From the NCBI GenBank assembly GCA_964016885.1, contig OZ024743.1, forward strand, positions 26,660,001-26,724,000: 64,000 nucleotides of DNA. The letters are read 5' to 3'. The DNA is from Eledone cirrhosa. Lineage: Eukaryota. How positions within the stretch are numbered: position 1 is the stretch's first letter; every line of letters begins with the position of its first letter. The notes beneath the pieces are model-generated. The model did not search any database. It was not told the DNA's origin and saw nothing but the letters and a program-made list of their open reading frames with translations. Both the position numbers and the translations under genes were made by a program. Of this stretch, positions 1 through 64,000 are shown one piece after another.

Positions 1-1520
<1,520 letters not shown>

Positions 1521-3277
1521 ATAGAATGATCAATGGGCAAAGCTGGTTTCATTGCCTTGAATCAGTAACTAGACAATTGATAAAATTATCAGTATCAGTT
1601 GAAAGATTGACAATTATCAACAGTGAAATCTAAACATAAAGCAAGAAATGAGGGGTGGGACTTTTTCTGAATCCCAATAACACAAATGTGCCATTAGTAA
1701 TTATAAAGACATTCAATTCAATATATATTTACAGGTAAGTTATATAAATATACCAAGGGCTTGAAAGACAATAAATTTGGTTGAAAATTATATTAATAGA
1801 AAAAACAACAACTAAAAAAAAATGATAGTCATTTTGTCAGAAATGATACTGATATACTGATATTTGGTGGTTAACAGATATAGGATGTTACCTATTGCTT
1901 GTGTATAGTCAGTTTGGAATTAAACTTCCATGTATATTCCAACAACATAAACAAGTAATAAAAAGCCATAGTTGGTTGTAATGTACTTTTTCAAATAATT
2001 ACTGTCAATAATGGAAAAGTTGTCGAAACAGTATATGTAATGGTAGCTGTAATGACATGAGGAAAGAGATACTGCTTTGATAGTTAGTAGTATATTTAGT
2101 CACAGCCTTTTTACTGAACATCTCAGTCAACACAGCTCTTTATATTATTGTCTTCTGGCGGTTATGTCTCCTGAACCATGTTTAGATGATGAAGAGGTGG
2201 GTGAGAAGTGGGATGGGGTGTTTAAATACATATATAAACACACATTTAACACAGCAAATCAACAAAATTAACATAGTAAAAATAAACAACAAAATAAATG
2301 ACAGGTTGATACCAGTTTCAGTCACTGCATAGGTTAATATAGTCAATCTGAAAATAATTGTGATGTTGCTGGCACTTACCTACATTGTTGAATCTACAAA
2401 CTGACAGAAAATTGGAATATTTGTATTTAAGATCATGTAGAACACACATTTTATTATACAAATTTACAAATTATACTAAACATTATCTGTAAAATTTCAA
2501 AGAAAGCAAGTAAAACTGTATTTTCCATCATCACATTAAAAAAAAGTTAGCGAGGGAATTGTGTTGGGGGAAAGAAATAAAACTTTTGACTCAAGAGTAG
2601 ACCGTTTGCTAAAACAAAATTACTTCCCTTAGGAGAATTGCATTAATTTTCATTGTATTATTTATAGAGAAGGGAACAACCACATCAGAAGTTGCAACAT
2701 TGGCACTTATAAATACCTCAATACTAAAATACTTTGATCAAAGTCTGACCAAAATACAGCACTCCAGTTCAATGGATTATCTTAAGTATTTGAGATGAAG
2801 AATTCAAGTTCTTTAAATGCATGTGAGAACTAAATAAAAATAATTTAAGAGAAGATACTAAAATATTCAGATAGTCATTTGGTAAAATTAATATAAAGAT
2901 TTATCAATACAATAATCGAGAAAAATATCGTTAAACTAATATTATATGATCTTTTCATTAAGTTCTGTCATCTCTTTCTCTCTCTCTCTCTCTATATATA
3001 TATATACATACATACCAACTCTGCATGCTAGACTACTTGCCTACCCCCCTCACCCATCCTAATAAAACATTTTTTCAACTTTCCAGCCTCCCCTGTCTCT
3101 GAATTTTGCTCTTTCCTGATGTAGTACTATTTCCCAATAAGTGTGAAACTAATAAGACTTTGTGTTATTGTATGTTTGTCTTGTTTATCTTGAACTATAT
3201 ATACATACATACACCCATTTATGTGATTTATCCACTACACACACATACATACATATACACACATATATATATATACC

Positions 3278-4450
3278 ATCATCATCATCACCATTTTATG
3301 TCCACTTCTCCATGCTTGCATGGGTTGGACAGGTTCTTTTCAGCAGAGCATTTTTCCAATCATCTCAGTCTTTGGTCATCTCCTCTGAGATTCAGTGATT
3401 TCGAAATCAGCTCTTACAACCTCTGCCCCGGTCTTCCTTGGTCTCCCTCTATCACAGCTCCTTTTAATTAGGATTACTTGGCACTTCTTCACCCAGCGCT
3501 CATCATCCATATGCATCACATGGGCCATACCTGCACAGTCTTCTCTTCTGAACATTACATCTAATTCCGCTTCTATCCAACCTCTCTTTCAGCTCATCTA
3601 GGCATTGCCTTTCACACATATTAACATTGCATATCCATCAAAGCATGCTTGCTTCATTTCTCTCCAGCCTTTATATATCTTCTGCATTCACTGCTCATGT
3701 CTCACTATTATGCAACATCACACAGTTGGCCTTCCATTCATAGAGAGAAACCTTTTGCTGTCAACAGAGGGAGCAGCTTTCTGAACTTTTTCCATCCTGT
3801 TCTTACTCTAGCTATTATGCTCTCGGTGCAGCCTCCTCCTCCACTAATTTTATTACCTAGGTAACAGAAGCTATCAACTACTTGTATGGAGCCTTCCTGG
3901 GATTGAAAAATGTTTATTTTACTTGTGCTCTTACTAAATATCCCTGTGTGTCTACGACATACAAATTTTACTCTTTTGTTAGTCTGTCTATTACACCACT
4001 ATACCTCTTGTGTATCTAAATTGAACAGGGCTACTTTCTTGATAGGATCAGGGTCTTATCTTCTTTCCTGCTTACCAGAATTTTAGTTTTTCCTAAGTTT
4101 AGTCTAAGCCTTTTTGACTATTTCTGTTTCCAAAGCTGGAATTTCTTCTTTCACAGATTTGGCTATTAGAATCAGGTCATTGGCATATAGGAGTTCTCAT
4201 AAGCAACATGTCTTAAACTCTTCTGTTATGGCCTGCAGAACTATGATAAACAGAAGTGGGCCGAGATCAGAGCCTTGAGGAACACCTACTTGCACATTGA
4301 ATTCCTTACTAAACTCATTGCCTACTCTCATCTTACTAACAGTTCCTCTATAGATGGCTCACAAGCTATTCTTCCATGCCTAATTTCCTAAAGGCCACCA
4401 GATGACAGATCAAGGTACGTTGTCAAAAATCTTCTCTAGATCAACAGAAG
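3278..4450 (-). mobile_element. Decayed RTE-clade LINE (RT to 3' tail)
   Basis: Degenerate RT and C-terminal coding remnants similar to 56322-57275 and 12895-13892; (CAT)n tail on + strand. Confidence 0.85.
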
Positions 4451-4581
4451 ATCTCTCTCTCTATATATATACGTACATGTATCATTTACTGTTTGATTAA
4501 AATTATAAATATTTTATATATTGTATTGAGAACTTTTTTGCTTGTACAATTAATGCACCTCTATGTATATGTGCATATATA

Positions 4582-4644
<63 letters not shown>

Positions 4645-4950
4645 GCATTCACACACACATTTATATATACATACATATAAATAGGAACATGCATCTATAA
4701 AAATTAGAGACATTGTTAGAAGTAACGAATTAAGTATATATTTTAAACTAACTACATTAAGTTAAATCCTGGTTGAGCATTTTAGATAGCTTTTGAACTA
4801 AGAAGAGTGGAGAAAGTGAAACTTGAAGGTTTCATTAATTTAGAACTGCAAAATAACTTTCAAAATTTTAATTTATTTATAGAAAACAAAGCATTAAAAT
4901 TGTTTAATTGCTGAAAGTAATTTATAAATATGTTTTTTTTTATAGGAACA

Positions 4951-5200
4951 AACCCTTTTGATACCAAACTGCTTCTGTTTCTATGATAGAAAGCTGTTTG
5001 TTTTACAGTGTTAAATAATTATCTAAAAAAACACAAAAAAACACACACATCCATTATAATTTTATGTATGAACTTTTAAGTTATGTTTCAAACAAGCTTA
5101 ATAATGAGAAAGTTATATTACTAAATCCCTCCAAATTTTTCATTATTTTCAAAATCATAGAGAGTGCTTTTCATCAGAAATACAGTAAGAAAAGGGTTAA
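4951..5200 (+). mobile_element. MITE family 2 (CCCTT...AAGGG-TTAA, piggyBac-like)
   Basis: Similar to 34989-35243; termini aacccttt...aaagggttaa. Confidence 0.7.
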
Positions 5201-6610
5201 TTACCCACATATACTAAATAATAAAGCTACACTTGTAGAAATGAGGAAAGAAAGTACTTTTTTCTTGTTATAGAATGTATAGACTATATTCTATTTCTAA
5301 GAAGTACACTTTACACCATTGACTACATGTATTTTGGTCAACAGATATAGAGACAAAGTATATGAAGAGAGAGTCAGGAATAAATCCAATGTTTTGACAG
5401 AATTTTTTCACAGTAACAACATACACATAGGGGACATACACAGAATTATTTTGGAATGTGATAAGAGTCACCGCACATTATTATTATTATTGAAATAGTT
5501 CTACTATTTTGACAGAATAGTAATAACAACAAGAAGGTTTCAAGTCTAACTGATGATATTTGCTGCAAAGCAGAATATTTTTTTGTCTGACTCAGCAGAC
5601 AACTACTTAACACCTAGGTGAATATATAATTCATACATAGCTTTCTCAACTGGTCTCTGCTATCTCCTACACTGTCTCACCAAATCACATTTTAATAAAT
5701 GCCCACAACTGAAAGGACAAAAAGGAGTACTGAGTACATCAGTTGAATAGTGAGGAAACATTAATGGTTATATGCTGGAGTATAAAGTTCCATCGGTCAG
5801 TAAAATGCCTGGAAATACTGACATTGAATTCAGAATTGCCACTGAAGTAAAAAGAGAAAATTCTGGCCAGTAGCAAGGAGAATTATCTATAATACCATGA
5901 CAAAAACTGATTCAATTTGACAGAACTTTGTAATATTTGATGCTAGTTGTTTTACTTGTGATTCTAAGTTCTAATGGTGTCAATTAAGTACTTAATTAAA
6001 ACCATATAACCTAAAGTTTCAGAACAGAATTGCACACATGTAACTGCATATAATTGTTACAGGTAGACAGTTAAAATGATAAGGTGTGGTAGCCGACTTG
6101 GTTACATCTAAATGTATTGAGACACTACAATTATATTGCTGCACACAGCTCTACACATCATAGGAGGTATTGATTCTTCTTCTTCTTTTTTTTTCGGAAA
6201 AGTGAGTCTATAGTTGTTATAATCCAGCAGAGTCAGTCATGTTGGAAGATGTTGTTCCAATATTAGTGATGGACGTGGCAACAGCAACAATGGTAGATTT
6301 AACAGCAAAAGTAATAACAGCTTTACTAATTAACATAAGAGGACTGAGAAACATAATCCCTCTACTAAATCTTGAAATAGCAATGGAATTAAAAGATTAA
6401 CAGAAATAAACATTACAGAGTTTAAAGTGTGTGTGTGGCGGGGTATTGGAGGAGTACATAGAGGGGGAAAGGAAGAGTGGTGGTAAATGTAGCACCAATA
6501 TTTTGAAAATATTTCACTTCAACTTTCTTATTTAAAATACTTTATAATTTAGGTTTGCTATTTCTGGAGGAAATGCAAACAGAATATATATATATATATG
6601 CATATACACA

Positions 6611-6678
<68 letters not shown>

Positions 6679-6720
6679 TATACATACACACACATATATA
6701 TACATACATACACACACGTG

Positions 6721-6754
<34 letters not shown>

Positions 6755-6851
6755 TATATAAACATATATATATGTGTATATATATATAAACATATATATA
6801 TGTGTATATATATATATATACACATATATATAGATATATACACACACACAC

Positions 6852-6890
<39 letters not shown>

Positions 6891-6899
6891 AAAAAAAGT

Positions 6900-7174
6900 C
6901 TAAAGTCTGTCTTAAGCCAGAAGGCTCTTTTGACCAGTGCTTATCCCGGTTTCATGGCGTGAAGCGACTGAGAGTACAAGACTACCCCTGGACAGGACGC
7001 CAGTCCATCGCAGGGTTAAACCTCCAGCTATTGCTGGTACTCATTTTCAGCTGAGTATACTGGAGCAATGTGAAATGAAGTGTTTTGCTCAAGAACACAA
7101 CACGCATCCCAAGAATCGAGCCCATGACATTATGATCGTAAGTCTAACACTCTTACCTCTAGGCCACGTGCCTC

Positions 7175-7177
<3 letters not shown>
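6900..7177 (-). mobile_element. tRNA-derived SINE
   Basis: A-box/B-box-like head followed by tgtgttcttgagcaaaacactt core; related copies at 22037, 47590 and 56000. Confidence 0.8.
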
Positions 7178-7219
<42 letters not shown>

Positions 7220-7262
7220 TATATATATATACATATATATGTATATATATACATATATATAC

Positions 7263-7293
<31 letters not shown>

Positions 7294-8392
7294 CATATAT
7301 ATACATATATATATACATATATATACATATATACACATATATATATATATACACACACAGAAAAAAAAAATATATATATAGACCAACCATTCCTAAGCGA
7401 GATTATGGAGCAAAATCAATGTTTTAATTGTTAAAGTCTAGCACACATATTTCACATTTGTTTGCATAGTATGTTGTAGTTAAAAGGCGCAGAAAAGGTT
7501 TTGAAAATAGAAGAACAGATATGAATTGATATTAAACAATCCTTTTTTTTTTTTTAATCTGACAATGTTTCGAAGGAAAATATTTAAACATTAGAAAAGA
7601 TATGAGAATATAAGCTCTTTGGTTGTGATTTAAACTGACCTTATTTTCATCATATCTTTATAAAGTAAGGATATAACTGTAATTCAATTTTATAACTGAC
7701 ACACTTATACATACAACTCATAAGCTACAAGCATTTTATCAGTGTTTAAAGATAACATTTGATTGAGAAAATATATATGTATAATAACAGTTATGCTTTC
7801 ATAACAGATTATTATTATAATTATCATTTTTATAAAGTACACATATCTATAATATCTACTAAGGTCTAACTGTGACCCTGAGGTAGTATTATTCCACAAG
7901 ACTGAATGTAACAAAATGTACCTCCAGCACAGGTGTATTTGGGGTTATTTTATAAGGAATATTTTTATTTAACACGACAATGTTCGGAGCCCAGGTATAA
8001 CTTTACTCTTGTTTGCTTTTCTTTTACATAAGGAAATATTATTAACATTACTACTACTAATAATTATTATTTCTTTTATTGGCCACAAGGGCACACATCG
8101 TGGGGGGGCAATAATAATAATAAGATACAAGCATAAATTTTAGAATTATTTAAAATTTTCAGATAAGTAAAGATTAAAGTATATTTAGTTTAGAAACATT
8201 TCTAATTTGGAAATTAACTTAAAAGAAAAAAACAAGATATTTGGAATGATAAACAAAGAACAAAAACCAAACTAATATATTTGTTGCTATATTGATCCCA
8301 GCTTCTTTGATGAATTGATTTGTTAACTATGAAAATCAAAACTATTTAAACACTTTTTAAGCCCTAAGACTTATTTCATCCATTTAGTTGAA

Positions 8393-8451
<59 letters not shown>

Positions 8452-8970
8452 CATATATATATACATGTATGTATGTGTGTATATATATATATATATACAC
8501 ATATATACATGTATGCGTGTGTATATATATATATACAAACCCACACACAAATCCATTCATTTTTCTCATACTGGTCATAGCTTAAAAGTGCTACTTGCAA
8601 CACATGATTTATAATAGTTCAAACAATTAAATTTTATTCTTCATTGCACATAATTTGACACTGATATAAAATGCATGGTTGATTCACAACCTAACATTAT
8701 TTAGTTTAGATTAATAAAAAAATATTGGTTTATTTAAAGAGAAAATAAAGTAAAATATATATATTAGTCAGTAGAGAAATTCACACCAATCCTGACTTTA
8801 AGTTGAATGTATATAGGAAAGCAAAAAAAAAAAGACAAAAAAAAAGGAGTATATACAGTGTATTATTTGAATTAGTTTTTATGTAACATTGTTACTAATC
8901 CTTTGTGGAATGAAAGGCTTAATAATGAGGGTTTAGATTAAACTGAAGACCACTTTTTTTATATTAAGAT

Positions 8971-9276
8971 CTAGTGGGCAGTGGTTACTTCTTTAGCATT
9001 CTTACCTAGATTAGTCAATGCTACAGCTGGTGAAGGGCAAGGAGGAGAACAGTGAGGGCTGGAAGCGTTTGCTCTAGGGGTGCCTTTCGTTGAGGATTGT
9101 AAGATATTGTGTATAACTGAGCTATTATTGCTGTTACTAATGTTGCTACTACTATTGTTGTTGCTGAAGTCCTTGTTGAGACACTCTAATGAATGTACTT
9201 TTGTCAACTTCCCATTCTCTATTCCAGCAGCTACATAAGAGAATACACACAAAACTGCATAACATATCTGGTCAGC
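8971..9276 (-). CDS. MADD: MADD terminal coding exon K (ADQICYAVLCVFSYVAAG...EVTTAH*)
   Basis: tttcag acceptor; ICY.VLC.FSYVAA MADD C-terminal motif, then an Asn/Ser-rich tail and TAG. Confidence 0.92.
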   Translation of the reverse strand, partial: ADQICYAVLCVFSYVAAGIENGKLTKVHSLECLNKDFSNNNSSSNISNSNNSSVIHNILQSSTKGTPRANASSPHCSPPCPSPAVALTNLGKNAKEVTTAH

Positions 9277-11285
9277 CTGAAATGAAAAATAAAAAAAACA
9301 TCCTTTATCATTGAATATTTCATTAGATAATTAATTATTGAATGAATATACCATAATAAAGTATATTATTTCAATATTAGCTGGCACAACAGTAGCTACT
9401 AGTAGTGTAGAATGTTAGTTCCTAAGAAAATTTGTTTGTAATATCAACAAGACCTTTCTATAAGCTGTTACAGATTGAAATCTGCATATCAATTTTTTAA
9501 ACTAGGGAAATAACATTTTAAAATTATAACTAAATAATTTCATAGTTATTATTACTGTTCTCTAAGTTGCTAATCTATTAATATTTTTTGACATTATACC
9601 AATTTTCAATATACTTTTATTAAACTATTAATTTTCATTCTAGGAAATTGTTACACTGAATTAACATAAGAAATCTAAGTAGTCTGAAAATCTCTGAATA
9701 AGCTTATTCTAGCTGCTTAAACAAGACGTAAGATTTTCTTCGGAAAATACGTTTTCTTAGAATACTTTTACTATTTTGTGTATCATTTTATGAAGATTAA
9801 ATTTCAGGTCTCAAAAAATAAAGTTAGTTTGATATAACTAAGCAATTTGATATAACTAAGCATTTCAGTTGAAAAGGCTGGAAAAGCATGTTTTGGCAGT
9901 CTATACTGATATAATTGTTATATATTTACATCAGATACTAAAATAGAAGAATTAGAAGCAAAGGAACAAATAAACTGTTGAAACTCAACAATTGTGTAAT
10001 TAGCATGTAATAAATAAGTTGAAATATTTGTTGTGGGTAAATGTGACATGATGATCACACTATGAATTTAGAACCGGAAATAAAAACATTAGGTGTAATA
10101 ATTAAAATTCAGGTTTAGTATAAAGCAGAAATAATAAAGTTTAGGTTATGATTAACTGATCAATATCAATATCTGGAACAATGTCAGAAACAAAAAATAA
10201 CAAAAAGATAAAGATATAGAAAAGAAAATCCAGTAAAACCTAAAGAAAATAAGTTAGTTGTGAACGTTAGTTAATTGAATGCAGATATAGATGGAACTCC
10301 ATTTTGTGGAATTTTATGTCTGAAGAAATATTGATGTTTTAAGATCTTCCATTAAATATCTTTAATGATATAGGATGAGTGGATGGCAGAATCAATAGAA
10401 TATAGGACAAAATACATTTAGGTATTTAGTTGTGTCCCTTTATATTCTGAGTTCAAATCTTGCCCAGACCCACTTAGCCTTTCAACTTTTTGAGATTGAT
10501 CAAGTAAGTACCAGTAGAAAAACAAAATAATGTAAGTACAGGGGTTAATGTAATTGGCTACAGCCTAGAAGGTTGTTTTCCTGAATGGCCAATGACTGAA
10601 ACCATTAAAAGAAATTTAAAAATGTGATAATACTGAATATATGTTTACATCATTCAACTATATATACATATATAATATTGTTATACAAAGTATATACTTC
10701 TGAAGCAGGAATCTATGAACAGCTCATAACTTTTCCTATAATGTATGATGCTATATTTTACTCGTATTTTACATGCAAAATGGTTAGCCAGATAATATAT
10801 TGCACTGCTAAATTCTGCATTGTGAAATCAAATTGTTTTGTTTCTATACACAATACATTATTTTACACTGCCCTATATCATCTAGGAAAAAAAGGAAGAA
10901 AGAAGAGGGGAAGGTATGGAAGAAACTAGAATAAAGGTGTGGGGATGGTATGTTGATAAGAAAGCAGCATCAGTGATAGTCAGTTGGAGAAGCTTCTAAT
11001 AAATTGGAGATATTTATAAGATGTTGATAGTGATAGTGATTAAAATAAATAAAATAAAATGGACAATCTATTAAATATAAGGCTAAAGAAACTTCTGGTA
11101 GATTAATAATGTTTATGATGATAATAATGGAAGCAATAGATAGTGCTGTTGTTTAAGATGACGATGATGGTGATAAATAAGAGATGTTAATAAAAATAAA
11201 AAATAGAATTAATACGATAAAGTAAATAAATTATGTGAGTAGGTGAGTGTATATGAATTAATGGAAATTATTTAAAATAAGATTA

Positions 11286-11637
11286 AGGTATGGAGTCTGA
11301 TGGTCATCCGAAGAATAGGTTCATGGCCAGGAATAAGCCATTATATCTAGCTTTTGTTGACCTAAGAAAAAAGTTTGACAGAGTGCCCTGATCTATTAAC
11401 TGGTGGTATTTGGGGGAAATTAGGTGTGGAACAATGGTTGGTGAGAGCAGTGCAGGTCATGTACAGTTGAGCTGTCAGCAAAGTGAGAGTAGGAAATGAG
11501 TTTAGTGGGGAATTCAAGGTATAAGTGGAAGTTTGTCAAGGTATGGTTCTTAGCCTACTATTATTTAGTATAGTCCTCCAGGCTCTAACAGAGGAGTTTA
11601 AGACTGGTTGCTCATAGGAACTTCTCTGTGTGGATGG
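11286..11637 (+). mobile_element. Decayed RTE reverse-transcriptase fragment
   Basis: Encodes KPLYLAFVDL, QG.VLSLLLF and EEFKTGC remnants. Confidence 0.8.
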
Positions 11638-11899
11638 TTTGAAAGGATGAAGGAAAAGAGCACTCTATGTTATCAACAGAGCTGATATATCATTGATATC
11701 TGCTTGATACAGTTGATTGCTACCTTAGGTTTCAAAACATACTTCTGTATTAGCCATAAAGTTTTATCATGGTCAAATAGCAGAGACCATAATATAACTT
11801 TATGGCTAATACAGTGGCATGTTTTGAAACCATATATAGCAATCAACTGTGCCGAGCAGACATTAATACATTGGTTGCTTGTTCAATGCAAAGCTTAAC

Positions 11900-12100
11900 C
11901 ACATCAGCTATGCATGCAGACAATATGTCCAGACCCCAACAGTTGGTTTTTATAAATAACTGCCTGGATGGAACAAATACCAGATGCAGCTAGAACATCA
12001 AATTTGGGAGTGAATGCATATATTTTCAGAATATGGCATAAGAATTTTTGATGAAATCGTTCCAAGAGTCTAAAGTGATGTTTGTAACACATTCAAGTTT
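11900..12100 (-). mobile_element. RTE/BovB-like LINE C-terminal fragment
   Basis: LLERFHQKFLCHILKI...DVLAASGICSI...QL.GSGHIVCM resembles the BovB-type post-RT region. Confidence 0.65.
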
Positions 12101-12289
12101 CAGAGAAGTAGAAAAGAGAGGTTAACACAAACGATTTAGAAACAATTTTTTTGTTTTATTGTTGATGTCTTTGTGACCAGACCTGAGACTTTAAACTACC
12201 AAAATATTTTGCTCTCTTTTAAGAGAGATCAACCAGAGAGGGGTTCCTCCAACAGGAGTGAGAAGGCTCTGAATTGAACATATAGATAT

Positions 12290-12460
12290 ACACTGTATAT
12301 GTGGTTGGTGTTAGGAAGGGCATCCAGCTGTAAAAAAACCTGCCAGAGATGCTTCTGTGTGAGCGAGGCATCGTCTCCCGACCATTCCCGCATCAAATGG
12401 AACAAAACCATCTAACCCATGCTAGCGTGGAAGATGGTCGTTAAACAATGATGATGATGA
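12290..12460 (+). mobile_element. Short element sharing the RTE 3' tail (SINE tail or truncated RTE)
   Basis: gtggttggtgttaggaagggcatccagctgta...cgttaaacaatgatgatg; similar copies near 21853, 26215 and 57603. Confidence 0.75.
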
Positions 12461-12640
12461 TAAATTTATATGAATACATACACATAATTATATACATATG
12501 CATATATATATATATATATACAGATGAATATATACGTACATAAATATATATATATCTAAATCAGGATGGATTCAGTTTGAAACTGGTTATACCATTACTC
12601 AACAGAGTACTTGATACTTGGGGTAGTAGAGTATGGTTAT

Positions 12641-12748
12641 ATTATATACAGTCGTGACCGAACAGCTGAGATCATGCCATTTCAACAGCTAGTTCCAGTC
12701 TGGAACTAGCTGTTGAAATGGCAAGAGCTCAGCCATCGGGTATATAAT
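12641..12748. repeat. Palindrome with perfect 24-bp arms (12675-12698 / 12700-12723) and imperfect extensions
   Basis: tgccatttcaacagctagttccag-t-ctggaactagctgttgaaatggca. Confidence 0.95.
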
Positions 12749-12894
12749 GTATATATATATATATATATATGTATGTATATACATAAATATATATATTATT
12801 AGCGTGGAAAATAGACATTAAACAATGATGATGATGATATATATATATATTTATGTATATACATAAATACATATATATATATATATAAATACTA

Positions 12895-13892
12895 GCTCTT
12901 TCAATTGCGCAGAGGGTTCTATAGAAATAGTGGACAGCTTCCGTTACCTGGGCGATAAAATCAGCAGTGGGGGAGGGTGCTCTGAAAGTACTGTAGCTAG
13001 AGTCAGAACTGGTTGGAAAAAGTTCAGAGAGCTTATACCACTATTAGCTGCTAAAGGGTTCTCACTAAAAATGAAAGGCAGGTTGTACGATGCCTGCATA
13101 CGAACAGCAATGCTGCATGGCAGTGAGACCTGGGCATTGTGTGCAGAGGATATACGCAGACTAGAGAGGAACGAAGCTTGCATGCTCCGCTGGATGTGTA
13201 ACAGTAATATACGTGAACGGCAAAGCATAAACGAACTAAGGAAAAAATTAGAGATAAGAGGGATCAGATGTTGTTTACTCGAGAGAAGGCTACGTTGGTA
13301 CGGACACGTGATGCGCATGAAAGTCGACAGCTGTATAACAAAGTGCAGGGCAATAAAGATAGACGGTAGTCACGGAATAGGCAGACCTAGAAAAACCTGG
13401 GACGAGCTGATAAACTCCGACATCACACACTTACACCTCTCCAAGACAATGTCACTGGACCGAGACCTTTGGCGGTACTCAGTAACAGAGAAGACCCGCC
13501 TTACCTAAATATATAGTAAAACCTACTCCAGCCAGTAGGCATCTCTAACAAAATACACCCCGTCCCACCACCACCACCCCACCCCGTTCTATGTAAAGTT
13601 ATGTTGGTGCCGCGCCATCGAGGCCGAAACAAATGAGATCGTGTAGGTGTCACGACAAAAAAACACACAGTCCACGCTGTAATGTGGCCGTGTAGGCAAC
13701 ACGGTAAAAACCTCCCAGACCCACACTGTAAATGTGGTTGGTGTTAGGAAGGGCATCCAACTGTAGAAAACCTGCCAGACAGTCCTATGCGAGCAAGACA
13801 ATCACTCTTGCCTCAAGTGGGACTACCCCCGTCCAAACCCATGCAAGCGTGGAACACGGACGTTAAACGTTGATGATGATGATGATGATGAT
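12895..13892 (+). mobile_element. 5'-truncated young RTE LINE (ORF C-terminus, 3' UTR, (GAT)n tail)
   Basis: Open ORF 12930-13508 with FRYLG, MLHGSETW, RRLRWYGHVMR and GRPRKTW motifs. Confidence 0.93.
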
Positions 13893-14847
13893 ACTCATAA
13901 ATACCCACATATTTGTATAATTCTAATTAAATTAACTATTCAGTGGGAGATTTACTTATAATTCCCAGACCAGGGTTAAACACTGGTCTGTAAGAGATAC
14001 TAGAAGCATTATATATCAAGTTAGGAAGCATTATTTAAATCTTTCATAATTTATAAATGAAGCAAGAAAGGGAAGAAGAAAATACTGGACACTGATCCAA
14101 ATTAAACAGTTAGAGTAATTAAAAGAACAGTGGAAATTGAAAATTATTAAACTGTCCCTCTCACTTTTTTGACATAATTGTTATCCCTTCACTCATTATC
14201 AGTTGAATGCAGCTAGGTTTTTCAGAAATAATATTCACAGTTAAATTACTAGTAAAGTAAAAAGTAAGGCAACAATAAGGTATATATTATTCTTTTTGGA
14301 GTCTATTAACTTTGTATCTTGATGATTTACCAACCAATAATTAAATATATGACCTTGAGCTATTGTTATACTTTAAGCCCAAGTCAGTACTGATTGAGCA
14401 GATTTATAAACAAAAGTATTTCAGTCATTATCATTCTGTTTTGTTTAAAATTTGTTTAAAATTGTTTAAATTAGTTAAAATTGGTCAACCTTCTTTTAAT
14501 GTCCATTTATTGATGGTGCCATTGGGTGGCTAGGTGTTTAATACATATCTTTGTATATCTTGATCATGTGTGAATTAATTTATGAGATTCTTACTTCTCA
14601 TGCCTTCATCACTTTAATTCTACCATCAGCATATTAAACACTTCTTCTGTGCCCACTTATTTCTGAGAAGGTCGTGGGGGCAGAGTCCTCAAACACAACA
14701 TGCTAAATAGTTTTGTGTCCAATATTTTTATGTTTTTCATAAACAATTATTTTGTTTCTTCAATCATTTATTCTAGTTGATGTAAAAAAATAACTGTTCA
14801 GTAAATTAAATAACATCTGAATCTATATCATTGTATAAATGAGTGTT

Positions 14848-14850
<3 letters not shown>

Positions 14851-14920
<70 letters not shown>
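14851..14920. repeat. (GA)n microsatellite
   Basis: Direct observation. Confidence 0.97.
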
Positions 14921-14923
<3 letters not shown>

Positions 14924-15008
14924 AGAGGGGGATAAACAGAGATAGAGATCAGTTTAATAAGTTTTCAGTATCCAAATATAAAAAAAAGTTACTGCACAGA
15001 AGCCAGTG

Positions 15009-15119
15009 TCAAGTTAAGTATGGCCTACTCTTTATACGATAGGTGAGTCTCTTTGAGCTTACGCTCAATGCCATATGTCTCGAAAAGACACGGTGAACCA
15101 TTAAAACCATCTGATTGGC
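15009..15119 (-). CDS. MADD: Alternative terminal coding exon K' (ANQMVLMVHRVFSRHMALSVSSKRLTYRIKSRPYLT*)
   Basis: ctttctttatctctag acceptor, phase 0 after exon J; aligns without gaps to exon K (A.Q....V..VFS...A). Confidence 0.75.
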   Translation of the reverse strand, partial: ANQMVLMVHRVFSRHMALSVSSKRLTYRIKSRPYLT

Positions 15120-15277
15120 CTAGAGATAAAGAAAGATTATGTTTCACATCAATTTTATACACCAAGATAATCTGAAATGATTCTATAATTCATCATACTA
15201 TACCTGATATGTGTGCGTGTTTGTAAATTTATCTATGTACATACATGTGTGTGTGTGTGTATATATAATTAGTATAA

Positions 15278-15399
15278 ATTATTATATTAGGAAAAGCAAG
15301 AAGTGAAGTGAAATTTGAAGAGAGATTAATTTGATTAATTAAATAAATCTCTCTTCAAATTTCACCTCATTCCTTGCCTGTTTTTCCTAATATAATAAT
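15278..15399. repeat. Inverted repeat forming a long hairpin of about 55 bp
   Basis: gtgaaatttgaagagagatt / aatctctcttcaaatttcac plus attattatattaggaaaa / ttttcctaatataataat. Confidence 0.9.
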
Positions 15400-15524
15400 C
15401 TATATATATCATTACCATCATCATCGTTTTAACGTCAGCTTTCCCTGCTAGCAAGGGTTATATATACCCATACTAGTGAGGAAAAATGGATGATAAACAG
15501 TGATGATGATGATGATGATATATA

Positions 15525-15571
<47 letters not shown>

Positions 15572-15970
15572 TCAAACAAATAATGTAAAGATATTTAAAA
15601 TAAAGTTTTTGGGTTATCAAGTATTTGTCCTTTTTTATGGTGATTTACAGCAGTTCTGTTATATTTAGAGACAGTTCTTATGAGAGATTCACTTACATTC
15701 ATACTCAACTGAACATCCAACTTGTTAAATTATTAATGTAAGCATCTATGTATTCCACAGACACATGTGCTCTTAATGTAACTCTCATTTTAAATTCATT
15801 AACCAAAACTTCAATTTGGGATTTTTAATAAACACGTTTTTATTTCTCAGATTTAAAGGTACATTTATCTGTTTTGATTCTGGGACTCATCTGGATTAAT
15901 GTCAAATGGAAATCAATAAAAAGAGAATCTCAATACAATCCTATAAAATAGAAAATAAAGAAAAACTTAC

Positions 15971-16017
15971 CATGCTGGATTTAAACTTATGAGGAATCAC
16001 TTGCCTAGTTTTGGGAT
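15971..16017 (-). CDS. MADD: MADD exon J (DPKTRQVIPHKFKSSM)
   Basis: tttacag acceptor, gtaagt donor; 47 nt, phase 1 to 0. Confidence 0.93.
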
Positions 16018-17137
16018 CTGTAAAAATAAAAAGTACATTAAATTTTGAGGGAGATTTTGGTTGTTATCATAAGCAGATAGAGCAACTACATGAGGCTATC
16101 TCATTGGTATATATTTTCTATATATATATCAATTGAATTTTCACTGATATACACAATACTCACAAACTCCACTAATAATATGATAGAGATATTAATAGTG
16201 CACTAAACTTACACCTGTGGTGTAGCCACTTCATTTATTTCTCACAGCAAGGCAAACATTGTATATTTATTAAAACAATTGTACCTTACACTTCAAATGA
16301 TGAAAAAGGTATATGCAGATTCCACTTCCTTTTTCAGTTAGTATAATATAAAAAGTAACATGTGTTGTGGTGCAATATTAAGTTATTAGCAGACCCATTG
16401 TATGACCTACTTTTGATTCATTCCTAGAATTTGTCATACCTTATATCATTAATTTTGTGAGGAAATACATGAACAGAATATCACCCCATCACTATTTACT
16501 GTGTAACAATTATAGTTGTCATAATATCAAAATGTACATATCAATCTCATTTTTGTTTATGCATTCAAATGTCGTTTATATGAATATGGTAGTAGGATAG
16601 TAGTGCCAATGTATGGAATGTATCAGCAAGATGTGGAGGGGGGGGGGATTCTGACTCATCAGAAATGGTTCAACCAATGTCAGCATGGAAAATAAGCATA
16701 AAATGGTGATAATGATGATAGTGAGACAGAGAGAAGTATTACTACTCCACTGTTTGAATATGAAGCATGTAGAAGGCATAAGTTTGTTCCAACACTGTCT
16801 GGAACCAGTCTAAAATGGAATAAAATAGAGTTGCTGTGTTGCGTAATGTTTCTGATTCAAGCACAAAGCTTGAGAGGAGAGGAAAGTTGATTAAATTTGA
16901 CCCCAGTACATGGCTGATACTTTTTTTTATAGACTCCAGAAGGATGAAAAGAATACCAACTCTAAACTGAATATACTCAGGAGTGGTAATTTAGGAAGAT
17001 ATGAATTTATTCAAATCCACAGCTGATACAATTTAGAAAGCCAATAAGATTCTTAGACTTTACAGTAATCAATAAGGACATTCTTTCAATGGTCTTTAAG
17101 ACTATTTAAGACCACACTTCCAATGAAGTAACATTAT

Positions 17138-17250
17138 TTCAAATCCCGCCAAGGTTAACTTTGCCTTTCATCCTTACGGGGTCGATAAAATAAAGTACCA
17201 GTAATGCACTAGGCAATTGCTAGCCTTGTGCCAAAAAGTAGAAACAATTA
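17138..17250 (+). mobile_element. SINE 3' fragment (gcctttcatccttacggggtcgataaaataaagtacc family)
   Basis: Near-identical to the inserts at 25013-25101 and 46960-47055. Confidence 0.8.
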
Positions 17251-17314
17251 TTAGGGGACTCTATTTTAAGGCGGATCAAATTTGCAATGGAAAGCAACTG
17301 AATTGATTGAAACA

Positions 17315-17530
17315 TTAACCCTTTAGCATTTACATTACTCTATATTTACTATTGTATTTTCATGGTAAAGGCTTTACCTCACATAATATCGAATCTATGA
17401 GATTTTGATATTAATTATTTTGAGAGCAATACCTTAACATCAATATGAGTGGCTGGTTACAGCCAGTTTGAACAGAAAGAGGTGAGGGAATTCTGGCTGG
17501 ATACAGCTGGTTTAAATGCTATAGGGTTAA
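17315..17530 (+). mobile_element. piggyBac-type MITE family 1
   Basis: TTAA-CCCTTTAGCATTTA...TAAATGCTATAGGG-TTAA; copies at 29879 and 40174. Confidence 0.88.
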
Positions 17531-18037
17531 ACCCAGCCTGTCCCTCAGCTCGTCCAAGCTCTGCCTTAGTCTCACATTTATATTGCATATCCAATGAAAT
17601 ATAGTTGCTTCATTTCTCTCCAGTCTACACATGTCCTCTGCAGTCACAGCCCATGTTTCACTACTATAAAGCATTGTGCATTGCACACAGGCATCATACA
17701 GCCTTCCTTTTGTACATAGGGAGAAACCTTTTGTTGTCAACAGTGAGAGTAGTTCTCTAAACTTCTTCCATCCTATCCTTATTCTAGCTACTGTACTCTT
17801 GGTGCACCCTCCTCCGCTGCCAATTAGGCCACCTAGATAGCAGGAGCTATCAATCATATCTATGGATCTTTCCTGTGACTGGAAAAGGTTTATATCATTA
17901 GCACTCTTCCTCTCGATTTCTCCTGAATATCCTCTACAAGCAAAGTTCTCCCTTCCTGTTAGTCTACTTGTTGTCTCACATCTTTTATGTAACCAAGATT
18001 TACATTGTGTGCATTGTATGGAGTTTATGCCTACTCC
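17531..18037 (-). mobile_element. RTE LINE fragment (Cys-rich finger to SETW region)
   Basis: ORF 17519-18046 with CTQCKSWLHKRC, GWKKFRELL and MLYSSETW. Confidence 0.88.
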
Positions 18038-19119
18038 TTCATGCAAGCATGGAAAAATGGTGATGATGATGTATATATGCCAGCATAGGTGGATATATCA
18101 ACAGTTAGATAAATTGGGAAATTTGTTTTTGATAGATTAATGGTTTGCTTAAGAGAAACCCTATATTTTATGTTGCATACTGACAGGTGGAAGTGATTAA
18201 ATTTAAGAACAATATTTTAATTATTTATTTTTAGGATATAATTATATAAATGTTCAGTAAATATGAACAAGGAACATACAGGATAATATGTATAACTTTG
18301 GAGAAATAACTATTTACAGGTACAAATAGAGGATTAGAACCCAGGAACTTGTAATTGGAAAGTGAATTTCTTATATCAACAATGACTGAGATTGGACATG
18401 CATTATATGTGTGTGTGCTTGTGTGTATAAATTTTAACGGGTAACATATATAATATATAAGTATATATACACAGTATATTATTATGGTTGATTTTTGCTT
18501 TGAAATTTTAGTTTTGAAATCTGAAATATGTAATTTGATATTGGCTTATTTCTAAATGATGGTTGTGTGTACATGTATGTGTGTGTGTACACACACACAC
18601 ACACACACACACACATCTATGTACATTCTTCTCTCTTTCTCTTCCCACACTGTCTCTGAAATAATAAAAATGTATATTGCTGCAAAATCTAGAAAAATCT
18701 TCAATAGTAAAAGCTTTAGAATAAAAATAACATTATAAACTTAACATTATATTGAATTAAGTTATGAAATCAGATATTAAGTTTTTAAAATGTTTGTTAG
18801 ATTAGTTTTGTATGAAACAGCAATTTTGATTATTTAAATTGGAATTATTTTTCTGATCTTTTTTATGAAGTAAATGATGACTGAAATGTCTCAATATTAT
18901 ATTGCTTTTACACACAAACACACATATAAATGAATATATATATATTATCACCAGACACCAGAAACACACACACACACATATATATATAAATATATTATAC
19001 ATATACTTATATATATACCTCCAGTTATTATTAGTACTCATTTTCAGCTGAGTATACTGGAGCAACATGAAATGAAGTGTTTTGTTGAAGATCACAACAC
19101 ACAACCCGGTCCAGAAAAG

Positions 19120-19900
19120 TAAGTGTTAACAAGCTCAGTAAGGAAGTTATCATGTAGGTAGGTGTCCATCAGGGTTTGACTCTCAGCCTTCTCTGGTTTA
19201 TTATAGTTGTCCAGGTCATAATAGAGGAGTTCAAGATTGACTGTCTATAAGATCTCTATGCCAATGATCTTGTTTTCCTAACTAGATAAGTTGAAGAATT
19301 GGAGGAAGAGTTCCAAATATAGGAGCAGCATCTATTATCATGAAGCTTAAAGATCAATTAGACAACGGTTTTAGTTTGAAAATAGAACACTAACAATAAG
19401 AGGGATGTGACCATAGCTTCATATGCAGAAATGAAGAAGGTAAGCCTACACAAATAGTGCAGGGGGATATTAGAAAGGCTGACACAGAAGAAGTATTTCA
19501 TGTAATGTAATTGATGAACGAGAATAATTAGCAATACGAACACCCAAGAATGGAAGCCTTTCTACTATTCAGAGGGCTATTATGGAAGGATGTGTTGTGA
19601 AAGAATAGTAGCCAAAATAAGAACTGAGTGGATAAGCTTTCAGGGAATTATCACCTCTGTTAGAAACAAAGGGCTTTTCTCTCCAAATGAAAAGCAGACT
19701 ATATGATGCTTGCATACAAGGTGCAATGTTGTATCATAGTGAAATATGGCTACTAAATGTAGAGAATATGCAAAGACTGAAAAGAAATGAGGGAAATACT
19801 CCATTGGATGTGTGAAAATTAGAGGTATCAGTAAGAAAGAAGACTGCACTAGTATGGACATATGATGCATATAAAATTATGGGAAGAAGTGGTGACATCT
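19120..19900 (+). mobile_element. Heavily decayed RTE LINE
   Basis: VGVHQG, EEFK.. and KGF remnants with many stops. Confidence 0.65.
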
Positions 19901-22036
19901 ACTAGCAGAAGGCTTGACTTTCCAAATGAGATGATGAATGACTGTAACTAGTAGAGAAACAATTTGTTGAAATGAACATATTCATCATATGGCAGCATGG
20001 AAAAGTCATATATAAATATTTAAACAAAATTTCGATACTGATTGTATATACCATAAGCATTTTACATTCAGGTTCTACATGATTAGTAAAGTGAATAATT
20101 TCCATCTTTATAATATTGTTTCATCTGAATTCAGTAGAGGCTCCAAGAGATTTAAATACTTAGCATGTGGAACAGATGATATATAATAGTCTGAAAATCT
20201 GAACAGCAAACAATAATGCAAACATATTTAAAATTGTAGGGTCAAGAGCTAAGTAGACAATGAAGTAAAACTTTCAACAACCAATAAAATTAGTAACTTC
20301 TATTATGTATTAGAATGAATAAAATAACATACATTAACAATAACAGTTTCAATATATATTGTATATTTATAAAAAACAAAAATATTTAGTTTACTGAATA
20401 ACTGTGAATATTACTATGAAATACATAATGTAAAAGAAAGAATGCAACAGTTAATCAGACTGAAACAAATAAAGGCTCATAAAAAAAGTATATGGTTAAA
20501 GAATATGGGGAAGCCAACCAAATGGTTAATATGAAACTTCAATAATCAAGAAACTAGGTTTTGGAAAGGTGTGTCATGTATTTTATGAAAACTCATTAAA
20601 AATTTGCTTCCCAAATAATAGCTTAAAATGAAATGAAGCAGTTTCAGTACCTTCCATCCCCCCAAAACAACAATAGCAATAACAAAAAACAAAACAACAA
20701 AACAAAAAACATATGGAGCAAGAACACTTCCTTTTAAAAGGAAAAATTAGAAAATTGTCAATGTTAATTAGATGACTAATTATTCCTTAAGTATTTTATT
20801 TCATTCTGTTTAAATAACCTATCATAGGTCTCATTTCCTTCCATAGGTTGTCTAAAATTAAATATTTGACTTGAAAGCCATATCTGCTTATGTTATGAAT
20901 AAACTGTGAAAAGTCTAACAGAATATCTTTGCAAAAGGAAACTTTTCTAATGAGATCAGTATATTGATACAAAAGGGAAAATGTTGTGAGTCTATGATCC
21001 AATTTGATTCATTCTTGAATTCATTTAAGTTTACTTTGAGAAAGTCTTTGAGAAACACAAAGTGCCTTCATATGATCTCTTTTTTTCCATATAAATTTGC
21101 AGTTAGTCAAAATAAAATAATTTCTTTTGATTAAAGTACAACACTTTATGTGTAGGATGGTTTTTATTATAATAATTGTTTTTATAGCTGGATGAGCATC
21201 ATTTCAGTAACCAGTAAGCTATGAAGCAAAAGTGGAACCTGTTTTATTAATTAATTATTGGTGTATTAACAGTGTTTTGCTATATTATACTATATAAAAT
21301 ATATCTATGGATTTTTAGCCAACATTGTATATATTGACAAATATAGACAATTTGTCTTTACATATGATATTTTCATAGACAGAAAAAGAGAGATTAGTCA
21401 GACTAGTTTCATCAGCAACTTAAGTGCTTTTCTTAACTGTCCATAAAGACATGCTTATAAACCCACTATTACTAAGGGCTTTGATGAATAAATTATGTAT
21501 GTATTAACAGTGCTTTGTTTTAATACTATACTAAATACTTTTAATCAACATTACATGTATAGACAAATGAAGACAACTTATCTTTAAATACAATAAATTC
21601 AGTATAGCACTGTTTATTTAGGCAAGAAAACTAGAGCAAGCCAGTTTGTTTATGACCATATGTGCAATAGACCAACACTTGGTCCTTGCAACCCTTGTAC
21701 CTTACTGTAAGTATATCAATAGCAGAAGTATGTAAAGTAAGTGACAAAAGACTAAACTATTTTAGGGAAACTAAATTGTTTAATTAACTACAGCAGTGTC
21801 ACACATCTGTTGAATTAGTGTAAACAGAAATTATCCTTCTGACACCACTGTATCATCATCATCATCATTTTACGTCTGCTTTTCCCTATTTGCAAGGGTG
21901 GGACAGGAACTGATTCTGGCTTGATTTCTACAGCTGGATGCCCTTCCTAACACCAACCGCATTTACAATGAGTGGTGGGTGCTTTTTTGCCATGGCACCT
22001 CCACAACCACTTTGCAGTCCCTATCATCTCATTTCT

Positions 22037-22172
22037 ACAGCTGAGTAAACTGGAGCAATGTGAAATGAAGTGTCTTGCTCAAGGAAACAACACATCACCC
22101 GGTCTGAGAATTGAACTCACAACCTTTCGATTGCAAGGCCAATGCTCTAACCACTAAGCCATGTGCCTCCAT
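22037..22172 (-). mobile_element. tRNA-derived SINE head
   Basis: Minus strand ggaggcacatggcttagtggttagagc...gagttcaattctc A/B boxes. Confidence 0.8.
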
Positions 22173-23889
22173 ATATATATATATTATATATTTTACACAT
22201 ATTTTATTCTCATAGTAATCTTCATATTTTATTCCCATATATTGATTTTGATTGTAAAGAGTAGTCTGGTTTCTATTTCCAATAGTTTGTTAGGATCAGA
22301 AATTCCTTGAGAATATCCAGATTCTTTAGTTAATAATAGATCGCCTTGATATCATACAAATGTTTTAGTGAACATATGGTTCTTAAGCTAGTAGGGATTA
22401 AGCTTTGTAGTTGAATGTAGAGATATGCCACACAAAATTTGATCAAACCTTACTTTTTCTTCAGTCATTTATCTGAATTTTGTATACTATATGGCAGTTT
22501 GTATCTCATATTATTTCTGATACACTCCTGTGAGTCTAGATTATAAATTGCTTTATCTATTACAAAGCTAGTGGTTAAAAGATGCAAACTGATCTTTCAT
22601 CCTTTGCTAAATAGATTTAGTAAATTCTTTAATAATAATATGAATAAATTATTTTGGGTAAAAAAAAGGTTCCTAATCCTGATATCAAACTGTAAGATTT
22701 CTTTCTATGTTAACATTATCCACTTTTTAACTATTCTATAAACAATAATTGTATAATTCAGTTGTATAGTTGTACAATGACAACAAGCTCAAGTTGAACT
22801 GATTCTGACTTTCATGGTGGTCACAAATATCTTATATTGCAAATATTTAATAGGAGTTTACACATTCTGATAGCTTCTGCAGTCTTGGTAGATACTGAAG
22901 AGACTTTTGTTCTTAATAGATTACTGAAAGCAAAGAAAATTATTCAATGGAATGCATCTTGAATAACTGAAAAGTAAAACACCTCTTTAAAACATTTATG
23001 AAAGAATATAAAATATCAACAATACAATTTATGATGTATAAAATGCATCTGTAAACTGGATTTCTCTTTTAAATTAATTTCTAAATGCTAATTCTTAAAA
23101 GCCAAAATTATTATTTTTTATATTTGTTTATTGCAATTATAAAGAGTCTTTATTACAATTTCTAATATAGAAATAAGGCTACAAATTTAGAAAGGATTTA
23201 GTTCGTTTAACCAACTTCATTATTTGACTGTTACTTTATTTTGTTGACCTTGAAAAAAAACAAAACATCAAGTTACACTCAGTGGGATTTAAACTCAGAA
23301 CACAAAGAGCTGGAACAAACATTTTGAGGTATTTATCAAATGCTCTAATGTGACTGTCAAGCAATCACCACTATAATTAGACTTAATAAGAATAACAAAG
23401 GTTCTAGGATTTGTTAATTAGAAAGTAATAAAAAGTAGTTTATCTGAAAGCAATACAAGTATTATAATTAACTATTTTTCAGTAATAAGTATATTATTTA
23501 AGATAAGCTGATTAGATTTTAAAGAATTGGTTTCAAACTCAGCTAAGGAGTTAAATTACTGTCATTTTAGTAGACAAGAATTCAATTAAATATAAAATAT
23601 TGAAATCTAAAAATAATAGGTATTTGCTTATAACAAAAATCAAAACAAAACATATACTAATTGTAGTTTTACCAATCAAGCACAAAATGTACCAGATTTG
23701 ATATGTTTTAGCACCACTTAATGCATCAATTTTAGATTTGGTGTGGCCATACTATTTCAGCTCTTTAGCATATTTAGTACATTTTGGCACATTTTTGTGC
23801 TGTCTCCTAATTAGATATAAATCATAGTTTGTTTGTAAATAATAATAATAATAATGTTTCTACTTTTAGCACAAGGCCAGCAATTTCCC

Positions 23890-25165
23890 CAGTGCATTAT
23901 TAGGTACAGTGCAGGAATTCTGAAATGGAATGTTACTGAACAAAAAGAAATGGATAGGAAGACTAGGAAGGTAATGACTACCTACAGCATGTTCCACAAG
24001 AAGAGAAATGTTGATAGACTCTACTTAAAGAGATCTGAAGTTGGAAGAGGTCTTATCAGCATAGAGTACGGTGTTCAGATGGAGAAAAACAGTCTGCACA
24101 AATATGTGTCTGACAGCAGAGAGCCAATGCTCAAAATTGTACTGAAGGAGAAGACAATAGACCAAGGGATGTCTAAGGAGGAAATAACAAGGAGGAAGAG
24201 CAACCTTCATGAAAAACCCCCCATAGCACCTTCTTTAAGAAAACGGAATTCAGAAATCCACAGACATGGAACTGGTTAAAAAGAGGAGACCTTAAAAAAG
24301 CTACAGAAGGAATGCCAATGGCTGCACAAGAGCAAGCCTTCAGAACGAAGTGGGTGAAACACCATATTGACATGGAGGAGGCTAGCTCACTGTGTAGGAA
24401 CTGTGGAGAGAGAGAGAAGAGACTGGCTCACATCCTATCTGAGTGTAAACACCTAGCCCAGACTCACTATAAAGGCTGGAGATATGATATGATAGGAAAG
24501 GTGATTCACTGGCATTTATGCAAACTAAACAATTTACCACATTCTGAGAAGTGGTATGAGCATAAGCCAGAGCCAGTGATAGAAAACGATCTAGTGAAGG
24601 TGCTATGGGATTTTAGGATACAGACAGACAAGAAATTAGAACACAATAGGCCTGACCTGGTGGTTTTTAACAAGGAAAAAAGATTGTGCCTGATTGTAGA
24701 TGTAGCCTGCCCCTTTGACACAAGAGTGCAAGAGAAGGAGAACATTAACCGATACCAGGATCTAAAGTGGGAGTTAAAAAGGATTTGGGACTGTCATGAG
24801 ATCAAGGTCATCCCGATTGTCATAGGAGCACTAGGTACTATTTCAAAGAGTTTTCAAGGATGGTTAAAGAAGATTAGTCCAGCCCTGTTTTTTGGAACAC
24901 TTCAAAAGGCATGCTTGCTGTGAACAGCAAGAACCCTCCGATACGTCCTGAATGTCTGAGGCTGCAGGTAGCGGCTTGATATTCATTTGAACCAACTTTC
25001 CAGTTAAATAACTGTTTCTACTTTAGGCACAAGGCCAGCAATTACCCAGTGCATTACTGGTACTTTATTTTATCGACCCCGTAAGGATGAAAGGCAAAGT
25101 TAACTTTCCAGTTAAATAACATCAATAAATGAGACTCAAAGAATAATAGTAATAATAATAATAAT
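23890..25165 (+). mobile_element. 5'-truncated RLE-type non-LTR retrotransposon (R4/Dong-like)
   Basis: CCHC knuckle CRNC...HILSEC, RYD (RHD-like), PDLVV...IVDVACP PD-(D/E)xK nuclease, IVIGALG; frameshifted; flanked by (TAA)n. Confidence 0.88.
25013..25101 (-). mobile_element. SINE 3' fragment with 19-bp TSD
   Basis: aactttccagttaaataac at 24994-25012 and 25102-25120. Confidence 0.88.
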
Positions 25166-27264
25166 AAATACCTTACAGAAATTCACATATGTGAGTATCT
25201 ATTAAAAGTGATAGCTTTTGTCTGTTGGTTCCTCTCAAAATATGTATTTGCTTAGCTTCCTAAATGACCCGTCAATGCTCCAATGATAACAAAATCATTT
25301 AGCCACTATGTTTCTGTGTATGTGTGTTTATATATATATATGTATATTATACACTGCTATTGGCAAATAATATTTGTAAGCTTTCACTTAATTACACCTG
25401 AAATGTGACAACAGATCATAAGAAAATACATAGGCCTATATACCAGGGCAGGGGAGCTGCCCCACCCCAGTTTCAGGCAAAGTAAGAAAAAAAAAGAATC
25501 AGATAGAGAAAGCAAAAAGATTAACGTTAAACGATGATGATTAACAATGATAACAAATATTAAAAAAAGAAGGAAAGAAGGTGTTCATCAGATTTGATAA
25601 AGGAAACACTGTTTCCATTGGTTTTTCCATTGCTGAAATCTGCCAGTCACAACTCTTGGCATTTGGAGTACATGACTAAGGAAACTTATAATTTTCAAAA
25701 TCTAAATCGATTGTTTTTTTTAAATTTATCTTAACTGTTTTAGTAGTAATATTTGCCACCTCCCTAATGCTTACTATATATTTTTAAATGCTTTATCTTA
25801 ACCCATTTTTTAGTGCATTTTAACAAAATATTGGCACTTTTTACTCAAATTTAGCATGTTTATACATTCAAAAATTAACTATTGGAGATAACTAATATTT
25901 ATATTTTAGAAATATATAACATTCAAGATAATTTTGTGAAGGAAAAATTAATTAGCAACACACATACATACTAGCAGTTGTACCCAGCAGTGCCTGGGTG
26001 ACAAATATAGACATCACTTTTTTTTGCTAAACTTAAATGACATAACTAATAGCAATTTTTTACAAAGTTCTTTACATATACACTGACTAAGAAGTATACA
26101 CTTAACAGCTCCAGTGATACAGGCAAATACACTAGCTTGTAATTACTGATATGCATATATAAGATTCCTATGTAAGTGTTAGTGCTATTGCCATACAAAA
26201 TGCACCTAGAGTATTCTGTAAAGTGGTTGGCATTAGGAAAGGCATCCGACCATAGAAACCATGGCAAAATGGGATGTGTGAGTAAAAGGTGATCCTCTAT
26301 GTTAGAGTGTAAGAATCCATTCAACTCATGCCAGCATAGAAAATGGGTATAAAGCAAAGAAATAATGATGATACACAAGCACAAACAAAACATTTAAGCA
26401 CATGTACCTCATAAAGAGAAACAAGATCGCAAGTACATGCACAAATGGCTAATGTGTATACATGAATCTTTTCACATACATACATAAAACACATGATGTA
26501 TATATATGAATTCATACAAGCATAAACACATTATGTGTACATATGAATTTATACATGTACAAACACAAATGAGAGAGAGAGAGAGAGAGAGATAGAGAGG
26601 GCGGGAATTGAAGAGCGGCTGAAGGAGGAAGAAGACAGAATTTGACAGAAAATGACCATGTGATATTTTAGAATGTTTCTCTTCAACTGTCCCACTCACA
26701 CTCCATTAAAACTTTCAGTATTTCTCCATGTACTTTCTTAAATCCACCATGTTTTACCTCAGAGGTGCTTGGGCTCAGAATGTTTTCACTCATGGATTAT
26801 TCTGGAATGGATCTGAATTGCTGGGCCAAATCCATCCAAGTTTTGTGGAGAAATAGTGACATTGTTTTAAAACAGACAAATTTTGTACTTATTAAATTAT
26901 CATTATCCTCTTATGTTAACTTTTAGGCTGATATGGATTGGAAAGGCCATCACAGTCTGAATAAATTCTGTCTGAGTTAGTGCCTTTCTAGATGGCTTGG
27001 TGCTATATGCACTTTACAGAGTGTACTGAGTGCATTTTATCATGGCACCCACACTAGTGAAGTAGCTTTGCAACATTAAAGGTAAAAGAGTACACACTAC
27101 TTTACATTATCTCTGTTCATTCAAAGTAATGTGGCTAAGATGGTGAATAGAAGAGAAAACAATGCCAGAAGAAGTCAGAGAAGTGAGTATGTGAAAGGAG
27201 CATGAGTATGATGGGAGAAACAGAATGCTTGGAGTGAAAGAGATAGAGAGATTTGGCTATTTGT

Positions 27265-27860
27265 TTACTTCACAGACCAAATTAGCAGAGAAAGTGGATG
27301 TTCCAATGACATGGTAGCTAGAGTAAAAATAGGTAAGAAAACATTCAAGGAACTATTATTTCTGTTAGTAGCAAAAGGTTTCACTCTCAAAGTTAATGGT
27401 AGATTGTATGATGTTTGTGTATTAATTGTGATGCTGCATAGAAAGACATGGGATGAAGTGATAACTAATCTCAGGATTAGATGACAAAGGGCTGAAATGA
27501 GTGACATCCCACAGTGCCAGAAAAGACTCACTCACCTGTGAAAATATGTTGAAACAAACTTTCAAAGGGAGGCTGAGAGGTAAAATGTATTACTTGCCAC
27601 CATTTGGTCTCTCTTTCATTGCTGTCTCTTCCATCTTTCATATAAGTTAACGTTACATATCCTACAGATCATATATGACTCATTTCTTGTCTTATTCAGC
27701 AGATCATCTGCACTCTATGTCTATGCCTCACTACTATGCAGCATAACATTAAAAAAACATAGAGAGAAAACCTTTTGTTACCAAGAGAGATGATTAACTA
27801 CCTGAAATCATTCCACCTCTTTCTTACTTTAGTTACTAACTCTCACTACAACTACCCCCA
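27265..27860. mobile_element. Two decayed RTE fragments in opposite orientations
   Basis: + strand ARVKIGKKTFKELL...KGFTLKVNGRLYD (27265-27450); minus-strand remnant of the same region at about 27560-27860. Confidence 0.65.
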
Positions 27861-29414
27861 ATAATAATATAAAAATCAGCTCTTATATTACAAAACAACT
27901 AAATTTAGATTTTTTTTACTATTTTGTTGGCTTTTATATGAGTAATTTCCACTGATTATTTTTGTTTATTAAAGACTAATTGCAGAATTAAAATATATAT
28001 AATTTTGATAAAAGTATACAGTAACTTTGATAAAAAGAAGACCCCAAGACAGGGTATTAATAAAATGCTATGTTTAAATTTTTTTAAAGAATAATTCTTA
28101 AATGTGAACAAGTTGTTGACATTGAGCATTTTAAAACCATTCAATAAAATTATGTAAATAAGGAAACACATATTTTAATAATATTCATAGAATTTTTCTA
28201 ACTGAAGTAGATTGAAATTCATTGAAATTCTGAAAATAGGATACAAGAATTAATTAGCAATATACAAACTAATATATACAAATGTATAAGAACACAAATG
28301 TATAAGAACACGAGGTGTATTCTTTAATCATGTGAAAATATAAATTCTGTAGGTATAAAAAAGCATTTTACATGAGTAAAGCTGAAAGCAATATATTATC
28401 ATCCATTAGAATTATGTTTTGATTAATTAAAGATTGTTTAGGAGTTGGTAAATAGAAAGTATGATTTAATAAACCATGGAAAAAGTAACAAGAAATACCA
28501 GATTAGACTGAATTTTGTAAAGAAGAAAAAAATATAAGATAAAAAAGAAAATTAAAAGAATAATCAAAATGATTAGCAACATGAAAGAAAAATAAATCTT
28601 TAGTTGTTCAATTAGAGGGGCTGTTGAATGTTAAACTTTGGTTTCAGGCTATTTATGAAATATTTTCATATTTAAGGATTACCAATTGAAAACAGGAAAG
28701 TAATTCTTAAATTATGCTATTTTGAGATCATATATTATTAAAATAAGTAGAGTAATGAAGGTTGAATTGTCTCAAAGATGAATTGAAATAACCTTTGCTA
28801 CCTAAAGGAACTAAAGCCTAATAGTGTAAATTTCTTATATTATAAAAATGACATTGTTGTTGTTTAGTCCCATGTTGGTCCTTCCTGTCATTTTTCCAAG
28901 GCATAGTGCACCCTGGATTACATTATCCAATGTGTCATGTTTTAAAGATGGCAGGGTGTGATCTGAGAGAAATGTGTCTGCTATTACTAGCATAAAAGAT
29001 CCCTCAGTGGTTCAATAAAAGCAAAATGAAATATATTGCTTAGCTCCAGATCAGCCCTGATTGAGCAGACCTATGCTCAAAGGCATTCTAGCCATCACTA
29101 CCTTATCTTTTTTTAATACCTATAACTACATTGTTATGTGTTATTCCATTTTAATAGGGCAGTGTGATTTAAGGAAGATTTCGTTGCTTTTTTAGCAGGT
29201 TGAGGGAATAGGTAGAAGCTCCCTAGATTTGTTGTAGTAGGTGAGATTTATTGATAATTAGGTGGGTGCCTGAGATCTGTTTATTTGATTGGTATGTCGT
29301 AGCCTAATCATCTTGAATATTTGTCATTGTTTAGTCCAAGATCAGCCTTAATCAAGCAGTTCATCTCATCATATATTTTGACACTGTATCTAGGAATATT
29401 AGGAATTAGTATCA

Positions 29415-29678
29415 GTGCTCTGAAATAGAGATGTATGTATGAATGTATGTATAGCATATTTGATAATATACTGTATGTTTATTTTAAAACATTTTGAAGA
29501 CCATTCGCTATGCGTTTTAAAGTAGTGACTATGTCACTTACTTAGTCTCGGCAAAAACAAAGGGAAGCAACCAACAGCTGTTTCTTGCTTGTTATTGGTT
29601 ATCAAGATTGCATATCCCTTCGCTTCTGCCGAGACTTATAGAAGCTGATTAAACAGAGCAGTTGCTGGTCCAGCAAAA
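29415..29678 (-). mobile_element. 264-bp insertion with 17-bp TSD carrying a degenerate hammerhead motif (Penelope pLTR/retrozyme-like)
   Basis: attaggaattagtatca at 29398-29414 and 29679-29695; internal long stem and GAAACAGCTGT. Confidence 0.7.
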
Positions 29679-29878
29679 ATTAGGAATTAGTATCACGTCT
29701 AGGGTGTAATATAGGAATATTAATTGACACAGTATTTGGCTTTTGTTTTATTTTAACAACCTGGGAGAAAGGATTGTACTCATAATGTAAAGATGCATAA
29801 ATAAAAACCCTCTAATAATTCAGCCATTCACTGCCCTTAAATTTAAACTTGTGTCCTAGTGATATGGAGACCTGTACC

Positions 29879-30088
29879 TTAACCCTTTAGCAATTACATT
29901 ACTCTATATATACTATTGTATTTTTGTGGTAAAGGCTTTATCTTACATAATATCGAATCTATGAGATTTTGATATCATTTATTTTGAGAACAATACCTTA
30001 ACATAAGTATGAGTGACCAGTTGCAGTCAAGTGAAAGAGGTGAGAGAATTCTGGCTGGATACGGCCGGTTTAAATGCTAAAGGGTTAA
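29879..30088 (+). mobile_element. piggyBac-type MITE family 1
   Basis: TTAA-CCCTTTAGCA...TGCTAAAGGG-TTAA. Confidence 0.9.
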
Positions 30089-32076
30089 AATACAGTATAG
30101 CACTACACAGAATTCAGGCTTATATTCAGATAACTGGAAGCTCTATATTATTGAGAATGCTCTGTTGATAATCAAGAATTAATATTAGGTCTATTTTTTA
30201 CTAATTATTAGCACTTGAAATTAATAATCAATTATATATTTATAAATTAAACTGCATTCAATAACATATGGTAAAATGGTAGGAATTTGACAGAATAATG
30301 GGTTTTGGTAAGGTTTGGAGTCAAACATTCATTATAGCTGAAGCAGCTTAAAATACAACAATTTACATTTTAGCAGAAATATTAACTGAAATTTTTCAAT
30401 AATAGATATTCTAATTAGAATGAGGTAAACTATTTATTTCAAATATTTGTATTATGTTTAGTAAAATTTGACTTTTTTAATATATTTTCTAAAGTTTTGA
30501 TGAAAATACAACTATTATAAGATATAAAAAGTTGTTGAAGTTTTTAATATATGAACAAATTTAATTAATATATTAGTAATTAATTGAATTAAATAAAAAC
30601 AAAGAGTAAATCTTCATCAATTTAAATGTATATTTATATATATATATCTTATATAATCTTCCACTTGATATTCATTGACATTGTTAAAAGTTCTGCTTGT
30701 CTGAATTTGTGAATCATATATCATCTCAAAATAAAGCCACTTCATATTCTGTCTTATCTTGAAAGCCTTATCATAAATAATTTTATCCAATATTTCACTG
30801 GAACTCTTTATCAGTTTATTATTTGTTGCAATCACTAACCTGCATCAATCTAAGCTAATGATTAATCAACTAAAAAAACAAACAAAAACAATGCAAGGAT
30901 ACTAGTGGTGATAAATGTCAGCAGACAATCAATAAAATTGAGATTTTCATCCAGACTGTATTTGAATTATCACCTGAGCATGACACTTCAGTTATTTCCC
31001 ACCCAAATCGTCTGAACCATATCCTCTATTTAATACACTGCACCTTTAGTTCCAATTTATTTTATCTAACTTGAACTTATCTATCAAATTCATATAAACT
31101 ATGCCTGCGGAATTGTCAAACTTTCCATAATAGTTGCATGTTTATTATTGGCATATACAATCGACTTTCTAATACATCTATTATATAATTAAAATGTACC
31201 AAAATATTTTTATGACATTGTTTTACTATAGATTTTGCCTCAATTAATACATTACAATCCTTACATACAGAAAGAAGGCAGCTAAAATATGTTATTCACT
31301 GATATTAAAAACTTTGTGGCTGTAGTTCTTTGAGATGATTCAATTAAGAAATATGTTCCCGAATTTAAGTTCTTAAAACAGCCATACCTATGCTTATTGG
31401 TATAAATGTGGAGAGATATTTGACAATTACCTCCCTCAACATATATTTTCTGAAATATGAGTATCACATTTTCTGGGAATTGGGTTGTTGTGACAAACAT
31501 TAGTAGTTGAGTCTGTAATCTTTATTCCTTTCAGAGTTGGGAGCTGATGTCTAAGGGGAAGTGTTGGGATGGCAATCTTCATGGATTGTCAGGTCAATTA
31601 AATGCTGGTCACTTGGCTTGCCACACCAAGTTGAAACTAATCATAAAATAAGCCTTAGCCAGAATTAATATACCCTCAATTCTGGAGCCAGGGAAAAAGG
31701 CCCAATGGACTTACTCTTGGCTTTGGGTTAGAGGTAAAAGTCTTAGATGGGATGCTACTATCAGGTACTCTTTTGTTCTTCCTCACATCTTAGATGCTGT
31801 GGTGGTGCTGGGGATCACTGCATCCATTGCCAAATGAAATAAATGACTAAAATACAAAGATTCATCGATAAATTACATTTTTTAGCTTGTAGTGTTCGAG
31901 ATAGTCAGTGGCATGCTGGCAATGAAGCTTTTGGTTGTGTAGTTAAGAAATTTACTTTGCAGCTATGGGTTTGATCCTACAATGCAACACTTTTAGGCAG
32001 TGTCTTCAGGTTGACAAACACATTGAGAGTGGAATTTAGTCACTGGAAACTGTGGATGTCTGTCTCTCTCTCTCTC

Positions 32077-32120
<44 letters not shown>

Positions 32121-32309
32121 GTATCTCCTCCAAAGAGATGGTCTTGGATGAAACCAACAGGAAATATTTGTTTGATTTCCCAACTTGCCATCAAAATGGT
32201 TTAAGCTTAACTGCTAGGCTCCTTATCCTATAATAATATCTACACTTTACTTTCCTTAAGTATGGAGTATTAAACTGAACAATCATCTTATTAGTCTTAA
32301 CAAATAACA

Positions 32310-32360
<51 letters not shown>

Positions 32361-32979
32361 TATGGATGCATATGTCTTTTACTAATGTATGTTAGGGAAG
32401 GATGTAAAACATTGGTGAGACAAACAAATAACTAATGTTTTTCAAATAAAGTATCTTGCATATTCAGTGTTAGCAGCAGGTCAAATTATTTAACAGAATT
32501 GTTGGAGTAATTACTTTAATTCTGTCCTAACCATTCCTACTGAGTAGTGAAAGTTACTGATTTTTTCCATTATACCTGTTAAAATAACATATCTTATTTG
32601 ATTGAATTTATCACCTGTTGGCTAATAGTCTATTTCACAGCTATTTTACAGCAAATAGAAATTAAGTTAATCTTTATTCATTAAAAAAAATGTTTATTAC
32701 AATTTCATTAGTTTTGAATTTATTTTGCATTTTAAGAATAATAATATATCCTAAAATATAAGATATAATTTCATTTGCCCTCACTTAAATTTTCAGAAAA
32801 CTGACATTTAGGTAGTTTAAAATTTATGATGATAATAAAATGGAAGGATTTTGCATGCGCTGGCAAAATGTTTGGTAGTAACATGCAATTAGAAAACATT
32901 TGGTGCATAATTGAATGTTTGCATCCAAAGCGGAAGCTAGAAGCAATAAAACAAAAATGAGTTAGTCTTTAATTCTTAC

Positions 32980-33052
32980 CAAACTCCTCTAGTACAAATA
33001 TGCCTCCTTTCTGTGTGAAACATTTCTTGACACGACATAGCTCAATAAAGAA
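32980..33052 (-). CDS. MADD: MADD exon I (FFIELCRVKKCFTQKGGIFVLEEF)
   Basis: tttcag acceptor, gtaaga donor; 73 nt, phase 0 to 1; resembles the MADD FIEL..IKKC....G.FVLEEF motif. Confidence 0.95.
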
Positions 33053-33689
33053 CTGAAAATAAAAACGAAGCAACTTAAAGCTGTTGATTCACAAAAGTAT
33101 ACCACTTGTGGACAAAGAGGATAAGTGGCTCACATAGACTAACTAAACTGAACAAAATAATAGCTCTACAAACTACATAAAAGCAATATATATCTGGCAG
33201 ATGCAAATGAAAGGGAAAAAGAGGTGCCAGGGTAAAAATTTATTTAATCACCATCCTGACCCGATTTTAGTGAATTTAATTCAAAATCTATATTCAGTAT
33301 ATTTTGCTGAATATAGGATTTTATCAAATAGATGCTTATATAAAATTTTTCCTGACAGTTTGCAAAGTGCTAGTAAAGCAATCACAACTTATAAACATTG
33401 ATTCCACTCAGGTGTAAAATAAGCATACTGACAGCATACCAAAGTAAAATAAACACGCACAAAAAAAAAAAAAAAAAGCATAAAGAGGGCAAGCACTAGT
33501 TTGAAACAAAAAAACGATTTTCAGTAAGAATTGTGTCCATACATATAACAATCCAAATAAATGTCTCTATAAATTTATAAAAGAAATGGGAGATAATGTA
33601 TACTAGAAGCAAAAATGTGTAGAGTAAAAAGAAAGGGTAAGTGGTGGAGTGAAGAGGATCTACAAGTGACAGACACCATAAGCCATTAC

Positions 33690-33698
33690 CTCAAAATC
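33690..33698 (-). CDS. MADD: 9-nt microexon GATTTTGAG (DFE)
   Basis: Long AG-free pyrimidine tract with TGC motifs, ggcag|GATTTTGAG|gtaatg; frame preserving between NSK and FFIEL. Confidence 0.8.
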
Positions 33699-34251
33699 CT
33701 GCCCCCAGCAGCCGATACAGCAGGATGAAGAGAGAGAAAGAGAGAAAAAAAGATAACATGTTAACCGGCATATTAGCAACAACATTAGCTGCAATAATAC
33801 AGTAACGTAAGCCCAGGTTATTAAGATGCTTATATCTTTCTTCGGATTTTCAAAAAACAAAACATCAATTGACAATAAAACAAAACATATACAGAATTGA
33901 AAGCATTATTGAATGCAAACTGTTTTTAAAATCAATAGCATTGATTCAACAGAAAGCATTTGAACACCTTAATCATAGAAACATCTAACATCTTAAAAAA
34001 ATATGTGAAATGATTTAGCAATAATTCGAAGTTTTTTTCATGCTAGAATTCACAAAAAAATCTAAATAATATTTCTTTGCCATGATGTAAACGATATATA
34101 TTTTCTTTAATGAGCCAAATGACTGTTTATAATTATGTAATCTATAAAAAAGTTCAAGTGTAATAAAACAGATGTTGGACTTATATACACATAACGAGAT
34201 CAAAGAAAACCTTGACTAATGTATAATAGGATATATTAGTTAAAAACATAC

Positions 34252-34256
34252 CTCAT
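34252..34256 (-). CDS. MADD: Candidate 5-nt microexon ATGAG (completes N, then E)
   Basis: ttttcttacatcatag|ATGAG|gtatgt; phase 1 to 0; 16+5=21 nt. Confidence 0.5.
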
Positions 34257-34988
34257 CTATGATGTAAGAAAATTTTCAATCAATTGATCTCCTTGGAGTT
34301 ATCTCCCTTGCTTCTAGTTTTTAGATTTGTATGTTTTGAATAATCTTAGTTGACTGAAGTTTTTCAATTCACTATATTATATGTGAAACTCTACTGTATT
34401 AGAATTTAGAAGTCTTCCCTGAGGTATTTGTTTCAGCCCTATTGATGATATTCATAATCAGCATCACTACATTCCTTCTATTTCAGTATATATTGATTAC
34501 TTTTAGTTTTGCCAACTTAATAGAATATGTTTTGTTTAGAAGGTTGAGTAAGATTGAAACAAGTCCATTGTTTAGATTTTGAATACTCCTAAAGAAAATA
34601 TTTGTATACCTTTTACATGGATAATATAATTTGATCAAAGATTTTCAACTCACTATATTTCATATACGAGACCATATTGAATATGACATTGCAGCTTTGT
34701 TACATAGATTACTTTAATTTGCATTTTATACAATCTTTTAAATAGATACTCAATCCATTACATATATAGATATCTGTTTAAAACAAATGCTGAGATAAAC
34801 CTTATTATGAATGGCAAACACTCAAAAGCTAGATATTACTATAGAAATAAATGATTAACAAGAAAATGATTTTTAATGAAAAACAGTAATATTGAAGAAA
34901 ATAAATATAAAAATATGAAATGGGAGCGAAAAAATATGAAATGGGATATAAGATACAAAATTAAACTATTTTTATATATGATATCAGA

Positions 34989-35243
34989 TTAACCCTTTTG
35001 ATACCAAATGATATGAAACCGCCCTTGGATCAATGATACAAAACTGTTTCAACTGTTCATATTTATCTAAAGTTCTTTCATCATAATTTTATGTAAGAAT
35101 CTTTGTTAATTTCCAAACAACTTTTTAATAATGAGAAAGTTAGTTATTCTACTAAATTACTTCAAAATGATTTTTATGTTTCAAAATTATTTTAAAATGA
35201 TAGGCAGTATCTTTTCTGAGAACTATGGTAATGAAAGGGTTAA
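34989..35243 (+). mobile_element. piggyBac-type MITE family 2
   Basis: TTAA-CCCTTTTGATACC...GGTAATGAAAGGG-TTAA. Confidence 0.8.
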
Positions 35244-36344
35244 AATATTTTTATATTTAATTAATATTTAAATCGTTTGTAGACAAGAGAATAATTTAGG
35301 TGAAAGTAGCATAGAGTTGAATATAGGTTAAATGCTACAGATTCTGCTTTAAAGCAATTTGTTTTTATAGTTAGCTATTTCAATGTAGACTAACAAAAAA
35401 TGAGTATTAAATATTTGATGGGAATTGAAAATAAAAAAAACAGCAATAAATCAAAACAATATTGTTATAAAACCACACACATGAGTTGAAAAGGGAGAAC
35501 TATACATTTTATATTATCAATATTGGGAAATATGAACAACACATTTAAAGAGATTATATAGGAGGACAATGGCTGAGTTAGTAATGATTATAAGGCCACT
35601 AAGTTGTAGTCTACAAAAAAGCTAAAATTATTTTCTTTACTATAATAGAAAACAACACCCAATTTACAGTCCAATTTTTAGCTGGTTGTGACATATTCAA
35701 CCATATTATATCACTTACTACAACTAGTCTTTTCAATTCTTCAAATCCTCTTTGCAAAATAAAACCTTTTCAAATCAACCCAACCAAAATTGGCTCTAAT
35801 TCCATGAAACAAAGCTACTCATTTTAAAGGATTCCTATTTATATGTCACTAAAGGGTTTCTATTTTATATGTCACTATCTTAGTAAGGAAATAATTAATA
35901 ATTTCAGTAAAACCCCCAAAATTATTCATTAATTCATTGAAATACAGTTTATTTCATTAGAAATATGGTCATAAAAAGGTTAAACATATTTTAAGAAAAT
36001 TTATAAATTTCTAATAATGGCAACAGACACCTAAAACCATAGATTTTTTTTATTAAGAGTAATGTAAGTAATTGAAGATAACACATGCTGTCAAGGACAC
36101 CAACTATCTAAAACATTATTCATATGAAGGATAACACAACTGTATAACATTTAGTTTATAAAGCAGGTGAAAGAAACAATACTGTCATCCAATGTTAAGT
36201 ATATTCAAAATAATCAACTTTTCCTATTTTTTAAAAACTAAAACACACTACTTCTATAGTTTTACAATTTTCTCATTAATGTATCATTCCTTTCTGAATA
36301 TCTTTACCATCATACTGACATTAAACAAATATTAGTCTGTGGCA

Positions 36345-36609
36345 TTAATCTTTTTGATACCAAGCCACCTGAAACTGATGCTGGTTCTACAATTAAAAAT
36401 ATGTTTAATTTGAAGTGTTTGTCTAAAACCTTTCCATCATAATTTTATCTAAAAAACCTTTGTTAAATTATGTTGCAAACACTAACTTAGCAACAACAAC
36501 AAAAAATTAGTTATATTACCAAATCCTTCCAAATTCTTCATTGTTTTCAAAGTTATTTGAAAATCATAGATCTTGTCTTTCATTAGAAATATAGTAATGA
36601 AAGAGTTAA
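36345..36609 (+). mobile_element. MITE family 2, older copy
   Basis: Internal similarity to 34989-35243, TTAA ends; further decayed copies near 35700-35983, 38465-38710 and 44837-45070. Confidence 0.7.
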
Positions 36610-39189
36610 AGGCTTGTACTGCCAAGCCAAAGATCAAATTCAAACTTTAGTTGAAGATCGAGGCATATTAAACTGTTTAATGGAATTATTTAATTTCAAA
36701 ACAATTATATTTTTCTATGACAACAAATATATCACATCTTTGAAGGAGTTGTAGGGGCACTGTAGTAATATACAGTGTGTCTTGAGTATTTAAGGCTAAT
36801 GGAGCCTATCCCTCTCCAGGTCAGAACACAGCCAATTTCTTAAAGAGAAAGAGAAGAAGAATCAACTCCAGTGCAAGACATGTATTCTATTTATAAACCT
36901 CAAAAGGATGAAAGACAAAGGTGATCTTGGTGGAATTGAACTCAAAGCACAGAGAACATGAATTAATACAGCAAAGCATTCTCTCCATCATTCCAATGAC
37001 TTTCAATTTGCAGCTTTCTGTATATTTACTTAATATCTTCAATGAAGTAGAAACATAAAAAAATATTAGTCATCAATTAATATTGTTTTAGTTTCACTGG
37101 ATCTTTTATTGTACTTTACCATTTTAATGTTGTACACATTAAACAAGTTGATGCTATTTATCTAAATATCAATATGATGAATGATAAGTACAATTTCCAT
37201 TTTAATTTAGAGGTTAGCATTAGAATTAAAATACAGTTATAAAAAGCTCTTGTATGGTTGAGTCAAGTAAAGGTTCAGAACCTATGTAAACTAATCAAAT
37301 ATTAGTTTGATGTAAAAAGTGAATTCTAATGTGTTGAACTAATGTTTGCTGACACAGGCCACAGTCACCAATCTCCTGAATTTTACAGTTTAATTTTGTT
37401 TACTACCCTGCATTAGTTTTGTATAATCATTTTCTACCTTTTTAATTACTCCTTCTTTATTAATAATGGTACTGCTGTATCAGAAAATTCATATACACAG
37501 AAACTACGCTACTGACAGACAAGGAGGTAGTGAAAAATAAATAGGATAGACTGCTATATTCTTGAATAATGGACATAACTAAATAGGTGGATATCTAGAA
37601 ATAGGGTTTGTTAACCACAATATCAAACTACAATTCAGATATCAATCAGTACTTTAAAAACAAATAACAAATATTCTGGCACTGATGATTTCTTCCTTTG
37701 TTTTTATACTGGTTGCAACATCTTAGTATGATTTGTAATGACCATTTAGATCGATCACTAGGTTCTTTGTGTAATACTTTCTCCTCATGGGAGTTGAGAA
37801 GCTTTTGAGTAACATTACACTACCTTGTACAACCACTTTACAACATCATAACCACATTGCATATCTACAACAATGAGCCAGCACTAGGCTCCTTGCCAGG
37901 CTTTGATGCTTGGCAGGAGGGAGAGAGGAGGGGGGAGTCTTCAGAATCTTCTGGGTAGTCACTCTAATTTGCAATAATCTTTCAGAATAAGCATAACACA
38001 GTAAATCTAAATTAGAGGAGGCACCATTGAAAAGTAGTGGACCATGCTATCAAGTGCCCTCCCCTCCTTGGTGAATACTAAAATACTACTTTGTACTCTA
38101 ACTGCACACCAAAAACACTACACTGCGCATAAACAACACTATACTGTATACCAAAAACATTACACTGTACACAAATGAAGCTACATTGCACATCAACACT
38201 ACACCACACACCAACACTTTTTACATTATAAATGGTATGTGACCAATTCTAAGAAAACTTATAGAAACCTGGACACCCCTATCAAAAGACAAAAATGGTT
38301 CATATTTCTCATGAAGGTTATAATATACTTTACCTTTTGTCTAATCTCCACTAATGATATACAATAGGCACATATAAAGATATGATCAATCAAGAAATTC
38401 TCATTAAATTTCCATCTTTGGCTCTATAATTTAAATGCTCTGTCTACCATGGTGTATAGCTGTATCCCTTTTGATGTTAAACTGCCTGAAACCAACCCTG
38501 GTTCTATGATACTATGCTTTTTATTCTAAACTGTTTAAATTTGTGTTTAAATCCTTCCATCCAATTTTAAGTAAGAAACTTTATGTTTCAAACACCAACT
38601 TAATAATGAAAAAGTTATTTTACTAAATCCTTCCAAATTCTGGATTATTCTTAAAATTATTCGAAATACACAGGCAGAGTATTTCCTTAAAAACATGGTA
38701 AGGAAAGGGGCAAGTATAGCATTTGAAATCTACTCAGGAGGAGGAACTAAATGCTTATTAAATGAATTACTGAAAATAGCCATTGATGTTCAAATGTGGA
38801 TGCACCATAGCCAAATAGCTAAGAAGATCACTTAACATGATCGATCCTACTTTAATAATAGCTTAAGGTCAACTCAAGCATTGTGAGTGAAATTAGCAAG
38901 ACGAAAACTGTCTAGGATATGTTGCTTGGATTAAATATGCAATTCAGAGGTTAAGCTTTGTCACACTCTGTGCTATGCTGATTCTTCCTGAGGATTACAT
39001 TAAGGATACATATGTACATGGAATACATACATGCTAATTCAAAAAACAAATAGTTGATCAAATAAGTGAATACTCAATGTCAAAATATACATAGATGCAT
39101 TTGCTTAATTTACTACAACTATTGAATTCATGCCACGCATGGTTGGTTTTTGATGCTAATGATCAAGTTCTCTAATATGTCGACTGCCT

Positions 39190-39375
39190 CTTGGTCCCAG
39201 CTGATGGGATGGAGAAGACATTACCCCAGAGGATCATGAGGGAAATGCGCTGGAATAGTCACTCCACCTCAAAGGACTCGCACCTGCAGGCAGCCAACTC
39301 CGCTCTGATAGTAGTGAGCAGGGATGTGATCCGAGGGCCAAGAACACCAGAGGTCTCTACTATTGTATTAGCTTA
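39190..39375 (-). mobile_element. CRE-like RLE non-LTR retrotransposon C-terminal remnant
   Basis: Minus-strand translation IVETSGVLGPRITSLL...LFQRISLMILWGNVFSI resembles the VET.G..G...QR.S...RGN terminus. Confidence 0.55.
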
Positions 39376-40173
39376 GTCCTACATTAACATTTCAGCCTTC
39401 CAAGCTTGGTCATATAGAGGTGTGGTGCACAAAACAAGGAAGGAAAACAAATTAACCCAAATAAGTGCACACTTGACCTTCTAACAAAGTTTTCTGAGGG
39501 TGAACAGAGATAAGAGTAAGGTGGAAGCACTAACTGCAGATTGATATATGTGGCTTGTATAAACCATTCCATGTATAGAAGAACATAGAGCTTTTAAGAC
39601 ATTGATTACATCTTAAAATTGATAAAATACAATTCCCTGTTAAGTTGGTTTCCACTTTTTTGGGCCATTACTGAGATGCATTTTAAGATCATAGGAATCC
39701 ATTGATTTTATCCTAGGTCTACTGAAAATATTAGTTCCAACACTACTTTTCTACAGCAGCAATCTTCTTGACTAAATTTTTTTATTATTAAATTATTATT
39801 CTATGCATAATTTCTTAGTTACTAATAAAGCATCATAGTGGATCCAAAAATGGTAAAATTAACAAAGACATTGTCTTTCAAGAGACTAAGCTAAGGTTTC
39901 AACTACAAAAGTAGGTAGCATATGCCAACATAGAGGACAAATAAAATATTAATGGAGCTAACCTCACATTTTTATTAATAATCTAACTTAACTTTTCTCA
40001 CACCATCAATATCCCATTTAAACTATTTAATTTCACTATTTAATTTCATTTTATTTAGGCTATTGTCTAATAATCGTTTGCTACTTTTTTAATCTGATCT
40101 GCTTTCTTTGTCATAAAACACCTTAATATTATATGAATTTTAAAATTATATGAATATTTAAATAGAAAACTTA

Positions 40174-40402
40174 TTAACCCTTTAGCATTTACATTATTCT
40201 ATATATACTATTGTATTTTCACAGTAAAGGCTTTATCTTACATAATTATCTCATATGATATCGAATCCATGAGATTTTGATGTTATTTATTTTGAGAACA
40301 ATACCTTAATGTAGGTATGAGCATCCAGATACGTTTGGTTTGAACAGAAAGAGGTGAGATAGTTCTGGCCGGATATGGCCGGTTTAAATGCTAAAGGGTT
40401 AA
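40174..40402 (+). mobile_element. piggyBac-type MITE family 1
   Basis: TTAA-CCCTTTAGCATTTA...TAAATGCTAAAGGG-TTAA. Confidence 0.9.
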
Positions 40403-40763
40403 TGTAAAATATATTATTGTACATGTAATATCTTTGACAGTCAAATAAAACATCTACTCTCAGGGATAACTGTATAATTTATAAAATAGAAAGAGAATTT
40501 AATAGGTAAAATATGAAAGTGAATGAAATGAAATCAGTGCTATGCAAAATTCTATTTGCAGTAACCTATTGAAGGAATATTTTAGTTGTTATTATTCACT
40601 GCAAGAACACTGCATAAGTGCATATAACAGTAATCCCCCTTTAAATAAATCACTAGATAATATTTACTAAGTGAATGACAGGGAGGTTAGCACTTGCATC
40701 CATATACAGTTACAGAAGCATACAAAGGATGTGAAAACAACAACAACAACAAAACATACTCAC

Positions 40764-40779
40764 TCTTAATACGTTGGTT
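40764..40779 (-). CDS. MADD: Candidate 16-nt microexon AACCAACGTATTAAGA (NQRIK + 1 nt)
   Basis: tatttatttttctag|exon|gtgagt; phase 0 to 1; frame completed by the 5-nt microexon. Confidence 0.6.
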
Positions 40780-43700
40780 CTAGAAAAATAAATAATTGAG
40801 CTACTTTAACAGATTTAAAGCATTGTAATTATATGCAATATCTAGCTACATATCACCATTGTGAAAGAGAGAAAAACTTGATTCAGCACCTTAATGTAGA
40901 AGTAATTTCTCTTAAGAATATTTTATATGAAATAGAGTTTATTTTTTTATGGAAAACGATAAGTGAAAATTAAAATTTCTAAAGAGAAGAAATGCATCTT
41001 AAAAGACAAATGTGCTTTTGACAGAGAAGAAAATTTTAAAATACGTTTAACTTCAAATTTTACTTATTTAACATTAATAATAAAGGAGTGCAGTAAGTGA
41101 TTTATACAGAAGTTGGGTGATAATCTTCAGTAATAATAAACTAATTCAAGTGATTAAATTATCAAGTAGTCAAGCATTTATTGTTGTGTATTTTTTAACT
41201 TTATTTAAAGATTAATTAATTCGCTGCATAATTTAGGACATGGGAGGAATCAAATGCTTTAAGGACAATCAGCAATTAGATGGAAGAATTGAAGGATCTT
41301 GAAGACAGAAATGATGAAAACAATTAAGATTTTAAGGTGTTAATATTTAACAGTTAAACACACCAACATAAATATAGGTATTTATTTTGATAAAGAAATC
41401 TAATATTATGTGGAGAGTGTATGTATTAGGAACACAAAAACATTTTGGAATACTAATGACTCATTTAAACTTACAGATTGTTATGTTTAGATAAAGCAGA
41501 GTTATAGTATTTGGATAGTATTTTATGCGAAGATGATGTTAAGGCTCAAGCAAATATGAAGGAGAGAAAAATATTCTATTCTATGCTGTTTTTATTGTCT
41601 CAATGACAGAATATATAAAATTATTAGTATGCAGCAAATAATTGATGATTATTAAACTAATTTATCAACAAGTAATAAAAAGGGTTAAAATGAGGAAATT
41701 TAGATGAATATACACTTTCAACTTTATTGAAGACACATTAGAAATATTGATACAAGAAACATTAAAATAGAGAAATTTATTGTTTCTTACTGTATTAATA
41801 GTATCAATAGAAATACAATTGGCTGATTATTTATAGAAAACATTTGTAGTCGTAAAGGGTGAAAACAGAAGAGCTGATGTCTTGGGATTCATTTTGCATC
41901 TTCATTATTTATGTTGATTATTTATGTTGATCTTATAGTTCTTAAAAACTAACTAAGAGTGAAATAAATTTACATATCCACTCTAAGTGGATCTATTTAT
42001 AGTAAATATTAGCGGTTACAATAAAAACAACTTATTTGAAAACAGAAAGGCAGTAGATATGACAGTAGATTTGAAGCTTGATATGATAAAAACAAAAGAT
42101 AAAAATATATGCCTAAAATGATTATATTAATTCAGACTCATCTCATTATAGTTTAAATAATATTTATAGCATTAAGCTTAACAGTGAGTTACTGATTTAT
42201 AAAGCCCAAAATGTAAACAGCTAAGTGGTTTTTTAGCAAAAAAAAAAAAAAAAAAAAAAAATGTTTCATAAAAGTATTTCAATGTAATATATATATAAAA
42301 ATAATTATATGTAGATATGACTAATATAATAAGAAATAGAGACTCCCAAAGATGGGTGCCTTACAGACAAGACATTGTTGACAACAAATTAGAGGTGTGA
42401 TTAAAAGTACTTCCAGAAGAAAACCAAATATCACAAACAACAGTTATTGACAATTCAAGATAAAAAAAGTATCAAATACTAATGCTTTCAAAATGTAGAC
42501 AGAAATGAATCTTTTTATTTTCAATTTATTCCATTAAGTTTTTACAAAGAATTTTAAACATGAACATGGAACATTGAAGGTGGATAATTGACAGCAAATA
42601 TGGATAATTAAGAAAACTGAAGGAAGTCAGAAAAAGTTATGGCCAGTATCAATGATATTTCATCAAGGAAACAGTTATTTGCTTGAATGTTATTTTATTG
42701 TATACCAAGTCTTAAATAGTTGTTTTCCAACAAATAACTAAGTAAATCTTTCTTCACTCATTATACTATAAGAATGTACTCTAATAATCTGAAAAGAGGA
42801 AATAGAGCAACCTTGTTCTCAGAGGCCCTCCAGGAACTGATGGTTGACATTGTTACGATTACTGTTTAGTATACACTAGTAGGGGCTAATATTTAAAAGA
42901 AAGAATGAAAGAAGCTCTTGAAGAGTGTAGTTCCAGAAAAAGAAGGAGACAAAGCGACAAGGTAAGATTTATTTAGATAGAGGTAGTACATAAACAAACA
43001 AGTTTAGGGGTACAAAACCATTGCAGTACTTATAGAAAGCGTAAGAGTAATAAGGTGCTACATTTGTCCAGGAAGTGAAGGTATTTTGGTGGTGTTGTAA
43101 TGAGGATGAAACTAAAATCAATATTTTGTTAATTTATTTGTATATTTGTTTTAATAACAACATTGTCCTAAAATAATAAAAAAATTACTTACAAGCTCAC
43201 ATTGCATGCATATTTTCACAGGGTTTTACAGTATATTCACTTTCTCACAATCACAGTTTATATAACTTTTTCCAAATGTTAGCATGTTTTGATGGGTGTA
43301 AATATTTAAAATTTTGCATGTGAATCAAGTCTATCACTAAGATTGTGTTCTGAATGCCAATAGATTCACTATAATATTGGACTGTAAGCTGTAAACAAAT
43401 TAGTTAAATTCTTGCAGAGTTGAGTAAAGTGTCCTGTCAAACACCATTACAAAATAACCCTTAATTTACTCTATGGTTAGCTTCTAAACATTCCAACCAC
43501 ATTTCAATGTGTTTTGATTAACATTTGTGATATCACCATCACAGATTTATCCTGTTTTCCACATTGGCATGAGTTGGATGGATCATCATATTCTGAGACT
43601 AGACTGGTCAGATGACCACATCTTACTTATACATTCCAATTTGGCATGATTTCAATGACTGAATACCCTTCCCAATGCCAACCATTTTACAGTGTGCACT

Positions 43701-44533
43701 ATGTGCATTGTTTTGTGACACCAGCACTATCACTTTACCGTATGGATTTGGGTGCATTTTATCACGGCACCAGTACTTACAGGGTTAGGCTGGGTGTGTT
43801 TCATTGTAGCAACAGTACTAGTTGGTCATTGGTTTGACTGAAGGGCATTTTCTACCTTATGCTTATAGGGAGGTATCTTCTCCTAGAGAAACTGTGATTA
43901 GTGGGTGAGAATGGAGGTACGAATATAAAGCACATACTTAGTATATCGACAACTTGTCTCTAATTTTAACATATTTATCTAAGAAAAAAGTATATTTAAC
44001 TATAGTTCATGAGATATCTGATTTTATGCTATTGACAAAATTGTAAAGAGCTTTTCTCATTTTCATATTGAATAATTAAGTTTTCTATAGTTTATAACAT
44101 TTAAACTATAGTATTTTCTTATCGATAATACCATCACCAACCTTTGTTAATGCAAGAATCAATAAATATGTTTACAGCTTTGAATTAATAAAAGAAAGAA
44201 AATACTGATATTATTTCATAACAATCATAAATTAGGTAATTCAGTTTTAAGATAATTGAATCACATTGTAATTATGTTTAACTTACTTTATTAAATATAG
44301 ATATAATATGTCCCACCCTTGCAAGCAGGGAAGAGCGGACGTAAAATGATGATAAAATGATGATAGATATATGTAATAGGAAATCAAGTATACTTTAACC
44401 AATTCAAAATAACTATGAATTTTGAAACACATCTATCTCATGCTAACATGGAAAAAATGAGTATAAAATATATAAAAAACACAAGTTAATAAAGTGAGAA
44501 AAATGTGCTACTTAATATATGAATGGTTGTTAC

Positions 44534-44640
44534 CTTGCTATTAGCTAGAAGAAATCCAATACCATCCATGCACACTTGGAGTAGTCCTCCTTGTCCAGAC
44601 CTGAGATCTTGAACTGGGAATTCCCCACCTATGTCAGGTC
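44534..44640 (-). CDS. MADD: MADD exon H (GPDIGGEFPVQDLRSGQGGLLQVCMDGIGFLLANSK)
   Basis: GGEFPVQD...GGLLQV signature; tttcag acceptor, gtaaca donor; phase 1 to 0. Confidence 0.96.
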
Positions 44641-45239
44641 CTGAAATATATGGAAATATGAACTGTAGGAATCCAAAAGCAGAAAATAACTCTAGCAACA
44701 CTCAATTGCTATATATAATTGGGCAAGAGACAGAAAAAGGTAGCTAAGTATCAGATAATCAAACTTCCTATCTTTCAAAAATTTAAAATATTGTTTTTTA
44801 TTATATTGCAACTATACAAAAAGGATTTGTTACCAAATCCTTTTTGTTATTAAACCACCTGGAATTGTCGCTGGATCTACAATATAAATCTGTTCATTTT
44901 AGTGTTTATTCTTATCTAAAAAAAAGACCTTCCATCAGAATTTTATCTGAACACCATCTTAATGAGAAAGTTAGCTATATTACTAAATACATTCAAAATC
45001 TCAATTATTTTCAAAATTAATTGAAAATCATAGGTTGTGTATTTCGTTTAAAATATGGTAATCAAAGGGCTCATTCTAGTAAATGCAGTTCTCATTATGA
45101 TGTATAAAACTCTTTGTTTCAATTGCATGTTCTTCCCTAACAGTGTGATTATAGTGAGAATGTGATAGAAGTGTGTGTGTGTGAGAGGGGAGGGGGGGGG
45201 GCTGAAAAGAGAAGAAATGGTAGAGAGTAATAGAAGAGA

Positions 45240-45770
45240 ATCAGTAATCAGCTGTTCTCTAACTCTTTCAGTAACTTTCATGACTTGGTCCATCAACTAT
45301 CTCTACAGTTTTCTCTAACATATATCTTTTACACTTTTATTAGTTAATGCTGACGCCATCTCATACTAACTGATTTATTATCTGCATGACTCATGCATGG
45401 TCTACCATATCAGATATTTTCAGCATCTCAGAGACTATACCGGGCAATCATATCCATAATTGTTTTATCTATCATATTGCTATCAACTTAGCAAATTCCT
45501 CAATTGAGTAGTCCTCTGTCATATGCATTTTTTCTTTCAACAATTTCTTATAATAGTCCTTTTACACTTCATTCTCCTCATGCTCTAATCAGAGCAATTG
45601 CACTTCTTCCGAACATTGTATTGATTTTCTTTAGAACACTACCTTGCAATCTGGAACCCCTCACAGTTCTCATCCTCACGTTGCAGAACGTATATAAACC
45701 TTTTACTTTTTCCATCTCCCCTGAGGCCTAACTTCTAGCTACATGGTATTGCTCTATTCCCCTCATTCTT
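45240..45770 (-). mobile_element. Decayed RTE fragment (pre-RT region to RT domain 1)
   Basis: MDQVMKVTERVREQLI matches IDQVMKVAERILA of the 56322 copy. Confidence 0.65.
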
Positions 45771-45908
45771 TCAGCCATATATGTAAACATACAATTTCTT
45801 TGTAATATTATTTAAAAAAAAAAAAAAAAAATACAAATAAAAAATCCCAAAATACGATTAAATGGGATTTAGGAATTTATGAAATGAAATAACTTGATTT
45901 GAACTTAC

Positions 45909-45981
45909 CTGGAACTTTACCATTATTTCGAGCCGCAGCTTTGTCCATAGTTTCTTTCACACAAAAATACAGTTCCCGGCA
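45909..45981 (-). CDS. MADD: MADD exon G (CRELYFCVKETMDKAAARNNGKVP)
   Basis: cttcag acceptor, gtaagt donor; 73 nt, phase 0 to 1. Confidence 0.95.
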
Positions 45982-46959
45982 CTGAAGTTAGAAAAATAAC
46001 GATGTGAGTAGCTTTTAAACTACAATTGAATATATGTAATTACTAAGGAGTACATTTACATTAAATTAAAGTGCAATAAAATGACTGTGTCAAATATCTT
46101 GAACATTCAATGTTTTGATCAGTTTAATAAATTTGAAAATGTGTTTCGGTTACAGCTAGATGTTGTTTGAAATATCAATAAGATATGATAATTAGTAATA
46201 GAGGAGATATATTAAAGTAGCTTTCTCAACATATAATCTGCACCTTAGCAGCAATCATATAATGTACCTCTGTATTTTCTTGAATGTTAATTATTTTCTA
46301 CATAAGCCCTACATTGTAATATTCATACCTCCAAAAATGTAATTATGGCAAAAGGGAACTTTTTCTAAAATATTAAAACTGAGTTATTGTCAATTACTAA
46401 AGAATATTTTGTTTTGATGTTACATCTATTGCATCAATTGCTTCACCAGGGACAAGGTCACAAGTTCGGGTAGAAGTGTTAGTCAATTAAATTAACCATA
46501 GTACTTGACTGATACTTTAATTTATCAATCCTAAAAGGATGAAAGGCAAAGTCAACCTTGGAACATACAGGAGTGTATCTAACATCACAGTGTATTTTGT
46601 TTGACATTCTAACATTACCCTTATGATGATAACAACAGCAGCAATAATAATATCTGATATTGGAACATGGTAAAAAATTTGAGGGGAATGGTATAGACAA
46701 TTATATCAAACTCCAGTATTTGATTGGTACTTTATTTTATTGATCCCAAAAAGATGGAAAGTGAAGTGGGATTTGAACTCAGAATGTAAAGTGTTGTAAC
46801 TAAATACTATAAGGAATATTGTTGGGTGCTCTAACAATTTTGCCACTTCACCAATGGTGATGAGGATGTTTTACATTGATATGAGCTCAAAAGTTTGCAG
46901 TATGTTGTTGATTCAACCATACCAAATATATAACTGGTTCTCATTATATTGACTCAAGT

Positions 46960-47055
46960 CGAGGTTGACTTTGCCTTTCATCCTTACGGGGTCGATAAAA
47001 TAAAGTACCAGTAGTGCACTGGGTAATTGTTGACCTTGTGCCTAAAGTAGAAACA
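46960..47055 (+). mobile_element. SINE 3' fragment with 17-bp TSD, nested in an older antisense related SINE
   Basis: attatattgactcaagt at 46943-46959 and 47056-47072. Confidence 0.88.
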
Positions 47056-47589
47056 ATTATATTGACTCAAGTAGGATGAATGGCAAAGTCAACTTTGCAA
47101 GATTTAAATTTAGAATGCAGATGGATAAAATTAACTAATCCAAAGTACTTTACCATTTCTGACCTGGCACTGCATTAATAATTATTTCTAAGCGGACTGA
47201 AATATTGGAGAAATGGTGTATTTGATGAGAACACATCATCTATTTGACTGGTAAATAACAGTAATAACTTTTTCTGGGAAAACATCCAAGAAAAACAATA
47301 CTGTGTTATTTATTTTGTTATATAGATGAGATAAATCACAAATGCTTTCAATAATGAGTTTTTAAAATTAAATTTTTATTTGTGTGCATCCATTTTCGAA
47401 TAGGTACATCAAACCCCGGTATGTTGTAAGAGATGTCTAAAAGGGTTAGTGTAAGGAAGGGCATTCAGCTGTAAAACATTACCCCAGAAAGAGCTTATGA
47501 AGAGGGACTGCAAGACTGATTTAGCAGGAAAAATAGCCTTGTAATGCTTGTTATTGTTGTTGTTATTTGCAATATATTTGTCTATATAA

Positions 47590-47812
47590 AAGTCTGTCTC
47601 AAGCCTGGAGGTTCAAGTGAGTACTTATCCCAGTCCATCGCAGGGTTAAATCCCCAGCTATTGTTGGTACTCATTTTCAGTTAAGTATACTGCAGCAACG
47701 TAAAATGAAATGTTTTGCTTAAGAACATAACACACAACCCAGTCCAGGAATCAAAACTACAACATTATGATCATAAGTCCAAAACCCTTACCACTAGGCC
47801 ATGCACCTTCAC
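47590..47812 (-). mobile_element. tRNA-derived SINE
   Basis: Homologous to 6900-7177. Confidence 0.78.
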
Positions 47813-47860
47813 AATTTATTTGTGGTACATGTTAAAAAAATATTTGTTGTCAAGTTTTAC

Positions 47861-48025
47861 CTTTTTAGTATAGAACTGATTAAGATGTACGCGTTCACCA
47901 TATTTTCGCCAAAGACATAAAACTTTGGTTTTAGGGCAATAAGTCATGTTGACCAGTTTCTCATACCACCATCGATCACATATTGCTCCCGTAACACTGC
48001 GTAGGATAATGCAGTCATCACACAC
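47861..48025 (-). CDS. MADD: MADD exon F ([39 protein letters not shown]...QFYTKK)
   Basis: [25 protein letters not shown] signature; 165 nt with AG/GT ends. Confidence 0.97.
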
Positions 48026-48299
48026 CTATAATAGAATATGAAACATTTAACTGAATTAAATGACTTACATATGCACCACTTTCAAACTGCAAATTAAAGA
48101 CAGATTGGATTCAAAACTTTCCTACAAAGAAACAAATAAAATCCAGTAGAGTATAACTTTAATCAGAAATGAAGCAAAATACTTCTCTGCTTTCTCGATA
48201 CCAAATAAAGAAATTTTATTGAATTAACAGAGCAGGAGATTTTTCCCAAGAAATGTATATATCATTATCATCTCCATTTAACGCCCATTTTTCCATGCT

Positions 48300-48970
48300 A
48301 TCATCATCATCATCATCATCATCGTTTAACGTCCATCTTCCACGCTTGCATGGGTTTGGACGGGAGTTTTCCCACTTGAGGCAAGAGTGGTTGTCTTGCT
48401 CGCATAGGACTGTCTGGCGGGTTTTCTACGGCTGGATGCCCTTCCTAACACCAACCACGTTTATAGTGTGGACTGGGAGGTTTTTACCGTGTTACCTACA
48501 CGGCCACATTACAGCGTGGACTGTGTGTTTTTTTGTCATGACACCTACACGAGCTCATTTGTTTCGGACTGGATGTTGTGGTACCAACATAACTTTACAT
48601 TGAAAGGGGTGGTGTGAAATGGGTGGGGGTAGTGGGACGGGGTGTATTTTGTTAGAGGTGCCTACTGACTGTAGTAGGTTTCACTTTGTACTTAGGTAAG
48701 GCAAGTCTTCTCTATTACTGTGTAGCGCCAAAGATCTCGGTCCAGTGACATTGTCTTGGAGAGGTGTAAGTGTGTGAGGTCAGAATTTATCAAGTCGTCC
48801 CAGGTTTTTCTGGGTCTGCCTACTCCGTGGCTACCGTCTATTTTTATTGCCCTGCACTTTTTTATACAGCTGTCGTCTTTCATGCGCATCACGTGACCAT
48901 ACCAACGTAGTCTTCTCTTGAGTAAACAACATCTGATCCCTCTTATTTCTAATTTTTCCCTTAGTTCGTT
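48300..48970 (-). mobile_element. 5'-truncated young RTE LINE (same family as 12895-13892)
   Basis: NELREKLEIRGIRCC...EKTCLT*, shared 3' UTR and tail. Confidence 0.93.
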
Positions 48971-49220
48971 TAATATATATATATGTATGTATATTATATA
49001 CATATACATATATATATATGCAAGCATGGAAAAGCGGATATAAAAATGATGATGATGATATATATATATATATATAGATATATATATATAGATAATTCAA
49101 ATAAGATATATGTATATATATAGAGAGAAAAATCCATATATTGTAAGAGAAACATATAGTATTTTTTACATATATATAAAGCATATAATATTTAGGAAAA
49201 AGTATATATTTTAAGGTGGA

Positions 49221-49349
49221 AACGATCTTATATTCCTTACGGTCCTGTTTCATAGTTCATAAACCGAGGCAAAAATCGATATAAGTAATCGATTATTGAT
49301 TTTAATAAAGTCACTAAAGATGCGCAACTAATCATCAGAGGAAATCGTC
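49221..49349 (-). ncRNA. Type I hammerhead ribozyme-like motif with enlarged stem II
   Basis: GACGAT-TTCCT-CTGATGA-T-TAGTT...AACTA-T-GAAAC-AGGACC-GTA-AGGAA-tataag-ATCGTT. Confidence 0.7.
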
Positions 49350-49820
49350 TTTGGATGAGTTCCAATTAAGAACAAAAATATTTCTATATCTATCATGTTC
49401 CGAGAATTAGTCAAAACTATGACCTTGTGATGTAAAGAACATTTTGACTGTGGCAGCAGATATAACACTGAACATTACATCCGCTAGAAAGAGGTGCGAA
49501 GTACTAGTCACAGTATAAGCAGCTCAACAAATTAAGAATTTGGAGCAGATATATACTAAGCTCAGGTATCATAACATATATAATATGTATGTTAATTATG
49601 TTTCTTAGTAGAAAAGCTCAATGGATGTTTATCCAGAGCATTAATAATTCAAATTATAAGATATATGTATACATATATAGAGAAAAAGCCATATATCATT
49701 AGAGAAACACATAGTATTTTGTACATATATATAAAGCATACAATATTTATGAAAAAGTACAGGACAGGCAGGCAGACACATACACGTTTTTTTTTGCTAA
49801 AAACATTATAAATAGCCTAC

Positions 49821-49928
49821 CTCCATAAACAACATATCCCCTGTATTGTCACTGCCCCAATGTACAGTGAATGACTGTTTCTGCATGAGTCTGCTGCCCA
49901 TGGGTTTCAGATCAATATCATTGCCATT
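49821..49928 (-). CDS. MADD: MADD exon E ([36 protein letters not shown])
   Basis: 108 nt, ttttag acceptor, gtaggc donor, in frame; translated by hand. Confidence 0.95.
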
Positions 49929-50856
49929 CTAAAATTAAAGAAAAATTATTTTATAACCAAAAAATCTTTTAATTACATTTGACATATACAATAAAGCTAT
50001 GAAACAACCAACAATATGTAACATGAAGTGAAACATTAAAATCCTCCATTTTACAAGTATTTCTTAATCTACAGGTTTGATTTTTTAAGATCTACCTTTT
50101 TTTTTGTGATACCCATTTACTTTCAAGCTGTTGAAAGCTATGTTGAAATGGCAGCTGTGCAATAAAACAGGAGCAAATCCTTTGGCATAGTGTAATCTGA
50201 AAATATCCTGTCCAGCTCTAAAAAGATTTGGGTAAAGAACAATCCCATGAGTTCCAAAACTTCTCTCTAAGTTTGTTTAAGTAAAGCTGATCCAGATTAT
50301 TCAATTTCTGTAATATCTCGTACATGCATAATTTGAATCCTTAATCTCATCAACTCCAGCTCTAAGTAATTTAAATGTTTTTTTTTAAACCTATTATTAA
50401 TCTTAAATTACTCCTCACGATAATGTATTAGCTTCATGTATAACATGATAACCTTTTAGATCAATGCACTCTAGATCATATTATTCATCAATCAATAAGA
50501 CCCCCTCAATTGAAAATGTTCAATTTCTGGACTAGCATTGGCCTTTATACTTTCTCTGCTTCTACAGCTGTTACACGTTTTTAAAATCTTTAACTTTCTA
50601 CTCCTGATTATCTATCTCATGTTTCTCTCTCTTACTTATGCAAAACATTAAGTACAATCGTTTGTTTATTAATTTCTTCAAGATATTTTAGTAAATTAGT
50701 TTTGTTTCTCTAGCCAATTGGTAACAATTAGTAAAACAAATATTAAATGAATGCTACTATATTCATTCTTTTTATTGTAAGAGACAATTGATTCCATTTA
50801 TTGAAACTAATTATATGTCAAAAATAGAAAAGCACCCAGTTTCAATGAAGACTTAC

Positions 50857-51073
50857 CAACTTATTAACTTCATCTAAAAGGTTATTGACATCTTGACTGT
50901 ATTGGAGGCCAATATGAGATTTACCAAGCAATCGTCTAATTTTTTTCTTGATCTCTATTTTTTTCACATCCATCATTACCATGAATCCAATATGGTTATA
51001 TAACATATCAGACAACAATTTATCTTCATCATGTTCTAAACGTTTTTTCTCTGCATCTCCAAGTGAATTATAC
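50857..51073 (-). CDS. MADD: MADD exon D, death-domain-like region ([20 protein letters not shown]...[27 protein letters not shown])
   Basis: [14 protein letters not shown] signature; cctcag acceptor, gtaagt donor; phase 2 to 0. Confidence 0.96.
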
Positions 51074-51902
51074 CTGAGGGAATAAATGATAATTTTAATA
51101 TATGCAGTTTGGAAAACAATATAAAAGAATATGTATATAAAGAGAGACACACTAAGGAAAACAACTTAGATAATAGTGCTACCTAATTTTGCATCATTCT
51201 TCCATAAATTTAATCTTGAACCAATCATATCATTTAAGATTTCCAATGGTTATTTTGCAGTAAATTATACACTTATAATTCTTTATTATTTCCATCACAT
51301 ATCTATATCAATGCTGTTATCTTCTTCACACATCAACTAATGGTTCACCAATTCAGCTGTTTTGCCCACCTAATTAATGAACTTACCAATATAGACTAAC
51401 TAAAGTGCAAGAAACAACCAACTCTAAATGTCATAGACTAGATACTGGTTCAGACATTTAAGTTATCTAATAGCTACTGGAATTAAAAGTAGCAGAAGAT
51501 TAATAATCATCTTTACAAATAGTAAAGAGATTTCATAACAACAGTTAATTGATTTGGATTTATCAGAAATGTGATTCATTATGGAAGTGAGGCATGACTG
51601 TAAAAGACCTCTATCAACAAAAATTGAACTGAATACCTTGTATGATCTACTCTCAATTAAAACCAGATAGAATCCTAATTAAGTGACTGAAGTAGTAAGG
51701 TATTACTGATTACAAGATTGGGATCATCTGATTTTGTCATGCAAGGAAAATTTAGAGAAAAATAATCAAATGTTAGTATCAGATGATTTAAAGGGCAAAG
51801 TATACCAAGAAGGATAGGGAGAATCGATGAGAACCAAATGTCACAACTAATTCAACATAGAAGAAAAAGTAATAAAATGTGAAAGCAAAAGTAACTACAA
51901 AC

Positions 51903-52023
51903 CTTTCCATCATTTCACCTGGTCCCTGATCCATGCCGATAATATCTCTTTCCTGAGCAACAGCATCTAAAAACATATCCTCCCAAAATTGCATTGAATC
52001 CCATAACCGACTGCGGTCTTTGC
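51903..52023 (-). CDS. MADD: MADD exon C ([41 protein letters not shown])
   Basis: Recognisable MADD sequence (QFWED.FLDAV..ER...GMDQGP.EM); AG/GT boundaries; phase 1 to 2. Confidence 0.96.
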
Positions 52024-52948
52024 CTACAAGATAACAAAAAAGAAAAGTGATACGCCTGTGTGTCTTATATTAATCACTGAATTATGTTTTAGCCATTTGA
52101 TTTACATGAATTTCAGAAAATTAAAATACAAATGACTATATAAAGAAATTGTTGAAAATGTAATACATTCGGATGAAAGTGCATTCACATAAGGATTAAT
52201 TCTGCCAATACAAGATCAAATACAAATTAATTTCATCTTTATACAAATGTTAACATATGTTTAAAAAAGTTACTATGGATATCCAGAAGGGTGTCAGATA
52301 TGAAACAGTCAGTAAAAATATATATGATGTGCTTTATGGTATCTAAGTCATGGTTCACAACCCTAACTTATTATTTTACTCAGGTAAGTTTCAGTTTCTT
52401 TATACTTTAGTGTAATGATAACACAACTATCTGGCATGTGTTAGAGGTCAGTTCAAGTCCTTTCTAGTCTTGTTTTGTCATGGCACCAGCACAAGGGAGG
52501 TTGTATTGCCTTATATCACATATATGTATGTGAATGTATATATGCACATATCTATGTGCACATATAAATATACAATGTATTAAAGTTATATCTGTATATC
52601 TAATATGTAGGCATGTAAACATGCCAGAAAATATGAATTTCTCTGTAAATTGAAAAAAATGACACGTATAGGGAAAATTGAGCCAAACTAATCACCTCCA
52701 TTGTCAATCAGGTAATACATGATGGTGTCATATCCAATGACTGTCATAGCAGTATACTTATTAATTGATACAAGAGAAAAGGGGATACTCTATAAAGGAG
52801 CAATTATAGGAGGGGTATAAAACTGATAGACCAAAATGAGGATGATGATGGTTATGATGATGATATATATATATATATATATATATCATCGGAAAAATAA
52901 TAATATATTTCTTTTTTATTTCTGTTTGCTGTTTGCATACACACACTA

Positions 52949-52995
<47 letters not shown>

Positions 52996-53540
52996 AAAAG
53001 TAAATGGAAAAAACACAACAGATGATGAAGTTCAATGAAGATATATATTAGTTTCACGTTTAATATAGTAGTAAAAGTCTTTATGAGTTGGACACCAGAG
53101 ATCATCATGGAATGGCAGTTCTGTTTTGCAGGTGAAATTCTGTGCCTTACAGAACATCAATCAACTGCCCAAAACAGTAATGATGTGGATGACTCCTGAA
53201 AGCTGACCAAAAATGACTTTGTGACGCACATTCCAAAGCAACCTACAAACTGTCAACATCCCCTGGCATGGATGTTAATGAGCTGCCACCAACTGACAGC
53301 GTTGGAGACGATTGGTTGACTTTTGTTCCCGACAGAATAAGCTGGACTAAGAGCTAAGAGTTAAGAAAGCATGTAACTTAGTAGCTTGGGTGTTTAGCTG
53401 ATGAATGTAAGATCATGTCCTATGTCCTTGAGCAAGACACTTTATTTCACATTGCTCCAATCGGAAATGAATTGTACCAGCTGAATTTTCCTTAGAACTA
53501 AATTATCAAAAAAACAAAAACAAAAACAAAAACAAATTAC

Positions 53541-53697
53541 CAATGAGGCCTTCAAAAAGATATGTTTTGCCTGTTTCTGGACTAGGTAATGGAGATGTAT
53601 TAATCATCTTTCCATCATGATAACGAAATCCAGCACTTAAATTACTTTTGGTGCTCCAGATACTTGATGATCGACTACGTCTATGGTAGTTCACCAT
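53541..53697 (-). CDS. MADD: MADD exon B (MVNYHRRSRSSSIWSTKSNLSAGFRYHDG...KTYLFEGLI)
   Basis: ttatag acceptor, gtaatt donor; YLFEGL motif typical of MADD; phase 0 to 1. Confidence 0.92.
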
Positions 53698-54167
53698 CTA
53701 TAATAGAAGTACAATTGATATTATCGAAGAATTAACATGTAATTGAAACAAATATGGAATGTGATAAAACACTTTCATTTAATTCAAGATTAGTATGCAA
53801 TACCAGTAAACATGAAACCAAAGAAAATGATGAATATTTTAAATGATCTATTCTCAAATACCATCTAATCATTAAGTTAACACCTTGATTTTCCACAGTT
53901 GAACTGTTACTATTTTATTTTTATCAATCTGAATAAATATTATCAAACATACTATAAAACAAAATCTTTAATACATATCAAAATGAAAATCCTCACTGCT
54001 AGAACAGTTAAAACAGTTAAATGTTGCAAAAGACAGCAATGGGCAAAAATGCCTCAGGGGACAGAAACCTGCAGCCAATAGTGAACAGAGAGACAATCCA
54101 CAAGGTGGGTGACTGGCAGATGAAATGCAGGTAAACATAAGCAGTCCAATATAATAGCTGTACTAAG

Positions 54168-54424
54168 TTAACTCTTTCATTACTATATTTCTAGTGAAAA
54201 ACAGTATCTATGATTTTTAAATAATTATGAAAATAATCAAGAATTTGGAGGGATTTGGTGATGTAACTAAATTTCTCATTATTAAACTGGGGTTTGAAAC
54301 ATAACAAAGATTCTAACATAAATTTATGATAGAAAGTTTGTAGATAAATGTAAATACTTTAAAACAATGTTTTGTGTCATAGAACCAGGAGTAGTTTCAG
54401 TTGGCTTGGTAACAAAAGGGTTGA
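54168..54424 (-). mobile_element. MITE family 2, reverse orientation
   Basis: Reverse-complement similarity to 34989-35243 and 36345-36609. Confidence 0.72.
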
Positions 54425-54645
54425 CTATGATATCAAGTGTCCAACACTTTAGTATCACAGTCATTGAACTTGAATTAGTGAGTAAAATTAGAAACAAAGA
54501 ATGACTAAACAATACTCAGAGGATCCTATATTAACTCCAAAATAAATATTCACCAAAAGTAAATGGGATCAATTCTAGATTTTTTGTTTCAACAAGATAA
54601 TAATATTTTGTTATTTTTTCAAACTAATTACTGATAAAAACTCAC

Positions 54646-55088
54646 CCCAGAAAGTTCCATCTCACTGTCTGACACAGTATTCCGGACCAAATGATGGTTA
54701 ACCTTTGGCTTCTGGCGCCGTTCCTCCTCAGGTTGATTATCAGAACTGCTGCTTACTAATGTGCTGCCATCAGACACTTCTGAATCAGTGCTATTAACCT
54801 TATTTTTCCTCCGAGCTTTAAGTAACTCTTTATTGCGTACAAGATCATGAAGAATATCACTTTCAGGATCTGTAGTTTGTCTATCTGATTCAACACCTGT
54901 TACAACAATGTCACAAGACTTGACATTCTCAGAAGCAGTGTCGCTCATATTTGTCTGATCAGCACTGTGACTTTTATCACTTTCTGATTGTTCTTCAGAT
55001 TCTCCAGCATCAACATCACTTGTAGTTTCACCAACTGATGCAATTTCTATATTTTCAAATTCTTCTCCATTGATAATAACCGGGGAAC
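54646..55088 (-). CDS. MADD: MADD exon A (first exon seen; acidic Ser-rich linker GSPVIINGEEFE...VSDSEMELSG)
   Basis: Open frame; acceptor ttcaatag and donor gtgagt; phase 0 end joins exon B in frame. Confidence 0.85.
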
Positions 55089-55615
55089 CTATTGAACACA
55101 ACAAAAAACTATTTATGTCCAAATGCTGATATGTTATTAAAAAGCATGACAATGAATTTGTGAAGACACATATGACTATTACAAAATACTAGTTGTACAT
55201 TTTATGGTTATTATTTAAATCAAAATAAAATTTATAATAGTTACATAATAAATGGGAAGATATCAAAATAAAAAAAATGCAATATCATATTCACATACTT
55301 CTATTGTAGATTAAAAAGGGGAAAACTCATGGTTGATACTTTCTATTCAAAATGTATAGATTTGTTTTCCTAACAATTACAAAATCCCAACTGGCAGAAG
55401 AGTTTAGATAATTGAGTTAAATTCAGTTTATTACTAATACATATTTTAACTATCCAAAATATAAGAAAAGCTATATTTATCAAGTTACACCAAACAAAAT
55501 ACAATACACATAACTCTCTACTACCCTACCAACTTTACTGAATTTTCAAACAAATCTATTCCAGTCTCATTCAAATAACTTCACTGTTGCTTAGGAAAAA
55601 CAAAGTCAAAACAGC

Positions 55616-55667
<52 letters not shown>

Positions 55668-55942
55668 TAGGTATGAATCAAAGTTGTTGCTGCCATATAG
55701 CAGGTATTACTTGAGTTGTTTGAGGCAATCACAAAACACTTGATAGAGCGGTTATGTTAATACATTACCGTCCAGAATAAACACAACAGTTAAAAAGTGT
55801 GACACCAAGAAGAATGACTGAAGGCATTGGCCATATATATATTCCACAACAATAATAAATACAGAAAGGTTGAAAACTCTCTCTCTCTCTCATATCATAT
55901 ATATATATATTCATTTCATTTCATTTTACGTCCGCTTTTTCC

Positions 55943-55995
<53 letters not shown>

Positions 55996-55999
55996 GTGA

Positions 56000-56116
56000 A
56001 GGCGTGTGGCTGAGTGGTTAGAGAACTGGATTCGCAATCATGAGGTTGTGAGTTAGATTCCTGGACCGGGCGATGCGTTATGTCCTTGAGCAAGACACTT
56101 TATTTCACGTTGCTCC
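56000..56116 (+). mobile_element. tRNA-derived SINE head plus core
   Basis: TGGCTGAGTGG A box, GTTAGATTCC B-box-like, tgtccttgagcaagacactt. Confidence 0.82.
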
Positions 56117-56215
56117 TTCTACCTGGAGTTGCCACCGATAGATAGTATTAGCAATTGGAAAGACCAATGGAAACACTGTTTCCTCGGTCCGATTTGACGA
56201 AAGTCGATCGTTAGG

Positions 56216-56263
<48 letters not shown>

Positions 56264-56288
56264 ATATTTATATATTTATATATATATT

Positions 56289-56321
<33 letters not shown>

Positions 56322-57275
56322 AAGGCATCAGGGGACGTAGGCACTAAACTGGTTGCACGCATCATCAATCAGGCTATATATGGTGGTGTCATACTCAAAG
56401 ACTGGTGCAGCAGTATTCTCATAAATTGCTACAAAGGTAAAGGGGATGCTCTGGAGAGGAGCAATTATAGGGGTATAAAACTGATAGATCAGGTTATGAA
56501 AGTGGCAGAAAGGATTTTAGCATAACTAATTAGAGAAAGGGTCAAACTAGATGAGATGAAGTTTGGTTTTGTGCCTGGGAAGAGTACAACAGATGCCCTC
56601 TTCTTGGTGAGACAATTGCAAGAGAGGTTCTTAGAGAAGGCCTTTGATAGGGTACCCCGATCTGTCATCTGGTGGTCCCTAAGGAAGTTAGGTGTTGAAG
56701 AATGGCTTGTGAGGACAGTGCAAACTTTGTACAGAGGTACTCTCAGTAAAGTCAGGGTAGGAATGGAGTTTAGTGAGGAATTCCAGATACAAGTAGGAGT
56801 ACATCAGGGTTCGGTCCTCAGCCCGCTCTTGTTCATTATAGTCCTCCAAGCCATAACAGAGGAGTTTAAGACTGGCTGTCCATGGGAACTTCTCTATGCT
56901 GACGATCTGGTTCTTATAGCAGAATCAGTAGAGGAGCTAGAAAATAAATTCTGGCTATGGAAACAGCAGTTGGAAGCAAGAGGACTGAGAGTGAACCTAG
57001 CTAAGACAAAAGTGTTGATGAGTAGAAAAGAGGACAAAACCATGATTCCGTCAGGGAAATGGCCATGTTCGATATGCAGAAAAGGAACTGGCATAAATTC
57101 TATAAAATGCACACAATGCAGATCCTGGGTACACAAGAGATGTAGCGGGATAGCAGGCAAACTAACAGGCAGGGAGAAATATGTATGCAGTAGATGTACA
57201 GGGAAATTAGACAGTAGAAGTCGCATTGATAGACACATTTTTCAAATGCAGGAGGGCGCTATAGAAGTGGTGGAT
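56322..57275 (+). mobile_element. RTE LINE reverse-transcriptase fragment with PHD-like Cys/His finger
   Basis: NYRGIKL, LEKAFDRV, GVHQGSVLSPLLF, LLYADD, then CSIC...CTQC..WVHKRC...CSRC; bounded by (AT)n on both sides. Confidence 0.93.
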
Positions 57276-57280
57276 ATATA

Positions 57281-57328
<48 letters not shown>

Positions 57329-57517
57329 TCTCCATTCTGAACTTGTTTATAGAATTCTTTCTGCCTTTGTTAATCTAAATATAAATTAAAGCTTTAAAGA
57401 ATTAGCTTTTAATGAATTCCCTTTTCTATCAACCAATAACCTCTACCCATCCCACCCCTACCCTCTCCTACCACTTGAAGAGGCCTATAAATACCATATT
57501 TATTTTTTTATACCCAT

Positions 57518-57564
57518 ATTCCTGATGATTTCTAAAGAATGAAACAGTTCTAGTCCTGTAGAAT
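57518..57564 (+). ncRNA. Minimal type I hammerhead-like motif in a probable Penelope pLTR (about 57330-57600)
   Basis: ATTC-CTGATGA-T-TTC-taaa-GAA-T-GAA-ACAG-ttctagtc-CTGT-A-GAAT, preceded by TATAAATA. Confidence 0.62.
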
Positions 57565-58099
57565 CTCATCTATATTAAATATTTATATATATATAAATAT
57601 ATATTTTACGTCCGCTTTTTCCCTGCTTGCAAGGGTGGGACAGGAACCGATTCTGGCTTGATTTCTACAGCTGGATGCACTTCATAACACCAACCTCATT
57701 TATTTTTGACTCGGTGAGCATGTGTGTTTGTTGTTTGATATATTGATATTACAATAACTATGGTCACTCTATACGGTTCCCGTTATTTATATTTGTAAAC
57801 AAACATTTGAAATCAACTTATATACAACTTACATCGTGTTTCTATATCTTTAACTTTTTGGGCTTCATTCATTTAATTTGTTTTAGATTTATCTTATTTT
57901 ATTTTATTTTATTTTATCTTAATTTATTCTGTCTCCTTTATATTTCATGTGGATATCATTTGATGTTCACTTTGTTTTGGTGTTTTAATCGCAAAATATT
58001 CTTTGAACGATATTTATTACTAATATTTATAGTTCTCTCTCTTTCTGAATTGCTATTTCTCACGCTGTCTCTGTCTCTCTCCTTCTTCCTTCCTCTCTC

Positions 58100-61000
58100 T
58101 CTCTAGATCACACGAGCTCTCTCCCTCTCTAAATCGCACCTTGAATTTCTCACCGGACTTATCTATCTCCTCTCTAACCTTTCCCCCCACTCTTCCCGCT
58201 ATCTCTCTCGCTCCTCTCTTCTGTCTCTCTCCCCTTTCTTTTCTTCTGTTTCTTTTTCTTTTTATCTCTCTTTTCCTCTAAATCGCTCCTTAAATTTCTC
58301 ACTGGACTTATATCTCCCTCTGTCCCTCTGTAACCTCTATCCTACACTTCCCACTATCTCTCTTTCTCCCCTCCACAGCGAAATGGACTGCATACAGGAA
58401 AAAGGTGATATTAGGAGTCAGCGAAACTAGTCAAAGATGGAACTAGCGGTTTTGATCAAGGGGTGGACCATGGCTGATGGGTCTCCACCAAGCAAAAAGA
58501 TGGCGGAGAGCCTGAAAAGCCATGGGTTTCTGAGGACCCTGGCACAGATAGAGAGAAAGAGAAAAGAAATTGAGAAGGCGTATGTCCTCATAGCGCCACA
58601 TATGGCGATGTTAAGCTGTGTCCTCAAGGAGGAGAAAACCGAAGAGAAGGAAGAGGAGAGGGACAAAGAAAAGGAGGAGAGCACAAGCACGGACCTGAAA
58701 GAAAATGAGATACCCTCCGCCACAGTCAGGGAGGGCAGGCCGGGCAACCAACAAGCAAAAGGTAAAGGTGAAAAGCGAAATCACCTTCCGAAGGAGAACC
58801 AAGCACAGACGGACCAGTGGACAACTGTTCAAAGGAAGAACAGAAAGCACCAAGACACTGGGAGCCAAAAAACCCAAGTAATGTGCAAGTTTTTCAAGAA
58901 CGGGATCTGCTGGCATGGAGAGACAGGGATGGGATGCAGATTCGCCCACCCCAGGTCTCAAACGAACTATGCCCATCTTACTCGCGCAACATGCCCCAGC
59001 CAAAGCCGAAATAAGCCGCTCCAACAAGAAGAAGGCACGCACATGCCGACGAGATACAGATGGCTGCAGCAGAGCAGAAAAATTTTTTAGTGATGGCAGA
59101 GAAGATTGTGGGACAGCTGACCTGGCTGCATCATTTCCAGAGCCAGGGTCACCCACACCAGTACTTGAGACCACCACAGCTAAGGGACCCAGAGTGGCCG
59201 CCGCTGACACCAGACCAGGTGTCATACCAACAGCCATTACTGGCACCCCAAAAGTCACACCAGTGCTGCTGCTGAATGTCAGAGGCCTGGTGAAACTCAG
59301 TAACATGAGTAAAATTTCCTACCTGAGAGACTTAGCCATAAGCAATCAAGCATTATGCATGGCACTAACCGAAATGCACCTGACAAGCAGTATAGCAGAT
59401 GCAGAAATATATATACCGAAATATACTGTATTTCGTTTGGACAGGAAGGAGAGAACTCATGGTGGGGTTGCTCTGTATATCCGCGAAGATGTCACACCAA
59501 TTGTACTGTTGACACATTCAAACTCAGTCTCTGACACACTGATAGTACATATGAAGCAACTACAGACAGTAATATGTCACATATCGGCCGCTCGATGCCC
59601 CCAGTCATGAGCGTAAATTTGAGGATAGCCTAAGTAGGATAGAAGAGGTCCTTGACAAACTGGACCAGGGTCTCAACATTCTACTGCTGGGAGACTTCAA
59701 CCTACCAAAGGTCAAATGGCCTGAGAGCCACCTCCTCCCTGGAATGACGTCAATAGAACAGAGACAGACGGAATTCCTGCTAGCCCTCACACACAGGCTG
59801 TTCATGGAGCAAGCCATACTCCTCCCAACAAGAGGCAAAAATGTCCTGGACCTCTGTTTTACAAACAACGAAGTGCTCATCCACAATGTAAAGGTGACAC
59901 CAACAATTCTCTCGGATCATAACTTAGTAGAGCTAATGATATGTGGTCCAAGAGAACCAACAGAGACAAAACCACCAAGAAGCTCCGGGACGTTATCCAG
60001 CCTTAACTTTTACAAGGCTAACTGGAAAAAGATTAAGAGAGAAATCCGGAAGCAAACATGCAGTGAAAACACCGCCACACAAGACACTAACACACAATTT
60101 CAACACTTCATGACAACGATACACACTATATGCAAAAAGTTTGTCCCGGAGAAAAAGGCAAACAGACACAAAAATCTTATTCCCAGAGATAGGAAAATTC
60201 TTATGAGACGTAGAACCAAGCTCTCAAACCAGTTGAATGCTCAACAAGAAAACAAAAACAAGAAGGAATCCTATTTGAAATGTGCACTACTTGGCACCGA
60301 GATTGCACTCAAACTTTCCCATGAAAATGAGAGGGCAAAGAAAGAGAACAGGACCATAGAAAACATTAAAACAAACCCTAAAGCCTTCTTTAAATTTGCA
60401 AAAGAAACTGCCTCGGTACACTGCAAGATTGGGCCACTCTTCCATATGGACGGTTCATTAACCGAAAACCCCCAAGAGATATGTGAAATACTGAACGAAC
60501 AGTACAAAAGTGTGTTCACATGTCCACTGAGGCACATGCAAATAACGAAGCCAGAGGAGTTCTTTGATGCCACAACACTACATGAAGAAATGGCAACCAT
60601 CAGCCACATAGACATAATGGAGGAGGATGTGGTGTACGCCATAGATGAAATTAGAACAGACTCAGCTGCTGGACCTGATGGATTCCCAGCAGTTCTCTTA
60701 AAAACATGTAAGCGGGCCTTAGCAACTCCACTGAAGATGCTCTTCAGAAACTCCTTGGCTAGCAGTGTACTACCCAGTTTTACAACAAGATCTGGATGCC
60801 ATATACAAATGGGCGGAAGAAAACAACATGCAGTCTAATGCTGGCAAATTCCAAGCCCTACAATACAAACCTGCAAACACAAATATAGTACAACACAACT
60901 ACACAGGACCAGGAGGGACCGATATCCCCGTGTCAAAATCGATATGAGACCTGGCATATACATGAGCGATGATGCAACTTTTTCCTCACACATCATGAAA

Positions 61001-61632
61001 GTGGCGACAATGTGCAGACGACTCGCTGGCTGAATCTTGAGGACTTTCCGGACAAGAGACCGAGACACCATGTTGACACTATGGAGGACATTTGTCCTAA
61101 GCCGCCAGGACTACTGCTCCCAGTTGTGGTCACCCCATAGTGTCAAACTAACCACGGAGCTTGAGGCAATCCAGCAAAGCTACACTAAGAGGATTGCCAC
61201 GATGAAGGAGACAAGCTACTGGGAGAGGCTAAAGGAACTGAATCTCTACTCCTTGGAACGAAGATGAGAGATACGCAGTGATCTACATGTGGAAAATCCT
61301 GGAGGGACTAGCACCAAACTTTGGCATTGGGAGCTGGACCAACCGTCAAACAGGACGTCACTGTGTGGTGCCAAAGGTCCCGTCTTCCACATCTAGAATA
61401 AAGAGCAGGTATTGCAATAGCCTGGGATTCAAGGGCCTTCAACTCTTCAACAAGCTGCCGAGGGATCTGAGAGATTTACATGACGTGGAAGTGGATGTCT
61501 TCAAGAAACATCTCAACACCTTTCTATCCAGGATCCCGGATGAGCCCACAGCAAGGCACGAGGGAAACCTAAGGGCAGCAGCAACAAACTCCCTCTTACA
61601 CCAGTGGCCAACCTATACAGGCTGGAGATAAA
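58100..61632 (+). mobile_element. Internally deleted CR1-clade LINE: pyrimidine-rich 5' region, ORF1 with CCCH finger, ORF2 APE endonuclease and C-terminus
   Basis: CKFFKNGICWHGETGMGCRFAH; LLNVRGL, GGVALYI, LLGDFNLP, TRGKNVLDL, SDHNLV; AAGPDG; LQQDLD..YKW; LYSLERR; PDEPT...NSLLHQ; frameshifts and stops. Confidence 0.9.
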
Positions 61633-61634
61633 TG

Positions 61635-61721
61635 TTTCTATTTAATTTTGGTTGTAATTCTTTTATGACAAATCACAGAGGCAATAAACATAACAGAATT
61701 GCAACCAAAATTAAATAGAAA
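61635..61721. repeat. 33-bp inverted repeat at the CR1 / Penelope-like junction
   Basis: tttctatttaattttggttgtaattcttttatg versus cataacagaattgcaaccaaaattaaatagaaa (2 mismatches). Confidence 0.9.
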
Positions 61722-61958
61722 ATATGAGTGGAACAGCAACATCACAACTTACAATTAAGGACAAAATGAAAACACACACACACATAGAACAAACAACCAA
61801 CCAGTAACATGTAAATAAACAAATAAATAAATGAACATAAACACACACAGACACCCGGATGTGGCGCATGCACAGACTGAGCACACAACACACACACAGA
61901 AACAAAATGGCGTAGGACAGAACAAAGGAGAGGCACAGAAACAAAGAAAGGAATCCCC

Positions 61959-62003
61959 AGTCACTGAAGAGGTCACAGAGTGTGTGACGAAAGAACTATG
62001 ACT
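61959..62003 (+). ncRNA. Type I hammerhead-like motif, Penelope-type variant
   Basis: AGTCA-CTGAAGA-G-GTCACA-gagtg-TGTGAC-GAAA-GAAC-TA-TGACT. Confidence 0.78.
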
Positions 62004-62310
62004 ATATATAAACAACTATCTGGTTGTGGAACCAACCAACCAACCAGAAATTTATAAATTCCTAAATTTATAAATTTATTATAATAAATTGAAGTGAAAG
62101 CAACTGGTGCATGTGTTTCTTATTGGCAACATGACCCTCCTAAAGTATAACAATATCGGTTTCAACACACGATTTCAGATAAAGAATCTTGCTAAACAAA
62201 TTCAGAAACAATATATATATATATTTATATATATATATTTATATATTTATATATATATATATTTATATATATTTATATATTTATATATATATATATATTT
62301 ATATATATAT

Positions 62311-62962
62311 AGAAATAAGAGGGATCAGATGTTGTTTACTCGAGAGAAGGCTACGTTGGTATGGTCACGTGATGCGCATGAAAGACGATAGCTGTATAAC
62401 AAAGTGCAGGGCAATAAAGATAGACAGTAGCCACGGAATAGGCAGACCCAGAAAAACCTGGGACGAGCTGATAAATTCCGACCTCACACACTTACACCTC
62501 TCCAAGATAATGTCACTGGACCGAGACCTTTGGCGGTACTCAGTAATAGAGAAGACCCGCCTTACCTAAATACAAAGTAAAACCTACTACAGTCAGTAGG
62601 CATCTCTAACAAAATACACCCCCGTCCCACCACCCCCACCCCATCCACACCGCCCCTTTCAATGTAAAGTTATGTTGGTGCCACAACATCCAGGCCGAAA
62701 CAAATGAGATTGTGTAGGTGTCACGACAAAAAAAAACACACAGTCCACGCTGTAATGTGGCCGTGTAGGCAACACGGTAAAAACCTCCCAGACCCACACT
62801 GTAAATGTGGTTGGTGTTAGGAAGGGCATCCAGCTGTAGAAAACCTGCCAGACAGTCCTATGCGAGCAAGACAATCACTCTTGCCTCAAGTGGGAAAACC
62901 CCCGTCCAAACCCATGCAAGCGTGGAACACGGACGTTAAACGTTGATGATGATGATGATGAT
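62311..62962 (+). mobile_element. 5'-truncated young RTE LINE (same family as 12895 and 48300)
   Basis: EIRGIRCCLLERRLRWYGHVMR...EKTRLT*, 3' UTR, (GAT)n tail. Confidence 0.93.
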
Positions 62963-62981
62963 ATATATTTATATATATTTA

Positions 62982-63034
<53 letters not shown>

Positions 63035-63254
63035 ATATATTTATATATATCTATATATTTAAATATATATATATATATATATGTGTAAATGAAGTAATTC
63101 CGTCGGAAAAGTCCAGGAAAAAAGAGTGCTCTATGTAAGCAACAGAGCTGAATAAACCAGGATTTTTTCATTCTGAGGATTGAAAGCAAAACCTTTTGCT
63201 TTTAAGAAACCACTGGTAAATGGAATAATTGCCTTATGTTGTTTATTACATAAT

Positions 63255-63300
<46 letters not shown>

Positions 63301-63301
<1 letters not shown>

Positions 63302-63352
63302 ATACATAGTTTAGAAAGCCACAACAATGTTGTGGCTTTCTAAACTACGTAT
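63301..63352. repeat. Palindrome with perfect 20-bp arms and 1-nt spacer
   Basis: tagtttagaaagccacaaca-a-tgttgtggctttctaaacta. Confidence 0.93.
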
Positions 63353-63416
63353 TTTACACATTTCACAATGCTTCAAGCAAACTTTAACACCCTCTTATCA
63401 TATATATATATATATT

Positions 63417-63449
<33 letters not shown>

Positions 63450-63582
63450 GTATATATATATTTATATATATATATTTATATTTATATATATATATATATA
63501 TATATTTATGTTTGGCCGCCCTCCTATCTCTGCTTCTCAGCCCCATGGATTTTGTCTATTATATTCCTTTGTTAAATTTCAA

Positions 63583-63646
63583 ATACCTGATGATGTCACC
63601 GGATTCATACTGAACTCGGTCATTGAACTGATCATAGTATAATAAA
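63583..63646 (+). ncRNA. Degenerate hammerhead-like motif followed by AATAAA
   Basis: ATAC-CTGATGA-tgtcACCG.gaTTCA.tac.TGAAct.CGGT-catt-GAA-CTGATCA-TA-GTAT-AATAAA; GAAA core is damaged. Confidence 0.5.
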
Positions 63647-63927
63647 CCTTTTAAGGAATTACACCAGTCCAGTCTCCTGTTATTTTATAATATTTAACTC
63701 CGTACTCGCACCACCAACAACAGAAACGAAGACGGGCGAGTTGCATTACGGCGAGTGCTCTCCCTAATATTACATCGAGGTTGACCATACGGAATGACCA
63801 GTTCTATCCAGTGGTGAACCAACAAACCTAAATAAATATATATATATATAGGAAAATGTTTAACCCCGACAGCAGAGCTCAAGTCGTTTTGACGGCTATT
63901 TCTGGACTAAATTTGAATTTTTAGAGT

Positions 63928-63993
<66 letters not shown>

Positions 63994-64000
63994 ACTAACA

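What the first reader, a model, noticed from the sequence alone, without database searches (positions are those of the whole stretch)
15009..15119. Hidden paralogous alternative last exon of MADD
Seen: 850 nt downstream of exon J a strong acceptor opens ANQMVLMVHRVFSRHMA..., which aligns without gaps to the canonical last exon ADQICYAVLCVFSYVAA and ends at TGA after 36 aa. It is too short for the ORF track. It also has an internal in-phase donor (AGC|gtaagc, exon end 15063) that would make a 57-nt cassette. Inference: an exon duplication gives two alternative C-terminal helices, a basic short tail versus a long Asn/Ser-rich tail, with different 3' UTRs.
Basis: partly seen in the sequence, partly recalled or inferred. 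Interest (0 to 1): 0.72.

Follow-up and report, generated by a model that had tools for sequence, protein, structure and literature searches.

The report
Ancient swappable helix exon in MADD
An octopus-type gene for the vesicle-traffic regulator MADD (Rab3-GEF) carries a second short end exon, matched by annotated isoforms in many molluscs and arthropods, that is predicted to swap the helix closing the protein's last domain and is likely spliced in ahead of the usual last exon rather than replacing it.

Summary
The exon (K', minus strand, acceptor 15119) is real. RefSeq isoforms of Octopus bimaculoides and O. sinensis end in it (25 and 24 of 31 residues identical), and 20 named mollusc and arthropod species have both a K' and a canonical K isoform. 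Either exon is predicted to supply the closing helix of MADD's last PH-like domain. K' is best read as a 91-nt cassette (donor after 15029): its leftover A joins the GCTGA that opens K to give Ser-stop, a 31-residue tail and a shared 3' UTR. The 57-nt donor is not conserved, and the basic versus Asn/Ser tails are lineage-specific. The conserved difference is His-Arg versus Tyr-Leu-Cys on one helix face. No junction read from this species was displayed. The exon is already in automatic annotation; ten literature searches found no description of it. It is an ancient, likely duplicated C-terminal exon pair, a known kind of event (compare KRAS 4A/4B). The scan had not noted it before.

The parts
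15029..15119 (-). Exon K': likely 91-nt cassette, phase 0 to phase 1; 30 codons plus one leftover A; codes the alternative closing helix
   Evidence: sequence; in-silico splice into K gives 31 residues ending RIKS-stop, the length and ending of XP_052822152.1
15009..15028 (-).
15057..15062 (-). Internal phase-0 donor-like site gtaagc (57-nt form); not conserved in three other cephalopods
15120..15170 (-). K' acceptor: pyrimidine tract and AG, 50 nt free of other AG
15971..16017 (-). Exon J, 47 nt; read in two frames (last PH strands if exon I is included; six residues and a stop if it is skipped)
8971..9276 (-). Coding part of last exon K (101 residues and stop); opens GCTGA, which supplies the stop for a phase-1 splice from K'; 3' UTR follows
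   Evidence: a contig of run X4 begins at 9276 and covers 8640-9276
32980..33052 (-). Exon I, 73 nt, frame-shifting; its inclusion is needed for either K or K' to be translated
33690..33698 (-). 9-nt microexon coding DFE
   Evidence: optional DFE in relatives' isoforms
44534..44647 (-). Exon H (approximate 5' end), first part of the last PH-like domain
   Evidence: tblastn, donor, Pfam 1-37 of 92

Best explanation
K' is an alternative exon of a MADD/Rab3-GEF gene, conserved across molluscs and arthropods, that is likely spliced as a 91-nt cassette between exon J and last exon K, so that it is predicted to replace the closing helix of the last PH-like domain while both messages would share K's 3' UTR. 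Shown: the exon, its position and phase, its conservation, and annotated isoforms with J joined to K' in relatives. Inferred: J-K'-K splicing ends the frame at Ser-TGA five bases into K. Predicted: the core face of the helix (positions 1, 4, 8, 11, 12) is kept and the other face changes from Tyr6/Leu9/Cys10 to His9/Arg10, which would change what binds or packs there (a peptide groove, if the domain works like PTB-type PH folds). Together with frame-shifting exon I this would give three ends: truncated PH, PH closed by K, PH closed by K'. Including K' while skipping I would put the stop 117 nt before the last junction and likely trigger decay, tying K' to the full-PH form. Origin by tandem duplication in a protostome ancestor is likely, not proven.
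For: O. bimaculoides X4 and O. sinensis X6 end at residue 31 in IKS-stop, as the in-silico J-K'91-K splice does. 28 of 59 distinct K' tails end in S, R, G or C, the residues of N+GC, against 0.21 in tail bodies and 15 of 74 K tails; 11 of 18 mollusc genera. Longer variants in Patella, Haliotis cracherodii, Sepia and this window continue right after that Ser, as read-through of A|GT would. Locus L014 has a 52-nt intron, a 76-nt K' ending A|gttaat, a second 52-nt intron and K opening GCTGA. Order J, K', K in 8 of 8 loci that hold both (7 distinct). A contig of run X4 starts exactly at 9276; J, I, H and the unspliced intron all end in G and would share base 9277, K' donors do not (inference from how assembly graphs branch). 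Pfam PH_MADD 1-92 with K, 1-90 with K', 1-37 without I. AlphaFold2 of a Littorina pair identical for 561 residues: helix 559-577 (K') and 561-584 (K) after the same strands. K and K' profiles match best in register 0 (8.9; shuffle p 0.0003).
Against: No J-K' or K'-K junction of this species was displayed: the joint table showed 15 repeat-derived rows and withheld 230; X4 is not on record as RNA, and its contig start cannot tell the 57-, 82- and 91-nt donors apart. The 91-nt donor is weak (4 of 9 consensus matches; the 57-nt and 127-nt sites have 5). RefSeq exon coordinates were not seen, so the Octopus stop could be genomic, as in L014 where read-through also gives Ser-stop. The tail counts are not independent, and three genera with two variants were counted by their Ser variant. 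15 of 59 tails end in Ala, unexplained. In L004, L011, L030 and L034 K does not open GCTGA and K' has its own stop; L004 runs unspliced from K' into K. In L020 and L039 the phase-1 donor is the only GTRnG-type site but is not top by a plain consensus count. The helix of the upstream PH domain scores 6.0 against K, near the 8.9 of K'. No binding partner was tested.
Confidence: 0.65

Rival explanations
1. K' is mainly a terminal exon (or K' and K are two acceptors of one long terminal region): the donor is read through, giving 36 residues, with its own or an extended 3' UTR.
For: ATTAAA at 14958 and AATAAA at 14772; weak donor; read-through isoforms annotated in Patella vulgata, Haliotis cracherodii and Sepia; L004, an intronless 1507-residue frame, joins J to K' and runs unspliced to K; insect-like loci give K' its own stop; homologous C-terminal swaps in humans are described as alternative poly(A) events (PMC8373072).
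Against: 31-residue Ser-stop ending in both named Octopus isoforms and the N+GC ending pattern; only 52 nt between K' donor and K in L014; X4 contig start at 9276. AT-rich DNA holds many poly(A) hexamers (15 between 15120 and 7000).
Confidence: 0.25
2. The 57-nt donor is used and K' is inserted in frame before K, giving two helices in a row.
For: AGC|gtaagc scores 5 of 9 and keeps the frame; it would also explain the X4 contig start; one beetle gene model (P0248) has 13 K' residues in frame before K.
Against: The GT codon is Ser in O. bimaculoides, O. sinensis and Sepia; 1 of 120 K' records has K in frame behind it, a hypothetical-protein model; one domain needs one closing helix (inference).
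Confidence: 0.06
3. K' is a real alternative exon but not a duplicate of K: an independently recruited amphipathic helix that fits the same slot.
For: DNA identity 24 of 57; negative column scores at positions 9, 10, 14-16; an unrelated PH closing helix scores 6.0 against K.
Against: Same phase-0 acceptor after J, shared Ala-Asx-Glx-Ile start and Val/Ile-Phe-Ser core in one register; K' scores at most 2.3 against five control helices. This rival concerns origin only and is compatible with the cassette model.
Confidence: 0.2
4. The exon is a silent relic or chance ORF in this species.
For: No junction displayed here; K' evolves faster than K (mean pairwise identity 0.41 versus 0.80); several lineages show K only.
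Against: Intact acceptor and frame, 25 of 31 residues identical to an annotated Octopus isoform with all helix-core residues kept; three DNA-like runs of one sample cover 14934-15229 with no other letters.
Confidence: 0.03

Closest known systems
RefSeq predicted isoforms XP_052822152.1 (Octopus bimaculoides MADD X4) and XP_036357042.1 (O. sinensis X6), and like isoforms in other molluscs and arthropods
   Same: J joined to the orthologous K' exon; 25 and 24 of 31 residues identical
   Different: Automatic annotation only; no paper found that describes the pair, its age or its splice logic
Tandem exon duplication-derived C-terminal substitutions (Martinez Gomez et al. 2021, PMC8373072); KRAS exons 4A/4B (PMC9882654)
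   Same: Two adjacent homologous exons give alternative C-termini without breaking the folded domain; ancient (passages). That KRAS 4A is spliced on to 4B is recalled, not read here.
   Different: The catalogue ascribes homologous C-terminal swaps to alternative poly(A); here the upstream copy likely borrows its stop from the first bases of the downstream copy. MADD is not in the human table of 236 events.
Human MADD dual-coding penultimate exon (PMC13160074; bioRxiv 10.64898/2026.05.28.727796)
   Same: Skipping one exon shifts the next into a second frame, stops after a few residues and trims the C-terminal PH domain; brain-specific frame use in human and mouse (passages). Exons I and J do the same in silico and in 29 records.
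   Different: It is the upstream switch, not K/K'. The papers trace it to jawed vertebrates; the same arrangement is seen here in molluscs, ants and a spider. No human sequence was fetched, so exon homology is inferred from the description.

Membership tests
MADD / Rab3-GEF / AEX-3 | Death_MADD (PF23629) followed by C-terminal PH-like domains (PF25328) | tested here: met
   window exons match O. sinensis MADD residues 1057-1673 at 85-100% over coding parts; Pfam on that protein
MADD / Rab3-GEF / AEX-3 | N-terminal uDENN-DENN module | not testable with these tools
   lies upstream of the window; no genome held; present in the closest relatives
Tandem exon duplication-derived substitution | Two exons adjacent in one gene, same acceptor phase, replacing the same protein region | tested here: met
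Tandem exon duplication-derived substitution | Detectable homology of the two coded regions | tested here: inconclusive
   register-0 profile score 8.9, shuffle p 0.0003, but a control PH helix reaches 6.0 against K; DNA 24 of 57
Tandem exon duplication-derived substitution | Both isoforms are expressed | tested here: inconclusive
   both annotated in 20 named species; intronless J-K' contig L004; no junction displayed for this species
Alternative last exon (alternative poly(A)) | Exon is terminal, with its own poly(A) site and 3' UTR, not spliced onward | tested here: inconclusive
   poly(A) hexamers exist, but tail endings, L014 and the X4 contig start favour onward splicing to K; 3' ends not observable in contigs
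PH-like fold | Seven-strand sandwich closed by a C-terminal helix | tested here: met
   predicted strands 491-558 then helix in both models; Foldseek top hits are tandem PH modules; Pfam
PTB-type peptide-binding PH fold (last domain) | Peptide groove between strand 5 and the closing helix | tested here: inconclusive
   PTB and FERM-F3 matches (Z 13-15, rmsd 1.3-2.4 over about 90 residues) cover the upstream domain 384-484; the last domain was barely tested
MADD dual-coding exon as described for human | Skipped frame-shifting exon, short second frame and stop in the penultimate exon, PH trimmed | tested here: met
   73-nt exon I; six residues then stop; Pfam 1-37 of 92; homology to the human exon not tested by sequence

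The most novel reading that the evidence does not exclude
The 3' end of MADD is a three-state splice switch at least as old as protostomes, with one state shared with humans: a frame-shifting exon decides whether the last PH domain is built at all, and a duplicated helix exon, which takes its stop codon from the first five bases of its own paralogue and is policed by nonsense-mediated decay, decides which binding face it shows, so that neurons or other secretory cells choose MADD's partners by splicing.
Probability: 0.3. Interest if true: 0.62.

Novelty: new member of a known kind. Interest (0 to 1): 0.44.

Why it matters
MADD/Rab3-GEF activates Rab3 and Rab27 and links synaptic vesicles to KIF1A (PMC12495445, PMC8298099; passages), and a fly stop codon downstream of the death domain is nearly as severe as the null (PMC4791486; passages), yet the role of its C-terminal PH module is little studied. 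A natural pair of isoforms that differ in one helix face, kept in both molluscs and arthropods, is a ready-made probe of that module, and any cloning of invertebrate MADD picks one of three ends. The side result that the human dual-frame exon has a likely counterpart in protostomes would push that event back from jawed vertebrates to the bilaterian ancestor. It is not a new kind of system.

Tried and rejected
No genome held. The 36-residue peptide alone found no relative among 1.84 billion representatives (1 hit, a repeat in an unrelated protein) and no relevant Pfam family: too short. No solved MADD structure by sequence; only DENND1A/B DENN domains. Sequencing runs: no RNA holder listed; 4 runs of one study laid; repeats filled the joint and loose-end tables. 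X4 shows cover in the bins of K, K' and J and none in 15140-15389, 14390-14639 and 13890-14139; lack of cover is not evidence, and depth was not used to rank isoforms. Deuterostomes: 0 of 37 listed echinoderm and hemichordate records carry K' (36 K, 1 truncated); the K' profile search found no deuterostome protein of either type, so it is blind there; no vertebrate, nematode, cnidarian or Drosophila protein was retrieved, so 'protostome only' is not shown. K only among listed members of Bacillus rossius, Amphibalanus, Oedothorax and Bradysia coprophila. Of 79 metagenome loci, 22 gave a motif hit: 8 K' and K, 11 K only, 1 ending after J, 2 weak single hits. A first alignment with a wrong member (A4) was dropped. 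K opening GCTGA: 3 of 7 distinct loci with K', 0 of 8 without, L001 set aside: too few. 'Basic tail' and 'Asn/Ser tail' rejected as the conserved function. The NQHIKRF end of P0130 has no clear match in the window. No complex was predicted, as no partner is named by the evidence. Earlier scan findings: none by sequence or place, none holding the word MADD.

Full report
Observation. The gene lies on the minus strand. Exon J (16017-15971) is followed after 851 nt by an acceptor at 15120 that opens a 36-codon frame ending in TGA at 15009; a phase-0 donor-like site follows 15063; the canonical last exon K opens at 9276. K' is the best ungapped match to K among 308 AG-opened peptides of the J-K intron and second to K itself among 3317 in the window, but by a thin margin (18 against 16).

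Identity of the gene. An upstream exon found 374 relatives among 429 candidates, 120 listed; the best named are MADD of Octopus sinensis (97%) and Argonauta (94%). tblastn of the O. sinensis protein maps residues 1057-1673 to eleven exons between 55101 and 8974. The species is an octopod by closest relatives; no genome is held.

K' is a conserved exon. RefSeq O. bimaculoides X4 and O. sinensis X6 join J to K' (25 and 24 of 31 residues identical; Sepia 17 of 36). Of 493 protein records held, 130 could not be anchored by the script; of the other 363, 187 end J-K, 120 J-K', 8 J-other, 29 in the exon-I-skip frame and 19 otherwise. The classes were defined by Tyr6/Cys10 and His9/Arg10, so the invariance of those columns is partly by construction, but 307 of the 315 records that pass through J fall into the two classes. 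Both isoforms are listed for 20 named species: 12 molluscs (two Octopus, two Haliotis, Littorina, two Magallana, Pomacea, Liolophura, two Patella, Mercenaria), six insects (Nilaparvata, Photinus, Cryptotermes, Danaus, Thrips, Bemisia), Folsomia and the scorpion Centruroides; at most 15 members a cluster were listed. K' also occurs in an annelid and a nemertean. In metagenome contigs, 8 of 79 loci (7 distinct) hold both exons, always in the order J, K', K. L004 is an intronless 1507-residue frame that ends J-K'. No K' was seen in 37 echinoderm and hemichordate records, and MADD is absent from the human table of tandem-exon substitutions (PMC8373072 supplement searched, with TPM1 as a positive control); both are weak negatives.

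Splice architecture. K opens GCTGA. A phase-1 donor in K' leaves one base, which with GC makes Ser, Arg, Gly or Cys, followed by TGA. The window has such a donor after 15029; splicing it in silico gives 31 residues ending RIKS-stop, the length and ending of the O. bimaculoides isoform. 28 of 59 distinct K' tails end in one of these four residues (background 0.21; K tails 15 of 74), and 11 of 18 mollusc genera do (table assigned by hand, three genera with two variants counted by the Ser variant; relatives are not independent). Longer variants in Patella, H. cracherodii and Sepia continue directly after that Ser, as read-through of A|GT would. L014 has K' of 76 nt between two 52-nt introns, with K opening GCTGA. 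A Mya model has K' followed by K in another frame. In run X4, of unrecorded kind, a contig of depth 36.8 begins exactly at 9276 and covers K and its UTR, while intron pieces have depth 2-3; since J, I, H and the intron end in G, a branch at 9276 rather than 9277 points to an upstream partner such as a K' donor (inference). Against: no K' junction was displayed, the donor is weak, four loci give K' its own stop, L004 runs unspliced into K, L020 and L039 give only weak support, and 15 tails ending in Ala are unexplained. The junction-made stop therefore looks typical of molluscs and some other animals, not of insects. The 57-nt donor is not conserved.

Protein consequence. Pfam PH_MADD is matched over 1-92 with K, 1-90 with K' and 1-37 when exon I is skipped. 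AlphaFold2 models of two Littorina isoforms identical for 561 of 585 residues place K' (559-577, pLDDT about 73) and K (561-584, about 67-75) as the helix after the last seven-strand sandwich; overall confidence is low (mean pLDDT 63.5 and 59.1) because the first 225 residues are disordered. Foldseek returns tandem PH modules; the second look matches the upstream domain to PTB and FERM-F3 folds and barely tests the last one. Hydrophobic positions 4, 8, 11, 12 are shared; 9 and 10 switch from Leu-Cys to His-Arg. At 100 degrees a residue, 4, 8, 11, 12 lie on one face and 6, 9, 10, 13 on the other (arithmetic). I infer a kept core and a changed outer face; in PTB-type folds the closing helix lines the peptide groove (established knowledge), so a change of partner is the likeliest function; it is untested. 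K is far more conserved than K' (0.80 against 0.41). Tail charge and length are not conserved.

Coupling. Skipping the 73-nt exon I reads J in another frame to a stop 26 nt before the J-K junction, inside the 50-55-nt zone that escapes nonsense-mediated decay (established rule); adding K' moves it to 117 nt, so K' would matter only in I-included messages. The human equivalent is described as brain-specific in frame use and as preserved across jawed vertebrates (PMC13160074 and 10.64898/2026.05.28.727796; passages); tissue specificity was not tested here.

Origin. K and K' profiles match best in register 0 (8.9; other registers at most -1.3; shuffle p 0.0003), K' scores at most 2.3 against five control helices, but the upstream PH helix scores 6.0 against K. 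Duplication is likely. Presence in both Spiralia and Arthropoda dates the exon to their common ancestor unless it arose twice.

Literature. Ten searches gave no description of this exon pair; the library lacks most subscription papers. Seen as passages only: PMC13160074, 10.64898/2026.05.28.727796, PMC12495445, PMC8298099, PMC8373072 (supplement), PMC5740500 (only an author name), 10.64898/2026.09.05.749416, PMC12603207 (human isoforms from exons 13, 16, 21, 26, 34), PMC6025963, PMC4791486, PMC9882654; PMC9741552 supplement searched only (no MADD). Figures and supplements of the bioRxiv preprints were not seen and may list invertebrate MADD exons, K' included.

Verdict. Interest 0.44.

Noticed in passing
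window 33698-33690 (-): 9-nt microexon coding DFE with a purine-containing, weak acceptor; optional in molluscs, insects and a spider. Likely the 9-nt MADD microexon reported as one of two bilaterian-ancestral neural exons (10.64898/2026.09.05.749416, passage); the figure was not seen, so the identity is inferred.
   Followed up: partly
window 33052-32980 and 16017-15971 (-): Skipping exon I reads J in a second frame (IPKLGK-stop); 29 records from cephalopods, gastropods, bivalves, a chiton, ants and a spider end this way, matching the arrangement published for human MADD and there traced only to jawed vertebrates.
   Followed up: partly
window 9006 (-): Strong donor-like site TAG|gtaaga near the end of K's coding part; the X4 contig reads through it.
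   Followed up: no
window 9276-8971 (-): The 101-residue Asn/Ser-rich K tail is shared with Octopus and Argonauta only; other molluscs have about 25-30 residues.
   Followed up: partly
L003, L006-L008, L010, L017, L033: J and K are contiguous although I and J are separated by an intron: these animals lack the J-K intron and so cannot carry K' there. L035 and L049 have the intron without a K' hit.
   Followed up: partly
L004 4596-5107: Intronless full-length MADD frame ending in K', continuing unspliced for about 200 nt to the K acceptor: K' and K behave as two acceptors of one terminal stretch in this unnamed animal.
   Followed up: partly
window 12290-13890, also 3376-4358, 17519-18097, 23839-24923, 56526-57389, 58431-61631: Long frames that resemble retrotransposon reverse-transcriptase and endonuclease pieces (resemblance recalled, no search run); 12140-13889 has depth 10^5-10^6 in the DNA-like runs. 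A short element ending in (GAT)n recurs at about 12300, 13720, 48200 and 62650.
   Followed up: no
P0130, P0158, P0216, P0471: Further annotated short ends after exon H or I in single lineages (Octopus, Haliotis, Liolophura, venerid clams); the Octopus one has no clear counterpart in the window.
   Followed up: partly

Follow-up and report, generated by a model that had tools for sequence, protein, structure and literature searches.

The eMIC acceptor code combines a long AG-free zone, a UCUC-rich tract, a UGC near the acceptor and a strong branch point, as set out in the part of PMC8797185 that was available. An exon of MADD is named as one of two bilaterian-ancestral neural exons in the accessible text of bioRxiv 10.64898/2026.09.05.749416, whose species set includes O. 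bimaculoides. In zebrafish, a 9-nt madd exon (DreEX0044304) has a PSI of 38 in neurons and 0 in the five non-neural tissues listed, loss of eMIC changes it by -39, and neural, eMIC-dependent inclusion is shown for zebrafish and human (accessible portions of PMC12626424 and its supplement 2). A second precedent comes from human and mouse, where the penultimate exon of MADD is read in two frames, with a bias to brain (available part of bioRxiv 10.64898/2026.02.24.707805), and where skipping of the exon upstream leads to a stop after 6-7 residues (UniProt Q8WXG6-6/-7).

We analyzed a window of 64,000 nucleotides of the Eledone cirrhosa genome. The gene at this locus was identified as MADD by a Pfam PH_MADD match, in agreement with a preliminary description of the same DNA. 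That description had placed three tiny exons on the minus strand between exons H and I, and all three segments were found there, each with a preceding AG and a following GT; the pyrimidine-rich acceptors ascribed to them are borne out only in part (pyrimidine share at -20 to -4 of 0.76 for the 16-nt, 0.59 for the 5-nt and 0.41 for the 9-nt segment, whose 27-nt tract lies further upstream). Contigs from three runs of one sample, compared over positions 32900-44700, span the 5-, 9- and 16-nt sites unbroken and with zero differing letters; their joints fall among repeats, and the comparison bears on the correctness of the assembly only. The features are as follows.

44534..44640, minus strand: MADD exon H, 107 nt, ending ...LANSK in phase 0; codes for the first three strands of the last PH-like domain, Pfam PH_MADD positions 1-36.
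40764..40779, minus strand: 16-nt frame-shifting microexon, NQRIK plus 1 nt; unique sequence with no eMIC-type acceptor code.
34256..34685, minus strand: degenerate copy of a dispersed repeat, from which the 5-nt segment would draw its acceptor.
34252..34256, minus strand: 5-nt segment ATGAG, probably a splice-site look-alike at the end of the repeat and not an exon.
33699..33790, minus strand: acceptor region of the 9-nt exon, of eMIC type by the code in the available part of PMC8797185.
33690..33698, minus strand: 9-nt microexon (DFE), orthologous to the ancestral neural microexon of bilaterian MADD; also holds the stop codon reached when the 16-nt exon precedes it.
32980..33052, minus strand: exon I, 73 nt (3n+1); skipping shifts the frame in exon J.
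15971..16017, minus strand: dual-coding exon J, 47 nt; reads DPKTRQVIPHKFKSSM when exon I precedes it and IPKLGK* with exon I skipped.
15024..15119, minus strand: alternative last coding exon K', ANQMVLMVHRVF..., contributing the final helix of the PH-like domain.
8971..9276, minus strand: alternative last coding exon K, ADQICYAVLCVFSY...

We consider it probable that the H-I junction is a PH-domain splice switch, with the 9-nt exon as a loop insert, the 16-nt exon as an element predicted to take the domain away, and the 5-nt segment as a likely look-alike. On sequence alone, the segments do not rise above chance expectation. A small splice matrix, trained on the 12 acceptors and 10 donors of the MADD gene in the window, was applied to the 471 YAG..GT segments of 3-30 nt within the H-I intron, and ranked the 5-nt site first and the 16-nt site third. 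In 100 local first-order shuffles, a mean of 2.3 candidates scored at least as high as the 5-nt site, with one or more in 89% of shuffles; sites scoring like the 16-nt exon numbered ∼3.8 per shuffled intron, and sites scoring like the true 9-nt exon ∼120. Because the matrix rates the true 9-nt exon so poorly, it was used only as a yardstick for chance. The 9-nt and 16-nt exons are confirmed by evidence from beyond this sequence; no such evidence was found for the 5-nt segment. The protein survey began with 577 MADD proteins, of which 68 lacking the anchor motif were excluded to leave 509 anchored proteins; group counts cover the 503 of these that had a group assignment, fragments without one being set aside, and odd tails from gene models that enter the intron were excluded from isoform counts.

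The 9-nt exon is, as judged by protein comparison, the orthologue of the known bilaterian-ancestral neural MADD microexon. O. sinensis X1 and X2 are isoforms with and without DFE, which makes it a frame-preserving cassette within the 3-27 nt microexon range. Three-residue inserts at the H-I junction were found in molluscs (16 of 29 cephalopod and 20 of 178 other mollusc proteins), arthropods (26 of 71), a nemertean (1 of 4 annelid/nemertean proteins), sea urchin (3 of 23 echinoderm/hemichordate proteins) and fish (13 of 191), and in none of seven nematode proteins; they read ERK in fish, ESE in sea urchin and DFE or DLE in protostomes. The acceptor has an AG-free zone of 88 nt, a 27-nt pyrimidine run with five UCUC motifs lying at -55, UGC at -24 and -12, and branch-like YURAY motifs at -90, -78 and -66, a complete eMIC-type code seen in none of the 11 other acceptors scored. 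Size and frame, acceptor code, and conserved position and length are thus all those of an eMIC-type microexon. The likeness to the ancestral exon is one of gene, length, three-residue insert at the same junction and eMIC-type acceptor. Going by its length and its ERK insert, the zebrafish exon would be the same exon, and by analogy the Eledone exon would be switched on by Srrm234/eMIC, probably in neurons. Unlike the ancestral microexon as reported, the octopod exon also supplies a stop after the 16-nt exon.

The preliminary description had DFE inserting into a loop, and structure prediction bears this out. In predicted model P0029 (mean pLDDT 81.7), which is of a relative's protein and not of the octopod protein, the DFE loop occupies positions 263-269, between strands 257-262 and 270-273. 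Our search for a solved MADD structure found none, with only DENND1A/B matching. Foldseek returned tandem PH/PTB/FERM-type matches at low TM-scores, in line with Pfam and not decisive. Inclusion of the 9-nt exon would add three residues to a loop of the PH-like domain, likely in neurons.

Skipping of exon I reads exon J in its second frame, giving IPKLGK*, whose stop lies 26 nt upstream of the following junction. This short form was found in 15 of 29 cephalopod, 17 of 178 other mollusc and 20 of 191 fish proteins, and in none of 71 arthropod or 23 echinoderm/hemichordate proteins; in the Sepia cluster, all 12 full-length transcript-contig ORFs listed are of this form. Each of the 15 tails tested agrees with exon J in its shifted frame, and in all 14 mollusc lineages compared the stop falls at one fixed codon, although the main-frame residue pair at that codon varies (VI, IV, II, VT, VV). 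The rough chance of the stop being kept is 7e-5 for 11 lineages or 4e-4 for nine, assuming equal codon use and independent lineages. Truncation at the H-I junction is thus, on the annotated proteins, a conserved isoform class, which the earlier reading had missed. The short proteins would retain three domains (DENN, death and the first PH) and would finish with a short tail rich in lysine and arginine. The arrangement is that of human and mouse, with the same two frames and a stop inside the last PH domain; tails are six residues long in molluscs and seven in fish, where the stop lies one codon later. The available part of the human/mouse preprint describes the PH domain as trimmed, whereas Pfam, in which the short forms retain 36-38 of 92 PH_MADD positions, and the predicted model suggest that most of it is lost here. 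We regard as possible, and hold only tentatively, the broader view that a PH-less, basic-tailed MADD is a switch under selection that dates back to the origin of Bilateria, retained from molluscs to mammals alongside the ancestral 9-nt microexon, with the 16-nt route added in octopods. Since no short form was seen in arthropod or echinoderm/hemichordate proteins, its sharing by molluscs and vertebrates could be convergent.

Evidence for the 16-nt exon comes from O. sinensis, where RefSeq isoform X9 splices it straight to the 9-nt exon and the protein ends in NQHIKRF*. This annotation is one automatic protein model (two accessions) in one species. Its tail agrees with our prediction at six of seven residues, and both splice sites and the residues of four of the five whole codons are common to the two octopods. 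The exon is, on this comparison, real. Its length (3n+1) does not preserve the frame, its sequence has a single match in its own genome, and its acceptor fails the eMIC code (AG-free zone of 19 nt, with neither a UCUC motif nor, within 30 nt, a UGC). Translation gives RF* when it is followed by the 9-nt exon and ILY* when followed by exon I, as the preliminary description had stated for its use alone, and the frame arithmetic and translations given there were right on recomputation. Combinations with the 16-nt exon and without the 5-nt segment all stop within 7-8 residues, except 16+J, which is open to the end and is a 19-residue in-frame deletion in the domain. The description had taken uncoupled splicing to yield truncated or NMD products; the 16-nt exon alone does truncate, but truncation at the H-I junction is a conserved isoform class and no splicing accident.

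The 50-nt decay rule (a stop more than 50-55 nt before the last junction) is a vertebrate rule. From the stop after the 16-nt exon to the last junction there are 121 nt in 16+9+I, 109 nt in 16+I and 48 nt in 16+9+J, so that the first two would be decay substrates and the last would escape junction-based decay and yield protein. The exon resembles poison (NMD-coupled) cassette exons in being a frame-shifting cassette with a stop 109-121 nt upstream of the last junction when exon I is present. It differs from them in that, once exon I is skipped, 48 nt separate the stop from that junction, and in that RefSeq lists a protein. By shifting the frame, the 16-nt exon is predicted to remove the PH-like domain, the same outcome as exon I skipping, and in octopods it is likely a second route to this cut.

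One of the 29 cephalopod proteins has the 16-nt exon, and none of the 178 from other molluscs does; it is absent from four O. bimaculoides, one O. vulgaris, one Argonauta and 14 Sepia-cluster proteins, and when short proteins were searched with the tail of O. sinensis X9, none of the 20 matches had a 16-nt-type insert. Lacking the eMIC code, it may be noise. We weighed whether, with the 9-nt exon and exon I skipping as proposed above, it is a low-level, functionless cryptic exon that persists only because the two octopods are not far apart. Its rarity, the number of equal-scoring sites in shuffled introns and the fact that the sole visible difference between the octopods alters a residue (R/H) fit such an exon. 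Against it, the splice sites and codons are shared while the adjoining variable exon has a protein identity of just 85% between the same two octopods, and its product resembles the short-form tail, which seems to be under selection in molluscs. This alternative deserves some weight, at well under even odds. We prefer to see the 16-nt exon as a probable octopod-level, minor 'PH-off' exon rather than as half of a frame-rescuing pair.

Such a pair was the central claim of the preliminary description: the 16- and 5-nt microexons, 6.5 kb apart, would be obligately included together, restoring the frame, and with DFE the loop would gain 10 residues. The two lengths do sum to 3n, and 16+5+9+I is an open, stop-free reading frame; the 5-nt site tops the 471 candidates, its donor is good, a motif resembling a branch point lies at -27, and the insertion point falls in the predicted loop. 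Exons of 5 nt are often missed by aligners and easily missed in annotation. The length slot of O. sinensis X7, which is among the 10 of 25 cluster members outside the comparison, would also suit a short form carrying 16+5, at 1594-1597 aa. However, O. sinensis X9 has the 16-nt exon without the 5-nt piece, so that obligate coupling, judged from annotated proteins and not from reads, is not supported. An ATGAG-derived product, whether NE or NEDFE, was found in none of the 509 anchored proteins, 29 of them cephalopod. At full length, the paired product would come to 1729-1732 aa and so exceed X1 (1725 aa), and among the isoforms listed, O. sinensis numbers drop with length. In 35% of 200 shuffles, a frame-complementing (3n+2) candidate of equal score appeared between the 16- and 9-nt sites.

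The 5-nt acceptor, moreover, lies in a copy of a dispersed repeat (34685-34256) that matches at least 39 other places at 71-98% identity (40 scored of 98 candidates). Repeats can become exonised. By ungapped projection, the site has AG in 4 and GT in 3 of 12 other copies; one of the 12 reads tag|ATGAG|g and another reads tag|5 nt|gt. The acceptor fails the eMIC code, with no UGC, no UCUC and a longest pyrimidine run of 7. Comparison of the copies suggests that the segment is likely a repeat-derived splice-site look-alike; being in a dispersed repeat and likely no exon, it makes the proposed pair likely not real. The claim that two frame-shifting microexons rescue each other probably does not survive, and we give it very little credence. 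Equally improbable is the suggestion that the 16-nt exon swaps for exon I in frame (both are 3n+1), keeping the full tail with a shortened PH domain. H+16+J is indeed open to the end, but the product is in 0 of 509 proteins, a stop arises whenever the 9-nt exon is included, and about three strands of the domain would be deleted in the predicted model.

The 9-nt exon is already known as an ancestral neural microexon. What we add is that the short MADD form of human and mouse is also widespread in molluscs, where its stop codon shows signs of selection, and that an extra 16-nt exon in octopods probably leads to the same cut. The available part of the preprint on the short form covers human and mouse only, with no mention of the mollusc forms or the octopod 16-nt route, and the accessible parts of PMC3994957, PMC6526710 and PMC11141940, on general MADD function, do not address the H-I junction. 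No paper on the mollusc short forms or the 16-nt exon was found in a search mostly without subscription papers and bioRxiv supplements; VastDB-type tables may already hold them. Matches to 'madd' in a C. elegans preprint were to madd-4, a different gene. If the broader view is true, a 16-nt microexon turns an ancient 9-nt microexon into a stop signal, and the same nine bases tune or delete a PH domain, depending on upstream splicing. If confirmed, the finding would raise a question about the synaptic-vesicle regulator MADD: what its last PH-like domain does, and why nervous systems remove it.

The 3′ part of MADD lies on the minus strand of the window, in a genome of 3.0 Gb. One of its exons has a 97% match in O. 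sinensis MADD and a 95% match in Argonauta MADD, and a variable exon shares 85% identity with the three Octopus proteins; the source is an octopod other than those three. The Pfam domains of MADD are uDENN, DENN, Death_MADD and a C-terminal PH_MADD. The protein is a Rab3/Rab27 GEF of which C-terminal parts are needed, according to passages of PMC6526710 and PMC11141940 in which the last PH-like domain itself is not under test. The exons and candidate microexons are as follows.

End at 44534, minus strand: exon H
40779-40764, minus strand: 16-nt segment
34256-34252, minus strand: 5-nt segment (ATGAG)
33698-33690, minus strand: 9-nt exon (DFE)
33052-32980, minus strand: exon I, 73 nt
16017-15971, minus strand: exon J
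15119-15024, minus strand: alternative last coding exon K′
9276-8971, minus strand: alternative last coding exon K

Exons K′ and K encode two versions of the closing helix of the PH-like domain. Among 423 proteins that share the anchor for this region, 108 are of the K′ type and 310 of the K type. The K′ type is present in molluscs, insects, one annelid, one nemertean and one nematode, and no listed fish or echinoderm protein has it; this has the look of an alternative last exon of old protostome origin, on which a literature search found nothing.

All three small segments and their AG/GT flanks were found where the preliminary description had placed them, and its stated or implied translations hold for each of the 16 splice combinations. 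On sequence alone, the trio does not rise above chance. Using a small splice matrix trained on MADD itself, the 5-nt site ranked top of 471 candidates in the H-I intron; shuffled introns held a mean of 2.3 sites as good, and 35% of 200 shuffles had a frame-complementing site between the 16- and 9-nt sites. The matrix scores the true 9-nt exon poorly, so outside evidence has to decide; for the 16- and 5-nt segments, the conclusions draw on annotated proteins, the structure of the repeat and the shuffled introns.

The 9-nt exon is already known. We gathered 577 distinct MADD-like proteins, 509 with an anchor ahead of the H-I junction, and found a three-residue insert there in cephalopods (16/29), other molluscs (20/178), arthropods (26/71), echinoderms/hemichordates (3/23), fish (13/191) and annelids/nemerteans (1/4), and in none of seven nematode proteins. 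The residues are DFE, DLE, ELE, EIE or DME in protostomes, ESE in sea urchin and ERK in fish; DFE is the sole difference between O. sinensis RefSeq isoforms X1 and X2. A 2026 preprint counts a 9-nt MADD exon as one of just two neural exons ancestral to bilaterians (10.64898/2026.09.05.749416). Sections of PMC12626424 give a 9-nt zebrafish madd exon a PSI of 38 in neurons, absence from five listed non-neural tissues and a drop of 39 points upon eMIC loss; its length and the ERK insert suggest that it is the H-I junction exon. The acceptor here matches the eMIC-target code as set out in the relevant part of PMC8797185, with an 88-nt AG-free zone, a 27-nt pyrimidine run containing five UCUC, UGC at −24 and −12, and three branch-like motifs, a combination seen in none of 11 other acceptors scored. 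Inclusion in this octopod is predicted to be neural and eMIC-driven. DFE falls in the loop between strands 3 and 4 of the last PH-like domain in the AlphaFold model (mean pLDDT 81.7, from a 51-sequence alignment) of a relative, 342 residues long, that carries this insert.

Skipping of exon I in the window brings exon J into its second frame, giving the ending IPKLGK* (asterisk, stop) just past the H-I junction. This ending occurs in 15 of 29 cephalopod proteins, similar tails in 17/178 other mollusc proteins and FLKLKKW* in 20/191 fish proteins; the second-frame reading fits all 15 tails tested. The stop falls at one and the same codon in 14/14 mollusc lineages with variable main-frame residues, each permitting a stop with a chance of only 0.25-0.5; assuming equal codon use and independence, the rough chance of a shared stop is 7e-5 (11 lineages) or 4e-4 (nine lineages). 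In the Sepia cluster, each of the 12 unnamed full-length ORFs listed from transcript contigs is a short form, 10 with DFE, although these may stem from few studies. For human and mouse, a 2026 preprint (10.64898/2026.02.24.707805) presents this event as the best conserved instance of dual coding and reports that use of the frames is brain-biased. Short forms keep 36-38 of 92 PH_MADD positions (Pfam), i.e. three strands, and in the model of the relative drop four strands and the closing helix. No short form was found among 71 arthropod or 23 echinoderm/hemichordate proteins, so the short form may reflect either shared ancestry or convergence. Other lineage-specific short tails or inserts at this junction were seen in venerid clams (proteins P0508, P0512), a limpet (P0516, P0521) and a chiton (P0494), which suggests recurrent small-exon gain or read-through, though some may be annotation artefacts.

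The 16-nt exon is annotated in an octopod yet unstudied. O. sinensis X9 ends LANSK-NQHIKRF*, against the NQRIKRF* predicted for the window's 16+9 product, which makes the exon real in the annotation of at least one other octopod; there it joins the 9-nt exon without the 5-nt piece. Its surroundings are single-copy. Rather probably, it is a regulated minor exon that would remove the last PH-like domain. It was found in 1/29 cephalopod proteins and in none outside cephalopods among the anchored proteins, and the eMIC code was not found at its acceptor; splicing noise is a less likely account. Its in-frame replacement of exon I, as had been proposed, is highly improbable. A second possible donor 4 nt on (40779-40760, minus strand; 20-nt form, 3n+2; rank 6/471) is predicted only.

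The preliminary description had further coupled the 16- and 5-nt segments as an obligate frame-complementing pair. This finds no support: 16+5 products number 0/509 among anchored proteins, X9 uses one segment without the other, and the 5-nt site is repeat-derived. A decayed copy of a dispersed repeat makes up the 430 bases that lead to its acceptor; of 40 places scored for this repeat, 39 lie elsewhere. When 12 copies were traced to the site by ungapped, approximate projection, one read tag-ATGAG-g, one tag-5 nt-gt, four had AG and three GT; the resemblance to splice sites therefore belongs to the repeat family. Repeats can be exonised, and an exon so small can escape annotation; nothing found here points to exonisation, and the 5-nt segment is probably a look-alike derived from the repeat. 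A full-length 16+5 form would be longer than X1 (1725 aa), and the listed O. sinensis isoforms are numbered in order of decreasing length; X7 is missing from that list, in a position that the length of a short 16+5 form would suit, which makes the pair very doubtful rather than excluded.

Very high-copy repeats occupy 34870-36840, 38416-38810, 39992-40780 and 43932-44700 of the H-I intron, where the contig depth of single bins sums to as much as about 1e6; one lies downstream of the 16-nt exon, no more than a few hundred bases away. MADD introns also hold open frames of retrotransposon fragments, which we take by eye to be reverse-transcriptase/endonuclease-like.

58431-60838, plus strand: retrotransposon-fragment open frame
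56526-57389, plus strand: retrotransposon-fragment open frame
23839-24923, plus strand: retrotransposon-fragment open frame
17519-18097, minus strand: retrotransposon-fragment open frame

Products of exon-I skipping, 9-nt and 16-nt use are present in relatives. From stop to last junction is 26 nt upon exon-I skipping, 48 nt for 16+9+J and 109-121 nt if exon I follows the 16-nt exon. Junction-based decay obeys a distance rule known from vertebrates, under which the 26- and 48-nt forms would evade decay and those with exon I behind the 16-nt exon would be degraded. In short forms, the fold of the PH-like domain would be lost, and the basic tail may have a role. Overall, the preliminary observation is confirmed in part: of the three segments in the intron, one is an ancestral microexon already known, one an exon annotated in an octopod, and one a probable look-alike from a repeat; the interest rests on the mollusc-wide short isoform and on the 16-nt exon as a route to it.
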